Shown: positions 1-64,000 of the stretch, one piece after another
Numbering within the stretch: position 1 is the first letter of the stretch
Layout: each line of letters starts with the position of its first letter
Origin: Pelagibacteraceae bacterium
Lineage (GTDB): Bacteria > Pseudomonadota > Alphaproteobacteria > Pelagibacterales > Pelagibacteraceae
Length of the DNA: 64,000 nucleotides
Assembly (NCBI GenBank): GCA_008638015.1
Contig: VTPD01000002.1
Coordinates: forward strand, 7,724-71,723
Direction: 5' to 3'
The notes under the pieces: model-generated
Told to the model about the DNA's origin: nothing
The model's database searches: none
The model's input: the letters and a program-made list of their open reading frames with translations, nothing else
Made by a program: the position numbers and the translations under genes

Positions 1-541
1 CTCTTTCTACTATTATTTTTAGTGCAACTGACTGAACTCTTCCTGCAGACTTAGAACCAGGTAATTTTGTCCATAATATTGGTGAAATATTAAAGCCAAC
101 CAAGTAGTCTAATGCGCGTCTTGCAAGATAAGCATTAACTAGTTCAATATTGATATCTCTGGGGTTTTCAATTCCATGCACAACTGCTTTTTTAGTAATT
201 TCATTAAAAACTACTCTTTCAACTTTTTTATCTTTTAATAAATTTTTTTCTTCTAAAATATGTTTTACATGCCAAGCAATAGCTTCACCTTCTCGATCAG
301 GGTCAGTAGCTAAAATAATTTTACTTGAGTCTTTAGCAGCGTCAGCAATTTCTTTAATATGTTTTTTTGATGTAACATCTATTTCCCATGTCATATTAAA
401 ATTATTATCTGTATCTACGGATCCATTTTTTGATGGCAAATCTCTGACATGACCAAAACTTGCAAGAACTACATAGTCATTACCGAGGTATTTATTAATA
501 GTTTTTGCTTTTGCGGGACTTTCTACAATAACAAGATTCAT
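1..541 (-). CDS. topA: DNA topoisomerase I, N-terminal part (runs off window edge)
   Basis: Not in ORF track; manual minus-strand translation from ATG at 541 gives MNLVIVESPAKAKTINKYLG...SFGHVRDL...LATDPDREGEAIAWH...SAGRVQS (TOPRIM motifs). Confidence 0.97.
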   Translation of the reverse strand, partial: MNLVIVESPAKAKTINKYLGNDYVVLASFGHVRDLPSKNGSVDTDNNFNMTWEIDVTSKKHIKEIADAAKDSSKIILATDPDREGEAIAWHVKHILEEKNLLKDKKVERVVFNEITKKAVVHGIENPRDINIELVNAYLARRALDYLVGFNISPILWTKLPGSKSAGRVQSVALKIIVER

Positions 542-607
542 AATGGATGAAGGACTGTCAAAAATTTACTCAATTGTCAAATTTTACCATTTTTAGACAA
601 TAAGGGC

Positions 608-636
608 TTGAATGAGTTTTTTAATTAGTATTTAAT
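608..636 (+). promoter_or_regulatory. Candidate sigma70 promoter for the gltI operon
   Basis: TTGAAT (608-613), 17-bp spacer, TTTAAT (631-636); AAGGGA RBS-like sequence just before ATG 671. Confidence 0.4.
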
Positions 637-670
637 AAGCAATAAAACTAACATTAAAAAGGGACATAAT

Positions 671-1552
671 ATGTTAAAATCATTAATTAAATCTGCTTTT
701 GTTGTGTTGTTAATGACAACATTTGCACAGGCAGCAGACTACGGGACTTTAAAAAAACTTAAAGATTCTGGCACAATTACAATAGGTCACAGAGAGTCAT
801 CTGTACCTTTTGCTTATTACAATAAATCACAAAAGCCTATTGGATACTCAATGGACTTATGTGAAAAAATTGTTCAAAGAGCTGAAAAGGAAATTGGAAA
901 AAAGCTTGTAAGAAAGTATTATCCAGTTAATCCAAAAACAAGAATTCAACTTCTTGCTAATGGAACAATAGACATTGAATGTGGCTCTACAACTAATAAT
1001 TTAACAAGACAGCAGCAAATTGATTATGCACATGTAACTTTTATTACTGGTACAAAGCTATTGGTAAAAAAATCAAGTGGCATAAAGTCAATTGATGACA
1101 TGAAAGGCAAAAAAATTGCTTTAGCACAAGGTACAACAAATGAAAAAGCTGTAGTCAAAATTAATTCTGATAAAAAACTTGGAATTAGTGTTGTTAACGT
1201 AAAAGATCATGCTGAAGGTTTCTTGGCTTTAGAAACTGGAAGGGTTGATGCTTATTCAACAGACCACATTTTATTATTTGGATTGATATCTAAAGCAAAA
1301 AAACCAGCTGACTATGCTGTAGTTGGAAGCTTTTTGTCTTACGACCCTTACGCAATTATGGTTAGAAGAGACGATTCAGCAATGCGTTTAGTTGCTAATT
1401 CTGAACTATCTGATCTGTTCAGATCTGGAGAAATTAATAAGATTTATGATAAATGGTTTATGAAACCATTGCCAGAAGGTGGAAAGGCGCTAAGCGTTCC
1501 ACAAACTGACCTGTTACAGGCTGCATTTACAATGCAAGCTTTGCCATACTAG
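671..1552 (+). CDS. gltI: Glutamate/aspartate-type ABC transporter substrate-binding protein
   Basis: Signal peptide; TIGHRESSVPFAY, RIQLLANGTIDIECGSTTNNLTRQQQIDY, GTTNE and D-x-ILL motifs of the GltI family. Confidence 0.85.
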   Translation: MLKSLIKSAFVVLLMTTFAQAADYGTLKKLKDSGTITIGHRESSVPFAYYNKSQKPIGYSMDLCEKIVQRAEKEIGKKLVRKYYPVNPKTRIQLLANGTIDIECGSTTNNLTRQQQIDYAHVTFITGTKLLVKKSSGIKSIDDMKGKKIALAQGTTNEKAVVKINSDKKLGISVVNVKDHAEGFLALETGRVDAYSTDHILLFGLISKAKKPADYAVVGSFLSYDPYAIMVRRDDSAMRLVANSELSDLFRSGEINKIYDKWFMKPLPEGGKALSVPQTDLLQAAFTMQALPY

Positions 1553-1566
1553 TTAAATCTTAATTT

Positions 1567-1597
1567 TTCATATGGGTCATTTTATGACCCATATGAA
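1567..1597 (+). terminator. Perfect 14-bp inverted repeat after the SBP gene (partial terminator or mRNA-stabilising hairpin)
   Basis: TTCATATGGGTCAT-ttt-ATGACCCATATGAA. Confidence 0.7.
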
Positions 1598-1614
1598 TCT
1601 AATCGTTTTTATCA

Positions 1615-2334
1615 ATGAAATATAACTGGAATTGGTCAGTCTTATTCGAGCAGCAGTACTTTGATTGGATTGTCTCAGGTACATTATGGACTATTTATTT
1701 ATCCTTAGCAGCTTCAGTTATAGCTTTTTTTTTAGGTTCATTAATTGGAATACTAAGAACTTTAGATAACAAAATTCTAAATTTTATTGGAACCACATAT
1801 GTAGAAATTTTTAGGAATATTCCGCTATTGGTTCAAATGTTCATTTGGTACTTTGTGTTTCCTGAATTAGTTCCAAAAGAATTTGGAAATTGGTTAAAAC
1901 AAGATTTACCTAACCCGGAATTTTCTTCAGCCTTGTTTTGTCTTGGTACCTACACTGCTTCACGAGTGGCAGAGCAAGTACGTTCAGGAATTAACTCTGT
2001 GTCGACTGGCGTTGGGAGTGCTGGTTATGCGACTGGCTTAACAACTTATCAACTTTATATTTATGTATTATTGCCAATTGCCTATAGAATTATAATTCCA
2101 CCATTAACATCAGAGTTTTTAACTATCTTTAAAAATTCATCACTCGCTTTAACAATAGGTCTGATGGAGCTAACGGCTCGAAGTAATATGATTATGGACT
2201 GGACTTTCCAAGGATTTGAAGCCTTTACTGCAGCAACAGTTATTTATGTTTCTGTAACAATGATCGTTACTTTAATTATGCAAAGAGTTGAGAGCAAAAC
2301 TCAAATACCAGGATTTATTAGGCAAAAAACATGA
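1615..2334 (+). CDS. gltJ: Polar amino acid ABC permease (GltJ-like)
   Basis: YVEIFRNIPLLVQMFIWYF, AEQVRSGI EAA-loop, PPLTSEFLTIFKNSS. Confidence 0.85.
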   Translation: MKYNWNWSVLFEQQYFDWIVSGTLWTIYLSLAASVIAFFLGSLIGILRTLDNKILNFIGTTYVEIFRNIPLLVQMFIWYFVFPELVPKEFGNWLKQDLPNPEFSSALFCLGTYTASRVAEQVRSGINSVSTGVGSAGYATGLTTYQLYIYVLLPIAYRIIIPPLTSEFLTIFKNSSLALTIGLMELTARSNMIMDWTFQGFEAFTAATVIYVSVTMIVTLIMQRVESKTQIPGFIRQKT

Positions 2335-2993
2335 TTAAAAATTTTGATTTTAATGTAATTGCAGATTCTTTGCCTTTTTTATGGAAGGGACTGCAGGTAA
2401 GTTTTTATTTAACTTTTTTAGCACTAATCGGAGGTATTTTGTTTGGTACCTTATTGGCCTTGATGAGAATATCTAATTTTAAATCATTGCAATATTTTTC
2501 CATGACCTATGTAAATTTTTTAAGATCTATGCCACTAATTTTAGTTATTTTTTGGTTTTTTTTCTTAATACCTCTCATAATTGGAAAACCAATTGGAGGT
2601 TTCTACTCTGCGGTTATTGCCTTTACAATGTTTGAAGCTGCTTATTATAGTGAAATTATTAGAGCAGGATTGCTAAGTGTTTCAAGCAATCAAATTGCAG
2701 CCGCTAGAGCTACTGGACTTACTTACTCTCAATCCATGATTTACATAATACTACCACAGGCATTTCGAAATATGATACCTGTACTGCTTACTCAAGCAGT
2801 AATTTTATTTCAAGATACATCATTGGTGTATGTAGTAAGTTTAAGAGATTTTATGACAGCAAGCTCTATAGTGGCACAAAGTCAATCAAGACTTGTTGAG
2901 ATGTATTTGTTTGCAGCTTTAATTTATTTTTTAATATGTTTTACTTTTTCCTTTATGATTAAAAGAATTCAAAATAGAAAGGTTGTGCAATGA
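2331..2993 (+). CDS. gltK: Polar amino acid ABC permease (GltK-like)
   Basis: [35 protein letters not shown]. Confidence 0.85.
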
Positions 2994-3718
2994 TAGAATT
3001 AAAAAATGTAAGCAAATGGTATGGAACCTTTCAAGTTTTAAAAGATTGCAGTGTAACTATTCAGAAAAGTGATGTCATGGTTATTTGCGGACCCTCTGGT
3101 TCGGGTAAATCTACATTGATCAAGTGTGTGAATGGATTAGAAAAGTTTCAAGAAGGTGAAATTTTTGTAGATTCTATCAAGGTTAATGATCCAAAAACTA
3201 ATTTAAATGATTTGAGAGCAAAAATCGGAATGGTATTTCAAAATTTTGAATTATACCCACACATGTCAGTTTTAAAAAATATCTCATTAGCTCAAGTTAA
3301 GGTTTTAAAAAGAAGTTTAGATGAAGCCGATGCCAAATCTATGTCTTTATTAGAAAGGGTAGGTTTGAAAGATCAAGCTACTAAATTTCCAGCACAATTG
3401 TCTGGCGGACAACAACAACGAGTTGCTATTGCAAGAGCATTGGCCATGGATCCAATTGCCATGCTATTTGATGAGCCTACTTCAGCACTAGATCCAGAAA
3501 TGATCAATGAGGTTTTGGATGTTATGGTTGAATTGGCGCAAGATGGTATGACAATGGCTGTGGTGACTCATGAAATGGGTTTTGCAAAAAAAGTTGCAGA
3601 TAAAATTTTATTTATGGATGAAGGGCGAGTAGAAGAAACAGCAGATAAAGAGACCTTTTTTGAAAATCCAAAATCAGATCGCACTAAACTATTTTTGTCT
3701 AAAATATTATCTCACTAG
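2990..3718 (+). CDS. gltL: Polar amino acid ABC ATPase (GltL/GlnQ-like)
   Basis: Walker [10 protein letters not shown], signature [27 protein letters not shown]. Confidence 0.9.
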
Positions 3719-3752
3719 TGGTTATTAATAAAAACTGCTAAATCATCATTTG

Positions 3753-4469
3753 ATGGCAAAAAAACAAAGTAAAATGGTTGGTATTATTGGTGGCATGGGC
3801 CCACATGCATCTAACCGTTTTATGGAAATTTTTTATAACTACAAAAACCAAGCTATTGAGAGCAATTATCCAAGGCTAATTCTAGATAGCAACACACAAA
3901 TTCCTAGTAGAGTAAAAGCGATATTTACAAAAAGCAAAAGCCCAGCATCCGCAATGATAGATAGTGCAAAAAAACTCCAACAATTTGGTTGTGATGCAAT
4001 TGCAATTCCCTGCAATACAGCTCACGCATGGCATGCCGATATTGAAAAAAAAATACAAATTCCTGTTTTTAATATTATTGATTGTGTCTATGATGAAATT
4101 AAAGCAAAGCTACCAAATAAATTAATTAATGTTTATATTTTTGGCACACAAGCAACACAAAAACTAAGGTTGTATGAGAGTAAACTTAATAAAAATAAAA
4201 ATTTAAATATTCATATAGTAAATAAGAATATTCAATCCAAAATTGATAAGATAATTTTTCTTATAAAAAAAAATAATTTACAAAAGCAATATATTAGTAA
4301 ATTTAAAAAAATAATATCTCTATTGAAATTAAAAAATAAAAATAATGTTGTAATTCTAGGTTGTACAGAGTTATCTTATTTCAAAGATATAAGTTTAAGC
4401 AATTGTACTTTAATTGATTCAAGTTTTGTTTTGGCAAAAAAAACTTATCATTTTTGTGAGAAAAAATAA
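3753..4469 (+). CDS. Aspartate/glutamate racemase family protein (RacD/RacX-like)
   Basis: GIIGGMGP, PCNTAH and GCTE two-cysteine motifs; ATG at 3753 (ORF track starts at TTG 3750). Confidence 0.85.
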   Translation: MAKKQSKMVGIIGGMGPHASNRFMEIFYNYKNQAIESNYPRLILDSNTQIPSRVKAIFTKSKSPASAMIDSAKKLQQFGCDAIAIPCNTAHAWHADIEKKIQIPVFNIIDCVYDEIKAKLPNKLINVYIFGTQATQKLRLYESKLNKNKNLNIHIVNKNIQSKIDKIIFLIKKNNLQKQYISKFKKIISLLKLKNKNNVVILGCTELSYFKDISLSNCTLIDSSFVLAKKTYHFCEKK

Positions 4470-4477
4470 TTTTTTAA

Positions 4478-5239
4478 ATGCCTGAGATTAATAATTTTTC
4501 ATATATAGATGAAGGCAAAGGCTTCCCCCTGGTGTTAGTCCATGGTTTTTTAGGAAATGCGGAAATGTGGAGACCCCAAATTGATGAATTTAAAAAATAT
4601 TTTAGAGTTATAGCCCCTGATTTACCAGGTTATGGAAAAAATAATAAATATAAATTAATTAATAGCATTGAAGGTTTTGCTTCTGAAATTTTTAATTTTT
4701 TACAAAATTTAAAAATTGAAAAATTTAACTTACTTGGTCATTCTATGGGTGGAATGATTGTGCAGCAAATGAGTGTTAATTTTTCAAGTCATATCAATAA
4801 ATTAATTTGCTATAGCACTGGTTCTATTGGAGAAATGCCAAATAGATTTGAAACCATTGATGAATCTAGAAAAAAAATAAAAACAAATGGATTAGAAATT
4901 ACTTCCTTAAATATTGCAAAAACTTGGTTTGTGAACGGTGAAAATGATCCTAATTTTTATCTTTGCAAAAATGCATCCTCCGAAACAACTTTGGACGCTG
5001 CTGACGCTTCCTTAGTGGCCATGAAATCATGGAATGGAAAAAATAACCTTTATAAAATCAATAACAAAACACTTATCATCTGGGGAGATTTAGATAAATC
5101 TTATGACAAAAACCAAATTGATATTTTGCATAGCAATATAAAAAACAGTGAATTAAAAATTGTAAATGGCTTCGCGCATAACGTGCATCTTGAAAATCCT
5201 AAAATTTTTAATAAATTATTGTTAGATTTTTTAATTTAA
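4478..5239 (+). CDS. Alpha/beta fold hydrolase, substrate unknown
   Basis: HGF oxyanion motif, APDLPGYG, GHSMGG nucleophile elbow, WGDLD, C-terminal AHNVHLENP. Confidence 0.9.
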   Translation: MPEINNFSYIDEGKGFPLVLVHGFLGNAEMWRPQIDEFKKYFRVIAPDLPGYGKNNKYKLINSIEGFASEIFNFLQNLKIEKFNLLGHSMGGMIVQQMSVNFSSHINKLICYSTGSIGEMPNRFETIDESRKKIKTNGLEITSLNIAKTWFVNGENDPNFYLCKNASSETTLDAADASLVAMKSWNGKNNLYKINNKTLIIWGDLDKSYDKNQIDILHSNIKNSELKIVNGFAHNVHLENPKIFNKLLLDFLI

Positions 5240-5309
5240 AATATATTTGACAAGTCAATAATTAAAGTGAATTATTGCAGTCTATTAATTAACTAAATAA
5301 AGGGGATTT

Positions 5310-6281
5310 ATGAAAATTGTAAAAAGTTTAGTTGCAACACTTATTGTGAGTTTGTTTGCAACATCTGCTTTTTCAGCTGAAAAAGTAAAAATTGGTGATC
5401 CAGGTTGGCCTGGAGCAAAAGCTATAGCTCATTTATTGCAAGCGGTAGTAAAAGACAAGATTGGTGGTGAAGCTGATATTGTTCCTGGTAATAATGCTGC
5501 AATTTACGGTGCTATTGAAAGAGACAAGGGTGAGATTGAAGTTCATCCAGATATTTGGTTACCAAACCAAGAAGGATTTACAAAAAAACTTGTTAGTGGA
5601 TCTGGCAATGGAAAATTAGTGATGAGCAAAAATCCTTATGAAGGAAATCAAGGATATTGTGTTTCTAAAAATTTTGCTAAAAAATACAAAATTACTTCAA
5701 TTTTTGATCTTGGAAGACCAGAAGTTGTTAAAGCAATGGATAGTGATGGAAATGGAAAAGGTGAATTCTGGATTGGAGCACCTGGATGGGCATCAGCAAA
5801 TGTAAATGAGATCAAAGTAAGAGATTACAAATTACTAGAAGCTGGTATTGAGCCTATTAGAGCTAATGAGCCTGTTAAAGATGCAAGAGTTAAAGACTCC
5901 ATTGCAAAAGGCGAGGGTTATGCTTTCTATTGCTACAAGCCACATGCGATTTGGTCTACTTATGATATTGTAATGTTAACAGAGCCAAAACACGATCCAG
6001 CAAAATATAAAATGGTTCAACCCAATGCTGATCCAGATTGGCAAAAGAAATCTTATGTTGCGAGTAAAGATGCACTTAAGCAAATTCAAATTGGATGGTC
6101 TAAAAGTTTAGAAGCAAAGTCTCCTGCAATCGCAGGTTTCTTTAAGAAGTTTCAACTTACTGCTGATGACGTAGGTGCTTTAGCTTATGAAATTTCAACT
6201 AAAAAAAGAAATCCTACTGAAGTAGCAAGAGAATGGATGAAGAAAAATCCTAAAAAAGTTGACGCTTGGTTAGGATTATAA
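5310..6281 (+). CDS. Glycine betaine/proline/quaternary-amine family ABC substrate-binding protein (ProX/OpuAC-like)
   Basis: Signal peptide; EVHPDIWLPNQ, GAPGWAS, FYCYKPH, VAREWM...VDAWL; AAGGGG RBS; followed by proV/proW-like genes. Confidence 0.8.
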   Translation: MKIVKSLVATLIVSLFATSAFSAEKVKIGDPGWPGAKAIAHLLQAVVKDKIGGEADIVPGNNAAIYGAIERDKGEIEVHPDIWLPNQEGFTKKLVSGSGNGKLVMSKNPYEGNQGYCVSKNFAKKYKITSIFDLGRPEVVKAMDSDGNGKGEFWIGAPGWASANVNEIKVRDYKLLEAGIEPIRANEPVKDARVKDSIAKGEGYAFYCYKPHAIWSTYDIVMLTEPKHDPAKYKMVQPNADPDWQKKSYVASKDALKQIQIGWSKSLEAKSPAIAGFFKKFQLTADDVGALAYEISTKKRNPTEVAREWMKKNPKKVDAWLGL

Positions 6282-6302
6282 TCCATAATCTTTAAAATAT
6301 TT

Positions 6303-6337
6303 AAATTAACCTGGTAATATAATTACCAGGTTAATTT
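6303..6337 (+). terminator. Perfect 16-bp inverted repeat after the SBP gene
   Basis: AAATTAACCTGGTAAT-ata-ATTACCAGGTTAATTT. Confidence 0.7.
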
Positions 6338-6363
6338 CATCTCAAATTATTGTACAAACACTC

Positions 6364-7407
6364 ATGACTGAAGTTGCTATAAAAGTTGAAAATGTTTGGA
6401 AAATATTTGGAAATAATTCTCAAGAAGTAATTCACTCCATACAAAACAATAGTATTAGTAAAAAAGAAGCTTTGGAAAAGTACAATGCGGTCATTGGAGT
6501 TTCCGATGTGAGTTTTGAAGTTCTGCAAGGAGAAATTTTTTGCATAATGGGTCTTTCTGGTAGTGGAAAATCTACCTTAGTTAGACATTTTAATCGTTTA
6601 TTAGAACCCACTTCAGGAAAAATATTAATCAATGGTATTGATATTATGGGTCTGGATGAGCTTACATTGAGAGAATATAGAAATAAAAAAATTGGCATGG
6701 TATTCCAAAATTTTGCATTAATGCCTCATAGGTCAGTCATAGATAATATTGCAATGCCATTAGAAATTAGAGGAATTAATAAAAATCAACGATATCAAGA
6801 AGTTGAAAAAATTTTAGAAATAGTTGAGCTTACGGGATGGGGCAATAAATATGCTCATGAATTATCTGGTGGGATGCAACAAAGAGTAGGTTTGGCCAGA
6901 GCTTTAGCTGCAGATCCAGAGTTATTGCTTATGGATGAGCCTTTTAGTGCTTTAGATCCACTAATTAGGAGGCAGTTACAAGAGGAATTCATTAATTTGT
7001 CTAAAAAAATGAAAAAAACAACCATATTTATTACTCATGATTTAGATGAAGCTGTAAGAGTAGGTCATAGAATTGCAATCATGCGTGATGGTCAAGTTAT
7101 TCAGGTTGGAACACCAGAGGAAATTATTTTAAATCCTGTTGATGAGTACGTGAAAGAATTTGTTAAAGGGATATCAAGATTAAAAGTAGTAAAGGCACAT
7201 AGTATTATGATGCCTATAGAGAATTATAAAAATCTCAATCAATCCATTCCGAAAAATTCATACAAAATTTTAGAGGATGATAATTTAAATAAAATTATAG
7301 AAGCAGCCATAAATCAAGATGAGGATATTACGGTATATGATGAAAGCAATAATCTGGTCGGCATTATTGATAAAAAAAATCTTTTAAAAAATGTGGTTGA
7401 AAAATAG
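6364..7407 (+). CDS. proV: Glycine betaine/proline-type ABC ATPase (ProV/OpuAA-like)
   Basis: [43 protein letters not shown], reduced CBS-like tail. Confidence 0.85.
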   Translation: MTEVAIKVENVWKIFGNNSQEVIHSIQNNSISKKEALEKYNAVIGVSDVSFEVLQGEIFCIMGLSGSGKSTLVRHFNRLLEPTSGKILINGIDIMGLDELTLREYRNKKIGMVFQNFALMPHRSVIDNIAMPLEIRGINKNQRYQEVEKILEIVELTGWGNKYAHELSGGMQQRVGLARALAADPELLLMDEPFSALDPLIRRQLQEEFINLSKKMKKTTIFITHDLDEAVRVGHRIAIMRDGQVIQVGTPEEIILNPVDEYVKEFVKGISRLKVVKAHSIMMPIENYKNLNQSIPKNSYKILEDDNLNKIIEAAINQDEDITVYDESNNLVGIIDKKNLLKNVVEK

Positions 7408-7410
7408 ATT

Positions 7411-8889
7411 ATGAATTATGACTCTGAAATAACAAAATTTGTAAAAACAAATTCTTCTTATTATATAAGAGAATTTACTAGAATTGGTAACAGTTCGAAA
7501 AAAGTTTTTTCTTTTAATATTTTTGCTTCTCTTTTAGGACCCGTATGGTTTGGATCAAGAAATATCTGGAATTATGCATTAACTTTTTTAATTTTAGAAA
7601 CTTTTTCTATAGTTCAAATTATGCGAGGTTTTTTTGGAAATGTAACTACTGAAATTTATTCTAAAATAGCTGGTATAGAAAGCACATTGGTGTTTCGTAA
7701 TAAGCAATTATCAGCAGCATATGAAAAAGCTCCTGAAAAAGTAGCGGTTTTCAAGAGAGCAATAGAGTCTTTAGAAAAAGCAATAACAGATTATAAATTG
7801 GAGGCGAAGGCAATAGAGGAGAGTGCTATTTATATAGCAATTTTTGGAATTGTAGGATTATTTATAATAAAAATTATTCAAGGAATTGTTGCTAATCATA
7901 TATTGGAAAAAAAATTTTCTAATTATTTGTCTGATAGTTCCATAAGTGCAGAAATTAAAAGCAAAAATATATTTTTTAGTATTTTGTTTACGATAACAAT
8001 TATTATTTTTACTTCTATACATTATGCTTTTCCAGATACTTGGATTTTTTTAAATAACTTTCCAACTCACCCAGATATTAGACTAACTTCTATAAAGTGG
8101 ATTGAAACAGGATTTAATTTTGCCACGTTAAAAGGAGATGCATTTTTTGATGGTGTTAGCCAGGCTATTAGATCAGTTTTAGATTTTCTTGAACTTTTAT
8201 TTTTAGGAACGCCCTGGATTGTAATATTTTCGGTAATTGTTCTTTTGACAACATTATCAGCTGGTCCAAGAGCAGGAATAATTACTGGTTCTTTTTTGGC
8301 CTACATGGGGCTTTTGGGTTTTTGGAAACTTGCTATGATCACTATAGCACTTCTTAATACAGCTGCAGCATTAAGTATAATTATTGGAATACCGCTCGGT
8401 ATTTATTGTTCACGTAGGCCAAAATTTTACTCTTTTATAAGACCTATTATGGACTTTATGCAAACAATGCCAGCGTTTGTCTTTATGATACCTGTCATTG
8501 CCTTCTTTGGGGTTGGTAAAGTTGCGGCTGTTTTAATAACAATGATTTTTGGTGGAACACCAGTTGTTCGTTTTACAGTGCTTGCTTTAAAAGGAGTTCC
8601 AGAAAATGTTAGAGAGGCTGCTATTTCTTATGGAGCCTCTAAGTGGTATTTATTAAGAAAAGTGGACCTACCACTAGCCGCTCCTACTATTATGGCAGGT
8701 GTTAATCAAACTGTGTTGCTTAGCTTAACTATGGTTGTTGTTGCTTCATTAGTTGGAGCAAAGGGTCTTGGTTTAGAAGTTCTTGAGGCACTCCAATATA
8801 CAAATGTTGGACAAGGAATATTAGCAGGTATTGCAATATTATTTTGTGCTTTGATCTTGGATAAAATAGTTCAAGGAAAGAAAAATTAA
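7411..8889 (+). CDS. proW: ProW-type ABC permease with long N-terminal membrane/coiled extension
   Basis: C-terminal half RPIMDFMQTMPAFVFMIP, EAAISYGAS, AGVNQTVLLSL; ~230 extra N-terminal residues. Confidence 0.8.
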   Translation: MNYDSEITKFVKTNSSYYIREFTRIGNSSKKVFSFNIFASLLGPVWFGSRNIWNYALTFLILETFSIVQIMRGFFGNVTTEIYSKIAGIESTLVFRNKQLSAAYEKAPEKVAVFKRAIESLEKAITDYKLEAKAIEESAIYIAIFGIVGLFIIKIIQGIVANHILEKKFSNYLSDSSISAEIKSKNIFFSILFTITIIIFTSIHYAFPDTWIFLNNFPTHPDIRLTSIKWIETGFNFATLKGDAFFDGVSQAIRSVLDFLELLFLGTPWIVIFSVIVLLTTLSAGPRAGIITGSFLAYMGLLGFWKLAMITIALLNTAAALSIIIGIPLGIYCSRRPKFYSFIRPIMDFMQTMPAFVFMIPVIAFFGVGKVAAVLITMIFGGTPVVRFTVLALKGVPENVREAAISYGASKWYLLRKVDLPLAAPTIMAGVNQTVLLSLTMVVVASLVGAKGLGLEVLEALQYTNVGQGILAGIAILFCALILDKIVQGKKN

Positions 8890-8893
8890 ATTA

Positions 8894-9460
8894 TTATTTT
8901 TCTGTACCAGCAATAAGTCTCTTAATGTTTTCTCTATGTGTGTAAATTGAAAAAATAAAAAAGAAAAAATTTAAATAAGTAATATTAAGATCATAAAAAA
9001 AGTATGAACAAGGAATTATAATTAAAAATGCAATTAAAGCAGATATAGAGGATATTTTAAATAATTTAGCAATTATTAACCAACTCAAACCATAAATTAC
9101 AAATAATACAGGATTTAAAATTAGTATATTTCCAATGTAAGTAGCCACACCCTTACCACCTTTAAATTTTAACCATACTGGAAACACATGACCCAAGTAA
9201 ACGATAATTGCAGATAAATACGCATATTCAGAAAAGTATAATAAACTCAAGAAAACAGCCAAAGAACCTTTGCCCACATCAAAAATTAAAGTGAGAAGTG
9301 CTAATTTTTTACTTCCAGTTCTTAAGGCGTTTGTTGCTCCTATGTTGCCTGAACCAATTTTTCTGATGTCGCCGAAACCTAATAGATGAGAAAATAAAAG
9401 ACCAAATGGAATACTGCCTAATAGGTATGAATAAATTACAACTATAAAAAAACTCATCAA
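8894..9460 (-). CDS. plsY: Glycerol-3-phosphate acyltransferase
   Basis: YLLGSIPFG, GSGNIGATNALR, FKGGKGVAT, HRENIKRL. Confidence 0.97.
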   Translation of the reverse strand: MMSFFIVVIYSYLLGSIPFGLLFSHLLGFGDIRKIGSGNIGATNALRTGSKKLALLTLIFDVGKGSLAVFLSLLYFSEYAYLSAIIVYLGHVFPVWLKFKGGKGVATYIGNILILNPVLFVIYGLSWLIIAKLFKISSISALIAFLIIIPCSYFFYDLNITYLNFFFFIFSIYTHRENIKRLIAGTEK

Positions 9461-10743
9461 TTACTAAAAACTAATCTACCATTAATAAATGTTTTTTCTA
9501 CTTTGCCCTGTAGTTTTCTATTTTCGATTGCTGTATTTTTAGATTTGGATTGGATATTTTCTTTTTTTAGTACCCAGGGTTTTTCTAAATCAAAAATTGT
9601 AATATCTGCTTCTCCACCAATTGACAATGTTCCATTTCTTATTCCTAAAATTTTAGCTGGGTTAGATGTGAGATTTTTTATTACCGTATTTAAATCACAA
9701 AGATTATTATGAACAAGTTCTAAGGCAAGGGGAAGAAGCGTCTCTATACCTGAAGCTCCTGTTGTTGCTTGCTGAAAAGTTAATCGTTTAGATTCTTCAT
9801 CTTCAGGTTTGTGATCTGATACTATTACATCAATTATTCCTTCATTCACCGCATGAATTAGTGCCAGTCTATCTTCTTCACTGCGAAGGGGAGGTGATAA
9901 TTTTAAAAAAGTTCTAAAGTCACCTATATCATTATCATTAAGAGACAGATTATTAATTGAAACACCGACAGAAAATTTCATTCCCTTTTCTTTTGCAGAT
10001 TTAATTAAATCAATAGATTTTTTTGATGATATCAGGGCAATATGATATTTTGTTTTATATTGCTCTAATAATCTTAGGTCTCTTTCTATAATAATTTGTT
10101 CTGCTATATCGGGTATTCCTTTTAAACCAAGCTTAGTAGCTAGTAGGCCATCATTCACAACTCCATTTTCTGACAAAAAGTTATCTTGCGCAAATTGAAT
10201 AATTAAAACATCTGTATTTTTTCCATAGTTAAAAATTTGATCCATCACTTTATTATTTTGAACACAACTAACACCATCAGTAAAACCCCATGCCCCTCGT
10301 AATTTTAAAAGACCGAATTCAGTCATATCATTACCTTCGGCATTTTTAGTTAGTGTAGCCAAAGGAAATACTTTAATGATTGATTTATCTCTTGATCTTC
10401 TTTTCACGAAATCAAGTGTTGATACATTATCAATAACTGGAACTGTATTTGGCATGGTAGCAACTGCAGTAACACCTCCAGATATTGCTGCTTGACTTAA
10501 GGTTCTAAAATTTTCTTTATATTCAAATCCAGGCTCCCCAACAAAGACGCGCATATCAATAATACCAGGTATGGTAATTTTGTTCTTACAATCATAAATT
10601 TCTGCGTCGGAGATATTTTCTTTTGTAACTGTTGTTCCTAACGCTTCAATTCTTCCTTTTTCATTAATTAAAATTCCTCCAATTTCATCAATATTATTTG
10701 CTGGGTCTATAATTCTTGTATTGAGGATACACTGTTTTTTCAT
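9457..10743 (-). CDS. pyrC: Dihydroorotase (or PyrC'-like partner of PyrB)
   Basis: [30 protein letters not shown]; adjacent to pyrB. The DMRV in place of DxHxH suggests a possibly inactive PyrC'. Confidence 0.85.
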
Positions 10744-11690
10744 TTATTATTTTCCATTAAAATTTTTAGCACTGCCATTCTCACTGCAACACCCATCTCA
10801 ACTTGTTGTACAATAATACTGCGATTAATGTCGTCAGCTAAATTAGTATCAATTTCTATTCCACGGTTCATTGGGCCTGGATGCATAATTAATGCATCTG
10901 GTTTAGCATTTTTTATTTTTTTATAATCAAGTGCAAAAAATTCATAATATTCTCTTGTGGATGGTACGTAAGATCCATCCATTCGTTCTGTTTGCATTCT
11001 TAGCATCATAATAATATCAGAACCTTCCAGGCCTTTTTCCATATTAGTAAATGCTTTCACTCCAAAAGCCTCTATGTGTTTTGGCATAAGAGTAGAAGGT
11101 CCAATTACCCTCACTTCTGCACCAAGCATATTTAATAAGTAAATATTAGATCTTGCTACTCTTGAATGCATAATATCTCCACAGATAGCCACTCTTAACC
11201 CTTCAATCTTTCCTTTTTTCATTTTTATTGTCATTGCATCTAACAATGCTTGGGTAGGATGCTCTCTTCTTCCATCTCCAGCATTAATGACAGAGCAGTT
11301 AACTTTTTGTGATAATAAATTAGCAGCACCAGAATCCTGATGTCTTATTACTAAAATATCTGGATGCATTGCATTTAAAGTCATTGCAGTATCTATAAGT
11401 GTTTCACCCTTTTTGATGGATGAATTCACAACGTTCATATTCATTACATCTGCACCAAGTCTTTTACCTGCAAGCTCAAAAGAACTTAAAGTTCTAGTTG
11501 AGTTTTCAAAAAATAAATTGATTTGTGTTTTTCCATTAAGAATTTTTAATTTTTTATTTTCCTGACGATTAAGCTCTACAAATGCCAATGACTCATCCAG
11601 AATAAGATTTACCTCTGGAATAGATAAATATTGAATACCTAAAAGATGTTTGTGATTAAATTTAATAGCTTGATTTTGGTTTGATGCCAT
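10740..11690 (-). CDS. pyrB: Aspartate carbamoyltransferase catalytic subunit
   Basis: [24 protein letters not shown]. Confidence 0.98.
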
Positions 11691-11730
11691 TAAAACCAGG
11701 TCTATAGGCTGATTTTGATATCAAAGCAAG

Positions 11731-12201
11731 TTATTTGTTTAAATAGTCAATAAAACCTTGCAAAATAAAAGCTGCTGAATTTTCATCCAATCTCTCTTTT
11801 TTAGATGAGCTATTAATGTTTAATTTCTCCATGCTTTTAAATGCACCTTCGCTAGATAATCTTTCATCCCACAAAGTGACAGGTAAAGAAATAAATTTTA
11901 ATATATTTTTAACAAAGTCCTTCGTTGATTGAGACCTTCGACCTTCAGAACCATCCATGTTTATTGGGTGACCAACAACTATACCTTTAATTTCATTTTC
12001 TAAAATTATTTTATTTAATTTTTCAATGACATTTTTAAGCTTGTCCACTTTGATAGTTTCATAAGGTGTAGCTATAATGTGCGAGCTATCACAAATGGCC
12101 ACTCCAATATTTTTTTTACCAGGATCAATTCCTATCAAACGCGAGCTTTTACCAACTTCTTGGGCAAATTCAGAATTCTCTAAAAGGTTGTAAGTTTTCA
12201 T
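11731..12201 (-). CDS. ruvX: Pre-16S rRNA nuclease YqgF/RuvX
   Basis: IGIDPGKKNIGVA, LWDERLSS, AAFILQG. Confidence 0.93.
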   Translation of the reverse strand: MKTYNLLENSEFAQEVGKSSRLIGIDPGKKNIGVAICDSSHIIATPYETIKVDKLKNVIEKLNKIILENEIKGIVVGHPINMDGSEGRRSQSTKDFVKNILKFISLPVTLWDERLSSEGAFKSMEKLNINSSSKKERLDENSAAFILQGFIDYLNK

Positions 12202-12238
12202 TAAAGTGTTAATTTACCGTAATTTTTCACTAAGTCTA

Positions 12239-12526
12239 ATGTCAATTAATAAAGAAACAGTAAAGAAAATTTCAAAGTTATCAAGAATTGCTTCAAATGA
12301 ACAATTTGAAGACTCTATGATTAAAGATCTTAATTCTATTTTGACATTTGTTGAACAGTTAAATGAATTAAACATTAAAAATATTGAACCTTTATCCTCT
12401 GTCGTAGAGCAAAAATTATTTCAGCGAGAAGATGTTGTTAAAATAATGAATGAAAAGGAAGATGTATTAAAAAACTCACCACATAAAAATGAGAATTATT
12501 TTGTAGTTCCAAAAGTGATCGAATAA
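12239..12526 (+). CDS. gatC: Glu/Asp-tRNA amidotransferase subunit C
   Basis: KISKLSRI...REDVV...YFVVPKVIE; start revised to ATG 12239. Confidence 0.95.
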   Translation: MSINKETVKKISKLSRIASNEQFEDSMIKDLNSILTFVEQLNELNIKNIEPLSSVVEQKLFQREDVVKIMNEKEDVLKNSPHKNENYFVVPKVIE

Positions 12527-12530
12527 TTGA

Positions 12531-13994
12531 ATGACTACAATTGCAAAATATACTTTAGTTGAACTAGTTAACAAAATTAAGTCCAAAGAAATTTCAGCTG
12601 TTGACGCTACAAATGCCTATGTTGAAAGAATTCAAAAATCAAAAAAATTAAATGCATTTGTGACTGAAACTTTAGAAAGTGCTTTAGAGCAAGCAAAAAA
12701 GGCTGATGAAATTAATCAAAAAGATGGAGCTTTATCTTGTGCGCCGATTGCGGTTAAGGATTTATTTTGTACTAAAAATGTTCAAACTACTGCATCAAGT
12801 AAAATTTTAAAAAATTTTATTCCTACTTATGAGTCTACCGTCACTTCTAAACTTTGGGACCAGGGTGCGTTTCTTTTAGGAAAATTAAATTGTGATGAAT
12901 TTGCCATGGGATCTTCCAACGAAACAAGCGCTTATGGTAATGTTATTAATCCCTACAAAAATAATAATGACGATTTAGTTCCCGGAGGTTCATCTGGAGG
13001 TTGCTCTTCAGCTGTAGCTGCTGATTTAACATCTGCTACCGTTGGAACAGACACAGGTGGATCTATTAGACAACCAGCTGCTTTTACTGGGATAGTTGGA
13101 TTAAAGCCTACTTATGGCAGGTGTTCAAGGTGGGGAATTGTTGCTTTTGCATCCTCATTAGATCAGGCAGGACCCATGACTAAAGATGTTGCTGATAGTG
13201 CATTAATGCTTGATGTAATTTCAGGTCATGATGAAAAAGACTCAACTTCAGCAAATGTTAAGAAAGGAGAATTCTTAAAAAATTTAAATAAAGATATTAA
13301 AGGCTTAAAGGTAGGAATTCCAAAGGAATACATCGTAGACAATATGCCAAAAGCAATACAATCTTTATGGGATAAGGGAATAGAGTTAATGAAAGACTCT
13401 GGCGCTATTATTAAAAATATTTCATTACCACACACAAAGTACGCTCTGCCGACGTATTACATAGTTGCTCCAGCTGAAGCCTCTTCTAATTTAGCTCGTT
13501 ATGACGGTGTAAAATATGGTTTTAGAGCTCCAGGAAAAGATTTAATAGAAATGTATGAAAATACTAGAGCTCAGGGGTTTGGCAATGAGGTTAAACGAAG
13601 AATTATGATTGGAACTTATGTTTTGTCTTCCGGTTACTATGATGCTTATTATTTAAAAGCTCAACAAGTTAGAAGATTAATTAAAAATGATTTTGATAGT
13701 GTTTTTAATGAAGTGGATACAATTTTAACACCTACTGCACCATCTTCTGCTTTTAAAATTGGAGACAAAACTGAAGATCCAATTTCTATGTATCTGAACG
13801 ATGTTTTTACCGTCCCTGTAAATTTAGCAGGATTGCCTGCAATTTCTTTACCAGGAGGATTAGATGAAACTGGTTTGCCTTTAGGATTGCAGTTAATTGG
13901 AAAATCTTTTGATGAACAAACTGTTTTAAATGCTGCGTATGCATTGGAGGAAAAAATTGGATTTCAATCACAAGTAAAAGATTGGTGGATGTAA
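12531..13994 (+). CDS. gatA: Glu/Asp-tRNA amidotransferase subunit A
   Basis: [40 protein letters not shown]. Confidence 0.98.
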
Positions 13995-15461
13995 ATGACT
14001 GAAAAAGAATTTGATTATTATTTAGAGGGACAAACTGGAAAATGGGAGGTTATCATCGGCTTAGAAGTGCATGCACAAGTTACATCCAATGCTAAATTAT
14101 TCTCATCCTCATCAACTAAATTTGGTTCTGATCCTAACTCACAAGTTAGTTTAGTTGATGCTGCAATGCCAGGTATGCTTCCTGTGATCAATAAGTATTG
14201 CGTAGAGCAAGCAATCAAAACAGGACTTGGACTAAAAGCAAAGATTAATAATTTTTCAAAATTTGATAGAAAAAATTATTTTTATGCAGATTTGCCTCAA
14301 GGATATCAAATATCTCAATTTAAGTTCCCTATAGTTGGAGAAGGAAAAGTTATTTTAGATATGCCTTATGGTACTAAAGAAGTTGGTATTGAAAGATTAC
14401 ACTTAGAGCAAGATGCCGGAAAAAGTTTACATGATCAAGATCCCCAAAATTCTTTTGTCGATTTAAATAGATCTGGAGTAGCTTTAATGGAAATTGTTGG
14501 TAAGCCTGACCTGAGATCTCCTGAAGAAGTCGGTCAGTACGTAAAAAAATTACGCTCTATTATGCGTTATTTGAATACTTGTGATGGTAACATGGATGAA
14601 GGTTCTTTGAGAGCTGATGTCAACGTATCTGTTAGAAAAGTAGGGTCTACTGAACTTGGTACAAGATGCGAAATTAAAAATGTTAACTCAATAAAATTTA
14701 TGCAGCAAGCCATTGAATATGAAGCAAAACGTCAAATTGAGATAATTGAACAGGGTGGCGCTATTAATCAAGAAACAAGATTGTTTGATACAAAAAAAAT
14801 GGAAACTAGATCGATGAGAAGCAAAGAGGATGCGCATGATTATCGATATTTTCCCGATCCTGATTTATTACCATTAGAATTAGATCAAGATTATGTAGAT
14901 ACTATCAAGAAATCATTACCCGAGCTTCCAGATGAAAAGAAATCAAGATTAATGAATGATTTTGGCCTTTCCAGTTATGACGCAAGTATAATTATATCAG
15001 ATCAAGAAATCTCAACCTATTATGAAGAGGTTGCTAAAAACTCTGATTATAAACTCGCTGCAAATTGGATGATCGTTGAGCTCTTTGGTATCTTAAATAA
15101 AGAAAATAAAGAAATTAAAGATTCACCAGTATCAGCAAAAAATTTATCAAAATTAATTAATCTTATTAAAGATAATACAATATCAGGAAAAATTGCAAAA
15201 ACAGTTTTTGAAGATATGATAAAAGGTGACCAAGATCCTGAGGTAATAATAAATAAAAAAGGTCTAAAGCAACAATCGGATCCTAAAGAATTAGAAAAAA
15301 TAATAGATAAAATTGTACAATCTAATTTAGATAAGGTTGAACAATATAAGTCAGGAAAAGATAAATTGTTTGGTTTTTTTGTTGGTCAAGCAATGAAAGA
15401 AACACAAGGTAAAGGAAATCCAAAATTAATAAACGATATTTTAAAAGAAAAATTAAAATAA
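13995..15461 (+). CDS. gatB: Glu/Asp-tRNA amidotransferase subunit B
   Basis: [43 protein letters not shown]. Confidence 0.98.
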
Positions 15462-15464
15462 ATT

Positions 15465-16133
15465 GTGTTAAAAAATATCAGTTTTACACCAGAACTAGAA
15501 AAATATTTAAATCAAAACTCTATTGAAAATTTAGTTTTACAAGAACTAAGAGATTTTTCCTTTAAAGAATTGGGCGATGTTGCAAATATGCAAGTAAGTC
15601 CTGAGCAGGCATCTTTTCTGCATATGCTTATAAAAATTGGAAATTACAGTCAAATTTTAGAAGTGGGAACATTTATGGGGTATAGCACTTTAGCGATGGC
15701 CCTCGCATTAAATGATAATGGAAAAATTATTACAGTAGATCATGATCTCAAAACTACAAAGCATGCTACAAAATTTTGGAAACAAGCAAATGTCTTGGAT
15801 AAAATTACTTTAATAAATGAAGATGGTTCAAAATCTTTACAACAATTTAAAGAAGAAAAATTTATATTTGATTTTATTTTTATAGATGCGGATAAATCAG
15901 GATATAAAAATTACTTAGAATTATGTCTTAATTTAATATCTGATAATGGATTGATTGTGTTTGACAATGTTTTGTGGAAAGGAAAAGTTACTGATCCATC
16001 TATTAATGACAAGAAAACCAACACTATTAGGGAGTTTAATGATTTTATTAAAAATGATAATAGAGTGGATACAACAATGATTTCCATAGGCGATGGAATG
16101 ACATTATGCCAGAAGAAGAAAATTTTGAGATAA
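15465..16133 (+). CDS. SAM-dependent O-methyltransferase (COG4122, CCoAOMT/TrmR-like)
   Basis: MQVSPEQ, LEVGTFMGYS, DFIFIDADK, DNVLWKG, GDGMTL; GTG start. Confidence 0.9.
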   Translation: MLKNISFTPELEKYLNQNSIENLVLQELRDFSFKELGDVANMQVSPEQASFLHMLIKIGNYSQILEVGTFMGYSTLAMALALNDNGKIITVDHDLKTTKHATKFWKQANVLDKITLINEDGSKSLQQFKEEKFIFDFIFIDADKSGYKNYLELCLNLISDNGLIVFDNVLWKGKVTDPSINDKKTNTIREFNDFIKNDNRVDTTMISIGDGMTLCQKKKILR

Positions 16134-17008
16134 TTAGCTTTTATAAATTTGCTCATTTAAATAATCTTGAAAAGTTTCAATTAACTATAAAAAAATATTT
16201 GATTGATAACCATTTAAAAGGAACAATTATTATATCGCCCGAAGGTGTTAACGGTACAATTTCAGGCAAATTTGGTTTTATAAATGAATTTAATAATTTT
16301 ATTTATAACATTTTTTCTTTTGATAATTTTGATGTTAGTAACGTGTCCAAAACTAATTCAATTCCTTTTGAAAGACCTAAGGTTAAAATTAAAAAGGAAG
16401 TTGTTCCAATAGAAAAAAAAGTAATAAGTAGAGAAGGTAAGCACATATTGCCTAAAGATTGGAATGATTTTATTCAAAAAGACGATGTTACAGTCATTGA
16501 CATCAGAAAATCTTTTGAAAACAAAATTGGAAGTTTTCAAGGTGCAATTAATCCAAATGTAAATAGTTTTAGAGAATTTAAAGGTTATTTTGATGAGCTT
16601 GTTAAAAAAAATAATAAAAAATTAGCTATTTTTTGCACAGGTGGAATTCGTTGCGAGAAAGCTTCTGAATATTTGAAAGAAAAAGGTGTTGAGGAAGTCT
16701 ATCAATTGCAGGGGGGTATTTTAAATTATATCAATACTATTCCTGAGGAAGAAAGTTTATGGATGGGTGAATGTTACGTTTTTGATAAAAGAGTTGCCGT
16801 CAAACATAATTCCAACCCAGGAAGCTACACTATGTGTTATGGCTGTCGTATGCCAATCAATGATAAAGACAAACAATCAGAAAAATTTATTGAAGGTATT
16901 GCTTGCCCTTACTGTTATGATAAATCTAGCGATGAGCAAAAAAAAAGATTTGCTATGAGACAATTTAATAAAACAAAAAATAAGGAACACTGTAAAAATG
17001 ATAAATAA
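16106..17008 (+). CDS. trhO: Rhodanese-domain tRNA uridine(34) hydroxylase (TrhO/YceA)
   Basis: SFYKF, GTIIISPEGVNGT, KVKIKKEVV, FCTGGIRCEKAS, LQGGILNY, CYVFDKRVAV, C-terminal CxxC pairs. Confidence 0.92.
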   Translation: MPEEENFEIISFYKFAHLNNLEKFQLTIKKYLIDNHLKGTIIISPEGVNGTISGKFGFINEFNNFIYNIFSFDNFDVSNVSKTNSIPFERPKVKIKKEVVPIEKKVISREGKHILPKDWNDFIQKDDVTVIDIRKSFENKIGSFQGAINPNVNSFREFKGYFDELVKKNNKKLAIFCTGGIRCEKASEYLKEKGVEEVYQLQGGILNYINTIPEEESLWMGECYVFDKRVAVKHNSNPGSYTMCYGCRMPINDKDKQSEKFIEGIACPYCYDKSSDEQKKRFAMRQFNKTKNKEHCKNDK

Positions 17009-17480
17009 TATACCTGATGTTAACTTTGTAGTCAGAGTTGATGGAAAATTTGAAACTAAAAAAAGCGATTTTTATTTTGCAAATAAAAAAATTGTCTTAT
17101 TCGCTTTGCCAGGTGCATTTACACCGACCTGCACAAGTTACCATTTACCAAGTTACGAGGATAAATATGATGAATTTAAAAAAATTGGTATTGATGAAAT
17201 TTATTGTTTATCTATGAATGATCCTTTTGTGATTGAGTTTTGGAAAAAGGATCAAAAAATTTCAAAAGTTAAGTTTATTCCAGATGGAAATGGAGATTTT
17301 ACAAAAGCTATGAATATGATTTCAGATCGTTCCGCTTCAGGTATGGGTCCAAGATCTTTTCGCTATTCCATGTACATTGATAACAAAAAAATTGTTAAAA
17401 TTTTTAAGGATGAAGATGGAAAGTTTGATGTGAGTGATTCAGGAACTATGTTGAATTTCTTACAATCGATGAATGGCTAA
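16998..17480 (+). CDS. Peroxiredoxin, Prx5/type II family
   Basis: LFALPGAFTPTCTSYHLP, SMNDPFV, DGNGDFT, RSFRYSM. Confidence 0.95.
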   Translation: MINNIPDVNFVVRVDGKFETKKSDFYFANKKIVLFALPGAFTPTCTSYHLPSYEDKYDEFKKIGIDEIYCLSMNDPFVIEFWKKDQKISKVKFIPDGNGDFTKAMNMISDRSASGMGPRSFRYSMYIDNKKIVKIFKDEDGKFDVSDSGTMLNFLQSMNG

Positions 17481-17769
17481 AAAATCAAACAGACCAATTA
17501 CCAAGTCTGCTAATCCAGAACCAAAAGACAAATCAAGTAATGATTGGATTATTTGGGCTGCTTGGGCTGATCGTATTACTTTTGAGGATATAAAAAAAAA
17601 TTCTAATAAAACAGAGTCTGAAGTCATTAAGATAATGAGATCTACCCTCAAGCCAGGCTCCTTTAAACTCTGGAGACAAAGAGTTCGTGAGAAATCGATA
17701 AAAAATCGTAAGAAATTTGAATATTCAAGAAAAATATTAAAAGATAAAAGTTATAAAAAAGAATTTTAA
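17473..17769 (+). CDS. TIGR03643-like small basic protein, unknown function
   Basis: IIWAAWADRITFEDI...VIKIMRSTLKPGSFKLWRQRV pattern recognised from memory. Confidence 0.7.
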   Translation: MAKKSNRPITKSANPEPKDKSSNDWIIWAAWADRITFEDIKKNSNKTESEVIKIMRSTLKPGSFKLWRQRVREKSIKNRKKFEYSRKILKDKSYKKEF

Positions 17770-17838
17770 AATATTTTTTAATTAAGCGTTTTTTTGCAAC
17801 AATTTGAAATATAAGATATATCAATTTGAAATTAAATT

Positions 17839-17930
17839 GGTCAGGTGGGTGAGAGGCTGAAACCAGTCGTTTGCTAAATGACCTTACGAGTAACATCGTA
17901 ACGAGGGTTCGAATCCCTCCCTGACCGCCA
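17839..17930 (+). tRNA. tRNA-Ser (GCT)
   Basis: Acceptor GGTCAGG/CCTGACC, anticodon arm GTCGT-TTGCTAA-ATGAC, long variable arm, GGTTCGAATCC, encoded CCA. Confidence 0.97.
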
Positions 17931-17935
17931 TAATT

Positions 17936-18670
17936 ATGTTAAAAAAAACCTTTTCATTGGGAGAAGTTCTCTCTTCTTCTTTTCAGTTTGTCTTTTCCAA
18001 TTTTAGCAAAAGATTGAAAGATGGTTTTGTAATTGTATTCATTGTTACAGTTGCGTTTAATTTATTAAATTTTTTAATTAGCAAATCTATTGCAACAAAT
18101 TTTACTATCGTTTTATTTATTTTGTTCTCAATGTTTTTAACAAGTTCTATTGGAATTTCTGTACATAGAGAAATTTTAGTTAAAATTAAACAACCTTATT
18201 TATCTGAACTGTTAACAGCAAATTGTTTTAAATACTTTTTAACTATATTAACTTTGACGATAATTGCAGTTTCTCCCCTGATTATACATTATCTATTTAA
18301 GAGCAGTGGGAATTTAAAAATATTAAATTTAGATATATCTTATCTATTCTTTCTTTGGATATTTTCAGTCATTATCTCACTGAAATTTATTTTTAATTTA
18401 CCAAAAATTGCATTAAATAAAAAAACTCAATTTTCAATTACATCTATGAATGAATGTGGAAATAAATTATTTGTTCTTTTTATTGTTATTACTCTAATTT
18501 TTTTCATACCTTCCTTTATTATTTTATCAGTGCAAATCACATTGTTAACAAACAATCAGGAGATCTATGCAATCGCGAAACCTTTATTTGATCTACTATC
18601 TTTTTATATATCTTATATTAATTATTTGGTTTTATTTGCAGCAATTTCTTTTGCTTATCAAAAAAATTAA
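17936..18670 (+). CDS. Hypothetical integral membrane protein (~6 TM)
   Basis: 244-aa ORF of alternating hydrophobic segments; no motif recognised. Confidence 0.7.
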   Translation: MLKKTFSLGEVLSSSFQFVFSNFSKRLKDGFVIVFIVTVAFNLLNFLISKSIATNFTIVLFILFSMFLTSSIGISVHREILVKIKQPYLSELLTANCFKYFLTILTLTIIAVSPLIIHYLFKSSGNLKILNLDISYLFFLWIFSVIISLKFIFNLPKIALNKKTQFSITSMNECGNKLFVLFIVITLIFFIPSFIILSVQITLLTNNQEIYAIAKPLFDLLSFYISYINYLVLFAAISFAYQKN

Positions 18671-18671
18671 T

Positions 18672-20927
18672 TTAATTGTACAGAAGTCGTTGAATACTAT
18701 TTTTTACAGGTTTTTGATTTAAAACATATTTATAGACATTGATATTTTCAATAACTCGCTGAACGTAATTTCTTGTTTCTAGAAAAGGAATATGTTCAAT
18801 AAAATCCAATGTATCAATCTCCTTTTTTCTAGGATCGCCAAATCTTTTTAGCCACCTGCTTACTCGATGAGGTCCAGCATTATATGCAGCTAACGCTAAG
18901 TAAATATTATTATCAAAATTTTTATACAGTTCAGAAATATAGTAGGTCCCTAGTTGTAAATTATAAAATTCATTTTCTGTTAATTTATCTTTGCTATATG
19001 AAATATTTAATTGCTTACTTAGCAGCTTGCCTGTTGCCGGCATGATTTGCATTAATCCTTTTGCCCCTACATGACTATTTGCTGATCTATCAAATTCACT
19101 TTCCTGTCTAATAAGTGCCAAAATATATTCTTGATCTAAAGTAATATTGCCTTTTACTTCATGAGGAGTTTCAATTATGGGGTAGTTTAAATCTAATAAA
19201 TTTATACCTTCATATGAGGCTTGTTTTGCTATTTGAATTGAATAATCTAATCGTTCAACTTTTTGGGATAGTGTTCCTGCAAAAATTCTATTTTCTAGTT
19301 TAGTATCCTCGCCGCCAATGTGTTTAATGAAGTCTTTTGATCTTTTGGTTTCATCCAGTTCATTAAGCAAAATAATTACTTTGGCTAGATCTGTTTTTAA
19401 AAACTTATTATATTTATCTTTATCTAGTTTGTAGTCATTTCGTATTGAAATTTTTTCTTTTCCAATTTTGTTTAGAGCCAATTGTCCATAAAAAGTAGTG
19501 GTATGAATTGCTGCAATTTCATACCATTTGAAGGCTTCATCTTTTTTTCCTAATTTTTCATAGCTTTTACCCAGCCAAAAAGCTCCTCTTGATCTGCTAA
19601 TTGGATATCCAACAGAATCGTACATAGTTTTAAAATGAGCTATAGCTTCATCTGCTTTGTTTAAAAAACTTAAAGCAAGCCACCCAGCATGCCATTCTGC
19701 ATCAGCCAGTTCTGCTTTTTCCGTTATTCCATGGTTTGTTAGTAACCGGTATGCTTCTTCATATTTTTTTTGATCAATTTTTTTTCTAGCAATTATTAGT
19801 TTTTCTTTAAACCATAATTCGGGTTTAACTAATTTTTCAGGTTCATTAGTGTAGATATTAATTATTTCTAATGCAGAATCGTATCTTCCTCTTTTTCTTC
19901 TCCATTTCATCCTGTCGTATTGCAATCCCACATTTGAAATCATATTTTTTGGCACTTTGTTAATTGCACTGTCTACTCCATATGATCTAGTCATTAATGA
20001 AAATCGTGCAAAATAAAGTTCCTTATAATTTTTTGGTAGATAGGGGATGGTTTTTTTTAATTCCCAATATTCATTTTCCCAAGCCATGTATTCTGCTCTT
20101 TTTATGAAGTCTTCTGAAGTTAAAATATATTTATATTTTTTGCTGACATAGCTAAAATCATCTTTTGACAAAAAAGCTTTAACAAAACCCTCTTTTATCA
20201 ATTGTTTTGCCATTGTTTCTTTGCCGGCTATGAGTAATGCTTCTCCATATTTCATTTCTCCATATCCACTGAAAGGTTGCTTTGATTTAAAAAAATTAAT
20301 TACGTGAGCTGGGGCAACTTCTTTGAAGTCAATTTTATGCTCAGCTAAATAACGAAGGCGATCAATTCTTGGCCAATTATTATTTTTATCTATGAATGCA
20401 ACATAGTCATAGAATGAAGCGTTGTTATTAGATTCAATTAAGTAATTCCAATCTACTAATTTTGTTATAATTGGGTCAGATGCTTTTTGTGCTTCATTAA
20501 AAGCTAATTTCCAATTATTTCTTTTTATATAATTAAAAATTTTTTGAGCGATTTTAAAATCTTTTTCATTAATTATTTTTGACGAGGTTTTTTTTATGCC
20601 TAAGTCGATAGGTTTTTCAGGAGGTAAAATTCCTTCAATATTTGAAATTTCTATTTTAGTATTAATTTCTTTTTGATTGTTGTTAGTTTCTTTTTTTATA
20701 ATTTCTTTTTTTTCAATTATTTTTTCTGGTTTTTTATTTTCAATTTTTTTTTCAATTATAATTTCACTTGGCGACGCAATTTTTTTTGGATCTATATTTT
20801 TATCAATATTACTCGTATTAATTAAATTTTTTGGTTTTTCTTTTGGTTCAATTAAGCCTGAATAAGCTGTATTTACAAAACAAAACGTTAATAACAACGT
20901 TATTAATAAATTTTTGAGGATTTTCAT
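18672..20927 (-). CDS. slt: Soluble lytic murein transglycosylase (Slt family)
   Basis: ALIRQESEF, GAKGLMQIMPATG, AAYNAGPHRV, PFLETRNYVQRV; signal peptide; superhelical N-terminal region. Confidence 0.93.
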   Translation of the reverse strand: MKILKNLLITLLLTFCFVNTAYSGLIEPKEKPKNLINTSNIDKNIDPKKIASPSEIIIEKKIENKKPEKIIEKKEIIKKETNNNQKEINTKIEISNIEGILPPEKPIDLGIKKTSSKIINEKDFKIAQKIFNYIKRNNWKLAFNEAQKASDPIITKLVDWNYLIESNNNASFYDYVAFIDKNNNWPRIDRLRYLAEHKIDFKEVAPAHVINFFKSKQPFSGYGEMKYGEALLIAGKETMAKQLIKEGFVKAFLSKDDFSYVSKKYKYILTSEDFIKRAEYMAWENEYWELKKTIPYLPKNYKELYFARFSLMTRSYGVDSAINKVPKNMISNVGLQYDRMKWRRKRGRYDSALEIINIYTNEPEKLVKPELWFKEKLIIARKKIDQKKYEEAYRLLTNHGITEKAELADAEWHAGWLALSFLNKADEAIAHFKTMYDSVGYPISRSRGAFWLGKSYEKLGKKDEAFKWYEIAAIHTTTFYGQLALNKIGKEKISIRNDYKLDKDKYNKFLKTDLAKVIILLNELDETKRSKDFIKHIGGEDTKLENRIFAGTLSQKVERLDYSIQIAKQASYEGINLLDLNYPIIETPHEVKGNITLDQEYILALIRQESEFDRSANSHVGAKGLMQIMPATGKLLSKQLNISYSKDKLTENEFYNLQLGTYYISELYKNFDNNIYLALAAYNAGPHRVSRWLKRFGDPRKKEIDTLDFIEHIPFLETRNYVQRVIENINVYKYVLNQKPVKNSIQRLLYN

Positions 20928-20988
20928 AATCTACTTAATTAATTTTTGTTTTGTGTTATAGATTTCTCTAAATATACAAGATTTTATT

Positions 20989-21861
20989 ATGTTTAAAGGT
21001 TCAATTACAGCTTTAGTTACTCCATTTAAAAATAATAAATTAGATGAAGATAGCTACGAAAAATTTATCGAATTTCAAATTTCTAATGGAACTAATGGAA
21101 TTGTTCCAGGAGGTACGACAGGAGAATCGCCAACTTTAGAGTATTTTGAACATAAAAAAATAATTGAAATTGCAGTTAAAGTTTCAAATGGAAGAATTCC
21201 TGTTATTGCTGGCACAGGTTCAAATTCTACTAAAGAGGCAATTGAGCTAACCAAATTTGCTGAAAACGCAAAAGCTGATGCAGCTTTGATAGTTACTCCA
21301 TACTACAATAAGCCAACTCAGGAGGGTTTGTACCAGCATTATAAAGCAATCAATGACAACTGCGGAATACCAATTATTATTTATAATATTCCTGGAAGAT
21401 CTGTTGTTGATATGAGCGTAGATACAATGGCAAGATTATTTGAGCTTAAAAACATTGTAGGGGTAAAAGATGCAACAGGAGACCTGGACCGCGCAACTGC
21501 ACAAAAAAATAAAATGGGTGATGAATTTATTATGTTAACAGGTAACGATGAAAATGCATACGAATTTAACAAAAGAGGAGGGGTAGGCTGTATTTCTGTT
21601 TCGTCTAATGTTGCTCCAAAAATGTGTTCTGAATTTCAAAAATTTTCCAATAATGGAAATGATATTGAAGCAAAAAAATTATTCGATCAATTATTAGAAT
21701 TGCATCATGTCATGTTTGTTGAGAGTAATCCTGTCCCAGCAAAATATTCACTAAGTTTATTAAAACTTATGGAAGAAGATGTGCGCTTACCATTAGTTAC
21801 TGCGACAGAAGATTCTAAAAATAAAATAAGAAATATTTTAAAAAAAACCTCAATCATTTAA
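20989..21861 (+). CDS. dapA: 4-hydroxy-tetrahydrodipicolinate synthase
   Basis: GTTGESPTL, TPYYNKP, YNIPGRS, GVKDATG. Confidence 0.97.
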   Translation: MFKGSITALVTPFKNNKLDEDSYEKFIEFQISNGTNGIVPGGTTGESPTLEYFEHKKIIEIAVKVSNGRIPVIAGTGSNSTKEAIELTKFAENAKADAALIVTPYYNKPTQEGLYQHYKAINDNCGIPIIIYNIPGRSVVDMSVDTMARLFELKNIVGVKDATGDLDRATAQKNKMGDEFIMLTGNDENAYEFNKRGGVGCISVSSNVAPKMCSEFQKFSNNGNDIEAKKLFDQLLELHHVMFVESNPVPAKYSLSLLKLMEEDVRLPLVTATEDSKNKIRNILKKTSII

Positions 21862-22335
21862 ATGGCACCAAAAAATAAACCTGTAGACAACATTGTTTGT
21901 CATAACAGAAAAGCATCTTTTAATTATTTTTTTGAAGATTTGTATGAAGCTGGAATAGAATTAGTTGGTTCTGAAGTGAAATCTTTAAGATTGGGAAAAG
22001 GTAATATTTCTGAATCGTATGCTATTGATCAAGAAGGCGAAATATTTTTGTTTAATTCTTACATACCCTCGTATTTGCAATCTAGCTATAATAATCATGA
22101 CCCAAGAAGATTAAGAAAACTTTTATTAAAAAAAAAAGAAATTAATAAATTAATAGGAAAGTTAAATAGAGATGGATACAGTCTTGTTCCCACTAGATTA
22201 TATTTTAATAAAAAAGGTATAGCCAAACTTCAAATTGCCCTTGGTAAAGGTAAAAAAAATTTCGATAAAAGAAATGTTAAGAAAAAAAGAGACTGGGAAA
22301 GAGAAAAATCACGCGTGCTAAGAAAAACTAGTTAA
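21862..22335 (+). CDS. smpB: SsrA-binding protein
   Basis: [42 protein letters not shown]. Confidence 0.97.
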
Positions 22336-22847
22336 TGATATATTCAGTTTATCTTTCTTTTGGCTCAAATCTTAGTTCTAAATTTGGATCTCCAGTTGAT
22401 AATATAAAACAGGCATATTTAGAGTTATTAAAATATGGATTTAAAATTAAAAAAAAATCTTCATTTTATAAAAGTGTTGCTTATCCAAATGCCAATGACC
22501 CGGAATTTATTAATAGCGTTGTAAGCATTACATGTCATCTTGAAGTAGAGCAATTATTAAAAATTATATTAAAAATTGAAAAAAAATTTGGAAGAATAAG
22601 AAATAAAAAAAACGAACCTAGAATATTAGATATTGATATTATTGATTTTAATTCAAAAAAACTATCTATCAAAAATGGTAATTTAAATTTAAAAATACCT
22701 CATGAGCATTTAGAAAGAAGGCTTTTTGTTCTTCATCCTTTAAGAGAAATAAACCCTAATTGGCAATCACCCACAAATAGTAAAAAAATTAGCTTAATTA
22801 TTGCTAAGAATAAAATTAATAAAGACAATAAGATTACTAAGCTTTAG
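22335..22847 (+). CDS. folK: 2-amino-4-hydroxy-6-hydroxymethyldihydropteridine diphosphokinase
   Basis: YLSFGSNL, FINSV, EKKFGRIR, PRILDIDII, IPH. Confidence 0.93.
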   Translation: MIYSVYLSFGSNLSSKFGSPVDNIKQAYLELLKYGFKIKKKSSFYKSVAYPNANDPEFINSVVSITCHLEVEQLLKIILKIEKKFGRIRNKKNEPRILDIDIIDFNSKKLSIKNGNLNLKIPHEHLERRLFVLHPLREINPNWQSPTNSKKISLIIAKNKINKDNKITKL

Positions 22848-22868
22848 TTTTTTGATATAGTTTAACTA

Positions 22869-24569
22869 ATGTTAAATGAGCAACAATTAATTAATAAGAT
22901 CAAAGTATATAATAATTTTATTGATGTAGATAAATTAAAAAAAGCATATGAATTTGCTGAAAGTGCGCATGCAACTCAAAAAAGACATTCTGGAGATCCT
23001 TACATCAGCCATCCTATCGCAGTAGCAAACATTCTTGCAGAATTACGTCTTGATGGTCCAACAATAACAACAGCACTCCTTCATGATACAATTGAAGATA
23101 CAAATATTACTTATCAAGATGTTGAAACTAAATTCGGCAAAGAAATTGCAGATTTAGTTGATGGTGTAACGAAATTATCAAAACTAGAAAATCAGGGTAA
23201 AGAAATAACTCTTGGAGAGAATTTTAGAAAATTAATATTAGCAACGGCAAAAGATATAAGAGTTTTATTAGTAAAACTTGCTGATCGATTACATAATATG
23301 AGAACAATTAGCTCTATTTCTTCTGATGAAAAAAGGATCAGAATTGCAAAAGAAACTATGGAAATTTATTCACCTTTAGCTGAAAGACTTGGAATGCATA
23401 GTATTAGAGATGAATTGGAAGATTTAGCTTTTAATGTTTTGAATACAGAAGCTAGATCAATGATTGTTGATAGAATAGAAAAAATTGCACCAAACACACA
23501 AATTTTATTTGAAGAGATCTCAAATGATATTTTAAGTTTATTAAGTGCAAATAAAGTCTTTGGAAAAATCACAGGCAGGGAAAAAACGCCTTTTTCTATT
23601 TGGAGAAAAATACAGTCTAAAAGAGTTTCTTTAGAGCAAATAACAGATCTGATTGGCTTTCGAATAATTTTAGATAGCGTCGATGATTGTTATAAAGTGT
23701 TAGGAATTTTTCATCAAAAATGGAAAATGATACCAGGTAGATTTAAAGATTATATATCAACGCCAAAATCAAATAATTATAGATCCTTGCATACAACTGT
23801 GATTGGACCAAAAAATCAAAGAATGGAAATACAAATTCGTACATCTAAGATGCAAGATTTTGCTGAAAGAGGTATTGCTTCTCATTGGATATATAAAGAT
23901 AATGAAAAGTTCGATCAATCTACTTTGCGGAGCTATAATGGTTTACAAGATTTAGTTGAACTACTTGAAAGTGGAGAAAATCCAGAACATTATCTTGAGT
24001 ATACTAAGTTACAATTATTCCAGGACCAAGTTTTTTGCTTTACACCAAAAGGCGCTGTTGTAAGACTTCCTAGCAACGCTACCCCTATAGATTTTGCTTA
24101 TGCCGTTCATTCTGATGTGGGTGATACTTGTATTGGTGTAAAAATTAATGGAAAAGAATCTCCTTTACAGACTACGTTAACAAATGGAGATCAAGTAGAA
24201 ATAGTTACATCCAATAAAAAATCTCCATCCATGCACTGGCTTTCTTTCGCAAAAACTGGAAAAGCTAGAGCTGCTATTAGAAAGTATTGGCACGATAAAA
24301 TGCCAGTTAACAAAGAAAGCAAAATTCACAAAAGTAGCATCTGGGTTTTGTTGAGTCATAAAGCCGGCACATTAGGAGAAATTTGCTCGTTAATAGGAAA
24401 AAATAAATGCAACATATTTAACGTTGAATTGGTTGATAAAAAAGAAGATTTCTTGAGCTTTATATTTGATATCGAAATAAAAAATTTAAAAGATTTTACT
24501 AACTTAATTTCTGAACTAAAGTTAAGATCTTTAAATTTTAAAATAATAAGAAATAGAAAGAAAAGTTAA
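22869..24569 (+). CDS. spoT: Bifunctional (p)ppGpp synthetase/hydrolase, shortened long-RSH
   Basis: HD motif LLHDTIED, GRFKDY, YRSLHTTV, EIQIRT, TGS (FTPKG...DFAYAVH), C-terminal ACT-like region. Confidence 0.95.
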   Translation: MLNEQQLINKIKVYNNFIDVDKLKKAYEFAESAHATQKRHSGDPYISHPIAVANILAELRLDGPTITTALLHDTIEDTNITYQDVETKFGKEIADLVDGVTKLSKLENQGKEITLGENFRKLILATAKDIRVLLVKLADRLHNMRTISSISSDEKRIRIAKETMEIYSPLAERLGMHSIRDELEDLAFNVLNTEARSMIVDRIEKIAPNTQILFEEISNDILSLLSANKVFGKITGREKTPFSIWRKIQSKRVSLEQITDLIGFRIILDSVDDCYKVLGIFHQKWKMIPGRFKDYISTPKSNNYRSLHTTVIGPKNQRMEIQIRTSKMQDFAERGIASHWIYKDNEKFDQSTLRSYNGLQDLVELLESGENPEHYLEYTKLQLFQDQVFCFTPKGAVVRLPSNATPIDFAYAVHSDVGDTCIGVKINGKESPLQTTLTNGDQVEIVTSNKKSPSMHWLSFAKTGKARAAIRKYWHDKMPVNKESKIHKSSIWVLLSHKAGTLGEICSLIGKNKCNIFNVELVDKKEDFLSFIFDIEIKNLKDFTNLISELKLRSLNFKIIRNRKKS

Positions 24570-25150
24570 TGCTATCAGAAGAAGAAGTAAAAAACTTATT
24601 AGTAGAAACAGAAGCTTTGCTTGAAGGACATTTTATTTTATCTTCTGGGTTGAGAAGTGACAAATATGTTCAATGTGCAAAATTACTTATGCACCCTGAT
24701 AAATCTGAAAAAATTTGCAATTCTCTTTCTAAAAAAATTAAAAAAGAAAATCTTGATTTTGATATTGTTGTATCACCAGCTATTGGTGGAATAGTAGCGG
24801 GCTATGAAGTGGCACGAAGCCTTAAAGTACCATGCATATTTACAGAGAGGGTTAATGGCATATTTACTTTACGAAGGGGATTTGACGTTAGAAAATTTAA
24901 GAGGGCATTGATTGTTGAAGATGTTATAACAACAGGTAAATCAAGCATTGAATGTGCAGATGCAATTAAAAAATTAGGATGTGAGATATCAGGTTTTGCA
25001 TGCATTATTGATAGATCAAGTGGAAAATCATTAATTAAGCACAAAATTATATCTGAAATTAGTTTTGATATTCCTACATATGAACCAAATCAAATTCCTG
25101 ATTATTTAAAGAAAATTAATCCAATCAAGCCAGGCAGTCGAGATATTTAA
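24569..25150 (+). CDS. pyrE: Orotate phosphoribosyltransferase
   Basis: GHFILSSG, PAIGGIV, IVEDVITTGKS. Confidence 0.96.
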   Translation: MLSEEEVKNLLVETEALLEGHFILSSGLRSDKYVQCAKLLMHPDKSEKICNSLSKKIKKENLDFDIVVSPAIGGIVAGYEVARSLKVPCIFTERVNGIFTLRRGFDVRKFKRALIVEDVITTGKSSIECADAIKKLGCEISGFACIIDRSSGKSLIKHKIISEISFDIPTYEPNQIPDYLKKINPIKPGSRDI

Positions 25151-25155
25151 TCTAA

Positions 25156-25881
25156 ATGAAACGAAAGCTTGGAGTAAATATTGATCATATTGCAACAATA
25201 AGAAATGCTAGGGGAGAAGGTTACCCAGATGTTCTTCAAGGAGCGATAATGGCAATTAAATCTGGAGCAGATGCAATTACTATTCATCTAAGAGAGGATC
25301 GGCGTCATATTAAAGAAAATGATGTTATTTTATTAAAAAAAAAACTTAAACGACCAATTAATTTAGAAATGGCGATGACAAGCAAAATGATACGTTTTGC
25401 TAAAAAAATAAAACCTCAATACGTTTGTATTGTCCCTGAAAAAAGAGAAGAGCTAACAACTGAGGGTGGTTTAAATTTAAAGCATAATCAAATATTTTTA
25501 AAAAAAGGTATCAATCAATTAAAAAAACTTGGTATCAAAATTTCATTGTTTATCAATCCTGCTATTGAAGATGTAAAAATTGCAAAAAAATTAAATGCAG
25601 ATAATATCGAATTACATACTGGAACTTTTTGTAATCAACTAAAACTAAAAAATAAAAAAAAAATTAATAGTGAATTTTTAAAATTAAAAAAATCAGCAAT
25701 CTATGCTTCAAAATTGAGTTTAGGTGTGCATTGTGGTCATGGGCTAAATTATCAATCAACTAAACTTATAAAAAAAATTAAACAAATATCCGAATATAAT
25801 ATTGGTCATTTTATTATATCTGAATCTATTTTTTTTGGTTTAGATAAAGTTATAAAAAAATTTATACGTATTTTAAAATAA
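25156..25881 (+). CDS. pdxJ: Pyridoxine 5'-phosphate synthase
   Basis: LGVNIDHIATIRNARG, HLREDRRHI, VPEKREELTTEGG, ELHTG, NIGH. Confidence 0.97.
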   Translation: MKRKLGVNIDHIATIRNARGEGYPDVLQGAIMAIKSGADAITIHLREDRRHIKENDVILLKKKLKRPINLEMAMTSKMIRFAKKIKPQYVCIVPEKREELTTEGGLNLKHNQIFLKKGINQLKKLGIKISLFINPAIEDVKIAKKLNADNIELHTGTFCNQLKLKNKKKINSEFLKLKKSAIYASKLSLGVHCGHGLNYQSTKLIKKIKQISEYNIGHFIISESIFFGLDKVIKKFIRILK

Positions 25882-26247
25882 ATGAAAATTTTTGGGATAG
25901 GTACAGATATAGTAAATATAAAAAGAATAGAAAAAATATTAATTAAACAAAAAAAAATTTTTATTAATAAAATCTTTACAAAAAAAGAATTGAATCAACT
26001 AAATCTACAATCTAAAAGCCTAGCATCCTCAATTGCTAAAAAATTTGCAGCCAAAGAAGCCTTTGCTAAAGCATTTGGCACAGGTTTTGGTAAAGATTTG
26101 TCTTTTAAGGATATAGAAATATTTAATAAAAAATCCGGTCAACCATACATTCAAACGAATAAAAAAAAATTTTCTAAATTTAAATACAAATTAAGTTTGT
26201 CGGACGATTACCCTTGGGCTATAGCGTTTGCTATTATAATAAAATGA
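25882..26247 (+). CDS. acpS: Holo-ACP synthase
   Basis: GIGTDIV, FAAKEAFAKAFGTG, LSLSDD. Confidence 0.96.
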   Translation: MKIFGIGTDIVNIKRIEKILIKQKKIFINKIFTKKELNQLNLQSKSLASSIAKKFAAKEAFAKAFGTGFGKDLSFKDIEIFNKKSGQPYIQTNKKKFSKFKYKLSLSDDYPWAIAFAIIIK

Positions 26248-26969
26248 TAAAAACAATTATTGAAAATATTAAGACAATTATAGTTGCACTTGTTCTTGCT
26301 ATTATAATTCGCTCACTGTTATTGCAGCCATTTTACATACCATCTTCTTCTATGGAAAGTACTTTATTAGTAGGAGATAGATTATTTGTTACAAAGTATT
26401 CATATGGCTACAGTAAGCACTCCTTTCCTTTTAGTCCCAATGTTTTTAATGGAAGATTTTTATTTTCTAAGCCATCTAGAGGTGATGTGGTAGTTTTTAA
26501 AACACCTTCTGATAATAGAACAGATTATATAAAAAGATTAATAGGTATACCTGGAGATGAAGTACAATTTATAAAAGGTGATTTGTATTTAAATAAAAAA
26601 AAAATAAATAAACAATTTGTAAAAAAAAGCGTTATAAATTGTGGAAATTATAAGTTTGAAGTTAATCTTTATAATGAAGAAATAGATAGTAATGCAATTT
26701 ATCAAATTGCTTATTCAACTCAAAATTCAATGTCGGATACAGAGAAATTTGTCGTACCAAAAGACCATTATTTTTTTTTAGGTGATAACAGGGATTGTTC
26801 AAAAGATAGTCGATTTTTATCTAGTGTTGGTTATGTGTCACAAGAAAATTTGGTTGGCAAAGCTCGTTTTTTATTTTTTTCTAATGAAGCAGAAATTGGA
26901 AATTTTTTTACTTTTTGGAAGTGGCATAAATCAATACGTTTTGAGAGAATTTTAAGAAAAATTAATTAA
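26244..26969 (+). CDS. lepB: Signal peptidase I
   Basis: FYIPSSSMESTL, YIKRLIG, GDNRDCSKDSR; start revised to ATG 26244 (ATGA overlap with acpS). Confidence 0.96.
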   Translation: MIKTIIENIKTIIVALVLAIIIRSLLLQPFYIPSSSMESTLLVGDRLFVTKYSYGYSKHSFPFSPNVFNGRFLFSKPSRGDVVVFKTPSDNRTDYIKRLIGIPGDEVQFIKGDLYLNKKKINKQFVKKSVINCGNYKFEVNLYNEEIDSNAIYQIAYSTQNSMSDTEKFVVPKDHYFFLGDNRDCSKDSRFLSSVGYVSQENLVGKARFLFFSNEAEIGNFFTFWKWHKSIRFERILRKIN

Positions 26970-27643
26970 TGGAAGAGAATGTTGTAAAAAAAATTGAAAA
27001 AATTTTAGAGGTAAAATTTTCAAATAAAGATTTTTTACAAAAAGCATTTATTCATAAAAGTATATCCAAACTTTCGAATGCGAATAATGAAAGACTGGAG
27101 TTTGTTGGGGATAGAGTTTTGGGATTAACCTTGTCTAACGAACTTTTAAAGCTTTACCCCAATGACACTGAGGGTGATTTAGACAAAAAACTTGCATCAC
27201 TAGTTAACAAACAGGCATGTGCTGAAGTTATTGAAGATTATAAGTTGGGTAAATTTTTAGTTCTTAGTAGCTCTCAAAAAAAAAATAAAGTTGGTCATAA
27301 GAAAATTTATGGCGATCTATGCGAAAGTTTAATTGGTGCTGTATTCATTGATCAAGGTTATGAAGTTGCAAATAAATTTGTTTTGAGACTTTGGAAAAAA
27401 AAGTTAAAAAAATCTGAAAATATTAACATTGATGCAAAAACTAAATTACAAGAATACTCATTAAAAAAATATAAAACTTTACCAATTTATAAAAATTTAT
27501 CTAACGATGGACCTTCTCACAAGCCAATTTTTAAAGTTTCAGTTAAAATAACTGATAGCAAAGTTTTTATTGGTGAGGGTTTATCTAAAAAAAAAGCAGA
27601 ACAATCAGCTGCTCTACAGCTTATTAGTAGTATAAAAATATGA
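26969..27643 (+). CDS. rnc: Ribonuclease III
   Basis: NERLEFVGD, DLCESLIGA, dsRBD with KTKLQEY. Confidence 0.96.
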   Translation: MEENVVKKIEKILEVKFSNKDFLQKAFIHKSISKLSNANNERLEFVGDRVLGLTLSNELLKLYPNDTEGDLDKKLASLVNKQACAEVIEDYKLGKFLVLSSSQKKNKVGHKKIYGDLCESLIGAVFIDQGYEVANKFVLRLWKKKLKKSENINIDAKTKLQEYSLKKYKTLPIYKNLSNDGPSHKPIFKVSVKITDSKVFIGEGLSKKKAEQSAALQLISSIKI

Positions 27644-28467
27644 CAACTAAATTTGGCTATGTTGCTATTTCAGGACCCACTAATTCTGGTAAGTCTACTT
27701 TATTAAATACTATATTTGGTAAAAAAATATCTATTGTTTCGCATAAAGTGCAAACAACAACAAAATCCTTAGATGCTGTAAAAAATATAAACAAAACTCA
27801 GATTGTATTTATAGATACCCCAGGTTTTTATGAGAAAAAATTTGATGCAAATTATTTTAAAGATGTGCTTGGAAGTATTAGTAGAGCAAATATTTTAATA
27901 ATTGTCCTCGATGCAACATCTAGATTTGAATATTTAGACCAAATTGAAAAAATCATAAAAAATTTTAAAAATAAAAAATTTTTAATTATTAATAAAATTG
28001 ATTTAGTTGATAACGATTATATTTTAAAAAAAATAAGCCAGATTTCTTATATTAATTTTTTTGATCACATTTTTTATGTTTCAGCTTTAAAGAAAAAAAA
28101 CATTGATATTGTAATAAAAAAAATTGAAGATTTGCTACCAAGTGGAGAATGGCTGTTTAGCAAAAATACACTAACCAACATTAGCAAGCAGGAATTTTTG
28201 GAGGAAATTACAAGAGAATCAATATTAAAATATTTAAATCAAGAAATTCCCTATAATATTTCTATTACTACCGATCAAATAACAAAAAAAAAATCTTATA
28301 ATATTTATCAAAAAATTAATGTTTCTACCTTGAGTCATAAAAAAATTATTTTAGGTAAAGATGGTAGAGCTATAAAACTAATTGGATCTTATGCTAGATT
28401 GCAAATGGAAAAGATCCTTAGATATAAATGTAACCTTTTTTTAAAAGTAATTATGAAAAAAAAATGA
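27640..28467 (+). CDS. era: GTPase Era
   Basis: GPTNSGKST, QTT, DTPG, NKID, EIPY, ILGKDG. Confidence 0.95.
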   Translation: MTTKFGYVAISGPTNSGKSTLLNTIFGKKISIVSHKVQTTTKSLDAVKNINKTQIVFIDTPGFYEKKFDANYFKDVLGSISRANILIIVLDATSRFEYLDQIEKIIKNFKNKKFLIINKIDLVDNDYILKKISQISYINFFDHIFYVSALKKKNIDIVIKKIEDLLPSGEWLFSKNTLTNISKQEFLEEITRESILKYLNQEIPYNISITTDQITKKKSYNIYQKINVSTLSHKKIILGKDGRAIKLIGSYARLQMEKILRYKCNLFLKVIMKKK

Positions 28468-29150
28468 TTTGGAAAGACACTGGATATTTAGTTAAATTAA
28501 CTAATTTTTCTGAAAATTCTGCAGTACTCACTTTTCTTACCCATAATCATGGTTTGCACAATGGCGTAGTTTACGGCGCTAATTCTAAGAAGAAAAAAAA
28601 TTACCTACAAATTGGTAATAAATTTACATTAAATTGGAAGTCTAAATCTGAAGATTCAATGGGATATTATAATTTAGAATTAGAAAATTCTAATGCTGCG
28701 CAGTATTTTGATAATCCTAGTAAGTTGTTATTCATACTTTCTATTTCTGAAATATGCTGCAAAGTTTTAGCTGAACGATATGATTATAACTCTTTATATG
28801 AATTTACTGATTTTTTTTTTAAAAATATTATTTCGAAACATGCTCATAAATTTTATATAGAATGGGAAATGGAACTATTAAAAGCCGCTGGATATGAAAT
28901 AAATATAAATAATGATAATTTTAATTTTTCTAAGAATCAAAATAATGAATGGTTACTTCATATAGATGAAAAAAAATTTTTTTATCCTAATTTTTTAATT
29001 GACAGTTCAGAAGATTATACGGATAGAGATCTATATAATGGCTTGTTAATAAGTAAGTTTATTTTAAATAAATTTATTTTTGAGCCAAATAAAATTCGAT
29101 TTCCAATTGTAAGAAATAGATTAGAAAAAATGCTACATGACAAAATTTAA
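28464..29150 (+). CDS. recO: DNA repair protein RecO
   Basis: MIWKDTG...ENSAVLTFLTHNHG OB-fold start; era-recO-parC synteny. Confidence 0.85.
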   Translation: MIWKDTGYLVKLTNFSENSAVLTFLTHNHGLHNGVVYGANSKKKKNYLQIGNKFTLNWKSKSEDSMGYYNLELENSNAAQYFDNPSKLLFILSISEICCKVLAERYDYNSLYEFTDFFFKNIISKHAHKFYIEWEMELLKAAGYEININNDNFNFSKNQNNEWLLHIDEKKFFYPNFLIDSSEDYTDRDLYNGLLISKFILNKFIFEPNKIRFPIVRNRLEKMLHDKI

Positions 29151-31404
29151 TATTATTGAAGATCAATTAAAAAATCAATTTGCTAAAAAATATTTAGCTT
29201 ATGCATTATCAACTATTACGCAAAGAGCATTGCCTGATGTGCGTGATGGATTGAAACCAGTTCATAGAAGATTAATTTACGCAATGTATTTACTGAATTT
29301 AAGCCCATCATCAAGTTTTAAAAAATCAGCTAGAGTGGTAGGTGACGTTATAGGAAAATTTCATCCCCACGGAGATCAGTCCGTCTATGATGCGCTAGTA
29401 AGATTAGCACAAGATTTTTCTACTAACTATCCACTAATTAATGGTCAAGGTAATTTTGGAAATATCGATGGAGATAATGCAGCAGCCATGAGATATACAG
29501 AGACCAAGCTTACTGATGTAGCTGAATTTTTGCTAAACGATATAGACCATGACACTGTTGAATTTAGAAAAACATATGACGGTGAATTAGATGAACCAAT
29601 AGTATTACCATCTGCTTTTCCAAATTTATTAGCAAATGGCTCTTCTGGTATTGCAGTAGGAATGGCAACCAATATACCACCTCATAATTTAGAAGAGGTA
29701 TGTCAGGCCTTAAAATTTTTAAATTCTAATAAAAATGCATCTATTAAAGACTTGTTAAAAATAATTCAAGGTCCTGATTTTCCAACGGGGGGTATTTTGA
29801 ATCTTGATAAAAATGAAATTTTAAAAGCTTACACTTATGGAAAAGGAGTATTTGAATTAAGATCCAATTATAAAGTGGAGGATTTAGGTAAGGGCCAATA
29901 TCAAATTGCTATTACAAAAATACCTTATCAAGTTAATAAATCAAAACTAATTGAAAAGATTGCAGATCTAATTGTTAATAAAAAAAACAAACTATTAGAC
30001 AATGTAATTGATGAATCAGATGAAAATATTCGAATAGTTTTGCGTCCCAAAAACAGAAACGTAGATCCAGTCATCCTCATGAATAGTTTGTATCAACAAA
30101 CAGATTTGGAAACTAAGTTTTTTCTGAATTTAAATGTATTAAATGAAAAACTTGAACCTAAAGTCATGTCTTTAAAAGATGTTTTAAATAGTTTTTTAAA
30201 ACATCGATATATAATTTTGGAGAAAAAAACTAAGTTCTTATTAAATAAAATAAATTTAAGATTGGAAATTTTAAAAGGATTTTTAATTGTATATCAAAAT
30301 TTAAATAATATTATTAAAATAATTAGAAACTCGAATAATCCAAAGACTGATTTAGTAAAAAAATATAAGTTTACTGAAAATCAAGTTCAAGCAATTCTTG
30401 ATATGAAACTTCGTAATTTAAGAAAAATTGAACAAAAAGAAATAGAGAATGAAAATAAAAATCTACAAAATCAAAAAAAATATTTAACAAAATTATTGTC
30501 TTCAAGGCCTTTAAAGCAAAAAGAAATCAATAAAGAAATAGATTTAGTTATTCACAAGTTTGGAAATTTATCTAATTATGGTAGTCGAAAAACTTCTATC
30601 GAAAAGTTTAATAAAATAAGCTCTGAACAAATTAATGAGGAATTAAAATCAACTGATCCTATATCTATTGTATTATTAAAAAATGGTCTGCTAAAATCCC
30701 GATCTGGATATAATAATTTTAAAAGTTTTGCAGATTTCCAAGAAAATGAATTTCTTGTTGTAGATGGAAAAAAATCTGAGAAATTCATTTTTTTATCCAA
30801 TTTTGGTAAAGCATACACATTGAATGGAGAGGATTTAATATTTGGCTCACAAAAGGGCAGACCATTTTCTGCATATTTTTCATTAAATGATAATGAGGAA
30901 ATTGTTGATTGTTTTTTATACAAAGATAATAAAAAAATTTTTATAGTTTCTAAAAATGGTTTTGGTTTGGTTATCCCTTCCACAAGTTTTCTTTCAAATA
31001 AAAAAAGTGGAAAAAAAATATTTAATGTTAAAAAAAATGATAATTTGGCAATGCTTTGTTGTTTAGAAAAAAAATATAAATTTATCTATTTGATGATTAA
31101 GTCTGATAAGAATTTAAAATCTTTAGTACTAAACACTAGAGAAATTCCAGAGCAAGAAAAAGGTAGTGGTGTTATGTTATTCAAAGCAAAAAATTATTCA
31201 TTATTTGCAGCATCTGTATTAAATGATAAGCTTGATATGCTCGACTCTTTTGCGAATAAAATTAAATTAAAAACAAATATGAAATCTTTCATTACATCTA
31301 GAGCAAAACCTGGAAAATTATTTAAAGAAAAAATTATTTTTAACGGGCTTGATAGAGGTTTTGAATCAAATATTTACAACTTAATTGAATGGAAAAAAGA
31401 TTAA
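29137..31404 (+). CDS. parC: DNA topoisomerase IV subunit A
   Basis: [37 protein letters not shown]; 755 aa; follows recO; distinct from the gyrA at the window end. Confidence 0.9.
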   Translation: MTKFNIIEDQLKNQFAKKYLAYALSTITQRALPDVRDGLKPVHRRLIYAMYLLNLSPSSSFKKSARVVGDVIGKFHPHGDQSVYDALVRLAQDFSTNYPLINGQGNFGNIDGDNAAAMRYTETKLTDVAEFLLNDIDHDTVEFRKTYDGELDEPIVLPSAFPNLLANGSSGIAVGMATNIPPHNLEEVCQALKFLNSNKNASIKDLLKIIQGPDFPTGGILNLDKNEILKAYTYGKGVFELRSNYKVEDLGKGQYQIAITKIPYQVNKSKLIEKIADLIVNKKNKLLDNVIDESDENIRIVLRPKNRNVDPVILMNSLYQQTDLETKFFLNLNVLNEKLEPKVMSLKDVLNSFLKHRYIILEKKTKFLLNKINLRLEILKGFLIVYQNLNNIIKIIRNSNNPKTDLVKKYKFTENQVQAILDMKLRNLRKIEQKEIENENKNLQNQKKYLTKLLSSRPLKQKEINKEIDLVIHKFGNLSNYGSRKTSIEKFNKISSEQINEELKSTDPISIVLLKNGLLKSRSGYNNFKSFADFQENEFLVVDGKKSEKFIFLSNFGKAYTLNGEDLIFGSQKGRPFSAYFSLNDNEEIVDCFLYKDNKKIFIVSKNGFGLVIPSTSFLSNKKSGKKIFNVKKNDNLAMLCCLEKKYKFIYLMIKSDKNLKSLVLNTREIPEQEKGSGVMLFKAKNYSLFAASVLNDKLDMLDSFANKIKLKTNMKSFITSRAKPGKLFKEKIIFNGLDRGFESNIYNLIEWKKD

Positions 31405-31592
31405 GAAGTGTTTTTAAAACTATTAGTTGGAGAATTTTAGCTTCGATTGATACTTTTTTAATATCTTGGTTTATTAGCGGAAGTCTTTCAATTAGTTCCT
31501 GGATTGCTGGTATTGAAGTTATTACCAAGATTTTTCTTTATTATTTTCATGAAAGGATATGGAATTCCATTTCTTGGGGGAAAAAAAAATGA
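31389..31592 (+). CDS. DUF2061-like small membrane protein
   Basis: RSVFKTISWRILASIDT...KIFLYYFHERIW pattern. Confidence 0.85.
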   Translation: MEKRLRSVFKTISWRILASIDTFLISWFISGSLSISSWIAGIEVITKIFLYYFHERIWNSISWGKKK

Positions 31593-32029
31593 ATACAAAA
31601 AAATTAAAAAAATGTCTTTCTCTTTTTGCAACAGGTATAACATCCATAGTTACAAAAAAATCTAAAAACTATATAGGCATTACCGTTAATTCATTTAGCT
31701 CTGTATCTTTAGAGCCACCTTTAGTGATGTGGTGTATTGACAAAAAATCCTCTTCAATAAAGTCTTTTTTAAAAGTAAAAAATAAGTATGAAATAATTTT
31801 TTTATCTAAATCACAAAGAACAATATCCAATAAATTTGCTAGCGCTGATAATGAAGTTAGTAGTTTATCATTAAATAATATTAAAAAAAACTCTCTCGGT
31901 TATATGATTTGTACATTTTATAAAAAATTATCTGCTGGAGATCATTATATCATTTTGCATAAGGTAAAAACTTTTAAGGTTTTAAATGATAAAAAACCTC
32001 TTCTTTTTTTTAAAAGTAAATATTGTTAA
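31589..32029 (+). CDS. Flavin reductase family protein (HpaC/RutF-like)
   Basis: FATGITSIV, GITVNSFSSVSLEPPLV, AGDHYI, KPLLFF; start revised to ATG 31589. Confidence 0.9.
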   Translation: MNTKKLKKCLSLFATGITSIVTKKSKNYIGITVNSFSSVSLEPPLVMWCIDKKSSSIKSFLKVKNKYEIIFLSKSQRTISNKFASADNEVSSLSLNNIKKNSLGYMICTFYKKLSAGDHYIILHKVKTFKVLNDKKPLLFFKSKYC

Positions 32030-32032
32030 TTC

Positions 32033-33010
32033 TTATAAATATTTTTCAACAATTTCATTTGCAAAATATGTGATTACGGCCGATGATCCAGCTCTTTTAA
32101 AGGATATCATCATTTCATAAATTGCTCTTTCATCTATCAATTTATTTTTAATAGCTAACTTTAGCATAGAATATTCACCAGAAACATTGTACGCAATAAT
32201 TGGAAGTTCAAATTTTTTTTTTGCTCTAGATATAATATCTAAATAAGCCAAACCTGGCTTGATCATAACCATATCCGCACCTTCGTCTATATCTAGTCTT
32301 ATTTCTCTCAGTGCTTCTTTGCTGTTATGGTAATCCATTTGGTAATTTCGTTTATCAATTTTATTTTTTTGTGTTGATCCAACAGCATCTCGAAAAGGTC
32401 CATAAAAATTTGATGCATATTTAGCTGCATATGATAATATTTTTGTATTTTTATATTTATTTTTTTCTAGTGCTTTTCTTATTTCAATAACACGACCATC
32501 CATCATATCAGAAGGAGCAAGTATATCGCAACCAACGCTTGCTTGTAGCAATGCTTGTTTAATTAATATTTGAATTGTTAAATCATTATCGACATAATTA
32601 TTTTTTAATATTCCATCATGACCATGATTTGTGTATGGATCTAAAGCAACATCGCAAATTATTCCAATTTCATTTTTAAATTTTTTTTTAATTTCTTTAA
32701 CTGATTGACATATTAAATTATTTTCATTTAGTGCCTCACTTCCATTATTGTCTTTTTTTTCCTTTTTGGTTTCTGGAAATAAGGCTATAGCTGGTATTTT
32801 ATTTTTAATAGTTCTTTCAACAATTTTTTCAAGATTATCAACACTATATCTGTATACATCAGGCATTGTTTTGATTTCTTCTTTGATGTTTTTTCCATCT
32901 TTTACAAAAATAGGTAAAATTAAATCAGAACTTGAAATATTATTTTCCTGAACCAGTCTTCTTGACCAATCAAATTCTCTTGTTCTTCGTAGTCGCGTTA
33001 GTGGATACAT
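32033..33010 (-). CDS. hemB: Porphobilinogen synthase
   Basis: DVALDPYTNHGHDG, PSDMMDGRV, SNFYGPFRDA, MVMIKPG, YNVSGEY. Confidence 0.98.
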   Translation of the reverse strand: MYPLTRLRRTREFDWSRRLVQENNISSSDLILPIFVKDGKNIKEEIKTMPDVYRYSVDNLEKIVERTIKNKIPAIALFPETKKEKKDNNGSEALNENNLICQSVKEIKKKFKNEIGIICDVALDPYTNHGHDGILKNNYVDNDLTIQILIKQALLQASVGCDILAPSDMMDGRVIEIRKALEKNKYKNTKILSYAAKYASNFYGPFRDAVGSTQKNKIDKRNYQMDYHNSKEALREIRLDIDEGADMVMIKPGLAYLDIISRAKKKFELPIIAYNVSGEYSMLKLAIKNKLIDERAIYEMMISFKRAGSSAVITYFANEIVEKYL

Positions 33011-33106
33011 TGTAAAAAAATGTTTTATTAATAGTTATTTGTAGTTTTAAAAAAAGATAAAATATATACCAAATGTTGTAGTTTATTACTCTTTCTTGTA
33101 TATATC

Positions 33107-33565
33107 TTGATCTTTATGGTCAATAAGCACAATATAAATATTAAACAAATTTTAATTGCATCTGACCATGCCGGTTATCCTTTAAAAGAAATAATTAAAA
33201 AATATTTAATAAATAAAAGATTTAAAGTTTTAGATCTTGGTACAAATTCAAAGAATATTTCAGTTGATTATCCCATATATGCAAAAAAACTTTCTAAAAA
33301 AATTAACAGTAAAAATTGTGGAATTTTAGTCTGTGGCTCAGGTATAGGAATGTCGATAGCTTCAAACAGATTTAAAAATGTAAGGAGTGCTCTTGTCTCT
33401 AGTAGTAGGGAGTCTAAACTTTCAAGACAGCATAATAATTCTAATGTTATTTGTTTAGGAGCAAGATTAATTAAAAAAACAACTGCCTTAAAAACAGTTA
33501 TGAGTTTTTTGACTACAAATTTTGAAGGTGGTAGACATCTTAAACGAGTCAAATTACTTAATTAA
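33107..33565 (+). CDS. rpiB: Ribose-5-phosphate isomerase B
   Basis: [34 protein letters not shown]; start may be ATG 33116. Confidence 0.95.
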
Positions 33566-33566
33566 T

Positions 33567-34853
33567 ATGAGCTATTTAAATAATACGTTAAAAGATTTTT
33601 TTACAAGGAGTCTAAAAGATTCCGATCCTGATCTTGATAACTCAATTTCTAAAGAGCTTGAAAGACAAAAATCTCATTTAGAATTAATAGCATCAGAGAA
33701 CATTGTCTCTAAAGCTATTTTAGAAGCCCAAGGCTCTGTTTTGACAAATAAATATGCAGAGGGTTACTCGGGTAAAAGATATTATGGAGGTTGTGAATTT
33801 GTTGATATTGCAGAAAATCTAGCAATAGAAAGAGTTACAAAATTATTTAATGTAAAATTTGCTAATGTTCAGCCTCATTCTGGAGCCCAAGCAAATGGTG
33901 CTGTTTTTTTAGCATTACTTAATCCTGGCGATACAATTTTAGGAATGGGTATTGATCAAGGAGGACATTTGACACACGGGGCACCCCCAGCTCAATCTGG
34001 CAAATGGTTTAATGCTATCCCTTATGGAGTAAAAAAAGAAACTGGCTTAATTGACTATGAATCAGTTCATGAATTAGCAAAAAAAAATAAACCAAAATTA
34101 ATTATTGCTGGTGGAAGTGCTTATTCAAGAATAATTGATTTTAAAAAATTTAGGGAAATAGCCAATGAAGTTGATGCTAAACTTTTGGTAGATATGGCTC
34201 ACTTCTCTGGATTAGTTGCTGGAAAAGTTTATCCAAATCCGTGTGATTATGCAGACGTAGTCACTTCAACTACTCATAAAGTTTTAAGAGGTCCAAGAGG
34301 TGGAATTATTTTAACCAATGACGAAGAATTAGCAAAAAAATTTAATTCTGCAGTGTTTCCTGGATTGCAAGGCGGTCCCTTAATGCATGTGATAGCTGCT
34401 AAAGCTATTTGTTTTAAAGAAGCGCTTACAGATGAATTCAAATTGTATGCAACAAACGTAGTTCAGAATGCAAAAGTTTTGTCTGAAACCTTAAAAAATA
34501 AAGGTCACCAGATTTTTTCAGGTGGAACCGATACACACTTAGTTCTAATTGACCTCAGACCACTTGGATTAACTGGAAAGGAAGCTGAAATCTCCTTAGG
34601 AAAAGCAAATTTAACCTGCAATAAAAATGGAATTCCTTTTGACGAACAAAAACCATGGATTACATCAGGTATCCGTTTAGGAACTCCAGCTTGTACCACT
34701 AGGGGGCTTGGTGTTGATCAATTTAAATTAATTGGTGAATATATCGATGAGGTATTAATTGGATTAAAAAATAATAAAGAAGATAATTCAAAAGTAGAAA
34801 AAATTGTTCAGGAAAAAGTAAAAAAACTCTGTAATGATTTCCCAATTTATTAG
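33567..34853 (+). CDS. glyA: Serine hydroxymethyltransferase
   Basis: [32 protein letters not shown]; start revised to ATG 33567. Confidence 0.98.
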
Positions 34854-34856
34854 CAT

Positions 34857-35318
34857 ATGATTTGCCCATTCTGCAAAGAAAAAGATACATCAGTAATTGA
34901 CTCAAGAGCTACAGAAGATGGAACTGCCATTCGAAGAAGAAGAGTTAGCAGTTGTTGCAATCAAAGATTTACAACTTTTGAAAGAGTTCAGTTTAGAGAA
35001 ATTGTTGTAATTAAAAAAAACGGAAGAAAGTCTCCTTTTGATAGAGACAAATTAACCAGGTCGGTAATGATTTCTTTAAGAAAAAGACCAGTGGATGCAG
35101 ATACAATTGAAAAATTTGTTTCAAAAATTTACCGTAATTTAGAGGATCTTGGTCAAAACGAAATTATGTCAAATACTATAGGCAAGTTTGTAATGGACGG
35201 TTTAAAAGAAATAGATCCTGTGGCTTATGTTAGGTTTGCATCCGTATATACAAATTTCAAAGAAGTAAAAGATTTTGAAGAATTTGTGGACAAGATAGAT
35301 GTCCCAAAAAACAAATAA
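34857..35318 (+). CDS. nrdR: Transcriptional repressor NrdR
   Basis: CPFC, VIDSR, IRRRR, RFTTFE, ATP-cone, [10 protein letters not shown]. Confidence 0.96.
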
Positions 35319-36366
35319 ATTTTATAATAGATATTTTTTTGAATTAGCTGAAAAGCTAGCTAAAATAAATTTATTTAAAACTAAAGAGAATCCATCAGTT
35401 GGTTGCGTTGTTACAGATTTAAAAAACAATATTTTATCTACCGGAATAACTTCGTCTAATGGAAGGCCTCATGCTGAGTACAATGGATTAATTATTTTAA
35501 ATAAAAAAATTAAAAAAAAACTTTTTGTTACTTTGGAGCCTTGTAACTATTTTGGAAAAAGTCCACCATGCACAAAATTAATTGCAAATCATTCAATTCA
35601 AGAAATTCATTTTGGTGATTATGATAGTAACCCACTTATTTCTGGCAAAAGTATAAATTATTTAAAGAAAAAAAATATTAAAGTTACAAAACATAAACTT
35701 TCTAAATTTTTTTATCATGATTATAATTATTCTGTAGAAAAAAAAATTCCATACGTAACTTCAAAAATTGCTATAACAAAAAATTTTTATACAAAATTTA
35801 AGAACAATAAATATTTTACTAATAGCCAATCATTAAAATTTGCACATTTATTGAGATACATGAATGATGCAATTTTAGTTGGATTTAATACATTTAAAGA
35901 AGATCTCCCCATATTAACTTGTCGTATTCGTGGCTTACATGCCTCCTCGCCAAAAATTTTTATTATAAATAAAAATCTTATTTTTTTTAAAAAACACTTG
36001 GATAATTCTTCTAAAAAAATGGTAATTTTTCATGATTGTATTGATTTTAAAAAGATTAAAAAATATCAAAAATTTTTTACTTTATGTCGTATTCCAACTT
36101 CAAATGGCATTATGAAACCTTTTGAACTGCTAAAAGAAATATATAAATTTAAATGTCGATCTTTACTTATAGAAGGTGGAATAAAAACATTAAATAGTTT
36201 TAATGAAAAAAAACTAATCAATAGAGGTTTTGTGATAATATCTAAGTTAGTAAGTAAAAATAACAGTTATTCTGCAAAGAAATTTCTTAGTTTATTTTAT
36301 GGATCGAACATATTCAGATATAAAGAAAATATTAATTTAGCAGATAATCAATTGATTAAAAAATAA
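35299..36366 (+). CDS. ribD: Riboflavin biosynthesis deaminase/reductase
   Basis: [31 protein letters not shown]. Confidence 0.93.
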
Positions 36367-36367
36367 T

Positions 36368-36952
36368 ATGTTTACAGGAATTATAAAACACACAGGAAAA
36401 ATTAGTAAAATTATAAAAAAAAGAAAAGGTTTTGAATTACATCTTGATACTAAATTAAAAATTTCTAATAAGAGCACAGGAACATCTATTTCTATCAATG
36501 GTGTTTGTTTAACTTTAGAAAAAATTCAAAGAAAAAAATTAATTTTTTTTATTTCATATAAAACTTTTGAGATAACAAATTTTAAAAAAATTAAAACTAA
36601 TGACATAGTCAATATTGAAAAATCACTTAAATTTGGCGATGAAATAGCTGGCCATTTTGTTCAGGGGCATGTTGATACAATTGGGAAGATTACTTCAATT
36701 AAAAAAAGAGAGAAAACTTGGACCATGGACATTATTGTAGATAAAAAATTTTCTACCTTGCTAGTTAATAAGGGTTCAATTGCTATAAATGGTGTTTCCT
36801 TAACTATTGTTAAAGCAATTCAAAATCAGTTTACCCTCATTATTATTCCACATACTTTAAAATTAACAAATATCATTGCTTTAAAAATTAAAGATATTGT
36901 TAATATTGAATTTGATATTGTAATTAAATATTTGTCAAAACTTAAAAAATAA
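36368..36952 (+). CDS. ribE: Riboflavin synthase
   Basis: MFTGII, SISINGVCLT, GHFVQGHVD, IPHT, VNIEFD. Confidence 0.96.
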   Translation: MFTGIIKHTGKISKIIKKRKGFELHLDTKLKISNKSTGTSISINGVCLTLEKIQRKKLIFFISYKTFEITNFKKIKTNDIVNIEKSLKFGDEIAGHFVQGHVDTIGKITSIKKREKTWTMDIIVDKKFSTLLVNKGSIAINGVSLTIVKAIQNQFTLIIIPHTLKLTNIIALKIKDIVNIEFDIVIKYLSKLKK

Positions 36953-36953
36953 A

Positions 36954-38039
36954 ATGTTTGCAAAAATAGATAAAATTATTTCAGAAGCTAAAAAAGGTAA
37001 GTTATTCATTTTAGTTGACGATGAAAACAGAGAAAATGAAGGTGACTTAGTATTTCTCGCAAGCAAAACAACTCCTGAAAAAATTAATTTTATGGCTAAA
37101 TATGGTAGGGGATTAATATGTCTTGCTCTAGATAAAAAAAAAGCAGATCAATTAGGACTGCAATTGATGCCAAGTTCAAATAACTCAAGATTACAAACTG
37201 CTTTCACTTTAAGTATTGAAGCTAAAAAGGGTGTGACTACAGGCATTTCTGCAGCCGATAGGGCAAAAACTATTCTTACAGCTATAAACAATAATTCTAC
37301 CAAGAAAGATATTGTAACACCTGGTCATATATTTCCTTTAGTAGCAAGAAAAGGTGGTTGTTTAGTTAGAGCTGGCCACACAGAAGCCTCTGTTGACATA
37401 GCTAAATTGGCTCAATCTAAATCATCTTCTGCAGTGATATGTGAGATAATGAATGATGATGGAACGATGGCTAAAAGAAATCAGTTATTTAAATATGCTA
37501 AAAAACATAAATTATCCATAGCTACGATCGAAGATTTAATTGCTTATAGGCTGAAAAAAGAAAGCTTAGTTTATTTGAAAGAGAAAAAAACATTTTTTTT
37601 TGATAAAGAAAAATATTTTTTAAATACTTTTGCTAATAAAGTTGATGAATTGCAGCATTTAGCTATCGTTAAAGGTGTGATTACAAAAAAAATTACTCCC
37701 AAAGTAAGAGTTATTTCATCAAATTCAATAGATGTTTTCTTAAATAAAAATACTAATGAAAAAATTACTAAAACACTAAATTATTTTAAAAAATATAGTA
37801 ATTGTATCTTACTTATTATGAGAGAAAGCGCATTATCTGATTTACCAAGTTCTTTTTCTTCAAAAGCTATATTAAAAAAAAATAGTAATGAAAATAGATT
37901 GCGTTATTATGGTATTGGAGTGCAAATTTTGAAACAATTAAATGTTAAAAAAATGAATTTAGTATCTAGTTCGAAAAAAAAATTAGTTGCCTTAGATGGA
38001 TTCGACATCAAAATAGTTAAACAGGAAATTATTAAATGA
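36954..38039 (+). CDS. ribB: DHBP synthase fused to a degenerate GTP cyclohydrolase II-like domain
   Basis: VDDENRENEGD, TTGISAADR, PGHIFPL, GHTEASVD, CEIMNDDG; C-terminal domain lacks the Zn-binding Cys motif. Confidence 0.92.
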   Translation: MFAKIDKIISEAKKGKLFILVDDENRENEGDLVFLASKTTPEKINFMAKYGRGLICLALDKKKADQLGLQLMPSSNNSRLQTAFTLSIEAKKGVTTGISAADRAKTILTAINNNSTKKDIVTPGHIFPLVARKGGCLVRAGHTEASVDIAKLAQSKSSSAVICEIMNDDGTMAKRNQLFKYAKKHKLSIATIEDLIAYRLKKESLVYLKEKKTFFFDKEKYFLNTFANKVDELQHLAIVKGVITKKITPKVRVISSNSIDVFLNKNTNEKITKTLNYFKKYSNCILLIMRESALSDLPSSFSSKAILKKNSNENRLRYYGIGVQILKQLNVKKMNLVSSSKKKLVALDGFDIKIVKQEIIK

Positions 38040-38446
38040 AAAAGAAAGGACTAATTGTTGTTTCTAATTATTATGAAGACATTTCAAAAAATTTAATTAA
38101 TGGCTGTAAAGAAATTTTGAAAAAACATTCTCATCAATTTGATGTCAAGATAGTTAATGGATCATTAGAAATACCAACTTTGATTTCAATAAATATTAAA
38201 AAAAAAAAGTATAATTTTTTTATTGCCCTTGGATGTATTATAAAAGGTAAAACTCCTCATTTTGATTTTATTAGTGAGGCAATTACAAAATCACTTCTCG
38301 ATTTATCTATTGCAAATAATATTCCAGTTACAAATGGAATTATTACATCATTAAATTATACTCAGGCCAAAGAAAGAAGTTCAAAAAATAGAAATAAAGG
38401 AAAAGAGGCTGCTTTAGCTGCGATATCCCTTCTTAAAAATATTTAA
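38036..38446 (+). CDS. ribH: Lumazine synthase
   Basis: GSLEIP, IALGCIIKGKTPHFDFIS, NKGKEAA. Confidence 0.95.
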   Translation: MKKKGLIVVSNYYEDISKNLINGCKEILKKHSHQFDVKIVNGSLEIPTLISINIKKKKYNFFIALGCIIKGKTPHFDFISEAITKSLLDLSIANNIPVTNGIITSLNYTQAKERSSKNRNKGKEAALAAISLLKNI

Positions 38447-38451
38447 TTTTT

Positions 38452-38829
38452 ATGAAAAATAATTCCCGATTGATAGTCATTCAAAAAATATATGAAAAAA
38501 TTACGAACAATGATGAAAAAATTATTTTTCCTAAGAGTTCATATATTAGAATTATAAAAAAAGTATTTAATGGATTTTTTGAAAAAGAAAACGAACTTGA
38601 TGAAGTTCTTCAGAATAATTTATCTTCAAATATAAGTTTGAAAAACTTAGACATGATTCTAAAAATTATTCTAAAAGCTGCAATTTACGAAATTTGCTTC
38701 ATGAAAAAAACTCCCTTTAAGGTTGTAATTGACGAGTATTTGAAAGTTACTGAAATGTACTACGATAATAAGCAAAAAGCCCTTGTAAATGCTGTTTTAG
38801 ATTCGGTATTTAGAAAAAATCACTATTAA
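38452..38829 (+). CDS. nusB: Transcription antitermination factor NusB
   Basis: ILKAAIYE, KVVIDEY, VNAVLD; follows ribH. Confidence 0.88.
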   Translation: MKNNSRLIVIQKIYEKITNNDEKIIFPKSSYIRIIKKVFNGFFEKENELDEVLQNNLSSNISLKNLDMILKIILKAAIYEICFMKKTPFKVVIDEYLKVTEMYYDNKQKALVNAVLDSVFRKNHY

Positions 38830-38944
38830 TTCGTATAATTTTAAAAGACTGCTTTAACGATCTTTAAGTTGATTTTATTTGCTAATTTTGGCATGTATCC
38901 ATTTTTTTCAAATCAATTAATTAAAATATAAAAGGATACCAAAT

Positions 38945-41047
38945 ATGTTGAGTTCAAGTCTTGTTTTAAATCTAGTTATAGGTTGCGGAATAATTTCAGT
39001 TCTTTATGGATTTATTTCAAGTCAGCAAATATTAAATGCCAGTTCAGGAAATGCTAAAATGCAAGAAATTGCTTCAGCAATTCAAATTGGTGCAAAAGCT
39101 TACTTGGATAGACAATATAAAACAATTGCCATTGTTGGTTTTGTAGTTTTAGTTTTAATTTGGTTTTTATTTAGCCAATGGGTTGGTTTAGGATATTTAA
39201 TTGGTGCAACTTTATCCGGTATTGCTGGATATGTTGGAATGTTAATTTCTGTTCAAGCAAATGTTAGAACCGCAGAAGCATCTAGAAAAGGACTTGCTCA
39301 AGGATTAAGCATTGCATTCAAATCTGGTGCAGTTACTGGAATGCTTGTTGCTGGTTTGGCACTTTTAGCAATAGCAGTTTATTATTATTTTTTACTAAAA
39401 TTTAAAGTTGAAGAAAGAGAAATTGTTAATGCTTTAGTTGCGCTTGGTTTTGGTGCTTCTTTAATTTCAATTTTTGCAAGATTGGGTGGAGGAATTTTTA
39501 CTAAAGGCGCAGATGTTGGAGCTGACTTAGTCGGAAAAGTTGAAGCTGGAATTCCTGAAGACGATCCTAGAAATCCTGCAGTGATTGCTGATAACGTTGG
39601 AGACAATGTTGGTGATTGTGCTGGTATGGCGGCCGATCTTTTTGAAACTTATGCAGTTACGATTGTTGCTACTATGGTTCTTGCTTCTATATTTTTTCAT
39701 GGTGACTCTAATATGATGATTTATCCTTTAAGTATTGGTGGAGCATGTTTAATAACATCTATTATCGGCACCTATTTCGTAAAATTAGGAAAGAAAAAAA
39801 ATATTATGGGAGCTTTATATAAAGGATTCTTAGTTTCTGCAGTATTATCTCTAATCGTTTTATACCCAGTAACTGATTATGTAATTGGATTAAGTAAATC
39901 ATATTCTTTAAAAGGATTAAATTTTACTGGAATGAGCTTATATATTTGTGGTGTGATCGGTTTAATAATCACAGGATTATTAATTTGGATCACAGAATAT
40001 TATACTGGAACTGATTATAGACCAGTCCAGTCAGTTGCTAAATCATCAACTACGGGTCATGGAACAAATGTTATTCAGGGTCTTGCAGTTTCAATGGAAG
40101 CAACTGCCGTTCCAGCTTTAATTATTGTTGTTGGTATTGTATCGACAAATTTAATTGCTGGTTTATACGGAATTGCAATTGCTGTTACTACGATGTTAGC
40201 TCTAACAGGAATGGTTGTAGCATTGGATGCTTATGGCCCTGTTACTGACAATGCTGGAGGAATTGCAGAAATGTCAAAACTTCCGAAAAGTGTTAGAAAA
40301 ACTACAGACGCACTTGATGCGGTTGGAAATACCACTAAAGCTGTAACAAAAGGTTACGCAATTGGTTCTGCAGGTTTGGGAGCGCTGGTATTGTTTGCGG
40401 CATACACTGAAGATATTAAACATTTTTCTGCTCAAGCAGGTTCTTCATTACAGGGTATTGTTGTAACTTTTGACTTATCTAATCCATATGTAGTTGTAGG
40501 ATTGTTGATTGGTGGACTATTACCGTATCTATTTGCTTCAATGGGAATGCAAGCCGTTGGTAGAGCAGGTGGTGCAGTAGTTATTGAGGTAAGAAGACAA
40601 TTTAAAAAAATGCCAGGGATTATGAAAAATACTCAAAAACCTGATTATAGACAGTGTGTTGATATTTTAACAAAAGCAGCGATTAAGGAAATGATTATTC
40701 CTTCGATGCTTCCAGTTTTATCACCAATAGTACTTTATTATGTCATTTACTCTTTTGCCGGCCAAGTTGCTGCATTAGCAGCCCTAGGTGCAATGTTACT
40801 AGGTGTTATTGTTACCGGTTTATTTTTAGCTATTTCAATGACTGCTGGTGGTGGTGCATGGGATAATGCAAAAAAATATATTGAGGATGGAAATTTTGGT
40901 GGAAAAGGATCTGAAGCTCACAAAGCAGCTGTAACAGGAGATACAGTGGGAGATCCTTACAAAGACACAGCAGGACCTGCGGTTAATCCAATGATAAAAA
41001 TTACAAATATCGTTGCTTTACTTCTTCTTGCTTTGATTGCATCATAA
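38945..41047 (+). CDS. hppA: Membrane H+-translocating pyrophosphatase, K+-independent type
   Basis: [34 protein letters not shown] (Lys form), [11 protein letters not shown]. Confidence 0.96.
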
Positions 41048-41056
41048 AAATAATAT

Positions 41057-41515
41057 TTATTTATTTTTATTAGCAAGATTTTCCATTCTTTTTCTTGTAC
41101 TTGAAAGAATGTTCTTGAGTAGACTGTTGTCTATGCCTCTTGAAATTGTTTCATTGTCTTCGAATTGAATATTTTGCATTTGATCTTTATTTAAAAATAT
41201 TTTTTTAGCTAGTATTCCTTTATTATCAAATTGAAGGATTAAGGTATTATTAGCTACAATTTTTTTTGTACCATAAATATTTCTTGTATCTCTTACTTCA
41301 AAATATATCCAAATATCTGAATTATTAAATTCTTTTAAAGGAGGTGGTCCTAAATTTTTTATTACATCATTTTTATTTATTAAACCTTCATTTAAGGATT
41401 TTGCTTTATTATCTAAATTTATAATCCCATGAACATTGTCTACTTTTTTGATTGAGCAAAAAGTAACCAAGGTGAAAATTAATAGAGTTAAAACTTTTTT
41501 GATAAAAAAATTCAT
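41057..41515 (-). CDS. bamE: Outer membrane assembly lipoprotein BamE (SmpA/OmlA)
   Basis: Lipoprotein-like N-terminus, KNDVIKNLGPP, WIYF, LILQFD; position before rpmF/plsX. Confidence 0.75.
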   Translation of the reverse strand: MNFFIKKVLTLLIFTLVTFCSIKKVDNVHGIINLDNKAKSLNEGLINKNDVIKNLGPPPLKEFNNSDIWIYFEVRDTRNIYGTKKIVANNTLILQFDNKGILAKKIFLNKDQMQNIQFEDNETISRGIDNSLLKNILSSTRKRMENLANKNK

Positions 41516-41648
41516 TTAAAATTTGATATACATTAATTACTTTTAAATAATAACGAAATTTGTTGCTAAATCATACTTTTTAACAAATAAATTCATTGAT
41601 TTTGAACCAGATATTGATATTTAGTTTTCAACAAAAAGGATATTAATA

Positions 41649-41828
41649 ATGGCTGTACCTAAGCGCAAAACATCAAAGTCTAAAAAAGGAATGAGAAGAT
41701 CTCATAGATCTGCAGTATTTAAAAATATTGTTGAAGATAAAAAAAGTGGTGAGTTTAGATTGTCTCATCATGTAGATATGAAAACTGGTTTTTATAACGG
41801 AAAACAAATTTTTAAACCAAAATCTTAA
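41649..41828 (+). CDS. rpmF: 50S ribosomal protein L32
   Basis: Missed by ORF track (59 aa); manual translation [19 protein letters not shown]...[18 protein letters not shown]. Confidence 0.97.
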
Positions 41829-41834
41829 TTTTTA

Positions 41835-42854
41835 ATGAAACAATTCGAGCATACTATTGCACTTGATGCAATGGGAGGCGAAAACGCACCAGATAAAGTA
41901 ATTGAAGGCTTAAAATTATTTTTAGATCAAGACAGGAATATTTTCTTTCTTCTCCATGGCAAAGAGGAAGCTATTCAAAAATCTATATCAAAATTTCATA
42001 TTCCAAAAGAAAATTATAAAATAATACATTGCGCAGAAGAAATTAAAGACAAAGATTCTGTACGAGATGCAATCCGCACTGGAAAAGAAACAAGCATGTG
42101 GAAAGCAATTGATAGTGTTAAAAATTTAGAGTCTGATCTGATTATCTCATCAGGCAATACAGGAGCTCTATTGGTTATATCTAAACTTATTATTAAAATG
42201 ATGGACGGTATCGATAAACCTGCGATTGCTGGACTTTGGCCAAACCTAAAAAAAACAAGTGTTGTTCTTGATTTGGGTGCAAATATTGAGTTCAATGAAA
42301 AAAATTATTTAGATTTTTCTAAAATTGCAGCTGAGCTTTATAGAGTGATTTTTGATGAAGCAAATCCATCTGTTGGATTGTTAAATGTAGGCTCAGAAGA
42401 AATTAAAGGACATGAAACATTAAAAAATGCTTTTGCCCAATTATCAGAAGCCAAAAATAATTTTATATTTAAGGGTTATGTAGAAGGCAATCAAATTAAA
42501 GATGGCAATGTAGATGTAATAGTGACAGATGGTTTTTCAGGTAATATTGCATTAAAAACTGCTGAGGGCACAGCAAATTATATAACCACAGAAATAAAAA
42601 ATATTTTTTCAAATTCTTTTTTTGGTAAAATTTGTTATCTATTTAGTTTTCCAATTTTTAAAAAAATTAAAAATACACTTGATCCGAGAAAATATAACGG
42701 CGGTATATTTTTGGGCTTGAACGCTCCAGTAATTAAGAGCCATGGCGGAGCCGATGCCTTAGCTTTTTACTATTCAATAAAATTGTCAGCTAAAATTTTA
42801 CGTGGTAAATTAATATCTAGAATTCAAGAAAATTTTAGAGATCAAAATGGATAA
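41835..42854 (+). CDS. plsX: Phosphate acyltransferase
   Basis: IALDAMGGE, SSGNTGAL, LDLGAN, LLNVGSEEIKG, VTDGFSGNIALK, IKSHG. Confidence 0.97.
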   Translation: MKQFEHTIALDAMGGENAPDKVIEGLKLFLDQDRNIFFLLHGKEEAIQKSISKFHIPKENYKIIHCAEEIKDKDSVRDAIRTGKETSMWKAIDSVKNLESDLIISSGNTGALLVISKLIIKMMDGIDKPAIAGLWPNLKKTSVVLDLGANIEFNEKNYLDFSKIAAELYRVIFDEANPSVGLLNVGSEEIKGHETLKNAFAQLSEAKNNFIFKGYVEGNQIKDGNVDVIVTDGFSGNIALKTAEGTANYITTEIKNIFSNSFFGKICYLFSFPIFKKIKNTLDPRKYNGGIFLGLNAPVIKSHGGADALAFYYSIKLSAKILRGKLISRIQENFRDQNG

Positions 42855-43146
42855 ACTGGCAAATATTACAAGACAAGATCTTTATGATTTAACTCATGCT
42901 GAACTTGGAATACCAAAATCAGAATGTTCAAATTTCGTTGATGATTTATTTGCTATTATTATTCAAAATTTAAAAAAAAAAATTAAGGTAAAATTGTCTT
43001 TATTTGGCGCCTTTAATATAAGAAAAAAAAATTCTCGAATTGGAAGAAATCCTAAAACAAAAGAGACTAAAATAATTAATTCCAGATATGTAGTTACCTT
43101 CAAATCGTCCAAATTATTATTAAAGAAAATTAATAAAGTATCCTAA
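42847..43146 (+). CDS. ihfA: Integration host factor subunit alpha
   Basis: VKLSLFGAF, RIGRNPKT, VVTFKSS; plsX-ihfA-merR synteny. Confidence 0.9.
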   Translation: MDKLANITRQDLYDLTHAELGIPKSECSNFVDDLFAIIIQNLKKKIKVKLSLFGAFNIRKKNSRIGRNPKTKETKIINSRYVVTFKSSKLLLKKINKVS

Positions 43147-43505
43147 TGGCAGAGAAGGAGATTTCTGCTTTAAAAACTATTAGTGAGGTTGCAAAAGAAG
43201 TTGGTTTAGTTGATGAACTAACTGGAAAGGCAAAAACTCATGTTATACGATTTTGGGAAAAAAAATTTAAATTACTTAAGCCCTCATTAATACTAAATAG
43301 ACATCGTTATTACTCAAATAAAGAAATACAAATTCTTAAGAAAATAAAGGATTTGTTAAAAAATAAGGGTTTAACTATTAAAGGTGCCAATAAAGTTTTA
43401 GAGACTGAGTATAATGTTGACTATAATAAAAGTAACAATATAAACGCTCATACTAAAGTTAAAAATATTAAAAAAATAATTAAAGAAATTAAAAAAATTA
43501 TATAA
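43146..43505 (+). CDS. MerR-family HTH protein
   Basis: TISEVAKEV, HVIRFWEKKF, RYYS, GLTIKGA; conserved ihfA neighbour. Confidence 0.88.
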   Translation: MAEKEISALKTISEVAKEVGLVDELTGKAKTHVIRFWEKKFKLLKPSLILNRHRYYSNKEIQILKKIKDLLKNKGLTIKGANKVLETEYNVDYNKSNNINAHTKVKNIKKIIKEIKKII

Positions 43506-43696
43506 TGGCAAAAAAATCACATATTAAAGTTCGTTTAGTTCCTGAGGAGAAGCCAGACAGTCCATTCAATTATTACGTTAAAAAGCCGACAGCAGGAGAC
43601 AAGGCTAAAGATAAATTAAAAATGAAAAAATACAATCCAGCAACTAGAAAACATGAATGGTTTGTAGAAAAAAAATTACCACCACATAGCAAATAA
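43505..43696 (+). CDS. rpmG: 50S ribosomal protein L33
   Basis: MAKKSHIKVRLV...KLKMKKYNPATRKHEWFVEKK. Confidence 0.92.
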   Translation: MAKKSHIKVRLVPEEKPDSPFNYYVKKPTAGDKAKDKLKMKKYNPATRKHEWFVEKKLPPHSK

Positions 43697-43996
43697 TTAA
43701 AATTTGCTTTTTTCAAATCTTATAAAAGATTTAATAATTGCTTTCCAGACGTTATCAATAAGATAGGGCTCTAATTTCTTTTTTCTTCCTGTGCTCTTTA
43801 GTTTTTTTATCAAAGAATAAATTCTTTTTTTATCAATAATTTGATTTTTATTCTTATATTTAATTATATTTGATACTTCCTTTTTTCTTAAGAAAAGCAA
43901 ATGTAGAATTTGATTATCTATTTTATCAATATTTTTTCTAATTTTTAAAATAGAGCTTTTATTTTTTGCAGGTGACAATTTAGCTTTTTTTAACAT
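43697..43996 (-). CDS. Stand-alone chorismate mutase (AroQ type)
   Basis: IRKNIDKIDNQILHLLFLRK, K...I.DKKR helical pattern. Confidence 0.8.
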   Translation of the reverse strand: MLKKAKLSPAKNKSSILKIRKNIDKIDNQILHLLFLRKKEVSNIIKYKNKNQIIDKKRIYSLIKKLKSTGRKKKLEPYLIDNVWKAIIKSFIRFEKSKF

Positions 43997-44020
43997 TTAT
44001 ATAAAAATGTATAAGACAAC

Positions 44021-45031
44021 ATGGATTTTATTCAACAAAAAAAACTTTTCAAAACTTGGAATTTATTATTATTTTTTTTATTATTTGTCCTTGTCTTAGT
44101 GGGAGGTTTTACTAGATTAACTGGATCTGGTTTATCTATTACAGAATGGGAATTATTTACCGGAATTTTTCCTCCATTTTCCCATGAGCATTGGTTAGAA
44201 TATTTTTCTCTTTATAAGCAAATACCACAATATAAATTAATTAATTACAATATGACTCTGGAGGAATTTAAATTTATTTTTTGGTGGGAATATTTACATA
44301 GATTATTTGCAAGGTTTTTGGGGTTATTTTATTTAATACCTTGTGTGTATTTTATTTTTAATAAAACAATTAATGGAAAAAATATTATTTATTATTTAGC
44401 AATTTTTTTATTGATATCTTTTCAAGGTTTTATGGGTTGGTACATGGTGTCTAGTGGCTTAGTAAACAATCCTGACGTAAGTCACTTTAGGCTATCTATA
44501 CATTTATTTATAGCAGTCATTATATTATCATTAATTTATTGGTCTTATCTTAATAGTGATAATTTAGAATTAAAATTATATTTTGGTAGATCAAGCATTT
44601 TTTTTTATTTTTTTTTATTTTTAATTTACTGTCAAATTGTTCTTGGTGCTTTTACTTCGGGGCTTGATGCAGGATTAATCTATCAAACTTGGCCACTAAT
44701 GAATGCAAATTTTATTGCAGAAGAAATTTCAATAAAAAGTTTTTTTTCATTAGAATTATTTAATGATAGGGCCCACGTGCAATTTATTCATAGATTGAAT
44801 GCTTATTTTATAGTGGCGCTTTATCTATTATTTTACTTCTATAATTTAAAAAAATTTAAAGATTATATTTTCAATATGAATCTCATTTTAGCAGTTTTAC
44901 TTATACAAATAATTTTAGGTATTTTAACTTTACTGTCAGGTTTAAATATCTACTTAGCTGCCACGCATCAGATAGCCTCCTTAATCCTTGTTTCATCAGT
45001 AATATTGCTTATTTATAAGCTTAAATCTTAA
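44021..45031 (+). CDS. ctaA: Heme A synthase (COX15/CtaA)
   Basis: GGFTRLTGSGLSITEW, FWWEYLHR, GWYMVSSG, AFTSGLDAG, QFIHR, HQ. Confidence 0.95.
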   Translation: MDFIQQKKLFKTWNLLLFFLLFVLVLVGGFTRLTGSGLSITEWELFTGIFPPFSHEHWLEYFSLYKQIPQYKLINYNMTLEEFKFIFWWEYLHRLFARFLGLFYLIPCVYFIFNKTINGKNIIYYLAIFLLISFQGFMGWYMVSSGLVNNPDVSHFRLSIHLFIAVIILSLIYWSYLNSDNLELKLYFGRSSIFFYFFLFLIYCQIVLGAFTSGLDAGLIYQTWPLMNANFIAEEISIKSFFSLELFNDRAHVQFIHRLNAYFIVALYLLFYFYNLKKFKDYIFNMNLILAVLLIQIILGILTLLSGLNIYLAATHQIASLILVSSVILLIYKLKS

Positions 45032-45040
45032 TTTCTGTTG

Positions 45041-45069
45041 TTGACAATTCAATAACCAGCAAGTATTTA
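45041..45069 (+). promoter_or_regulatory. Candidate sigma70 promoter for rplM-rpsI
   Basis: Consensus TTGACA at 45041-45046, 17-bp spacer, weak -10 TATTTA. Confidence 0.4.
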
Positions 45070-45080
45070 CCTGGACTTTC

Positions 45081-45539
45081 ATGACTGACTTTATTAAAAA
45101 AAACGAATTATCCAATAACTGGTTTCATATTGATGCTACTAATGCAGTTGTAGGTAGACTAGCTGCAGAAATTTCAAAAATTTTAAGAGGAAAGAACAAG
45201 ACAACTTATACTCCTCATATGTGCAATGGAGACTTTGTAGTCGTTACTAACGTATCTAAAATTAAGTTTACTGGGAATAAATTAAATGACAAAAGATACT
45301 ACAGACATACTGGTCATCCAGGAGGAATTAAAGAAACATCACCAAAATTACTTTTGGAAAAAAAACCCGAAGAGATTTTAAAATTAGCTGTAAAAAGAAT
45401 GTTGCCTGGCGGCCCTTTAGCAAAAAAACAACTTACAATGTTAAAAATTTATTCTGATGCAAATCATCCACATACAGCTCAAAAACTAAAAGAGTTAAAT
45501 TTTGCTTCACTAAATAGAAAAAATACTAAAATAAATTAA
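45081..45539 (+). CDS. rplM: 50S ribosomal protein L13
   Basis: [37 protein letters not shown]. Confidence 0.98.
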
Positions 45540-45949
45540 TGGAATTAAATCTTAAAGTTACAAAAGAATCTCATTACGCAACTGGAAAAAGAAAAGAATC
45601 TGTTGCAAGAGTTTGGGTACTGAATGGTTCAGGAAAAATTTCAGTTAATGGTAAAATATATACTGAATATTTTAAAAGGCCTGTTCATCAACTGGCTGTT
45701 GAAAAACCATTAAAAATTACAGATAAACAAAACTTAGTTGATATCATTTGCACGGTAAAAGGTGGTGGAATGTCTGGGCAAGCTGGTGCTGTCACGCATG
45801 GAATTGCAAAGGCACTTGTAGAGTCTGATCCAGCAATGAGAAAAGTTGTTAAAAAAGACAAATTAGTTACAAGAGATTCTAGAACCGTTGAGCGTAAAAA
45901 ATACGGTCAAAGAAAAGCTCGAAGAAGATTTCAATTTTCTAAAAGATAA
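45539..45949 (+). CDS. rpsI: 30S ribosomal protein S9
   Basis: [34 protein letters not shown]...FQFSKR. Confidence 0.98.
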
Positions 45950-46014
45950 GCAATACCATCTTTTTTACATTTTTGTATTTCATTTAAATTTATATAAAGT
46001 AGAAAATATTCCCA

Positions 46015-47046
46015 ATGAAGAAAATTAAAAATATTGCAATTGCTGGTGCAACAGGTTTTTCAGGTATTGAATTAATAAAAATTTTACTCAAGCATCCTTA
46101 CGTAAGAATTAAATATTTATTTGCTCAATCCAACACAGGAAAACCAATGTCTTTTTTTGATAAAGATTTTAAAAATATAAAATTGCCTTTAGTTTCCAAG
46201 TTTAATTCCGAAGCTATTCAAGAAGTAGATACAATCTTTACTGCCTTGCCTCATGGAGAGTCTCATTTTATTTCAAATGTAATGAATTCTAAAACTACTT
46301 TAATTGATTTATCGGCTGATTTTAGATTGGATGATAAAAATATTTTTCAAACTTGGTATAAGACAGAACATAAATCTGTCAAAAATCAAAAAAAAGCAGT
46401 TTATGGATTAAGTGAAATAAATAGAAAAAATATTTCAAAAACAAATATTATTGCATGCCCAGGGTGCTACCCAACATCTATTCTTTTACCTTTAATTCCC
46501 TTGATTAAAAGAAATATGATCAACGCAAATACAATAAAAGCTGATTCAAAATCAGGTTATTCTGGGGCTGGTAAAAAAATTTATGACAAAAAATTATATC
46601 CCAATAATATATATGAAAATATAGGTATTTATGGAGTGGCTAAACACAGACATATGCCTGAGATAGATCAAGAATTATCAAAATTTTCAAAAAAAAAAAT
46701 TCAAATATCATTCACTCCACATATTATTCCAACTTTTAGAGGAATGATTTCAACAATTTATGTTGATCTTAATAAAAATTTTAATGATAAAAAAATTTAT
46801 AAATACTTATTAAATTATTATAAAAAAGATAAATTTGTTAAAATTTTTAACAATAATGTAATGATTAATACTGATGCAGTTATCAATACAAATAGTTGTC
46901 ATATAGGAATTTATAATAATAGATTTAAAGGGCAATTGATTATTGCAAGTGCTATTGATAACCTTGTAAAAGGAGCGGCCGGACAAGCAGTACAAAATTT
47001 TAATATTAAATATAAATTTAAAGAAGACTTGGCATTAAAAGCGTAA
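46015..47046 (+). CDS. argC: N-acetyl-gamma-glutamyl-phosphate reductase
   Basis: GATGFSG, IDLSADFRL, ACPGCYPT, SGYSGAG, HRHMPEI, IDNLVKGAAGQAVQN. Confidence 0.97.
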   Translation: MKKIKNIAIAGATGFSGIELIKILLKHPYVRIKYLFAQSNTGKPMSFFDKDFKNIKLPLVSKFNSEAIQEVDTIFTALPHGESHFISNVMNSKTTLIDLSADFRLDDKNIFQTWYKTEHKSVKNQKKAVYGLSEINRKNISKTNIIACPGCYPTSILLPLIPLIKRNMINANTIKADSKSGYSGAGKKIYDKKLYPNNIYENIGIYGVAKHRHMPEIDQELSKFSKKKIQISFTPHIIPTFRGMISTIYVDLNKNFNDKKIYKYLLNYYKKDKFVKIFNNNVMINTDAVINTNSCHIGIYNNRFKGQLIIASAIDNLVKGAAGQAVQNFNIKYKFKEDLALKA

Positions 47047-48341
47047 TGAAAACTTTTAACATAGCAATTGTTGGTTTAGGAAATATAGGTTTAGAAGTTT
47101 ATAAAAATTTATTACATAATAAGAATAATATCTTTAATAAAACAGGTTTTCGATTAAATATTTATAAAGTTTCATCAAAGAATTTTTCAAAAAAAAGAGG
47201 AAATATTAAGATACCAAAATCTTTATGGGAAAAAAATGCTCTTAACTTATGTGCTGATAAAAATGTAGATATAATTGTAGAATTAGTTGGCGGTGCAGAT
47301 GGTATTGCTAAAAAGGTAGTTTTTTCCGCTTTAAAAAATAAAAAACATGTCGTGACAGCTAATAAAGCACTCATTGCTAAACATGGAGATCAATTATCAA
47401 TTTTAGCTGAAAAAAATTCTGTTAATCTACTTTTTGAAGCCTCCGTTGGTGGGGGAATACCAATTATTCAATCTATCAAACAAGGCTTGATTGCAAATCA
47501 AATTAAGCAAATCTATGGGATTTTAAACGGTACAACTAATTTCATACTAACAGAGATGGAAAAAACAAATTCATCTTTTAACGAAATTCTTAAGATAGCT
47601 CAACAAAAAGGATTTGCTGAGTCAAATCCATCAGCAGATATTGATGGACATGATGTTGCTGCAAAAATTTCTATTTTGAGTTCAATTTGTTTTGGTAGCA
47701 AGATAATTAATAAAAATTTTTTAGTAGAGGGTATAAGAAATATTGAAATTGAAGATATTTTATTTGCAAAAAAACTTAATTTTAAAATTAAACTTCTGGC
47801 GATAGCTGAAAAAATTAATAATAAAATAAAACAAAGAGTGCATCCATGTCTAATTCCTACCTATATAGATATTGCCAATATTAATGGTGTCACAAATGCA
47901 ATAGTGGTGGACGGATCTCCAATAGGAAGAACTGTTTATGAAGGCCCTGGAGCAGGTAAGGGGCCAACATCTTCATCTATAATTTCAGATATAGCTTCAA
48001 TTATGGTAGGTAATGATGATTATTCCTTTGGATTTTCGCCTAAATCTAAAAAAAATTATAGTCTTTTTGATTTTAGCAACCATGAAAGTAAGTATTATTT
48101 AAGATTCTTAGTCTCCGACAGGCCAGGAGTTTTATCAACTATTACCTCATGCCTAGCTAAAAATAAAATTTCTGTTGAAAGTTTGGTTCAAAATCCTAAC
48201 AACAGTTATTCAAATATTGTTATAGTTACTCACGCAAGCAAAGAGTCTTCTATTAAAAATGCAATTTCTATTTTAGCAAAAAATAAGAAAATTTTTAAAA
48301 AAATTGTAATGATACGCGTTAGAAACGAAAGTAATTTATAG
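47046..48341 (+). CDS. hom: Homoserine dehydrogenase with ACT domain
   Basis: GLGNIG, VVTANKA, FEASVGGGIPI, GILNGTTN, GPGAG. Confidence 0.97.
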   Translation: MKTFNIAIVGLGNIGLEVYKNLLHNKNNIFNKTGFRLNIYKVSSKNFSKKRGNIKIPKSLWEKNALNLCADKNVDIIVELVGGADGIAKKVVFSALKNKKHVVTANKALIAKHGDQLSILAEKNSVNLLFEASVGGGIPIIQSIKQGLIANQIKQIYGILNGTTNFILTEMEKTNSSFNEILKIAQQKGFAESNPSADIDGHDVAAKISILSSICFGSKIINKNFLVEGIRNIEIEDILFAKKLNFKIKLLAIAEKINNKIKQRVHPCLIPTYIDIANINGVTNAIVVDGSPIGRTVYEGPGAGKGPTSSSIISDIASIMVGNDDYSFGFSPKSKKNYSLFDFSNHESKYYLRFLVSDRPGVLSTITSCLAKNKISVESLVQNPNNSYSNIVIVTHASKESSIKNAISILAKNKKIFKKIVMIRVRNESNL

Positions 48342-49282
48342 TGCTAGATACAAAACTATTAAATGATTTTTCTCTTGTAGCCGCAAGAGCTGCTTATGCT
48401 TCTTCACTACTTAAAGGCAAAGGTGATAAGATTGCTGCTGATCAAGCTGCAGTAGACTCAATGAGAAATGATTTGAATAAAATATCCATGAATGGAAAAA
48501 TTGTTATTGGTGAAGGAGAGATGGATGAGGCACCAATGTTATATATTGGTGAAAAATTAGGAACTGGTGATGGTGAGGAATTAGATATTGCTGTCGATCC
48601 TTTAGATGGAACAACTTTAACAGCTAAAAATTTACCAAATGCAATATCAGTAATTGCTGTATCCGAAAAAGGTAATTTATTGCAAGCACCAGATACCTAT
48701 ATGGAAAAAATTGCCATAGGCCCAGGTTATCCAGAAAATATAATTGATTTAGATTTTACAGTTGAAAAAAATATTAAAAATATTGCAGAATTTAAATCGG
48801 TAAAAACATCTGATTTGACAGTCTGTTTATTAGAGAGAGATAGACATAAGAAAATTGTACAATCTTTAAAGAAACTATCCACTAATATAAAATTCATTTC
48901 AGATGGAGATGTGGTTGGGGCTATATATAGCTGCTTAGATGAATTTAACGTAGATATGTATATCGGTATAGGTGGAGCTCCTGAAGGAGTTTTGGCTGCA
49001 GCAGCAATCAAATGCTTTGATGGACAATTTCAAGGAAGACTTGTCATTTCAAACCATGATGAAAAACTTAGAGCAACAAAATTAGGTATTTCTGATTTTT
49101 CAAAAAAATATTATCTAAATGATATGGTAAAAGGAGATGTCATTTTTTGTGCCGCAGGAGTTACAGATGGAGAATTATTGAAAGGTATAGAGATAAGTAA
49201 GAATTTTTTTACTTCAGAAATATTATCACTACATTCAAAGGAAAAAATCATAAAGAAATATCAAGAAAAAATTGAAATATGA
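48341..49282 (+). CDS. glpX: Fructose-1,6-bisphosphatase class II
   Basis: ADQAAV, IGEGEMDEAPML, DIAVDPLDGT, DGDV, GGAPEGV. Confidence 0.96.
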   Translation: MLDTKLLNDFSLVAARAAYASSLLKGKGDKIAADQAAVDSMRNDLNKISMNGKIVIGEGEMDEAPMLYIGEKLGTGDGEELDIAVDPLDGTTLTAKNLPNAISVIAVSEKGNLLQAPDTYMEKIAIGPGYPENIIDLDFTVEKNIKNIAEFKSVKTSDLTVCLLERDRHKKIVQSLKKLSTNIKFISDGDVVGAIYSCLDEFNVDMYIGIGGAPEGVLAAAAIKCFDGQFQGRLVISNHDEKLRATKLGISDFSKKYYLNDMVKGDVIFCAAGVTDGELLKGIEISKNFFTSEILSLHSKEKIIKKYQEKIEI

Positions 49283-51033
49283 TTCATCAATCCGTATCTG
49301 GAAAAAATTGGATACTAGGAAAATATGATGAAAATATAGTAAAAAAGATTACGCAAGATTTCGGGATTAGTGAAATTGTTTCACGATTACTTGCGATAAG
49401 AAAAATTCCTATTGATCAATGTGAGGCTTTTCTAAACCCTAAGATTAAAAATACGATGCCAAATCCATTCGAATTAAAGTCAATGGAGGACGGAACTAAT
49501 TTACTCATTAAACATATAAAAGAAAAAAATAAAATTTGTATTTTTGGTGATTATGATGTTGATGGAGCTTCATCATCAGCTATTTTATCAAAATATTTAA
49601 CATTATTAAAATCAGATAATTTTATTTTTATACCGGACCGTCTTAAAGATGGATATGGACCCACTAAAGCAACGATCGCTAATATTATAGAGCAAGGTGC
49701 AAAATTAATTATAGCAGTAGATTGTGGAACAACATCTTTTGAGGCAATTGAATTCGCAAAGCAGCATAATCGGGATGTAATAGTGATTGATCATCATCAA
49801 TCTGTAGAAAAATTACCCCCTGCTGACGCGATAATAAATCCTAATAGATTCGATGAAAATTCTGATCTTAAATTTTTGTGCGCAGCTGGAGTTTCTTTTT
49901 TATTCATTTCAGCACTAAGTAATAAATTAAGAAAAGAAAATTTTTTTATTAATAATGATATTGTAGAACCAGATTTATTAAGTTTTTTAGATTTGGTCAC
50001 TTTTGGAACTGTGTGTGACGTTGTTCCATTATTCGGATTAAATCGATCTTTTGTTTTTCAAGGATTAAAAGTTATAGCGAATAGAAATAATCTAGGAATT
50101 AAAACACTTGCCGATTTAACTAATTTAAATTCAAAAATAGATACTTATCATATTGGTTACATTCTTGGACCAAAAATCAATGCAGGAGGAAGAATTGGAA
50201 AATCAGATTATGGTGTAAATTTATTTCTCACACAAGATCCAGAACAAGCTTTCAAGATATCTTCAGAATTATCTAAGTTAAATGAAAAAAGAAAAACTAT
50301 TGAAAATTTAATTTTAGAAGAGGCTACTGTTGCTGCAAAGTTGAAAGATAATTTACCTATTATTGTTATTCAGTCCCAAAAATGGCACGAAGGTATTATA
50401 GGTATTATTGCCAGTAGAATTAAAGAACATTTTAATAAACCCGCTTTTATAATCAATATTCAAGGTGATGAAGCTAAAGGTTCTGCAAGATCCATCGCTG
50501 GATTTGATATAGGTGCTGCAATTATAAAAATTAAACAAAAAGGAATAATTGCTAAAGGTGGAGGTCACAAAATGGCAGCTGGGTTTTCAATGAAAAAAGA
50601 TAAGATTGATGATTTTGAAAATGAAATAATTAAGATTTTTAATCAATCTGGATGTCAATCTTCTAAAGAAAAAGATTTATATATCGATACTGTTATTTCA
50701 GCCTCTGCTCTTAATGAAGATTTTTTTGACCAAATTAATCAATTAGCTCCATTTGGCTCTGGTAATAGAGAGCCAAAATTTATTATTAAAAATATCCAAG
50801 TTACTAAATCAATGCTTCTAAAAAATTTACATGTTAAAGCCTTTTGTAAAACAGAAAATAATCAAAATTTAAATGTGATTTCATTTAATTCATCGGAAAA
50901 TACAATAGGAACATATTTATTAAATCCAAAAAATAAGATGTTCGACTTTGCAGGTAGGTTGTCTTTAAATGAGTGGAATGGAAAAAAAGAAGTCCAATTC
51001 ATCTTAGATGACTTAGCATTGGCTACAAACTAG
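49279..51033 (+). CDS. recJ: Single-stranded DNA exonuclease RecJ
   Basis: GDYDVDG, VDCG, IDHH, GPKINAGGR, GGGHKMAAG, LAPFG. Confidence 0.97.
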   Translation: MIHQSVSGKNWILGKYDENIVKKITQDFGISEIVSRLLAIRKIPIDQCEAFLNPKIKNTMPNPFELKSMEDGTNLLIKHIKEKNKICIFGDYDVDGASSSAILSKYLTLLKSDNFIFIPDRLKDGYGPTKATIANIIEQGAKLIIAVDCGTTSFEAIEFAKQHNRDVIVIDHHQSVEKLPPADAIINPNRFDENSDLKFLCAAGVSFLFISALSNKLRKENFFINNDIVEPDLLSFLDLVTFGTVCDVVPLFGLNRSFVFQGLKVIANRNNLGIKTLADLTNLNSKIDTYHIGYILGPKINAGGRIGKSDYGVNLFLTQDPEQAFKISSELSKLNEKRKTIENLILEEATVAAKLKDNLPIIVIQSQKWHEGIIGIIASRIKEHFNKPAFIINIQGDEAKGSARSIAGFDIGAAIIKIKQKGIIAKGGGHKMAAGFSMKKDKIDDFENEIIKIFNQSGCQSSKEKDLYIDTVISASALNEDFFDQINQLAPFGSGNREPKFIIKNIQVTKSMLLKNLHVKAFCKTENNQNLNVISFNSSENTIGTYLLNPKNKMFDFAGRLSLNEWNGKKEVQFILDDLALATN

Positions 51034-51083
51034 TTAACTTTTTAATTGATTAATTCTTAGATTATCACTAAAAAGCAACTCAC

Positions 51084-51158
51084 GGTCCCTTCGTCTATCG
51101 GTTAGGACAGCTGGTTTTCATCCTGCAAAGAGGGGTTCGATTCCCCTAGGGACCGCCA
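51084..51158 (+). tRNA. tRNA-Glu (TTC)
   Basis: Acceptor GGTCCCT/AGGGACC, loop TTTTCAT, T-arm AGGGG-TTCGATT-CCCCT, encoded CCA. Confidence 0.95.
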
Positions 51159-51160
51159 CT

Positions 51161-51715
51161 TTATTGCAGAATAGAGTTAATCTTATTTTTTATTTTTTTA
51201 CTGCTTGGATTAGTTATTGAACTATATACGTCTTCAATTTTGCCAGATTTGTTGATTAAAACTTTATAAAAATTCCATTTAGGAACACCAGATTTTCCGT
51301 AGTTTTCTTCAACCCACTTATAAAAAGGATGACCTGTATCACCTAATATATTTGTTTTTGCCATAATAGGGAATGTGATACCAAAATTAGTCTCGCAAAA
51401 TTTTTTTATTTCTTTGTTAGACCCTGGCTCTTGATTACCAAAATCATTTGAAGGTACGCCAATTATTATCAAGCCTTTACTTTTGTTTTCATCATATAAT
51501 TTTTGTAAATCAGCATATTGTTTTGTAAAACCGCAACGACTAGCAACATTAACTACAAGTATTACTTTTCCTTTATATTGATCTAAAGAATAATCTTGTT
51601 CATTATTATCTTTAAAAGAAAAATCATATGCAAGCTTTTTATAATTAGCAGATGCAGAGGAAAAGAAATTAAACATAAAAATTAATAAAATAAATATTTT
51701 AAAAAATTTAGACAT
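51161..51715 (-). CDS. Glutathione peroxidase family protein (Cys type, with signal peptide)
   Basis: NVASRCGFT, PSNDFGNQEPG, KWNFYK. Confidence 0.95.
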   Translation of the reverse strand: MSKFFKIFILLIFMFNFFSSASANYKKLAYDFSFKDNNEQDYSLDQYKGKVILVVNVASRCGFTKQYADLQKLYDENKSKGLIIIGVPSNDFGNQEPGSNKEIKKFCETNFGITFPIMAKTNILGDTGHPFYKWVEENYGKSGVPKWNFYKVLINKSGKIEDVYSSITNPSSKKIKNKINSILQ

Positions 51716-52904
51716 TTTTTTTTGTGGTTAGCATTAATATTGCATAACCCAAAATTGTAGATAAAAGTGATCCTAATAAAACACCTATTTTAACTTCATC
51801 CATATATGGTGAGTTTGGAAAAGCTAAATTTCCAACGAACAAACTCATTGTAAAACCAATTCCAGTTAAAACGCCCACTCCATAAAAACTCATCCAATTT
51901 GAATTTGCAGGCTTTTCGGCCCAACCAAGTTTTATAGACAGTAGTGAGAATGAAAAGACTCCAATTTGCTTACCAACAAATAGACCAACTAATACACCTA
52001 ATGTTACATGGTCTAATAATAAAGCCATCGACGCACCTTCTAATTTTACCCCTGCATTTGCAAAAGCAAAAATAGGCATAATTAGAAATGAAACATAAGG
52101 TGCAATAGAGTGTTCTAGAATTTTGAGCATAGAATTATGATGCGAGTTATCTTTTTTGTGTGGTATGGAAATTGCCAATAAAACACCTGATATCGTTGCG
52201 TGAATTCCACTTTCATGCGTAAAAAACCACATGACAGAACCTATAATCAAGTAAGGTAAAAATTTGCTAACTCCCGTTTTATTTAAAATCATTAATGTTG
52301 CAAAAGATGCAAACATTAAAAATAAATATAATAAATTTAAATCTGATGAATAAAAAATAGCTATAATGACAATTGCACCAAGATCATCAATGATAGCTAA
52401 AGCTACTAGAAATACTTTTAAGGATATAGGAACTCTTTTACCAAGCAGAGATAATACACCTATTGAAAAAGCAATATCAGTAGCGGAGGGTATAGCCCAT
52501 CCTTTTAAGGTATCTGCTGTATTAATGTTAAAAGCGACATAAATTAGCGCTGGTACCAACATACCACCTATTGCTCCAGCAATAGGAAGTGCTGCTTGAG
52601 TAGGCTTTGATAGCTCACCTTCTAAAAATTCTCTTTTAATCTCAAGACCTACTACCAAAAAGAAGATTGCCATTAAGGCATCATTAATCCAATGGAAAAT
52701 CGATAATTTTAATGAAAATGAACCAATTCCAATAGATACATATTTTTTTAAAATTGCAAAATATTCATCAGAAAATCCTGAGTTGCTTATTAATAAAGCT
52801 AAAACGGTCATCACCAATAAGACAATACCAGCAGAGGTTTCGTGCTTAATAAACCATTTAATAAATGAAGAAGCTTTTTGTATCATGGACGCCTTTAATA
52901 ACAC
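51708..52904 (-). CDS. nhaA: Na+/H+ antiporter NhaA
   Basis: HWINDALMAIFF, GLEIKRE, GWAIPSATDIAF, ALAIIDDLGA, GIGFTMSLF. Confidence 0.97.
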   Translation of the reverse strand: MLLKASMIQKASSFIKWFIKHETSAGIVLLVMTVLALLISNSGFSDEYFAILKKYVSIGIGSFSLKLSIFHWINDALMAIFFLVVGLEIKREFLEGELSKPTQAALPIAGAIGGMLVPALIYVAFNINTADTLKGWAIPSATDIAFSIGVLSLLGKRVPISLKVFLVALAIIDDLGAIVIIAIFYSSDLNLLYLFLMFASFATLMILNKTGVSKFLPYLIIGSVMWFFTHESGIHATISGVLLAISIPHKKDNSHHNSMLKILEHSIAPYVSFLIMPIFAFANAGVKLEGASMALLLDHVTLGVLVGLFVGKQIGVFSFSLLSIKLGWAEKPANSNWMSFYGVGVLTGIGFTMSLFVGNLAFPNSPYMDEVKIGVLLGSLLSTILGYAILMLTTKKNV

Positions 52905-52975
52905 GATATTTTAATTAATGAAATTGAATTCCTTTTCAATTACTAAAAATCTATGTATATAACTGCTGTTCTAGT

Positions 52976-53052
<77 letters not shown>

Positions 53053-53059
53053 TAACTTT

Positions 53060-53344
53060 ATGAAAAAAGCTAAAATTTATAATCCTTCGAAGACAGCGAT
53101 GCAGTCAGGTACCGCAAAAACCAAATATTGGATTTTAGAGTTTAATAAAGAAAATTTCGAAACAGATTACTTAATGGGATGGAATGCATCAAGAGATACC
53201 CAAAAACAAGTTAAACTAAAGTTCGAAAGCAAAGAAGAGGCAATTAATTATGCAAATAAACACAATATTCCTTTTGATTTATTAGAATCTAAAAAAAGAA
53301 AAATTATTATCAAATCGTACGCTGATAATTTTTTAAAAAATTAA
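53060..53344 (+). CDS. ETC complex I accessory subunit homolog (NDUFS4-like)
   Basis: AKIYNPSKTAMQSG, W.LEF, LMGW...DTQKQVKLKF...EEAI.YA; start revised to ATG 53060 (ORF-track start lies inside tRNA-Pro). Confidence 0.9.
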   Translation: MKKAKIYNPSKTAMQSGTAKTKYWILEFNKENFETDYLMGWNASRDTQKQVKLKFESKEEAINYANKHNIPFDLLESKKRKIIIKSYADNFLKN

Positions 53345-53354
53345 TTAATTATTA

Positions 53355-54323
53355 ATGCTTAAAAGTTTTTTTTTAAATAAGAAATGGCTTTTGTGGTCAT
53401 GGGGTGGAGGATCGTTGTTAGTTCTTTCCTTACTTATTCAAGTAACCATTACTGTAAAAATAAATCAATGGTACAAAGGTTTTTACGACATTCTGCAAAA
53501 ACCAATGGAGTCGTCACTGGCTATTTTTTGGGATAAAATTTTTGAATTTGTATACCTTGCTCTACCTTATGTAATCTTAGCAACTTTTACAGCTTACTTC
53601 ACGAGATTATATGCCTTTAGATGGAGAGAAGCCATAACCTTTGACTACATGCCAATCTGGACATCCGGAAGAGTTAAAGTTGAGGGGTCTGCTCAGCGAT
53701 TACAGGAAGACACAATGCGATTTGCAAAAATTGTTGAAAGCCTTGGACTGCAAGTAGTTAGGGCAGTTATGACCCTGATTGCATTTACACCAATTCTTTG
53801 GTCACTTTCAGATAAAGTCGACATTGTTTTTTTAAAAGATATTCCTGGCTCATTAGTTTGGGTTGCTTTTTTAACTAGTCTAGGCAGTTTGTTAATCAGC
53901 TGGTTAGTGGGATGGAAACTTCCCGGATTAGAATATAATAATCAAAAAGTTGAAGCTAAATTTAGAAAAGAACTTGTTTATGGTGAAGATGATAGAGATA
54001 CATACGCTAAACCTGATACTATTTTACAATTATTTTCAGGAATAAAATTTAATTATCACAGGCTTTTTTTACATTACGGTTATTTTGATATTTGGGTTAA
54101 TTTATATGATCAATTTATGGTTATAGTTCCTTACTTAGTGATGGCACCAGGTTTGTTTACTGGAGCGATAACTTTAGGATTTGTTATACAGGTTTCAAAT
54201 GCATTCCAACGTGTTCATGGAAGCTTTTCTTTATTTACTCATAACTGGACTACAATTACAGAACTAAGATCTATTCATAAACGATTAGCTGAATTTGAAA
54301 TTGCTATTGGTTATAGAAAATAA
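53355..54323 (+). CDS. SbmA/BacA-like membrane transporter (no ATPase domain)
   Basis: INQWYKGFYD, FRWREAIT, EGSAQRLQEDT, YNNQKVEAKFRKELV, ITLG..Q..NAF.RV, W.TI.EL.SI.KRL. Confidence 0.85.
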   Translation: MLKSFFLNKKWLLWSWGGGSLLVLSLLIQVTITVKINQWYKGFYDILQKPMESSLAIFWDKIFEFVYLALPYVILATFTAYFTRLYAFRWREAITFDYMPIWTSGRVKVEGSAQRLQEDTMRFAKIVESLGLQVVRAVMTLIAFTPILWSLSDKVDIVFLKDIPGSLVWVAFLTSLGSLLISWLVGWKLPGLEYNNQKVEAKFRKELVYGEDDRDTYAKPDTILQLFSGIKFNYHRLFLHYGYFDIWVNLYDQFMVIVPYLVMAPGLFTGAITLGFVIQVSNAFQRVHGSFSLFTHNWTTITELRSIHKRLAEFEIAIGYRK

Positions 54324-54325
54324 AT

Positions 54326-56392
54326 TTATCCCGTATCTATAATATTTAGAATTTTATCTTTTTTAAATATTTTTAATAATTTGCTATATCTTTTTTCAAT
54401 TTCAATTTCCTTTGTTTGTTCGGTTTCAATTTGATGTTTTGCAAGCTCAAATAGATCATTGTGATATGCGGGATCTGCAATTAAAAAATCTTTCTCACCA
54501 CTTTGCTTGTATCCAATAATATCTCCAAAACCTCTAAGTTTTAAATCTTCTTCAGAAATATAAAAACCATCCATAGAAGATTTTAAAATTTGGATTCTTT
54601 TTCTTCCATTTTCACCGATATTTGATGCATATAACAAAAGACAAGACCCATCTTTAGTTCCTCTTCCAACCCTACCTCTTAATTGATGTAATTGGGATAA
54701 TCCAAATCGTTCAGAATTTTCTATTATTATTGTATTGGCATTAGGATTATCAATACCAACTTCAATTACTGTTGTAGAAACGATTAGTTTAGTTTTGCCA
54801 TCTACAAATTTTTTCATTTCAAGATCTTTTTCCTCATTGCTAAGTGATCCATGAATTAACCCGATATTATATTTTAATTTTTTCTTTAAAAAATTAAATC
54901 TAGTAACTGCAGAAGAGAGTTTAGTTAGTTTTTCACTATCTTCAATTAATGGACATACCCAATAAATTTGATCTCCTTCATACAATTTGTTTTCAACAAA
55001 TTTCATTATTTCATCTATTTTGTCTAAAGATTTAGATAATGTTGAAATGTTAGTATTTCTAAATGGCTTTTCTTTAATTGTAGAAATATCCATCTCACCA
55101 TAGGTTGTTAAAATTAGAGTTCTGGGTATTGGTGTTGCTGTCATTAATAATACGTCTGTATTAATATTTCCTTTTAAAGATAAATTAATTCTTTGCTGAA
55201 CCCCAAATTTATGCTGTTCATCAATGACAATTAAACCGAGATTGTTGAAAATAGTTTTTTCTTGAAAAAGGGAGTGTGTACCAATAGCTATATCAATATT
55301 GCTACTTTCTATTTGAGATCTAACTTTTTGCTGTTCAGATAATTTTGTTTTTCCTGATAATAAACTTATATTTATATTTTCGTCAGCCAATATAGTCTTA
55401 AATAACTTATAGTGTTGTTTTGCCAATAAATCAGTTGGACATAAAAAAGCTACTTGATATCCTGATTTAACGACCGTAGCTGCCGCAAGCATTGCAACGA
55501 CAGTTTTTCCACTACCTACGTCACCCTGCAAAACTCTTAGCATTTTTTTTACAGATGAAAGATCATTAAATATTTCATCTAAAACTTTTTCTTGTCCTTG
55601 TGTTAATTGGAATGAAAGTTTTTTTTTTATATTAGTTAGAATTATATTATTTATGGTTTTTGGTTTTTTTTGTAATTTTTTTATTCTTTTTTTTATTTCA
55701 GAAAATATTAAAAAATTACTAAAAATCTCATCATAAGCTAATCTTTTGTAAAATTTAGATTCTTTATCAATGTCAGATAAATTTTCAGGATTGTGTAATC
55801 TAAATATCGATTCGTACCATGTTGGCCAATTTAATTTTTTTATAAAATCTTTATCATGCCACTCATCTATCTCAGAAAGTTTTTTTATTTCCTCATTATA
55901 TATTTTTTGGATAGTTTTAGCCGATATTCCGGTAACCGAAGAATATTTGGCCATAATTTTCTTAATATCATTTTCTTTTTCAACTGACTGAATATATTCG
56001 GGATTTGTAATTTGAAATTTATTTTTATAAACATTAACTTTACCACTAATTATAACTTCATTATTTAAAGGTAAAATTTGTTTAATATAATTTTCTCTTG
56101 AGTTAAAAAAAATAATATCGATTTGTCCATACTCATCTTTGCATGTAACTTTATTTGGTAAATTTCTAAATCTAGGGATGTTATATTTGATAGGGGTTAC
56201 AAAAATGGTTGAAACTTTACCAACTTCTAATTGATCCAATTTAGGACAAAATCTTCGATCAATAGCTCCGGTTGGTAAATTTAAAAATAGATCTATTTTA
56301 TTAGTTATGCCTTTATCCAATAATTTTTTGCTTATAATAGGTCCAACACCTTTGATTTTATTAACAGGACTAAATAAATCATCAAAATTCAT
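54326..56392 (-). CDS. recG: ATP-dependent DNA helicase RecG
   Basis: LQGDVGSGKT, IDEQHKFGV, MTATPIPR, GLSQLHQLRGRVGRG, EEDLKLRG. Confidence 0.98.
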   Translation of the reverse strand: MNFDDLFSPVNKIKGVGPIISKKLLDKGITNKIDLFLNLPTGAIDRRFCPKLDQLEVGKVSTIFVTPIKYNIPRFRNLPNKVTCKDEYGQIDIIFFNSRENYIKQILPLNNEVIISGKVNVYKNKFQITNPEYIQSVEKENDIKKIMAKYSSVTGISAKTIQKIYNEEIKKLSEIDEWHDKDFIKKLNWPTWYESIFRLHNPENLSDIDKESKFYKRLAYDEIFSNFLIFSEIKKRIKKLQKKPKTINNIILTNIKKKLSFQLTQGQEKVLDEIFNDLSSVKKMLRVLQGDVGSGKTVVAMLAAATVVKSGYQVAFLCPTDLLAKQHYKLFKTILADENINISLLSGKTKLSEQQKVRSQIESSNIDIAIGTHSLFQEKTIFNNLGLIVIDEQHKFGVQQRINLSLKGNINTDVLLMTATPIPRTLILTTYGEMDISTIKEKPFRNTNISTLSKSLDKIDEIMKFVENKLYEGDQIYWVCPLIEDSEKLTKLSSAVTRFNFLKKKLKYNIGLIHGSLSNEEKDLEMKKFVDGKTKLIVSTTVIEVGIDNPNANTIIIENSERFGLSQLHQLRGRVGRGTKDGSCLLLYASNIGENGRKRIQILKSSMDGFYISEEDLKLRGFGDIIGYKQSGEKDFLIADPAYHNDLFELAKHQIETEQTKEIEIEKRYSKLLKIFKKDKILNIIDTG

Positions 56393-56425
56393 TGATATCT
56401 TTCAAATTAATTTTAAAATTGAATT

Positions 56426-56689
56426 ATGATTACTAACATAGAGAACTTTAGAAAAAAACTTCTGTTCAGATCTACACACAGAGGTACTAAGGAGATGGAT
56501 TTATTATTAGGGGGTTTTTTTAAAGAAAATCAAAATAGTTTATCCGAGAATGAGCTATTAGAATTTGAAAAAATTTTAGAATTTACCGACAAATCACTCA
56601 GTGACTGGTTAATTTTTGAAAAACCTAATAATGACCTAACTAATTTTTTAATTTCAAAAAAAATTAAAGACTTTAAAATTAAGCCTTAA
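56426..56689 (+). CDS. sdhE: Succinate dehydrogenase flavinylation factor
   Basis: RKKLLFRSTHRGTKEMDLLL (RGxxE motif); divergent from recG. Confidence 0.92.
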   Translation: MITNIENFRKKLLFRSTHRGTKEMDLLLGGFFKENQNSLSENELLEFEKILEFTDKSLSDWLIFEKPNNDLTNFLISKKIKDFKIKP

Positions 56690-56739
56690 AACAAGGAAAT
56701 ATTGTTGTTTAATTAAATAATATAGTTTAAAAACTCCAC

Positions 56740-57021
56740 ATGGATTCAAAAGCAATTGGTCAATTTATACCGCTAATATTAATTTTTGTAATTTTTTACT
56801 TTTTGTTGATTAGGCCTCAGCAAAGAAAAGTAAAAGAGCATAAAGCTATGGTTGAAGCTGTTGCAAGAGGGGATATGGTTGTCGCTGCAGGTGGTCTGAT
56901 TGGGAAAGTTGCTAGGGTTCTAGAGGATGACAAAGTTGAACTCGAAATATCTGATAATCTTTCTATTAAAGTAATTAAATCATCTATATCAGCCGTACTA
57001 AGCAAAACTGAACCAAAATAA
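56740..57021 (+). CDS. yajC: Preprotein translocase subunit YajC
   Basis: IFYFLLIRPQQRK, GD.VVAAGGLIG. Confidence 0.96.
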   Translation: MDSKAIGQFIPLILIFVIFYFLLIRPQQRKVKEHKAMVEAVARGDMVVAAGGLIGKVARVLEDDKVELEISDNLSIKVIKSSISAVLSKTEPK

Positions 57022-57026
57022 ATTCA

Positions 57027-58583
57027 GTGTTATATTTTTCGCGTTTTAAAAAATTCGCTATCTATGGATTGTTACTTTGCGCAATCTATTTTTTTATTCC
57101 AAATTTTATAAATATTAATAATTCAGCTGTTTTTTCTAATAAGAAAGTAAATTTGGGTCTTGATTTACAAGGCGGTTCATATTTATTATTAGAAATTGAT
57201 TCATCTCCCTTACTTGAGCAAAGATATCAAATTAAAAGTTTAGAAATAAGAAGAAAGCTTAGATCTGAAAAATTAAATTATAACAATTTTGTTATTAATA
57301 AAAATAAAATTACATTTAGCTATGATCTCAAAGATAAAGATAAAATTTTACAAATTTTAAATAGCAACGAAATAAACCAAAAAATTAATCAAACAGGTAA
57401 GGAATTTGAAATTAATATTAATGCTAATATAATTACGTTAAATTTTACAACCGATTTAATTAATTTAATAAAAAAAAATGCATTAGAACAATCTATCGAG
57501 ATAGTACGTAATAGAGTTGACGAAATAGGAACTAAGGAACCCAACATTGTTACGAGGGGAGTAGATAGGGTTTTGGTAGAGTTACCAGGTTTAAAAGATC
57601 CTTCTGAAATTAAAAAACTTTTAGGAAAAACAGCAAAATTAACTTTTAGATTCCTTTCAAACCAGAATGCTGAGGATGGAATGGGATCAGAAGTGTTAAG
57701 TGCCGCAAATAACAAGGAATTAAAATATAACGTTGAAAGAAAAATCATTATATCAGGAGAAAATTTAATTGATGCGCAGCCAGGTTTTGATCAAATTAGC
57801 AATTCTTCAGTAGTAAACTTTAAATTAGATAACTTAGGTGCTAAAAAATTTGCTCTTTCAACAAAAAATAATATTGGAAGAAATTTAGCTATAATTTTAG
57901 ATAATGAAGTTGTTAGCGCCCCAGTTATTAGAGATGCAATTGTTACTGGGAATGGTCAAATATCAGGAAATTTTTCAGTTCCAGAAGCAAACAATTTAGC
58001 CATTTTATTAAGATCAGGCGCTTTACCGGCGCCTTTAAATATTATTGAGGAAAGAACCGTTGGTCCAGATTTAGGAAAAGATTCAATTGAGAAAGGTGTC
58101 TTGTCTTTAATTATTGGATTTATTTTGGTCGTTATCTACATGGTATTCAATTACCGAATTTTTGGGCTAATCGCCAATGTGTCTTTAATTGCTAATTTAA
58201 TTTTAATTATTGCTGTTCTCACTCTTATGGGTGCCACATTAACGTTACCAGGGATAGCTGGAATTATTTTGACAGTCGGTATGGCTGTCGACTCAAACGT
58301 ATTAATATATGAAAGAATTAAAGAGGAGCTGAAAGTCGAAAATAATAATTTAATTGCTTTTGATACAGCATATAAAAAAGTATTAACAACTATTTTAGAT
58401 TCTAATATTACCACTTTAATTGCCGCTATTGTTTTGTATTTTATTGGCACAGGTCCAATTAAAGGTTTTGCAGTTACTCTTGCGGTTGGAATTTTTTCTA
58501 CTTTTTTTACAACTTATACTTTTGGAAGGTTATTAACTTCAGAATATATAAAAAAACGAAAAAACGATTTAATTAAAATATAA
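57027..58583 (+). CDS. secD: Protein translocase subunit SecD
   Basis: LGLDLQGG, IVRNRVDEIG, LAILLRSGALPAPL, TLPGIAGIILTVGMAVDSNV; GTG start. Confidence 0.97.
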   Translation: MLYFSRFKKFAIYGLLLCAIYFFIPNFININNSAVFSNKKVNLGLDLQGGSYLLLEIDSSPLLEQRYQIKSLEIRRKLRSEKLNYNNFVINKNKITFSYDLKDKDKILQILNSNEINQKINQTGKEFEININANIITLNFTTDLINLIKKNALEQSIEIVRNRVDEIGTKEPNIVTRGVDRVLVELPGLKDPSEIKKLLGKTAKLTFRFLSNQNAEDGMGSEVLSAANNKELKYNVERKIIISGENLIDAQPGFDQISNSSVVNFKLDNLGAKKFALSTKNNIGRNLAIILDNEVVSAPVIRDAIVTGNGQISGNFSVPEANNLAILLRSGALPAPLNIIEERTVGPDLGKDSIEKGVLSLIIGFILVVIYMVFNYRIFGLIANVSLIANLILIIAVLTLMGATLTLPGIAGIILTVGMAVDSNVLIYERIKEELKVENNNLIAFDTAYKKVLTTILDSNITTLIAAIVLYFIGTGPIKGFAVTLAVGIFSTFFTTYTFGRLLTSEYIKKRKNDLIKI

Positions 58584-58587
58584 TATT

Positions 58588-59490
58588 ATGAATTTTTACG
58601 ACAAAACATATAATTTTTTGAAATATAAAACTTTTTTTATCTCTATCTCATTAATTTTATTTTTGAGTTCTGTTTTTTTCTTTGCCTTTAAAGGATTGAA
58701 TTACGGCGTAGATTTTAAAGGCGGAACTGTTATTGAAATGAAATTTGATAATACTTTTAGTTCGGATCGCTTAAGGAATTCATTAAATAAATTAAATTTA
58801 GGCGATGTTAAGGTAAAAGAGTTTGGTTCAAATATTGAATTTTTAGCAACTATTGAAAAAAAGGGTGATAATAATTTTATTTCCACAATTAAAAATCATT
58901 TAGAAAAAGATTTATCTCAAACAATTAATTTTAGAAGAGTAGAGGTAGTAGGGTCAAAAATCAGTGAGGAGTTAACAAAAGCAGGAATTTATTCAGTTGT
59001 TATTGCATTATTATTAATGCTTTTTTATATTTGGGTAAGATTTGAGTGGCAATTCAGTCTCGGAGCAATCATTGCTTTAGTTCATGATGTAATTATTACT
59101 ATAGGTGCTTTTAGTGTTGTTGGCTATGAATTTGGCTTGTCAATAGTTGCAGCGGTTTTAACTATTGTTGGTTATTCTATGAACGATACGGTTGTTATAT
59201 ATGACCGCATACGTGAATATTTAAAAAAAGATGATCAAAAAGATTTACAAGAATTAATTAATGAATCGCTCAATTCCACATTATCCAGAACCCTTAAAAC
59301 TTCGCTTACAACTTTATTAGCATTAGTATCAATTTATTTTTTTGGTGGAGAGATTTTGAAAGGTTTTTCATTTGCTTTAATATGGGGAGTGTTAATTGGT
59401 ACTTACTCTTCAATCTTTGTTGCAGCTCCAGTTTTAATTTATTTTAACGTTAAACGTGATTGGAGTGAAAAAGTAGATAATACGCCCTAA
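58588..59490 (+). CDS. secF: Protein translocase subunit SecF
   Basis: NYGVDFKGG, HDVII, GYSMNDTVVIYDRIRE, TLSRT, GTYSSIF. Confidence 0.97.
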   Translation: MNFYDKTYNFLKYKTFFISISLILFLSSVFFFAFKGLNYGVDFKGGTVIEMKFDNTFSSDRLRNSLNKLNLGDVKVKEFGSNIEFLATIEKKGDNNFISTIKNHLEKDLSQTINFRRVEVVGSKISEELTKAGIYSVVIALLLMLFYIWVRFEWQFSLGAIIALVHDVIITIGAFSVVGYEFGLSIVAAVLTIVGYSMNDTVVIYDRIREYLKKDDQKDLQELINESLNSTLSRTLKTSLTTLLALVSIYFFGGEILKGFSFALIWGVLIGTYSSIFVAAPVLIYFNVKRDWSEKVDNTP

Positions 59491-59492
59491 TT

Positions 59493-62369
59493 CTAGGCTA
59501 TTTTTTTATATTTTTTTTCTAAAATTTTCTTCAGAAAATTTCCCGTATAACTTTCTTTGCAATGAATAATTTGTTCCGGTGTTCCTTGAAATAGAACATT
59601 ACCCCCATTAACTCCGCCATCTGGACCTATATCAACAATCCAATCAGCAGTTTTGATTACTTCCATATTATGTTCGATGACTACCACTGTGTTACCCTTT
59701 TGCACGAAAGCCTGTAGAACCTCTAGTAGTTTTTTAACGTCATGAACATGCAATCCAGTTGTAGGTTCGTCTAATATATAAATAGTTCTTCCCGTCGATC
59801 TTTTTGATAATTCTTTTGCTAACTTAATTCTTTGAGCCTCACCGCCCGATAGAGTAGTTGCTTGCTGACCAATTTTCATATAGCCAAGACCAACTTTTTG
59901 TAGAGTTAATAATTTATCTCTAATGGTTGGAATGTTTTGAAAAAAATCAGTTCCTTCATCAACGGACATGTCCAAAACATCAGCTATATTTTTATCTTTA
60001 TGTCTTACCTCTAATGTTTCTCTATTATATCTTTTTCCCTTACAAACATCACATTGAACATATACATCTGGCAAGAAATGCATCTCATATGTTATTACAC
60101 CATCCCCCTCACAGGCTTCGCATCTGCCGCCTTTTACGTTAAATGAAAATCTCCCTGGTTTATAACCTCTTGATTTTGCTTCTGGTAAAGCAGTAAACCA
60201 ATCTCTAATAGGCGTGAATGCTCCTGAATAAGTAGCCGGGTTTGATCTTGGGGTTCTTCCAATAGGTGATTGATCAATATCTATAATTTTATCTAAATAT
60301 TCATAACCTTTGATACCCTTGAAGGGATGTGGCATATTTCTTGTAATTGTTTTGTTAATCATTAAATTTAAGGCACGGTAAAGAGTATTCAAAACCAAAG
60401 TAGATTTGCCACTGCCAGATACGCCAGTTACACATGTAAATGTTCCCAAAGGGATTTTAACGTTAACATTTTTTAGGTTATTTCCAGTAGCACCTAAGAT
60501 TTCAATATACTTACCATTGATAGCTGACCTTCTATTTTTTGGTAAAGAAATAAATTTTCTTCCTGATAAATAATCTCCAGTTAAACTATTTTGATCTTTT
60601 GAAATTTTTTCATAATTTCCTTCAGACACAACTTCTCCACCATTAATTCCAGCTCCAGGACCCATGTCTATAATATGATCTGAATGCAACATTGCCTCTT
60701 CATCATGTTCAACTACAATGACTGTGTTACCTAAATCTCTAAGTCTTTTTAATGCGTTAAGTAGTTTAATATTGTCTTTTTGATGCAGACCAATAGAAGG
60801 CTCATCAAGTACATATAAAACACCAGTGAGACCAGATCCAATTTGTGAGGCCAATCTAATTCTTTGAGTTTCTCCACCAGATAGTGTTCCTGATCCACGA
60901 GATAAATTTAAGTAGTCTAATCCAACGTTAATTAAGAAATTTAATCTTTCATTAATTTCTTTTAAAATATGAGTAGCAATTTGATTTTCTCTATCAGTTA
61001 ATTTTATTGATAGAGATCCAAACCACTCATGCGCGTCTTTAATAGATAATTTTGCAACTTCACTAATATTTTTATGATTTATTTTAACACACAAAGCTTC
61101 TTCTTTAAGTCTTTGACCGCTACAACGTTCACATTCTTTTTCATTTTGATATTGACTTATTTCTTCTCTTTTCCAGTCACTATCAGTTTCCAGATACTTT
61201 CTTTGTAAATTATTTATAACACCTTCGAATGATTTTTTATTAGAATACTTTTCATACCCATCATCATAACTAAATTTAATCTCCTCATTATCTGAACCAT
61301 ATAAAATTATATCTTGAATTTTTTTAGGTAATTTTTTCCAATCGTCATTTAATGAAAAATTATAATGTTTTGCTAAAGAAGCTAAAGTTTGAGCATAGTA
61401 TAAACTGGATGATGTTGCCCAAGGTTTAATGGCTCCATCAATAAGAGATTTTCTATCATCTGGTACTACTAATTTAGGATCAATATATAAATCAACACCT
61501 AGACCCTCACATTCAGGACAAGCTCCATAAGGACTATTAAAAGAGAACAATCTTGGTTCTATTTCTTCTATTGTGAAACCACTTTCAGGACACGCAAATT
61601 TTGATGAAAAAACTAATTTTTCTATTTTTTGATGTTGTGTGGGAATATTTTCATTAACGTGTTCCACATAGACAAGTCCATCTGAAAGACTCAAGGCACT
61701 TTCTAAACTTTCAGCCAATCTTTTTTGTTCATTTTTTTTATTTAAAAGTTTATCGACTAAAACTTCAATATTATGAGTAATTTTTTTATTTAAATTTGGT
61801 GTATCATCGGTATCAAAAATTTCACCATCAATTTTAATTTTTGAAAAACCTCTTTTTTTTAAACCAAGAATTTCTTTTTTATATTCACCTTTACGTCCCC
61901 GAACGATTGGCGAAAAAATTGATATTCTTGAAGGCTGTGGTAACTCTAATATTTTGTCTACCATTTCAGATATTGTTTGTGATTTAATTGGTAAATTTGT
62001 AAATGGAGAAAAGGGTGTACCAACACGCGCGTATAAGACTCTCATATAATCATAAATTTCAGTAACAGTAGCAACTGTAGAGCGAGGATTTTTAGAAGTT
62101 GTTTTTTGTTCTATAGAAATAGCTGGTGACAAACCTTCAATTAGATCCACATTTGGTTTTTTCATGCGGTCCAGAAATTGCCTTGCGTATGCAGATAAGC
62201 TTTCGACGTATCTTCTTTGGCCTTCAGCATAAATTGTATCAAAGGCTAATGAAGATTTTCCCGATCCAGACAGTCCTGTAATGACTACAAGTTGATCTCT
62301 TGGTATTTCTACTGATAAATTTTTTAAATTGTGCTCTTTTGCACCTTTAACAACAATTTTTTTCATCAT
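59493..62369 (-). CDS. uvrA: Excinuclease ABC subunit A
   Basis: [27 protein letters not shown], zinc fingers, [24 protein letters not shown]. Confidence 0.99.
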
Positions 62370-62394
62370 TTAGATTGTGGATATATGTAATTTA

Positions 62395-62441
62395 ATTCAT
62401 TTAACATGCGGTATATGATATAAAAGATATTCATTTAACAT
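62395..62441. repeat. Perfect 13-bp direct repeat in the uvrA/ssb divergent spacer
   Basis: ATTCATTTAACAT at 62395-62407 and 62429-62441. Confidence 0.9.
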
Positions 62442-62467
62442 TAAAAAATAAGAGATAATATAATTAT

Positions 62468-62917
62468 ATGGCGGGTAGTTTAAATAAAGTTTTATTAATA
62501 GGTAGATTGGGTAACGATCCAGAAGTCAAGCAAATGCAAAATGGAAAAAGTGTTGCTAGACTTAGTATAGCTACAAGTGAAAACTGGAAAGATAAGAATT
62601 CAGGCGAAAAAAAAGAAAAAACAGAATGGCACAGAGTAGTTATTTTTAACGAAGGATTGGTCAATGTTGTGCAGCAATATCTAAAAAAAGGTGCTCAGGT
62701 TTATATAGAGGGACAACTTTCAACTAATAAATATACTGATAATAACGGACAAGAAAAATATAGTACGCAAATAGTATTACAGGGTTATAATTCAACATTA
62801 AAAATGTTGGGCGGCGGTAACCAAGGTGGTTCAATGTCTGATCAATCATCTTCTAGCTCATTACCATCGGATGAACCTATTCCTTCATCGGGATTAGATG
62901 ACGAAGTTCCTTTTTAA
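62468..62917 (+). CDS. ssb: Single-stranded DNA-binding protein
   Basis: NKVLLIGRLGNDPE, ATSENWKDK, TEWHRVV, acidic tail DDEVPF. Confidence 0.99.
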   Translation: MAGSLNKVLLIGRLGNDPEVKQMQNGKSVARLSIATSENWKDKNSGEKKEKTEWHRVVIFNEGLVNVVQQYLKKGAQVYIEGQLSTNKYTDNNGQEKYSTQIVLQGYNSTLKMLGGGNQGGSMSDQSSSSSLPSDEPIPSSGLDDEVPF

Positions 62918-62932
62918 TATTTTCTAAAGTTA

Positions 62933-64000
62933 ATGATCATAAAAAAAGTTGGAAATAGAAATATTACGGATGAAATGAAATCATCCTACTTATCGTACGC
63001 GATGAGTGTAATTGTTTCCAGAGCTTTACCAGATGCTAGAGATGGTTTGAAACCTGTTCATAGAAGAATCATTTACGCAATGTACAAAGGTGGCTACGAT
63101 TGGTCTAAACAGTTTAGAAAATCAGCAAGGGTTGTTGGTGATGTTATTGGTAAATATCATCCACATGGTGATCAAGCAGTTTATGATGCCCTTGTAAGAC
63201 TTGCTCAAGATTTTTCTATGAGTGTTACACTTCTTGATGGACAAGGTAACTTCGGTTCCTTGGATGGCGATAGAGCTGCTGCAATGAGATATACAGAAAC
63301 TAGACTAGCAAAAATTGCTGAATTTTTAATATCCGATATAGATAAAGAAACGGTAGATTTTCAAAATAATTATGATGACACAGAGCTTGAACCTGTAGTT
63401 TTGCCCGCTCAATATCCCAATCTTTTAGTTAATGGTGCTGGCGGTATAGCTGTTGGAATGGCTACAAATATTCCTCCTCATAACCTTGGTGAAGTTATAG
63501 ATGCCACTTTGGACTACATAGATAATAATGACATAAGTATAAAAGAATTAATGAAAAAAATTCCTGGACCGGATTTTCCAACTGGTGGAATTATTATTGG
63601 TAAAGAAGAAATAAAAAATGGATACGAAAAGGGAAGGGGTTCTATAAAAATTAGAGGTGAGGTCGAAGTTGAAGATGGTTTAAAAGATAGAAAAAAAATT
63701 ATTATAAAATCTGTTCCGTATCAAGTTAACAAAACAGTTTTAATTGAAAAAATAGCCTTACTAGTAAGAGATAAAAAAATAGAGGGCGTCTCTGATTTAA
63801 GAGATGAGTCAAATAAGGATGGAGTTAGAATAGTAATTGAAGTTAGAAAAGGGGTGTCTGAAAATATAATAATAAATCAATTATATAAATATTCTCCTCT
63901 TCAAAGTTCTTTTGGTTTCAATACTTTGGCAATTAATGAAAAAAAACCAGAGTTACTTGACCTAAAAAAATTCATTAAAATTTTTGTAGATTTTAGAGAA
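62933..64000 (+). CDS. gyrA: DNA gyrase subunit A, N-terminal part (runs off window edge)
   Basis: Not in ORF track; ATG 62933 gives ...[33 protein letters not shown]...HPHGD...AAMRYTE; ssb-gyrA synteny. Confidence 0.97.

Follow-up and report, generated by a model that had tools for sequence, protein, structure and literature searches.

A candidate cysteate uptake-and-racemisation module on a flexible genomic island of a Pelagibacteraceae (SAR11) bacterium

Cysteate (2-amino-3-sulfopropionate) is an algal sulfur compound and the sulfonate analogue of aspartate. The window analysed here, a stretch of 64,000 nucleotides (GCA_008638015.1 VTPD01000002.1:7724-71723), carries at positions 671-4469 five genes for a substrate-binding protein (SBP), two permeases, an ATPase, and a racemase, and the evidence inclines us, if only slightly, to regard them as a cysteate uptake-and-racemisation module borne by a flexible genomic island (8.3 kb) of a Pelagibacteraceae (SAR11) bacterium. 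Cysteate is the better substrate candidate because the SBP lies outside the canonical GltI clade, has a proline at the position of GltI Ser72 (Pro72), and belongs to a clade that is linked to cuyA and CuyB-type racemases and not to glutamate or aspartate genes. The CuyB cysteate racemase and the CuyA D-cysteate sulfo-lyase are biochemically established in Bilophila wadsworthia and Ruegeria pomeroyi (PMC11193023), and cuyTUVW (SPO3040-3043) of R. pomeroyi DSS-3, a four-gene polar-amino-acid ABC system, is an experimentally verified cysteate importer, which, of the Roseobacter genomes compared, was described as almost confined to R. pomeroyi (PMC10130141). The initial annotation had proposed an importer for D-acidic amino acids; the acidic-amino-acid type of the ABC importer and its functional tie to a PLP-independent racemase are supported, whereas the proposed substrates are not: Pro72, the SBP clade, and the cuyA linkage make cysteate the better candidate, and D-glutamate is unlikely.

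Gene content, genomic island, and selection

All five open reading frames are intact, closely spaced, and located on the plus strand (Table 1). Pfam and NCBIfam agree on their assignment in the order SBP, permease, permease, ATPase, and racemase (SBP_bac_3, twice BPD_transp_1, ABC_tran, and Asp_Glu_race), and the first four have E. coli GltI, GltJ, GltK, and GltL as best reciprocal matches, with 40, 47, 47, and 72% identity, respectively, and the same I-J-K-L order. A four-gene GltI/J/K/L-like ABC system followed at about 34 bp by a racemase, as annotated initially, is thereby confirmed as a real five-gene arrangement, the measured distance between the ATPase stop and the racemase start being 31-34 bp; TTG at 3750 is an alternative racemase start. 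The genes would presumably be co-transcribed. The promoter-like site upstream of the SBP gene is a weak indication, because such sites were no more numerous in the consensus scan than in shuffled sequence. The stem-loop behind the SBP gene, which probably serves as an mRNA stabiliser or attenuator giving SBP excess, has counterparts in stable hairpins of different sequence at the equivalent place in genome G068 and at loci L051, L147, and L148; an Rfam search of positions 1-9500, which includes it, matched no family.

Table 1 Features of the candidate cysteate module and its surroundings (positions in the window)
Feature	Position	Strand	Remarks
Promoter-like site TTGTCA-16-GACAAT	574..601	+	Consensus scan only; within the 129 bp that separate the divergent topA and SBP genes
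SBP, Pro72 clade of GltI-like SBPs, candidate cysteate-binding protein	671..1552	+	PF00497
Stem-loop (14-bp stem) between SBP gene and first permease gene	1567..1597	+	-20.9 kcal/mol; z-score -4.7
Permease, GltJ-like	1615..2334	+	47% identity to E. coli GltJ
Permease, GltK-like	2331..2993	+	47% identity to E. coli GltK; 4-bp overlaps with neighbours
ABC ATPase	2990..3718	+	72% identity to E. coli GltL
Two-cysteine PLP-independent racemase, candidate cysteate racemase, possibly also acting on aspartate	3753 (ATG)..4469	+	PF01177
Companion module	4478..8889	+	Alpha/beta hydrolase 4478-5239, OpuAC-type SBP 5310-6281, ProV-like ATPase 6364-7407, ProW-like permease 7411-8889

The module is part of an 8.3-kb segment inserted between plsY and topA; in five congeners it is absent at this site and plsY directly abuts topA, so that dprA is not the usual occupant of the site in this genus. 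The hydrolase-proXVW companion module is part of the same inserted cassette and travels with the transporter, in a different order, in the congener G061 and on contig L147. Of the horizontal acquisition assumed before, the accessory and inserted character thus stands, but a module of beta- or gammaproteobacterial type does not, the nearest SBPs among the matches listed belonging to Alphaproteobacteria (Hyphomicrobiaceae, Rhizobiaceae, Roseobacter group, and Rhodospirillales) and marine Gammaproteobacteria.

All five genes are under purifying selection, with dN/dS values between two species of 0.016 (SBP), 0.019 (GltJ-like permease), 0.017 (GltK-like permease), 0.010 (ATPase), and 0.07 (racemase). 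The 3' half of the racemase gene is AT-rich, as had been noticed (GC 18%, GC3 12% vs 34% in the 5' half), but the drift suspected there is contradicted by a dN/dS of only 0.11 in the C-terminal half and by a frame intact in both species, with neither stops nor indels. The adjacency of transporter and racemase is more than chance: it is kept in the second species of the genus although synonymous sites are saturated (dS ~1), and it is also present in two Hyphomicrobiaceae metagenome-assembled genomes (MAGs), whose racemase does not group with that of the source genome in the tree.

The binding-protein clade and its linkage to cysteate genes

The SBP and the GltK-like permease remain below the cut-offs of the respective curated models, with 250.5 bits on NF008063 (GltI; cut-off 375) and 223.9 bits on NF011687 (cut-off 318). 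The SBP matches the DEBP structure 2VHA with 225 bits and keeps the GltI binding residues R24, S27, R75, S90, T92, R97, T140, H164, and D182; changes with respect to GltI are S72P and D183H. Of the 120 closest database homologues listed, 115 have proline at the Ser72 position (Pro88 of the SBP, nt 932-934), as do 17 of 80 genome loci. When introduced into GltI by engineering, S72P moves the preference from glutamate to the shorter aspartate. In the phylogenetic tree, the SBP is placed in a clade of 20 rows that is split with a support of 100/96 from the 67 SBPs of canonical GltI/AatJ type, among them E. coli GltI; the presumed relationship to GltI holds, but not membership in the canonical group formed by E. 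coli GltI and the Pseudomonas AatJ-type proteins. R. pomeroyi CuyT (SPO3040) is neither among the 80 genome loci nor among the 120 homologues listed. Members of another SAR11 genus (g14) possess canonical GltI-type transporters, which represent a different system since they have Ser72 and are not accompanied by any racemase.

Linkage, defined as a cuyA or a PF01177 racemase gene at most 8 kb from the transporter locus, was found for 14 of the 20 clade members (cuyA nine times, the racemase five times) and for none of the 67 canonical loci. Together with L147, L169 (Roseovarius mucosus), and L170 (Leisingera aquaemixtae), the cuyA-linked loci of the clade number 12 in all, and the linked PLP enzymes that were tested on the D-cysteate sulfo-lyase model NF052482 scored 452.6-527.7 bits, all above the cut-off of 450. 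Particularly close is locus L051, whose SBP is 89% identical to the one described here, has identical binding motifs throughout, and adjoins cuyA and a YeiH-type sulfate-exporter-like gene. In G061 and on contig L147, a cuyA-yeiH pair accompanies the hydrolase-proXVW module and a transporter like the present one; on the congener island, the transporter (79% nucleotide identity) occurs with cuyA and the sulfate-exporter-like gene instead of the racemase. No aspartate-catabolic gene recurs beside the loci of the clade; a lyase-family gene at L052 that was considered as such is fumC by score. The locus of the best non-SAR11 match of the racemase, P0005, was likewise rejected as a cuy cluster, its PLP enzyme being threonine-synthase-like and not CuyA.

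CuyA and the racemase show a reciprocal distribution. A CuyB-like racemase is missing in all five genomes in which cuyA adjoins the transporter and was not found in G061 (70% complete), and CuyA was found in none of the five genomes with the racemase adjoining or near the transporter, i.e., the source genome (G000), G068, the two Hyphomicrobiaceae MAGs, and the isolate Oceaniglobus ichthyenteri. Only locus L073 has both genes within 8 kb of the transporter, and its SBP keeps Asp183. Algihabitans albus and a Kiloniellales MAG combine a His183 transporter with a cuyA-cuyB pair at another chromosomal site. Among 200 Pelagibacteraceae genomes searched, 12 contain CuyA, one of them being G061.

The racemase, its candidate pathway, and alternative readings

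The racemase (108 bits on PF01177) is the only member of its family found in the source genome and retains, as initially annotated, both catalytic cysteine motifs, PCNTAH with Cys87 (nt 4008-4025) and GCTE with Cys204 (nt 4359-4370). Its best NCBIfam model is NF052483 (CuyB), on which it reaches 177.3 bits, below the cut-off of 190, and it passes TIGR00035, the generic model for aspartate-type amino acid racemases, with 129.8 bits (cut-off 93.1). The CuyB model is not substrate-specific, since P0023, a protein named aspartate racemase, exceeds its cut-off with 235 bits. Racemases beside clade transporters in other genomes pass the CuyB cut-off (220.7, 278.6, and 255.3 bits), with a margin of 84 to 150 bits over their scores on the generic model. 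The nearest solved structures are the aspartate racemases 5B19 and 1JFL, and an arginine (IPSR) and a lysine (IKK) are kept that align with the side-chain-binding residues of Pyrococcus horikoshii AspR; the alignment motifs are not decisive between aspartate and cysteate. Because the protein forms a long, compositionally odd branch, joined weakly to other long branches and having no reliable neighbours, the racemase tree does not assign it to either type.

In the source genome (67 contigs, 95% complete), searches with TIGR01275, NF052482, and PF00291 detected no CuyA but only CysK/CBS-like, 413-aa, and 464-aa PALP proteins, so that the textbook route from CuyB to CuyA is absent; CuyA was not found in G068 (65% complete) either. 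Contigs C58 and C67 encode a SuyA/SuyB-like pair, an Ldh_2 enzyme with L-sulfolactate dehydrogenase as best match, a 2-hydroxyacid dehydrogenase, Pta, and an HpsN-like protein, the SuyAB-like and sulfolactate-dehydrogenase-like genes being named from context and sub-threshold matches. Xsc is present with a score above its cut-off (831 bits). A Pfam search of the genome revealed an aspartate-transaminase-type enzyme of the alphaproteobacterial type (571 bits); a tblastn search with E. coli AspC gave no match, and ComDE sulfopyruvate decarboxylase was not found.

According to the model that we favour, proline at the Ser72 position would shorten the side-chain pocket, and the SBP would capture an acidic amino acid the size of aspartate (most likely cysteate) for import by the two permeases and the ATPase. 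The racemase would then interconvert D- and L-cysteate, with D to L as the probable useful direction because the genome lacks CuyA; for cysteate, the D-to-L direction proposed initially is plausible. L-Cysteate could subsequently enter a route via 3-sulfopyruvate (by transamination) and sulfolactate (by reduction), with the SuyAB-like lyase splitting the latter into pyruvate and sulfite. Points against a role in cysteate use are that an importer of L-cysteate would need no racemase, that the racemase scores below the cut-off of a CuyB model which is itself not substrate-specific and has no reliable neighbours in the tree, that no CuyA was found in the genome, that the SuyAB-like and sulfolactate-dehydrogenase-like genes are named from context and sub-threshold matches, and that cuyTUVW was called nearly exclusive to R. 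pomeroyi among the Roseobacter genomes compared, a restriction not shared by the Pro72 clade, which is common in that group. From the gene distribution across genomes, a tentative extension can be derived: SBPs with Pro72 and His183 may import D-cysteate or both enantiomers, the D-form being handled either by CuyA alone or by the racemase alone. CuyA-alone cells would cleave it directly, and racemase-alone cells, i.e., the source SAR11 lineage and a few others, would convert it to the L-form for a transaminase/SuyAB-type route. If this were true, D-cysteate would be a significant, so far unmeasured part of marine dissolved organic sulfur.

The transporter might instead import both enantiomers of aspartate from dissolved organic matter, with the racemase turning D-Asp into L-Asp for central metabolism, which we consider improbable although several points suit it: the racemase passes the generic model and fails the CuyB cut-off, its best structural matches are aspartate racemases, the Arg and Lys aligning with the AspR side-chain-binding residues are kept, the absence of CuyA poses no difficulty, and S72P confers an aspartate preference on GltI. 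Furthermore, aspartate was not among the substrates tried on BwCuyB (PMC11193023), and a horizontally acquired aspartate racemase enabling the use of D-Asp is documented in Shigella (PMC6980539). The genomic context argues for cysteate, as SBPs with 89% identity and identical pocket motifs adjoin cuyA and a sulfate-exporter-like gene, the clade is cuyA-linked at 12 loci and has no recurring aspartate-catabolic neighbour, and the racemases beside its transporters elsewhere favour the CuyB model.

Still less probable is the standard CuyB-CuyA pathway, in which imported L-cysteate would be racemised to the D-form for cleavage by a CuyA whose gene lies in the 5% of the genome that the assembly lacks. 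Such a gap is conceivable for a 67-contig assembly, the more so as CuyA occurs in 12 of 200 Pelagibacteraceae genomes including G061 and as A. albus and the Kiloniellales MAG have a Pro72 transporter and the cuyA-cuyB pair at a distance, but CuyA would have to have escaped detection in G000, in G068, and also in the two Hyphomicrobiaceae MAGs and O. ichthyenteri, and the reciprocal pattern, with no CuyB-like racemase in five of five genomes having cuyA beside the transporter, is not expected if the racemase serves to feed CuyA. Least probable of all is a racemase that merely shares the island and provides, e.g., a D-amino acid for the envelope or acts on another substrate: it does evolve faster than the transporter genes (dN/dS 0.07 vs 0.01-0.02), and the 31-34 bp gap has no conspicuous Shine-Dalgarno-like motif or promoter-like site, but nothing resembling a terminator separates the racemase gene from that of the ATPase, the adjacency persisted at dS ~1 and arose again in Hyphomicrobiaceae with a racemase that does not group with this one, and cuyA stands in the place of the racemase in the congener island.

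Significance and comparison with known systems

SAR11 cells are dominant in the surface ocean and rely on binding proteins of high affinity, so that each new substrate assignment alters how the turnover of dissolved organic carbon and sulfur is modelled. The presence of an uptake pump and a racemase on a small, mobile island suggests an undescribed use of cysteate by SAR11-type cells; cysteate uptake by SAR11 was not found in the literature searched. The Pro72 clade, which is also represented in the Roseobacter group, Rhodospirillales, and marine Gammaproteobacteria, would provide a sequence marker for a probable cysteate-importer family that could be counted in metagenomes, and Pro72 itself is the natural counterpart of the engineered S72P used in aspartate biosensors. 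With a racemase but no CuyA here and CuyA but no racemase in a congener, the question which cysteate enantiomer occurs in nature, raised by the authors of the CuyA/CuyB study (PMC11193023), becomes directly testable.

Like cuyTUVW, to which it can be likened by its published description (PMC10130141), the present transporter is a four-component ABC importer of the polar-amino-acid family; its assignment to cysteate derives from genomic linkage to cuyA and cuyB. In R. pomeroyi, transporter, cuyB, and cuyA are located at separate loci, whereas here the racemase gene directly follows the ATPase gene and cuyA is missing. With the CuyB/CuyA system it shares the PLP-independent two-cysteine fold, CuyB as best curated family, and a transporter clade standing beside cuyA in relatives; it differs in the score of 177 bits (below 190), in the lack of CuyA, and in a racemase that would run from D to L into a transaminase/SuyAB-type route, and Bilophila employs an SDF-family symporter instead of an ABC system. 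The contacts to the alpha-amino and alpha-carboxylate groups and most of those to the side chain are conserved with respect to GltIJKL of E. coli and Shigella (DEBP, 2VHA), from which the separate SBP clade, the sub-cut-off GltI and GltK scores, the exchanges Ser72 to Pro and Asp183 to His, and the linkage to sulfonate catabolism set the module apart. The aspartate racemase of the Shigella SRL island is, like the present one, a horizontally acquired PF01177 racemase for which use of D-acidic amino acids was proposed, but it is described without a linked ABC importer of the Pro72 clade (PMC6980539), and the substrate here is more likely cysteate. Finally, Paracoccus pantotrophus NKNCYSA dissimilates L-cysteate via transamination, sulfolactate, and SuyAB (summarised in PMC11193023), a route that the SuyAB-like, Ldh_2-type, and aspartate-transaminase-type gene products of the source genome could run from L-cysteate, with the difference that the P. 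pantotrophus pathway has no racemase as entry step and the proposed SAR11 route would have one.

Gene content and genomic setting of the module

The module consists of five intact ORFs on the plus strand within window positions 671-4469. Compared with GltI, GltJ, GltK, and GltL of E. coli, the transport proteins show identities of 40, 47, 47, and 72 %, respectively, and the racemase, whose start lies 31-34 bp downstream of the ATPase stop, has kept both catalytic cysteines, Cys87 (PCNTAH) and Cys204 (GCTE). ORFs, Pfam, and NCBIfam thus bear out the initial annotation of a four-gene Glt-like system followed by a racemase with both cysteine motifs, and its observation of an AT-rich 3' half of the racemase gene was correct (GC 18 %, GC3 12 %). 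The proposed drift of this gene is rejected: dN/dS between the window and G068, a second species of the genus carrying the module, is 0.07 for the racemase (0.04 for the N-terminal and 0.11 for the C-terminal half), which indicates constraint. The corresponding values are 0.01-0.02 for the transporter genes and 0.05-0.06 for neighbouring genes, at a dS of about 1.

Features of the module and its upstream region (window positions)
Feature	Position	Strand	Evidence
Promoter-like site	574-601		Consensus scan
Family-3 solute-binding protein (SBP)	671-1552	+	ORF, Pfam + NCBIfam
Stem-loop, perfect 14-bp stem	1567-1597		z-score -4.7
Permease 1	1615-2334	+	ORF, Pfam + NCBIfam
Permease 2	2331-2993	+	ORF, Pfam + NCBIfam
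ABC ATPase	2990-3718	+	ORF, Pfam + NCBIfam
Asp/Glu-family racemase	3750 (TTG) or 3753 (ATG) to 4469	+	ORF, Pfam + NCBIfam

The SBP start is preceded by a good ribosome-binding site and by a promoter-like site from a scan in which the number of sites was no higher than in shuffled sequence; a search for a terminator-like site between the ATPase and racemase genes found none. The 62-bp spacer that separates the SBP gene from the first permease gene contains the stem-loop, for which no Rfam family matched. Stable hairpins of differing sequence occupy the same spacer position in G068 and in the loci L051, L147, and L148, so that the structure is conserved and the sequence is not. The element is probably an mRNA stabiliser or an attenuator yielding an excess of SBP. 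In E. coli, the equivalent gltI-gltJ spacer is occupied by the sRNA SroC.

Among 11 sampled genomes of the genus, the module is present in only one other than the host genome (1.09 Mb, 67 contigs, 95 % complete), namely G068, which is collinear with the window across 10.4 kb at 87 % nucleotide identity. Because of this rarity, and because plsY directly abuts topA in five other congeners, the 8.3-kb block 671-8889 is an accessory insertion; besides the transporter and racemase genes, it carries those for an alpha/beta hydrolase and a ProXVW-like transporter.

The binding protein clade and its genomic linkage

The nearest solved structure to the SBP is the Shigella Glu/Asp-binding protein 2VHA (225 bits), and the ligand contacts are mostly kept (R24, S27, R75, S90, T92, R97, T140, H164, and D182). 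Relative to GltI, Ser72 is replaced by proline and Asp183 by histidine. When GltI-based sensors were subjected to saturation screening, S72P gave the highest aspartate selectivity of all substitutions (bioRxiv 10.1101/2023.06.27.546775). Of the 120 database homologues closest to the window SBP, 115 share Pro72, which is thus no peculiarity of the host genome; the homologues are 60-98 % identical and derive from SAR11-like contigs, Rhodospirillales, Hyphomicrobiaceae, and Gammaproteobacteria MAGs. A maximum-likelihood tree of 87 SBPs places the window SBP in a clade of 20, which splits with a support of 100/96 from 67 canonical SBPs, among them E. coli GltI, those of Pseudomonas and Bradyrhizobium, and the Ser72 SBPs of the SAR11 genus g14. 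The host genome also encodes a general amino-acid ABC permease and ATPase of the Aap/Bzt type (contig C24, L002 24-1380), so that the Pro72 transporter supplements the usual alphaproteobacterial system rather than replacing it.

Nine of the 20 clade members carry a D-cysteine-desulfhydrase-family gene, and five a PF01177 racemase gene, at a distance of up to 8 kb from the SBP gene; neither was found in this range at any of the 67 canonical loci. All tested lyase genes exceed 450 bits, the curated cut-off of the D-cysteate sulfo-lyase (CuyA) model NF052482: L051 455.6, L052 523, L147 452.6, Roseovarius mucosus 527.7, and Leisingera aquaemixtae 515.6 bits. In the latter two species, a LysR gene is divergent from the row cuyA-SBP-permease-permease-ATPase, and in Algihabitans albus and a Kiloniellales MAG no cuy gene adjoins the transporter and a cuyA-cuyB pair is located elsewhere. 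The linkage in the closest relatives is the most telling. The L051 SBP, 89 % identical to that of the window and with all binding motifs identical, is encoded next to cuyA and a gene for a YeiH-type putative sulfate exporter; in the congener G061 and in L147, yeiH and cuyA face the row hydrolase-OpuAC-proV-proW-SBP-permease-permease-ATPase, which is the set of the window cassette with cuyA and yeiH replacing the racemase.

The hydrolase-OpuAC/ProV/ProW module (window 4478-8889; L147 3578-8035; G061 locus L155 9427-12582) accompanies the Pro72 transporter, with two arrangements of the genes in a single genus. Its travelling with this transporter and the flanking cuyA-yeiH in G061 and L147 suggest a functional tie to a candidate sulfonate island. 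Identity between the two module versions is only 52 % in the hydrolase but 78-83 % in OpuAC and ProV. At 2177-2284, between its cuyA and SBP genes, L051 retains a 109-bp remnant, 81 % identical to window 8800-8906 and corresponding to the proW 3' end and downstream junction; it is a rearrangement trace from an L147-like order, in which proW precedes the SBP gene. In L147 (8200-9082), a frameshift in an A-rich stretch (KAKK) splits the SBP gene, reflecting either recent pseudogenisation or an error in assembly. A search of 200 Pelagibacteraceae genomes detected CuyA-like genes scoring 431-452 bits, at or just below the cut-off, in 12, most of them of genus g4; there, the neighbours at a distance of about 4 kb are genes for a TauA-like SBP and an ABC ATPase instead of a Pro72 transporter (L152/L156, G003).

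The racemase and downstream metabolism

Among NCBIfam models, the racemase matches that of the cysteate racemase CuyB (NF052483) best, but its 177.3 bits stay under the 190-bit cut-off; its score with the generic model TIGR00035 is 129.8 bits. Racemases at other Pro72 transporter loci score 220.7 (Hyphomicrobiaceae MAG, gene order as in the window), 278.6 (Oceaniglobus), and 255.3 bits (Ectothiorhodospiraceae MAG, also with cuyA). A protein named aspartate racemase reaches 235 bits, so that the CuyB model is without substrate specificity. In the tree, the window racemase groups with its G068 orthologue and a metagenomic protein of 50 % identity on a branch that is long, of unusual composition, and without reliable neighbours, separate from a clade of racemases encoded beside cuyA (Ruegeria plasmid, gene order cuyA-cuyB-hpsN) or near a Pro72 transporter (Oceaniglobus, L073). 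For these reasons the substrate is deduced from context and not from sequence. A distant paralogue (identity about 35 %, CuyB model score 165 bits) occurs in sulfonate-type contexts of other SAR11 genera: directly after a TauABC-like transporter and flanked by genes for a class-III aminotransferase, an Ldh_2 dehydrogenase, and Pta in genus g5 (G056, L044 813-9078), and near those for Pta and an HpsN-like dehydrogenase in genus g8 (G177, L043 2156-6981).

CuyA was found neither in the host genome, at 95 % completeness, nor in G068, and ComDE was not found in the former. The host does encode an aspartate-transaminase-type enzyme, an Ldh_2 enzyme with L-sulfolactate dehydrogenase as best match (under cut-off), a SuyA/SuyB-like split dehydratase pair, a D-2-hydroxyacid dehydrogenase, an HpsN-like dehydrogenase, Pta, Xsc (831 bits, above cut-off), and a TauABC-Tpa-Ald cluster. 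SAR11 MAGs expressing SuyAB have been reported (bioRxiv 10.1101/2024.12.10.627767). With these candidate genes, a route in which L-cysteate would be converted via sulfopyruvate and sulfolactate to pyruvate and sulfite is plausible and corresponds to the pathway of Paracoccus as outlined in PMC11193023. If it operates, only an influx of D-cysteate would make the racemase necessary.

Probable substrate of the module and known cysteate systems

All five genomes in which a racemase gene adjoins the transporter or lies near it (Oceaniglobus ichthyenteri, two Hyphomicrobiaceae MAGs, the host, and G068) lack CuyA, and all five with cuyA adjoining the transporter lack a CuyB-like racemase (E <= 1e-10), although three genomes hold both genes and completeness is uneven; G061 (70 % complete) has no CuyB-like racemase either. 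As CuyA prefers D-cysteate 50- to 100-fold (PMC11193023), the simplest hypothesis for this reciprocal pattern is that the Pro72 transporters import D-cysteate or both enantiomers, which are then handled by either CuyA or a racemase. SBP residue 200 (window about 1268-1270), corresponding to GltI Asp183 beside the alpha-amino-binding Asp182, is histidine in most SBPs of the clade; Asp183 is retained in L073, the sole locus with cuyA and racemase both within 8 kb of the transporter, and the residue may be related to enantiomer preference. The mechanism originally proposed, import and racemisation of D-acidic amino acids, may hold, but Asp and Glu are less likely substrates than cysteate, with D-Glu being improbable.

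Neither cysteate uptake by SAR11 nor the presence of cuy genes in this group is described in the literature searched. In Ruegeria pomeroyi, cysteate is imported by cuyTUVW, a polar-amino-acid ABC system (PMC10130141), which together with CuyB and CuyA (PMC11193023) represents the known parts. The window module differs from these in that no CuyA was found, in its SAR11 host, in the racemase gene directly following the transporter, and in its SBP clade with the Pro72 marker.

What the first reader, a model, noticed from the sequence alone, without database searches (positions are those of the whole stretch)
15465..17008. O-methyltransferase overlapping trhO right after gatCAB: candidate TrhO plus TrmR-like pathway to wobble 5-methoxyuridine
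Seen: gatB, 3-bp gap, COG4122 O-methyltransferase, 28-bp overlap with trhO, all in one apparent operon of tRNA-acting genes. Established: TrhO hydroxylates U34 to ho5U; Bacillus TrmR (YrrM, same COG4122 fold) methylates ho5U to mo5U and is linked to the trhP genes; E. coli-type Gram-negatives instead use CmoA/CmoB to make cmo5U. Inference: this streamlined alphaproteobacterium may use an O2-dependent TrhO plus a TrmR-like enzyme, a pairing I do not know to be described. Caveat: the DADK and DNVLW motifs are also typical of metal-dependent catechol OMTs, so the substrate is not proven.
Basis: partly seen in the sequence, partly recalled or inferred. Interest (0 to 1): 0.75.

Follow-up and report, generated by a model that had tools for sequence, protein, structure and literature searches.

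The report
TrhO-coupled non-TrmR O-methyltransferase in SAR11
In the very abundant marine SAR11 bacteria, the gene for the enzyme that hydroxylates the wobble uridine of tRNA is always overlapped by a catechol-type methyltransferase gene that is not the known Bacillus enzyme TrmR; at about even odds it completes the pathway to 5-methoxyuridine, an idea already hinted at in print and never tested.

Summary
gatC-gatA-gatB, a PF01596 O-methyltransferase (15465-16133) and trhO (16106-17008) lie on one strand, with a 3-bp gap and a 28-bp overlap. The organism is a Pelagibacterales MAG.

- **TrhO:** a bona fide orthologue (NCBIfam equivalog above cut-off, CTGGIRC loop).
- **Other pathway genes:** the genome (95% complete) has no CmoA, CmoB or U32/TrhP, and only this one PF01596 gene.
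- **The OMT is not a TrmR orthologue.** It lacks TrmR's diagnostic Arg86/Arg90/Arg178 and long loop. It has DADK rather than DAAK. It is separated from the TrmR clade with 99/99 support, and it folds like SafC, SynOMT and the Legionella/Coxiella OMTs.
- **Linkage in the family:** the pair is adjacent wherever coordinates were listed in Pelagibacteraceae (99/100 genomes carry each gene; the one lacking either lacks both).
- **Linkage elsewhere:** rare. I found two other adjacencies, and co-occurrence across Pseudomonadota is at chance. Bartonella keeps ho5U unmethylated.
- **New support:** TrhO-OMT fusion proteins carry a DADK-type OMT domain. SAR11 OMTs branch next to these fusions, outside the general bacterial clade.

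I put mo5U34 synthesis at about 0.5 and an unrelated small-molecule OMT at about 0.35. The TrhO-plus-"TrmR" pairing is already tabulated in Sakai 2019. This scan noted the same pair on other SAR11 DNA before.

The parts
12206..12526 (+). gatC, first gene of the co-directional cluster. The start may lie about 11 codons downstream, as in relatives.
   Evidence: ORF; 53-83% identical orthologues in the same position in L005-L007 and L140.
12531..13994 (+). gatA (amidase subunit of the tRNA-dependent amidotransferase)
   Evidence: ORF; conserved synteny.
13995..15461 (+). gatB
   Evidence: GatB_N 1e-119 and GatB_Yqey 3e-52.
15465..16133 (+). Cation-dependent class I O-methyltransferase of the CCoAOMT/SafC/SynOMT/COMTD1 type, 222 aa. 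Candidate ho5U34 methyltransferase. Not a TrmR orthologue.
   Evidence: PF01596 1.3e-65. PDB best hits 3r3h at 2e-52 and 3cbg at 2e-46, against TrmR 5zw3 at 2.4e-19. AF2 model pLDDT 95.5. Foldseek top hits 5log, 3tr6 and 3cbg, with TrmR not in the top 50. Motif comparison. Trees.
16106..17008 (+). trhO (O2-dependent tRNA U34 5-hydroxylase), overlapping the OMT stop by 28 nt
   Evidence: NF001133 at 268 bits, above the cut-off of 170. UPF0176_N plus Rhodanese. 4f67 at 5.5e-58 and 9j5o 'tRNA uridine(34) hydroxylase' at 2e-36, with CTGGIRC aligned.
16998..17480 (+). Prx5-like peroxiredoxin, overlapping trhO by 11 nt. A cluster member in part of the family only.
   Evidence: Redoxin 1e-25. Present after trhO in L005, L006 and L140 but not in L007.
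17473..17769 (+). DUF2805/TIGR03643 small protein, last ORF of the cluster
   Evidence: PF10985 1e-22; TIGR03643 at 81.9 bits.
52976..53052 (+). tRNA-Pro(UGG), the only tRNA-Pro found in the assembly. A predicted substrate of TrhO (U34, purine 35).
   Evidence: ARAGORN. Substrate class from PMC6158493 and PMC6599085.

Best explanation
The Pelagibacteraceae carry a fixed gatCAB-OMT-trhO transcription unit.

- **TrhO (high confidence, about 0.85).** It uses O2 to hydroxylate U34 of the tRNAs that read four-codon boxes (Pro-UGG, Ser-UGA and Thr-UGU are present), giving ho5U34.
- **The OMT (about 0.5, inferred).** The upstream, translationally coupled OMT is a metal-dependent SAM O-methyltransferase of the catechol/CCoAOMT architecture. 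It keeps the Asp141/Asp167/Asn168 metal triad and the catalytic Lys144. It most likely binds the 4-oxo/5-hydroxy edge of ho5U the way its relatives bind a catechol, and transfers a methyl group to O5, giving mo5U34.
- **How it might reach tRNA (inferred).** It is not an orthologue of Bacillus TrmR and lacks TrmR's own tRNA-binding arginines. I therefore infer that it reaches the anticodon loop as a partner of TrhO. The gene overlap suggests 1:1 co-synthesis, and in eukaryote-like fusion proteins the same kind of OMT domain is covalently joined to TrhO.

Shown here: gene content, synteny, family memberships, residues and phylogeny. Inferred: substrate, product and the complex.
For: 1. **Tight, conserved linkage.** The OMT lies directly upstream of trhO, overlapping or abutting it, in L005-L007 and L140. 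The same holds in 17/17 Pelagibacterales loci and, wherever coordinates were listed, in Pelagibacteraceae (99/100 genomes carry each gene). The single genome lacking one gene lacks both. OMT identity falls to about 40% within the family.
2. **Nothing else in the genome could modify ho5U.** No CmoA, CmoB or U32/TrhP was found, and there is only one PF01596 gene.
3. **Rosetta-stone fusions.** A HMMER scan of 1.84 billion representatives found TrhO-OMT fusions. P0349 (681 aa) has UPF0176_N+Rhodanese+Rhodanese_C+Methyltransf_3; P0331 and P0373 are partial. Their OMT domains carry DADK/DANK and DNVLW. They score 127-149 bits against CCoAOMT-like OMTs and 64-112 bits against the TrmR clade.
4. **Tree position.** The 38 'general' bacterial OMTs form one clade (99/93). 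That clade excludes the SAR11 OMTs, which sit next to the fusion clade.
5. **Shared residue losses.** 21 of 92 general-clade-conserved residues are replaced family-wide in SAR11. 18 of those 21 are also replaced in the fusions and in TrmR (odds ratio 17.7; control lineages 0.5-5.7). Lys occupies the TrmR-Arg86 position in 16/21 SAR11 OMTs.
6. **Other adjacencies.** Two further independent OMT-trhO adjacencies exist: G032 (divergent) and Rivularia (convergent).
7. **Feasible chemistry.** A catechol-type PF01596 enzyme, Rv0187, methylates free ho5U to mo5U (PMC6543040).
Against: 1. **TrmR hallmarks are absent.** The residues specific to TrmR orthologues (Arg86, Arg90, Arg178) read H/T/I in the window protein. 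The long tRNA-ordering loop is missing.
2. **No basic patches.** The protein is acidic (pI 5.7, against a proteome median of 8.9) and lacks TrmR's basic patches.
3. **Close homologues occur without any ho5U synthase.** Five of five complete alphaproteobacterial genomes with the OMT lack both TrhO and U32.
4. **Co-occurrence with TrhO is at chance.** It is 39 observed against about 48 expected in 401 Alphaproteobacteria, and 53 against 53.6 in 401 Pseudomonadota. Apart from the window's own genome, none of the other 52 phylum-sample genomes with both genes shows adjacency where coordinates could be compared.
5. **TrhO commonly stands alone.** Five of five TrhO-bearing genomes have neither a convincing PF01596 gene (one weak partial match in a 456-aa ORF) nor CmoB. 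Bartonella henselae has terminal ho5U34 by LC-MS (PMC10965804).
6. **Negative biochemical precedent.** Rv0187 did not act on ho5U-tRNA.
7. **Weak value of adjacency in SAR11.** These genomes are extremely compact and syntenic, so the family-wide adjacency counts as one evolutionary event. The downstream neighbours (peroxiredoxin, DUF2805) have nothing to do with tRNA.
8. **Tree caveat.** The SAR11 position in the tree may be affected by AT-driven composition, which treekit flagged.
Confidence: 0.5

Rival explanations
1. TrhO makes ho5U34 and that is the final modification, as in Bartonella. The OMT is an ordinary small-molecule, catechol-type methyltransferase (hydroxycinnamate, catecholic or other vicinal-diol metabolite). 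It was inserted between gatB and trhO once, in the Pelagibacteraceae ancestor, and has stayed there because SAR11 gene order is frozen.
For: - The best sequence and structure matches are catechol OMTs: SafC, SynOMT, LiOMT, norbelladine OMT and CCoAOMT.
- The full metal/catechol catalytic set is present and the TrmR arginines are absent.
- Homologues are common in genomes without TrhO or TrhP.
- Co-occurrence with TrhO is at chance.
- The OMT clade has no conserved neighbours outside SAR11.
- Terminal ho5U34 is documented in an alphaproteobacterium.
- Rv0187 is inactive on ho5U-tRNA.
- The protein has an acidic pI.
Against: - It does not explain why 21 residues conserved in 100 other clade members changed family-wide in SAR11, mostly at positions that also differ in TrhO-fused and TrmR enzymes.
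- It does not explain why TrhO-OMT fusions use this OMT type.
- It does not explain the start/stop overlap kept across about 60% sequence divergence, or the joint absence in the one genome lacking either gene.
- No catechol-generating or catechol-consuming pathway was seen next to the gene.
Confidence: 0.35
2. The OMT acts on some other substrate connected with TrhO chemistry or with translation. Candidates are free 5-hydroxyuridine or 5-hydroxyuracil (an oxidised pyrimidine), another RNA, or a protein, as has been claimed for the Anaplasma PF01596 enzyme.
For: - Rv0187 methylates the free ho5U nucleoside.
- A peroxiredoxin follows trhO.
- The Anaplasma OMT (4oa5/4pca) is a comparably distant relative (3.5e-22). 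It is cited in PMC6543040 as required for tick-cell infection.
Against: - No specific evidence was found here.
- The peroxiredoxin is not part of the cluster in all subclades (absent after trhO in L007).
- No nucleoside-salvage genes lie nearby.
Confidence: 0.1

Closest known systems
Bacillus subtilis TrhO/TrhP1-P2 plus TrmR (YrrM) pathway to mo5U34 (Ryu 2018, PMC6158493; Sakai 2019, PMC6599085)
   Same: It has the same first enzyme (TrhO) and the same Pfam family for the second enzyme (PF01596, SAM, Asp/Asp/Asn metal site, catalytic Lys). The predicted product is the same, mo5U34. The second gene is linked to a ho5U-synthase gene.
   Different: The SAR11 OMT is outside the TrmR clade (99/99). 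It lacks Arg86/Arg90/Arg178, the VPI(M) loop and the 170-182 insertion, and has DADK rather than DAAK. It is linked to trhO, not to trhP1/P2. No activity data exist.
yceA(trhO)-'trmR' fusion proteins of Phytophthora and Phaeodactylum (Sakai 2019), and the fusions found here (P0349, P0331, P0373)
   Same: TrhO is coupled to a PF01596 OMT of the DADK/DNVLW type. The fusion OMT domains are closer to the window's OMT type than to TrmR and branch next to the SAR11 OMTs.
   Different: These are one polypeptide in the order TrhO-OMT, in eukaryote-like genes (split exons in L141-L143, N-terminal extension in P0349). SAR11 has two overlapping genes in the order OMT-trhO. The fusions carry Glu where SAR11 has Asp92.
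Bacterial cation-dependent catechol OMTs: Legionella 3R3H, Coxiella 3TR6, Synechocystis SynOMT 3CBG, Myxococcus SafC 5LOG, Leptospira LiOMT 2HNK; vertebrate COMTD1 2AVD
   Same: These are the best sequence matches (E 1e-52 to 1e-42) and structure matches (TM 0.89-0.93). Motifs and catalytic residues are the same.
   Different: SAR11 OMTs have replaced 21 of 92 residues conserved in this clade and are excluded from it in the tree. Those enzymes are stand-alone genes with no conserved neighbour. Legionella and Coxiella do have TrhO and no CmoAB, but their tRNA modifications are untested.
Bartonella henselae, with terminal ho5U34 (PMC10965804)
   Same: It is an alphaproteobacterium with TrhO and without CmoAB, and with a reduced genome.
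   Different: According to the paper, it stops at ho5U and does not make cmo5U. SAR11 has an extra OMT coupled to trhO.
E. coli CmoA/CmoB(/CmoM) pathway to cmo5U/mcmo5U
   Same: It starts from the same ho5U34 made by TrhO.
   Different: cmoA and cmoB were not found in this genome (best hits 29 and 24.5 bits, against cut-offs of 193 and 275).

Membership tests
TrhO (YceA/YbfQ) tRNA U34 hydroxylase | UPF0176 acylphosphatase-like N-domain plus rhodanese domain (plus Rhodanese_C) | tested here: met
   PF17773 8.8e-22 and PF00581 6.5e-9; Rhodanese_C is weak.
TrhO (YceA/YbfQ) tRNA U34 hydroxylase | Score above the curated equivalog cut-off | tested here: met
   NF001133 at 268.3 bits against a cut-off of 170.
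TrhO (YceA/YbfQ) tRNA U34 hydroxylase | Active-site loop CTGGIR(C) (E. coli C200, T201, G203, R205 are essential) and the basic KVKxKKE strand (K112) | tested here: met
   The window protein has FCTGGIRCEK and PKVKIKKEVV, aligned to 4f67 and 9j5o. Residue roles come from PMC6599085 and PMC10135228.
TrhO (YceA/YbfQ) tRNA U34 hydroxylase | O2-dependent formation of ho5U34 on tRNA | not testable with these tools
   Needs LC-MS of tRNA or an in vitro assay.
TrmR (YrrM) tRNA ho5U34 O-methyltransferase | PF01596 Rossmann fold with a SAM site and the Asp133/Asp159/Asn160 metal site | tested here: met
   PF01596 1.3e-65. D141/D167/N168 and K144 are aligned and invariant in 21 SAR11 OMTs.
TrmR (YrrM) tRNA ho5U34 O-methyltransferase | Arg86, Arg90 and Arg178, conserved specifically in TrmR orthologues (tRNA backbone contacts; PMC6158493) | tested here: not met
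   The window protein has His93, Thr97 and Ile. SAR11 relatives have Lys/Thr/gap-or-Asn.
TrmR (YrrM) tRNA ho5U34 O-methyltransferase | The loop of residues 164-185 that becomes ordered on tRNA binding, the His34-Val35-Pro36 loop, and the DAAK motif | tested here: not met
   The loop is 6 residues shorter and net acidic. MQVSPEQ stands in place of VPIM, and DADK in place of DAAK.
TrmR (YrrM) tRNA ho5U34 O-methyltransferase | Groups phylogenetically with validated TrmR (5ZW3, 8K1F) | tested here: not met
   The TrmR clade is split off at 99/99 and 99/91. phmmer gives 2.4e-19 to 5zw3 against 2e-52 to 3r3h. TrmR is not among the top 50 Foldseek hits.
TrmR (YrrM) tRNA ho5U34 O-methyltransferase | Genomic linkage to a ho5U34 synthase gene | tested here: met
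   The gene overlaps trhO, family-wide.
TrmR (YrrM) tRNA ho5U34 O-methyltransferase | Methylates ho5U34-tRNA | not testable with these tools
   Needs an E. coli delta-cmoB or B. subtilis delta-trmR complementation, or an in vitro assay.
CCoAOMT-like cation-dependent catechol OMTs (SafC/SynOMT/LiOMT/COMTD1 clade) | Sequence and fold closest to this group; DADK, DNVLW and MQ(I/V)SPEQ motifs | tested here: met
   (TM 0.89-0.93; pLDDT 95.5).
CCoAOMT-like cation-dependent catechol OMTs (SafC/SynOMT/LiOMT/COMTD1 clade) | Retains the residues conserved across the bacterial clade and nests inside it | tested here: not met
   21 of 92 residues that are at least 75% conserved are replaced family-wide (for example E31Y, T32N, C91L, R159x, A215C). 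The 38 general-clade sequences form a clade that excludes SAR11 (99/93). Composition bias is a caveat.
CCoAOMT-like cation-dependent catechol OMTs (SafC/SynOMT/LiOMT/COMTD1 clade) | Methylates catechols | not testable with these tools
   Needs an enzyme assay.
CmoA/CmoB cmo5U pathway | cmoA (TIGR00740) and cmoB (TIGR00452) are present | tested here: not met
   The best hits score 29.2 and 24.5 bits, far below the cut-offs of 193 and 275. The genome is 95% complete.

The most novel reading that the evidence does not exclude
A second lineage of ho5U34 O-methyltransferases exists, independent of TrmR. These would be DADK-type, catechol-OMT-like enzymes that have no tRNA-binding arginines of their own and work physically coupled to TrhO. 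The lineage would be shared by Pelagibacteraceae (overlapping genes) and eukaryote-like TrhO-OMT fusion proteins. By extension, vertebrate TSTD2 (the TrhO orthologue) and COMTD1 (the orphan mitochondrial OMT of this superclade, about 55% identical to cyanobacterial members) could make mo5U in eukaryotic RNA.
Probability: 0.15. Interest if true: 0.8.

Novelty: new variant of a known kind. Interest (0 to 1): 0.5.

Why it matters
SAR11 is among the most abundant organisms in the ocean and nothing is known about its tRNA modifications. If the OMT makes mo5U34, three things follow.

- The textbook split would fail for a major Gram-negative lineage. That split is mo5U in Gram-positives through TrmR, and cmo5U in Gram-negatives through CmoAB.
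- The ho5U methyltransferase would have arisen at least twice within PF01596.
- The many genomes annotated with a 'caffeoyl-CoA O-methyltransferase' next to or fused with trhO would get a function.

It would also give a testable lead for the orphan eukaryotic pair TSTD2/COMTD1.

If the OMT does not make mo5U34, SAR11 joins Bartonella as an organism that stops at ho5U, and the OMT remains an unexplained housekeeping catechol-type enzyme in a streamlined genome. One LC-MS run on Pelagibacter tRNA would settle the question either way.

Tried and rejected
1. **Fusion search with a concatenated query.** I searched for OMT-TrhO fusions with the window's OMT+TrhO concatenated and with a concatenated profile. 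The five 'fusions' at the top (P0007-P0011) are SAR11 sequences with internal deletions or a lost stop codon, from low-coverage assemblies. gatB is also broken on the 2x-coverage contig L134. I rejected them as artefacts.
2. **Same trick with a cyanobacterial OMT.** No TrhO fusion appeared among the 120 rows shown. It did show that COMTD1 belongs to this superclade.
3. **Conserved neighbours of the OMT clade outside SAR11.** I found none.
4. **Surface charge as a proxy for RNA binding.** SAR11 OMTs are less acidic than their relatives, mostly in active-site-face segments, but still acidic and unlike TrmR's basic loops. This is confounded by the Lys-rich proteome, so it is inconclusive.
5. **SAR11-specific lysines at TrmR contact positions.** They occur at the Arg86-equivalent and near the Arg181-equivalent in 16/21 sequences, but not in the window protein at position 93, and the loop alignment is uncertain. 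Suggestive only.
6. **Overlap of residue losses with the fusions and TrmR.** Control lineages show that part of the signal is rate heterogeneity.
7. **Relatives of G032.** I looked for them to see whether the second adjacency is conserved. None are held.
8. **The marine gammaproteobacterial pair noted earlier in this scan.** I looked for it in a 400-genome phylum sample and did not find it.
9. **Promoter and terminator scan.** Counts are at chance level. The only notable site is an 11/12 promoter-like match upstream of gatC.
Full report
**What is there.** Window 12206-17769 holds seven co-directional, tightly packed ORFs: gatC, gatA, gatB, an O-methyltransferase (15465-16133), trhO (16106-17008), a Prx5-like peroxiredoxin and a DUF2805 protein. 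There are 3 bp between gatB and the OMT, and the OMT stop lies 28 nt inside trhO. Pfam and NCBIfam identify the parts. The only good promoter-like site lies upstream of gatC (11/12 match at 12050-12078). No terminator-like hairpin appears on the + strand between gatA and the end of the cluster. The organism is a Pelagibacterales MAG of 1.09 Mb, 95% complete and about 30% GC.

**TrhO.** The protein scores 268 bits on the TrhO equivalog model against a cut-off of 170. It aligns over its catalytic part to Legionella Lpg2838 (4F67, 5.5e-58) and to a solved 'tRNA uridine(34) hydroxylase' (9J5O). It keeps the CTGGIRC loop and the KVKxKKE strand whose residues are essential in E. coli (PMC6599085, PMC10135228). 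Predicted substrates are encoded: tRNA-Pro(UGG) (the only tRNA-Pro found), tRNA-Ser(UGA) and tRNA-Thr(UGU). The MAG's tRNA set is incomplete, with 24 genes.

**What else the genome has for xo5U.** cmoA, cmoB and the U32 peptidase family (TrhP) were not found. The window's OMT is the only PF01596 gene.

**The OMT is not a TrmR orthologue.**
- Against the PDB it matches bacterial cation-dependent catechol OMTs at 1e-52 to 1e-42: Legionella 3R3H, SynOMT 3CBG, SafC 5LHM, LiOMT 2HNK and Coxiella 3TR6. It matches TrmR (5ZW3) only at 2.4e-19 and another solved ho5U methyltransferase (8K1F) at 1e-15.
- Ryu et al. (PMC6158493) define TrmR orthologues by Arg86, Arg90 and Arg178, which bind the anticodon-loop backbone and are missing from other PF01596 members. 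In an alignment anchored on the PDB-verified TrmR sequence, the window protein has His, Thr and Ile at these positions. It also lacks the 6-residue extension of the tRNA-ordering loop. It has MQVSPEQ in place of the VPIM loop and DADK in place of DAAK.
- An ML tree separates the TrmR clade from the window OMT and all alphaproteobacterial homologues with 99/99 support.
- An AlphaFold model (pLDDT 95.5) finds SafC, Coxiella OMT, SynOMT, norbelladine OMTs and LiOMT as nearest folds (TM 0.89-0.93). TrmR is not in the first 50.

**How far the linkage extends.**
- The order gatCAB-OMT-trhO is kept in three other genera and in 17 of 17 Pelagibacterales loci recovered from GTDB genomes.
- In 100 Pelagibacteraceae genomes, 99 have the OMT and 99 have trhO, adjacent wherever coordinates were listed. 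The single genome lacking one lacks both.
- The sister family has trhO in a different context. It has no CCoAOMT-like OMT, only an animal-COMT-like 'DHxK' methyltransferase elsewhere.
- Outside the order the linkage is rare. Among about 35 other alphaproteobacterial genomes with both genes, one (G032) has them divergent and about 50 bp apart. Among 63 non-SAR11 loci from many phyla, one (Rivularia) has them convergent. Apart from the window's own genome, the 401-genome Pseudomonadota sample holds 52 genomes with both genes, and none of them shows adjacency where coordinates could be compared.
- By my rough estimate, about 0.1 chance adjacencies would be expected over these roughly 120 genomes. 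Two extra events are therefore more than chance, but few.
- Co-occurrence is at chance: 39 observed against about 48 expected in the class sample, and 53 against 53.6 in the phylum sample.
- Five complete genomes with a 1e-42 homologue of the OMT lack both TrhO and U32. Five complete genomes with TrhO lack CmoB and any convincing PF01596 gene; one has a weak partial match in a 456-aa ORF.
- The OMT clade has no recurrent neighbour outside SAR11.
- Bartonella henselae, an alphaproteobacterium, carries ho5U34 as the end product (PMC10965804).
- So neither gene needs the other in general.

**New evidence that ties this OMT type to TrhO.** I used an artefactual SAR11 read-through ORF (P0007) as a natural two-domain query against 1.84 billion representative proteins. 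This recovered TrhO-OMT fusions.
- P0349 (681 aa) has the full architecture UPF0176_N, Rhodanese, Rhodanese_C and Methyltransf_3. P0331 and P0373 are N-terminally cut copies.
- P0373 lies on at least seven metagenome contigs. The gene calls there are split like eukaryotic exons, and the UPF0176_N part sits about 180 bp upstream. P0349 is a transcript-like 2.1-kb contig with an N-terminal extension.
- The TrhO parts keep CTGG(I/V)RC. The OMT parts have DADK or DANK and DNVL(W/F).
- The OMT parts score 127-149 bits against CCoAOMT-like OMTs, against 64-112 bits for the TrmR clade.

These are the kind of fusions Sakai et al. reported for Phytophthora and Phaeodactylum and labelled 'trmR'. Their Supplementary Data 2 shows that this label is applied very broadly, apparently at Pfam level (the sheet is titled 'Pfam registered'). 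Chicken, Legionella and Coxiella all count as TrmR+.

In a tree with the fusions included, the 38 'general' bacterial OMTs form one clade (99/93). That clade excludes the SAR11 OMTs, which branch between it and the fusion clade. Consistently, 21 of the 92 residues conserved in at least 75% of 100 general-clade OMTs are replaced throughout SAR11. Of these 21, 18 are also replaced in both the fusions and TrmR (odds ratio 17.7). Divergent control lineages inside the general clade give odds ratios of 0.5-5.7, so part of the signal is rate heterogeneity. The catalytic set (D141, K144, D167, N168) is invariant. The G032 and Rivularia OMTs, by contrast, are ordinary general-clade members. Compositional bias of the AT-rich SAR11 sequences is a caveat for the tree position; treekit flagged it.

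**Mechanism and odds.**
- Shown: an intact TrhO; an intact metal-dependent OMT of the catechol architecture; obligatory coupling of the two genes in one family; no alternative ho5U-modifying enzyme; the same OMT type fused to TrhO elsewhere.
- Known chemistry: ho5U presents a 4-oxo/5-hydroxy pair resembling a catechol, and a catechol-type PF01596 enzyme (Rv0187) methylates free ho5U to mo5U, though not ho5U-tRNA (PMC6543040).
- Inferred: the SAR11 OMT methylates ho5U34 on tRNA, and it probably gets access through TrhO rather than through TrmR-like arginines of its own.

I put this at about 0.5. I put the rival (terminal ho5U34 plus an unrelated small-molecule OMT held in place by SAR11's frozen synteny) at about 0.35. 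I put other substrates at about 0.1.

**Novelty.** The TrhO-to-TrmR route is established in Bacillus. The TrhO-plus-PF01596 pattern in Gram-negatives and eukaryotes is already tabulated, and its fusions were used as a discovery clue by Sakai et al. 2019. I found no paper on SAR11 tRNA modification or on this operon. Two points appear to be new. First, the partner of TrhO in SAR11 and in the fusions belongs to a PF01596 lineage distinct from TrmR. Second, SAR11 OMTs have diverged from the general catechol-OMT clade in the same places. This scan had already noted the same gene pair on other SAR11 windows, and related pairs in a gammaproteobacterium, DPANN archaea and a red alga. Those notes were leads only.

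Noticed in passing
window 17839-17930 (+): tRNA-Ser(GCU) lies 70 nt after the DUF2805 gene, at the end of the gatC-to-DUF2805 cluster. A terminator-like hairpin follows at 17959-17980.
   Followed up: no
window 16998-17769: A Prx5-like peroxiredoxin overlaps trhO by 11 nt, and a DUF2805/TIGR03643 gene overlaps the peroxiredoxin by 8 nt. This tail is conserved in L005, L006 and L140 but is missing after trhO in L007, so it is not an obligatory part of the OMT-trhO unit.
   Followed up: partly
P0007-P0011; L134:2818-4251: Public protein collections hold apparent single-chain OMT-TrhO 'fusions' that are SAR11 sequences with internal deletions or a lost stop codon, from low-coverage assemblies. 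gatB is also split on the same 2x-coverage contig. They could mislead domain-fusion surveys.
   Followed up: yes
L141:4530-6524, L142, L143; L144:38-2083: TrhO-OMT fusion genes on eukaryote-like contigs. The UPF0176_N part is a separate ORF about 180 bp upstream of the Rhodanese+OMT part (intron-like). One transcript-like contig encodes the whole 681-aa protein with an N-terminal extension of about 95 aa that could be an organellar presequence. The organisms are unknown.
   Followed up: partly
L135:1518-2147, L136:1687-2316, L137, L138 (sister family of Pelagibacteraceae): The second family of the order lacks the CCoAOMT-like OMT. It has a protein of 209-213 aa with the animal-COMT-type 'FIDHxK ... 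ADNV' motifs, unlinked to trhO.
   Followed up: partly
L009:5221-7473 (G187, 24.5% GC alphaproteobacterium): Here trhO (50% identical) is followed on the same strand by an inositol monophosphatase gene and a Sua5/YrdC (TsaC, t6A synthesis) gene. No OMT is nearby. The genome is only 71% complete.
   Followed up: no
one search hits P0190, P0200, P0225 and others: Vertebrate COMTD1 proteins are 55-57% identical to a cyanobacterial (Rivularia) member of this OMT clade, which is unusually high for a bacterium-animal pair. Vertebrates also have the TrhO orthologue TSTD2.
   Followed up: no
G000 whole assembly: Only 24 tRNA genes are found in the MAG. Val-UAC, Ala-UGC and Leu-UAG are missing, probably with the unassembled rRNA operon. 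The decoding strategy of the family boxes cannot be read from this assembly.
   Followed up: no
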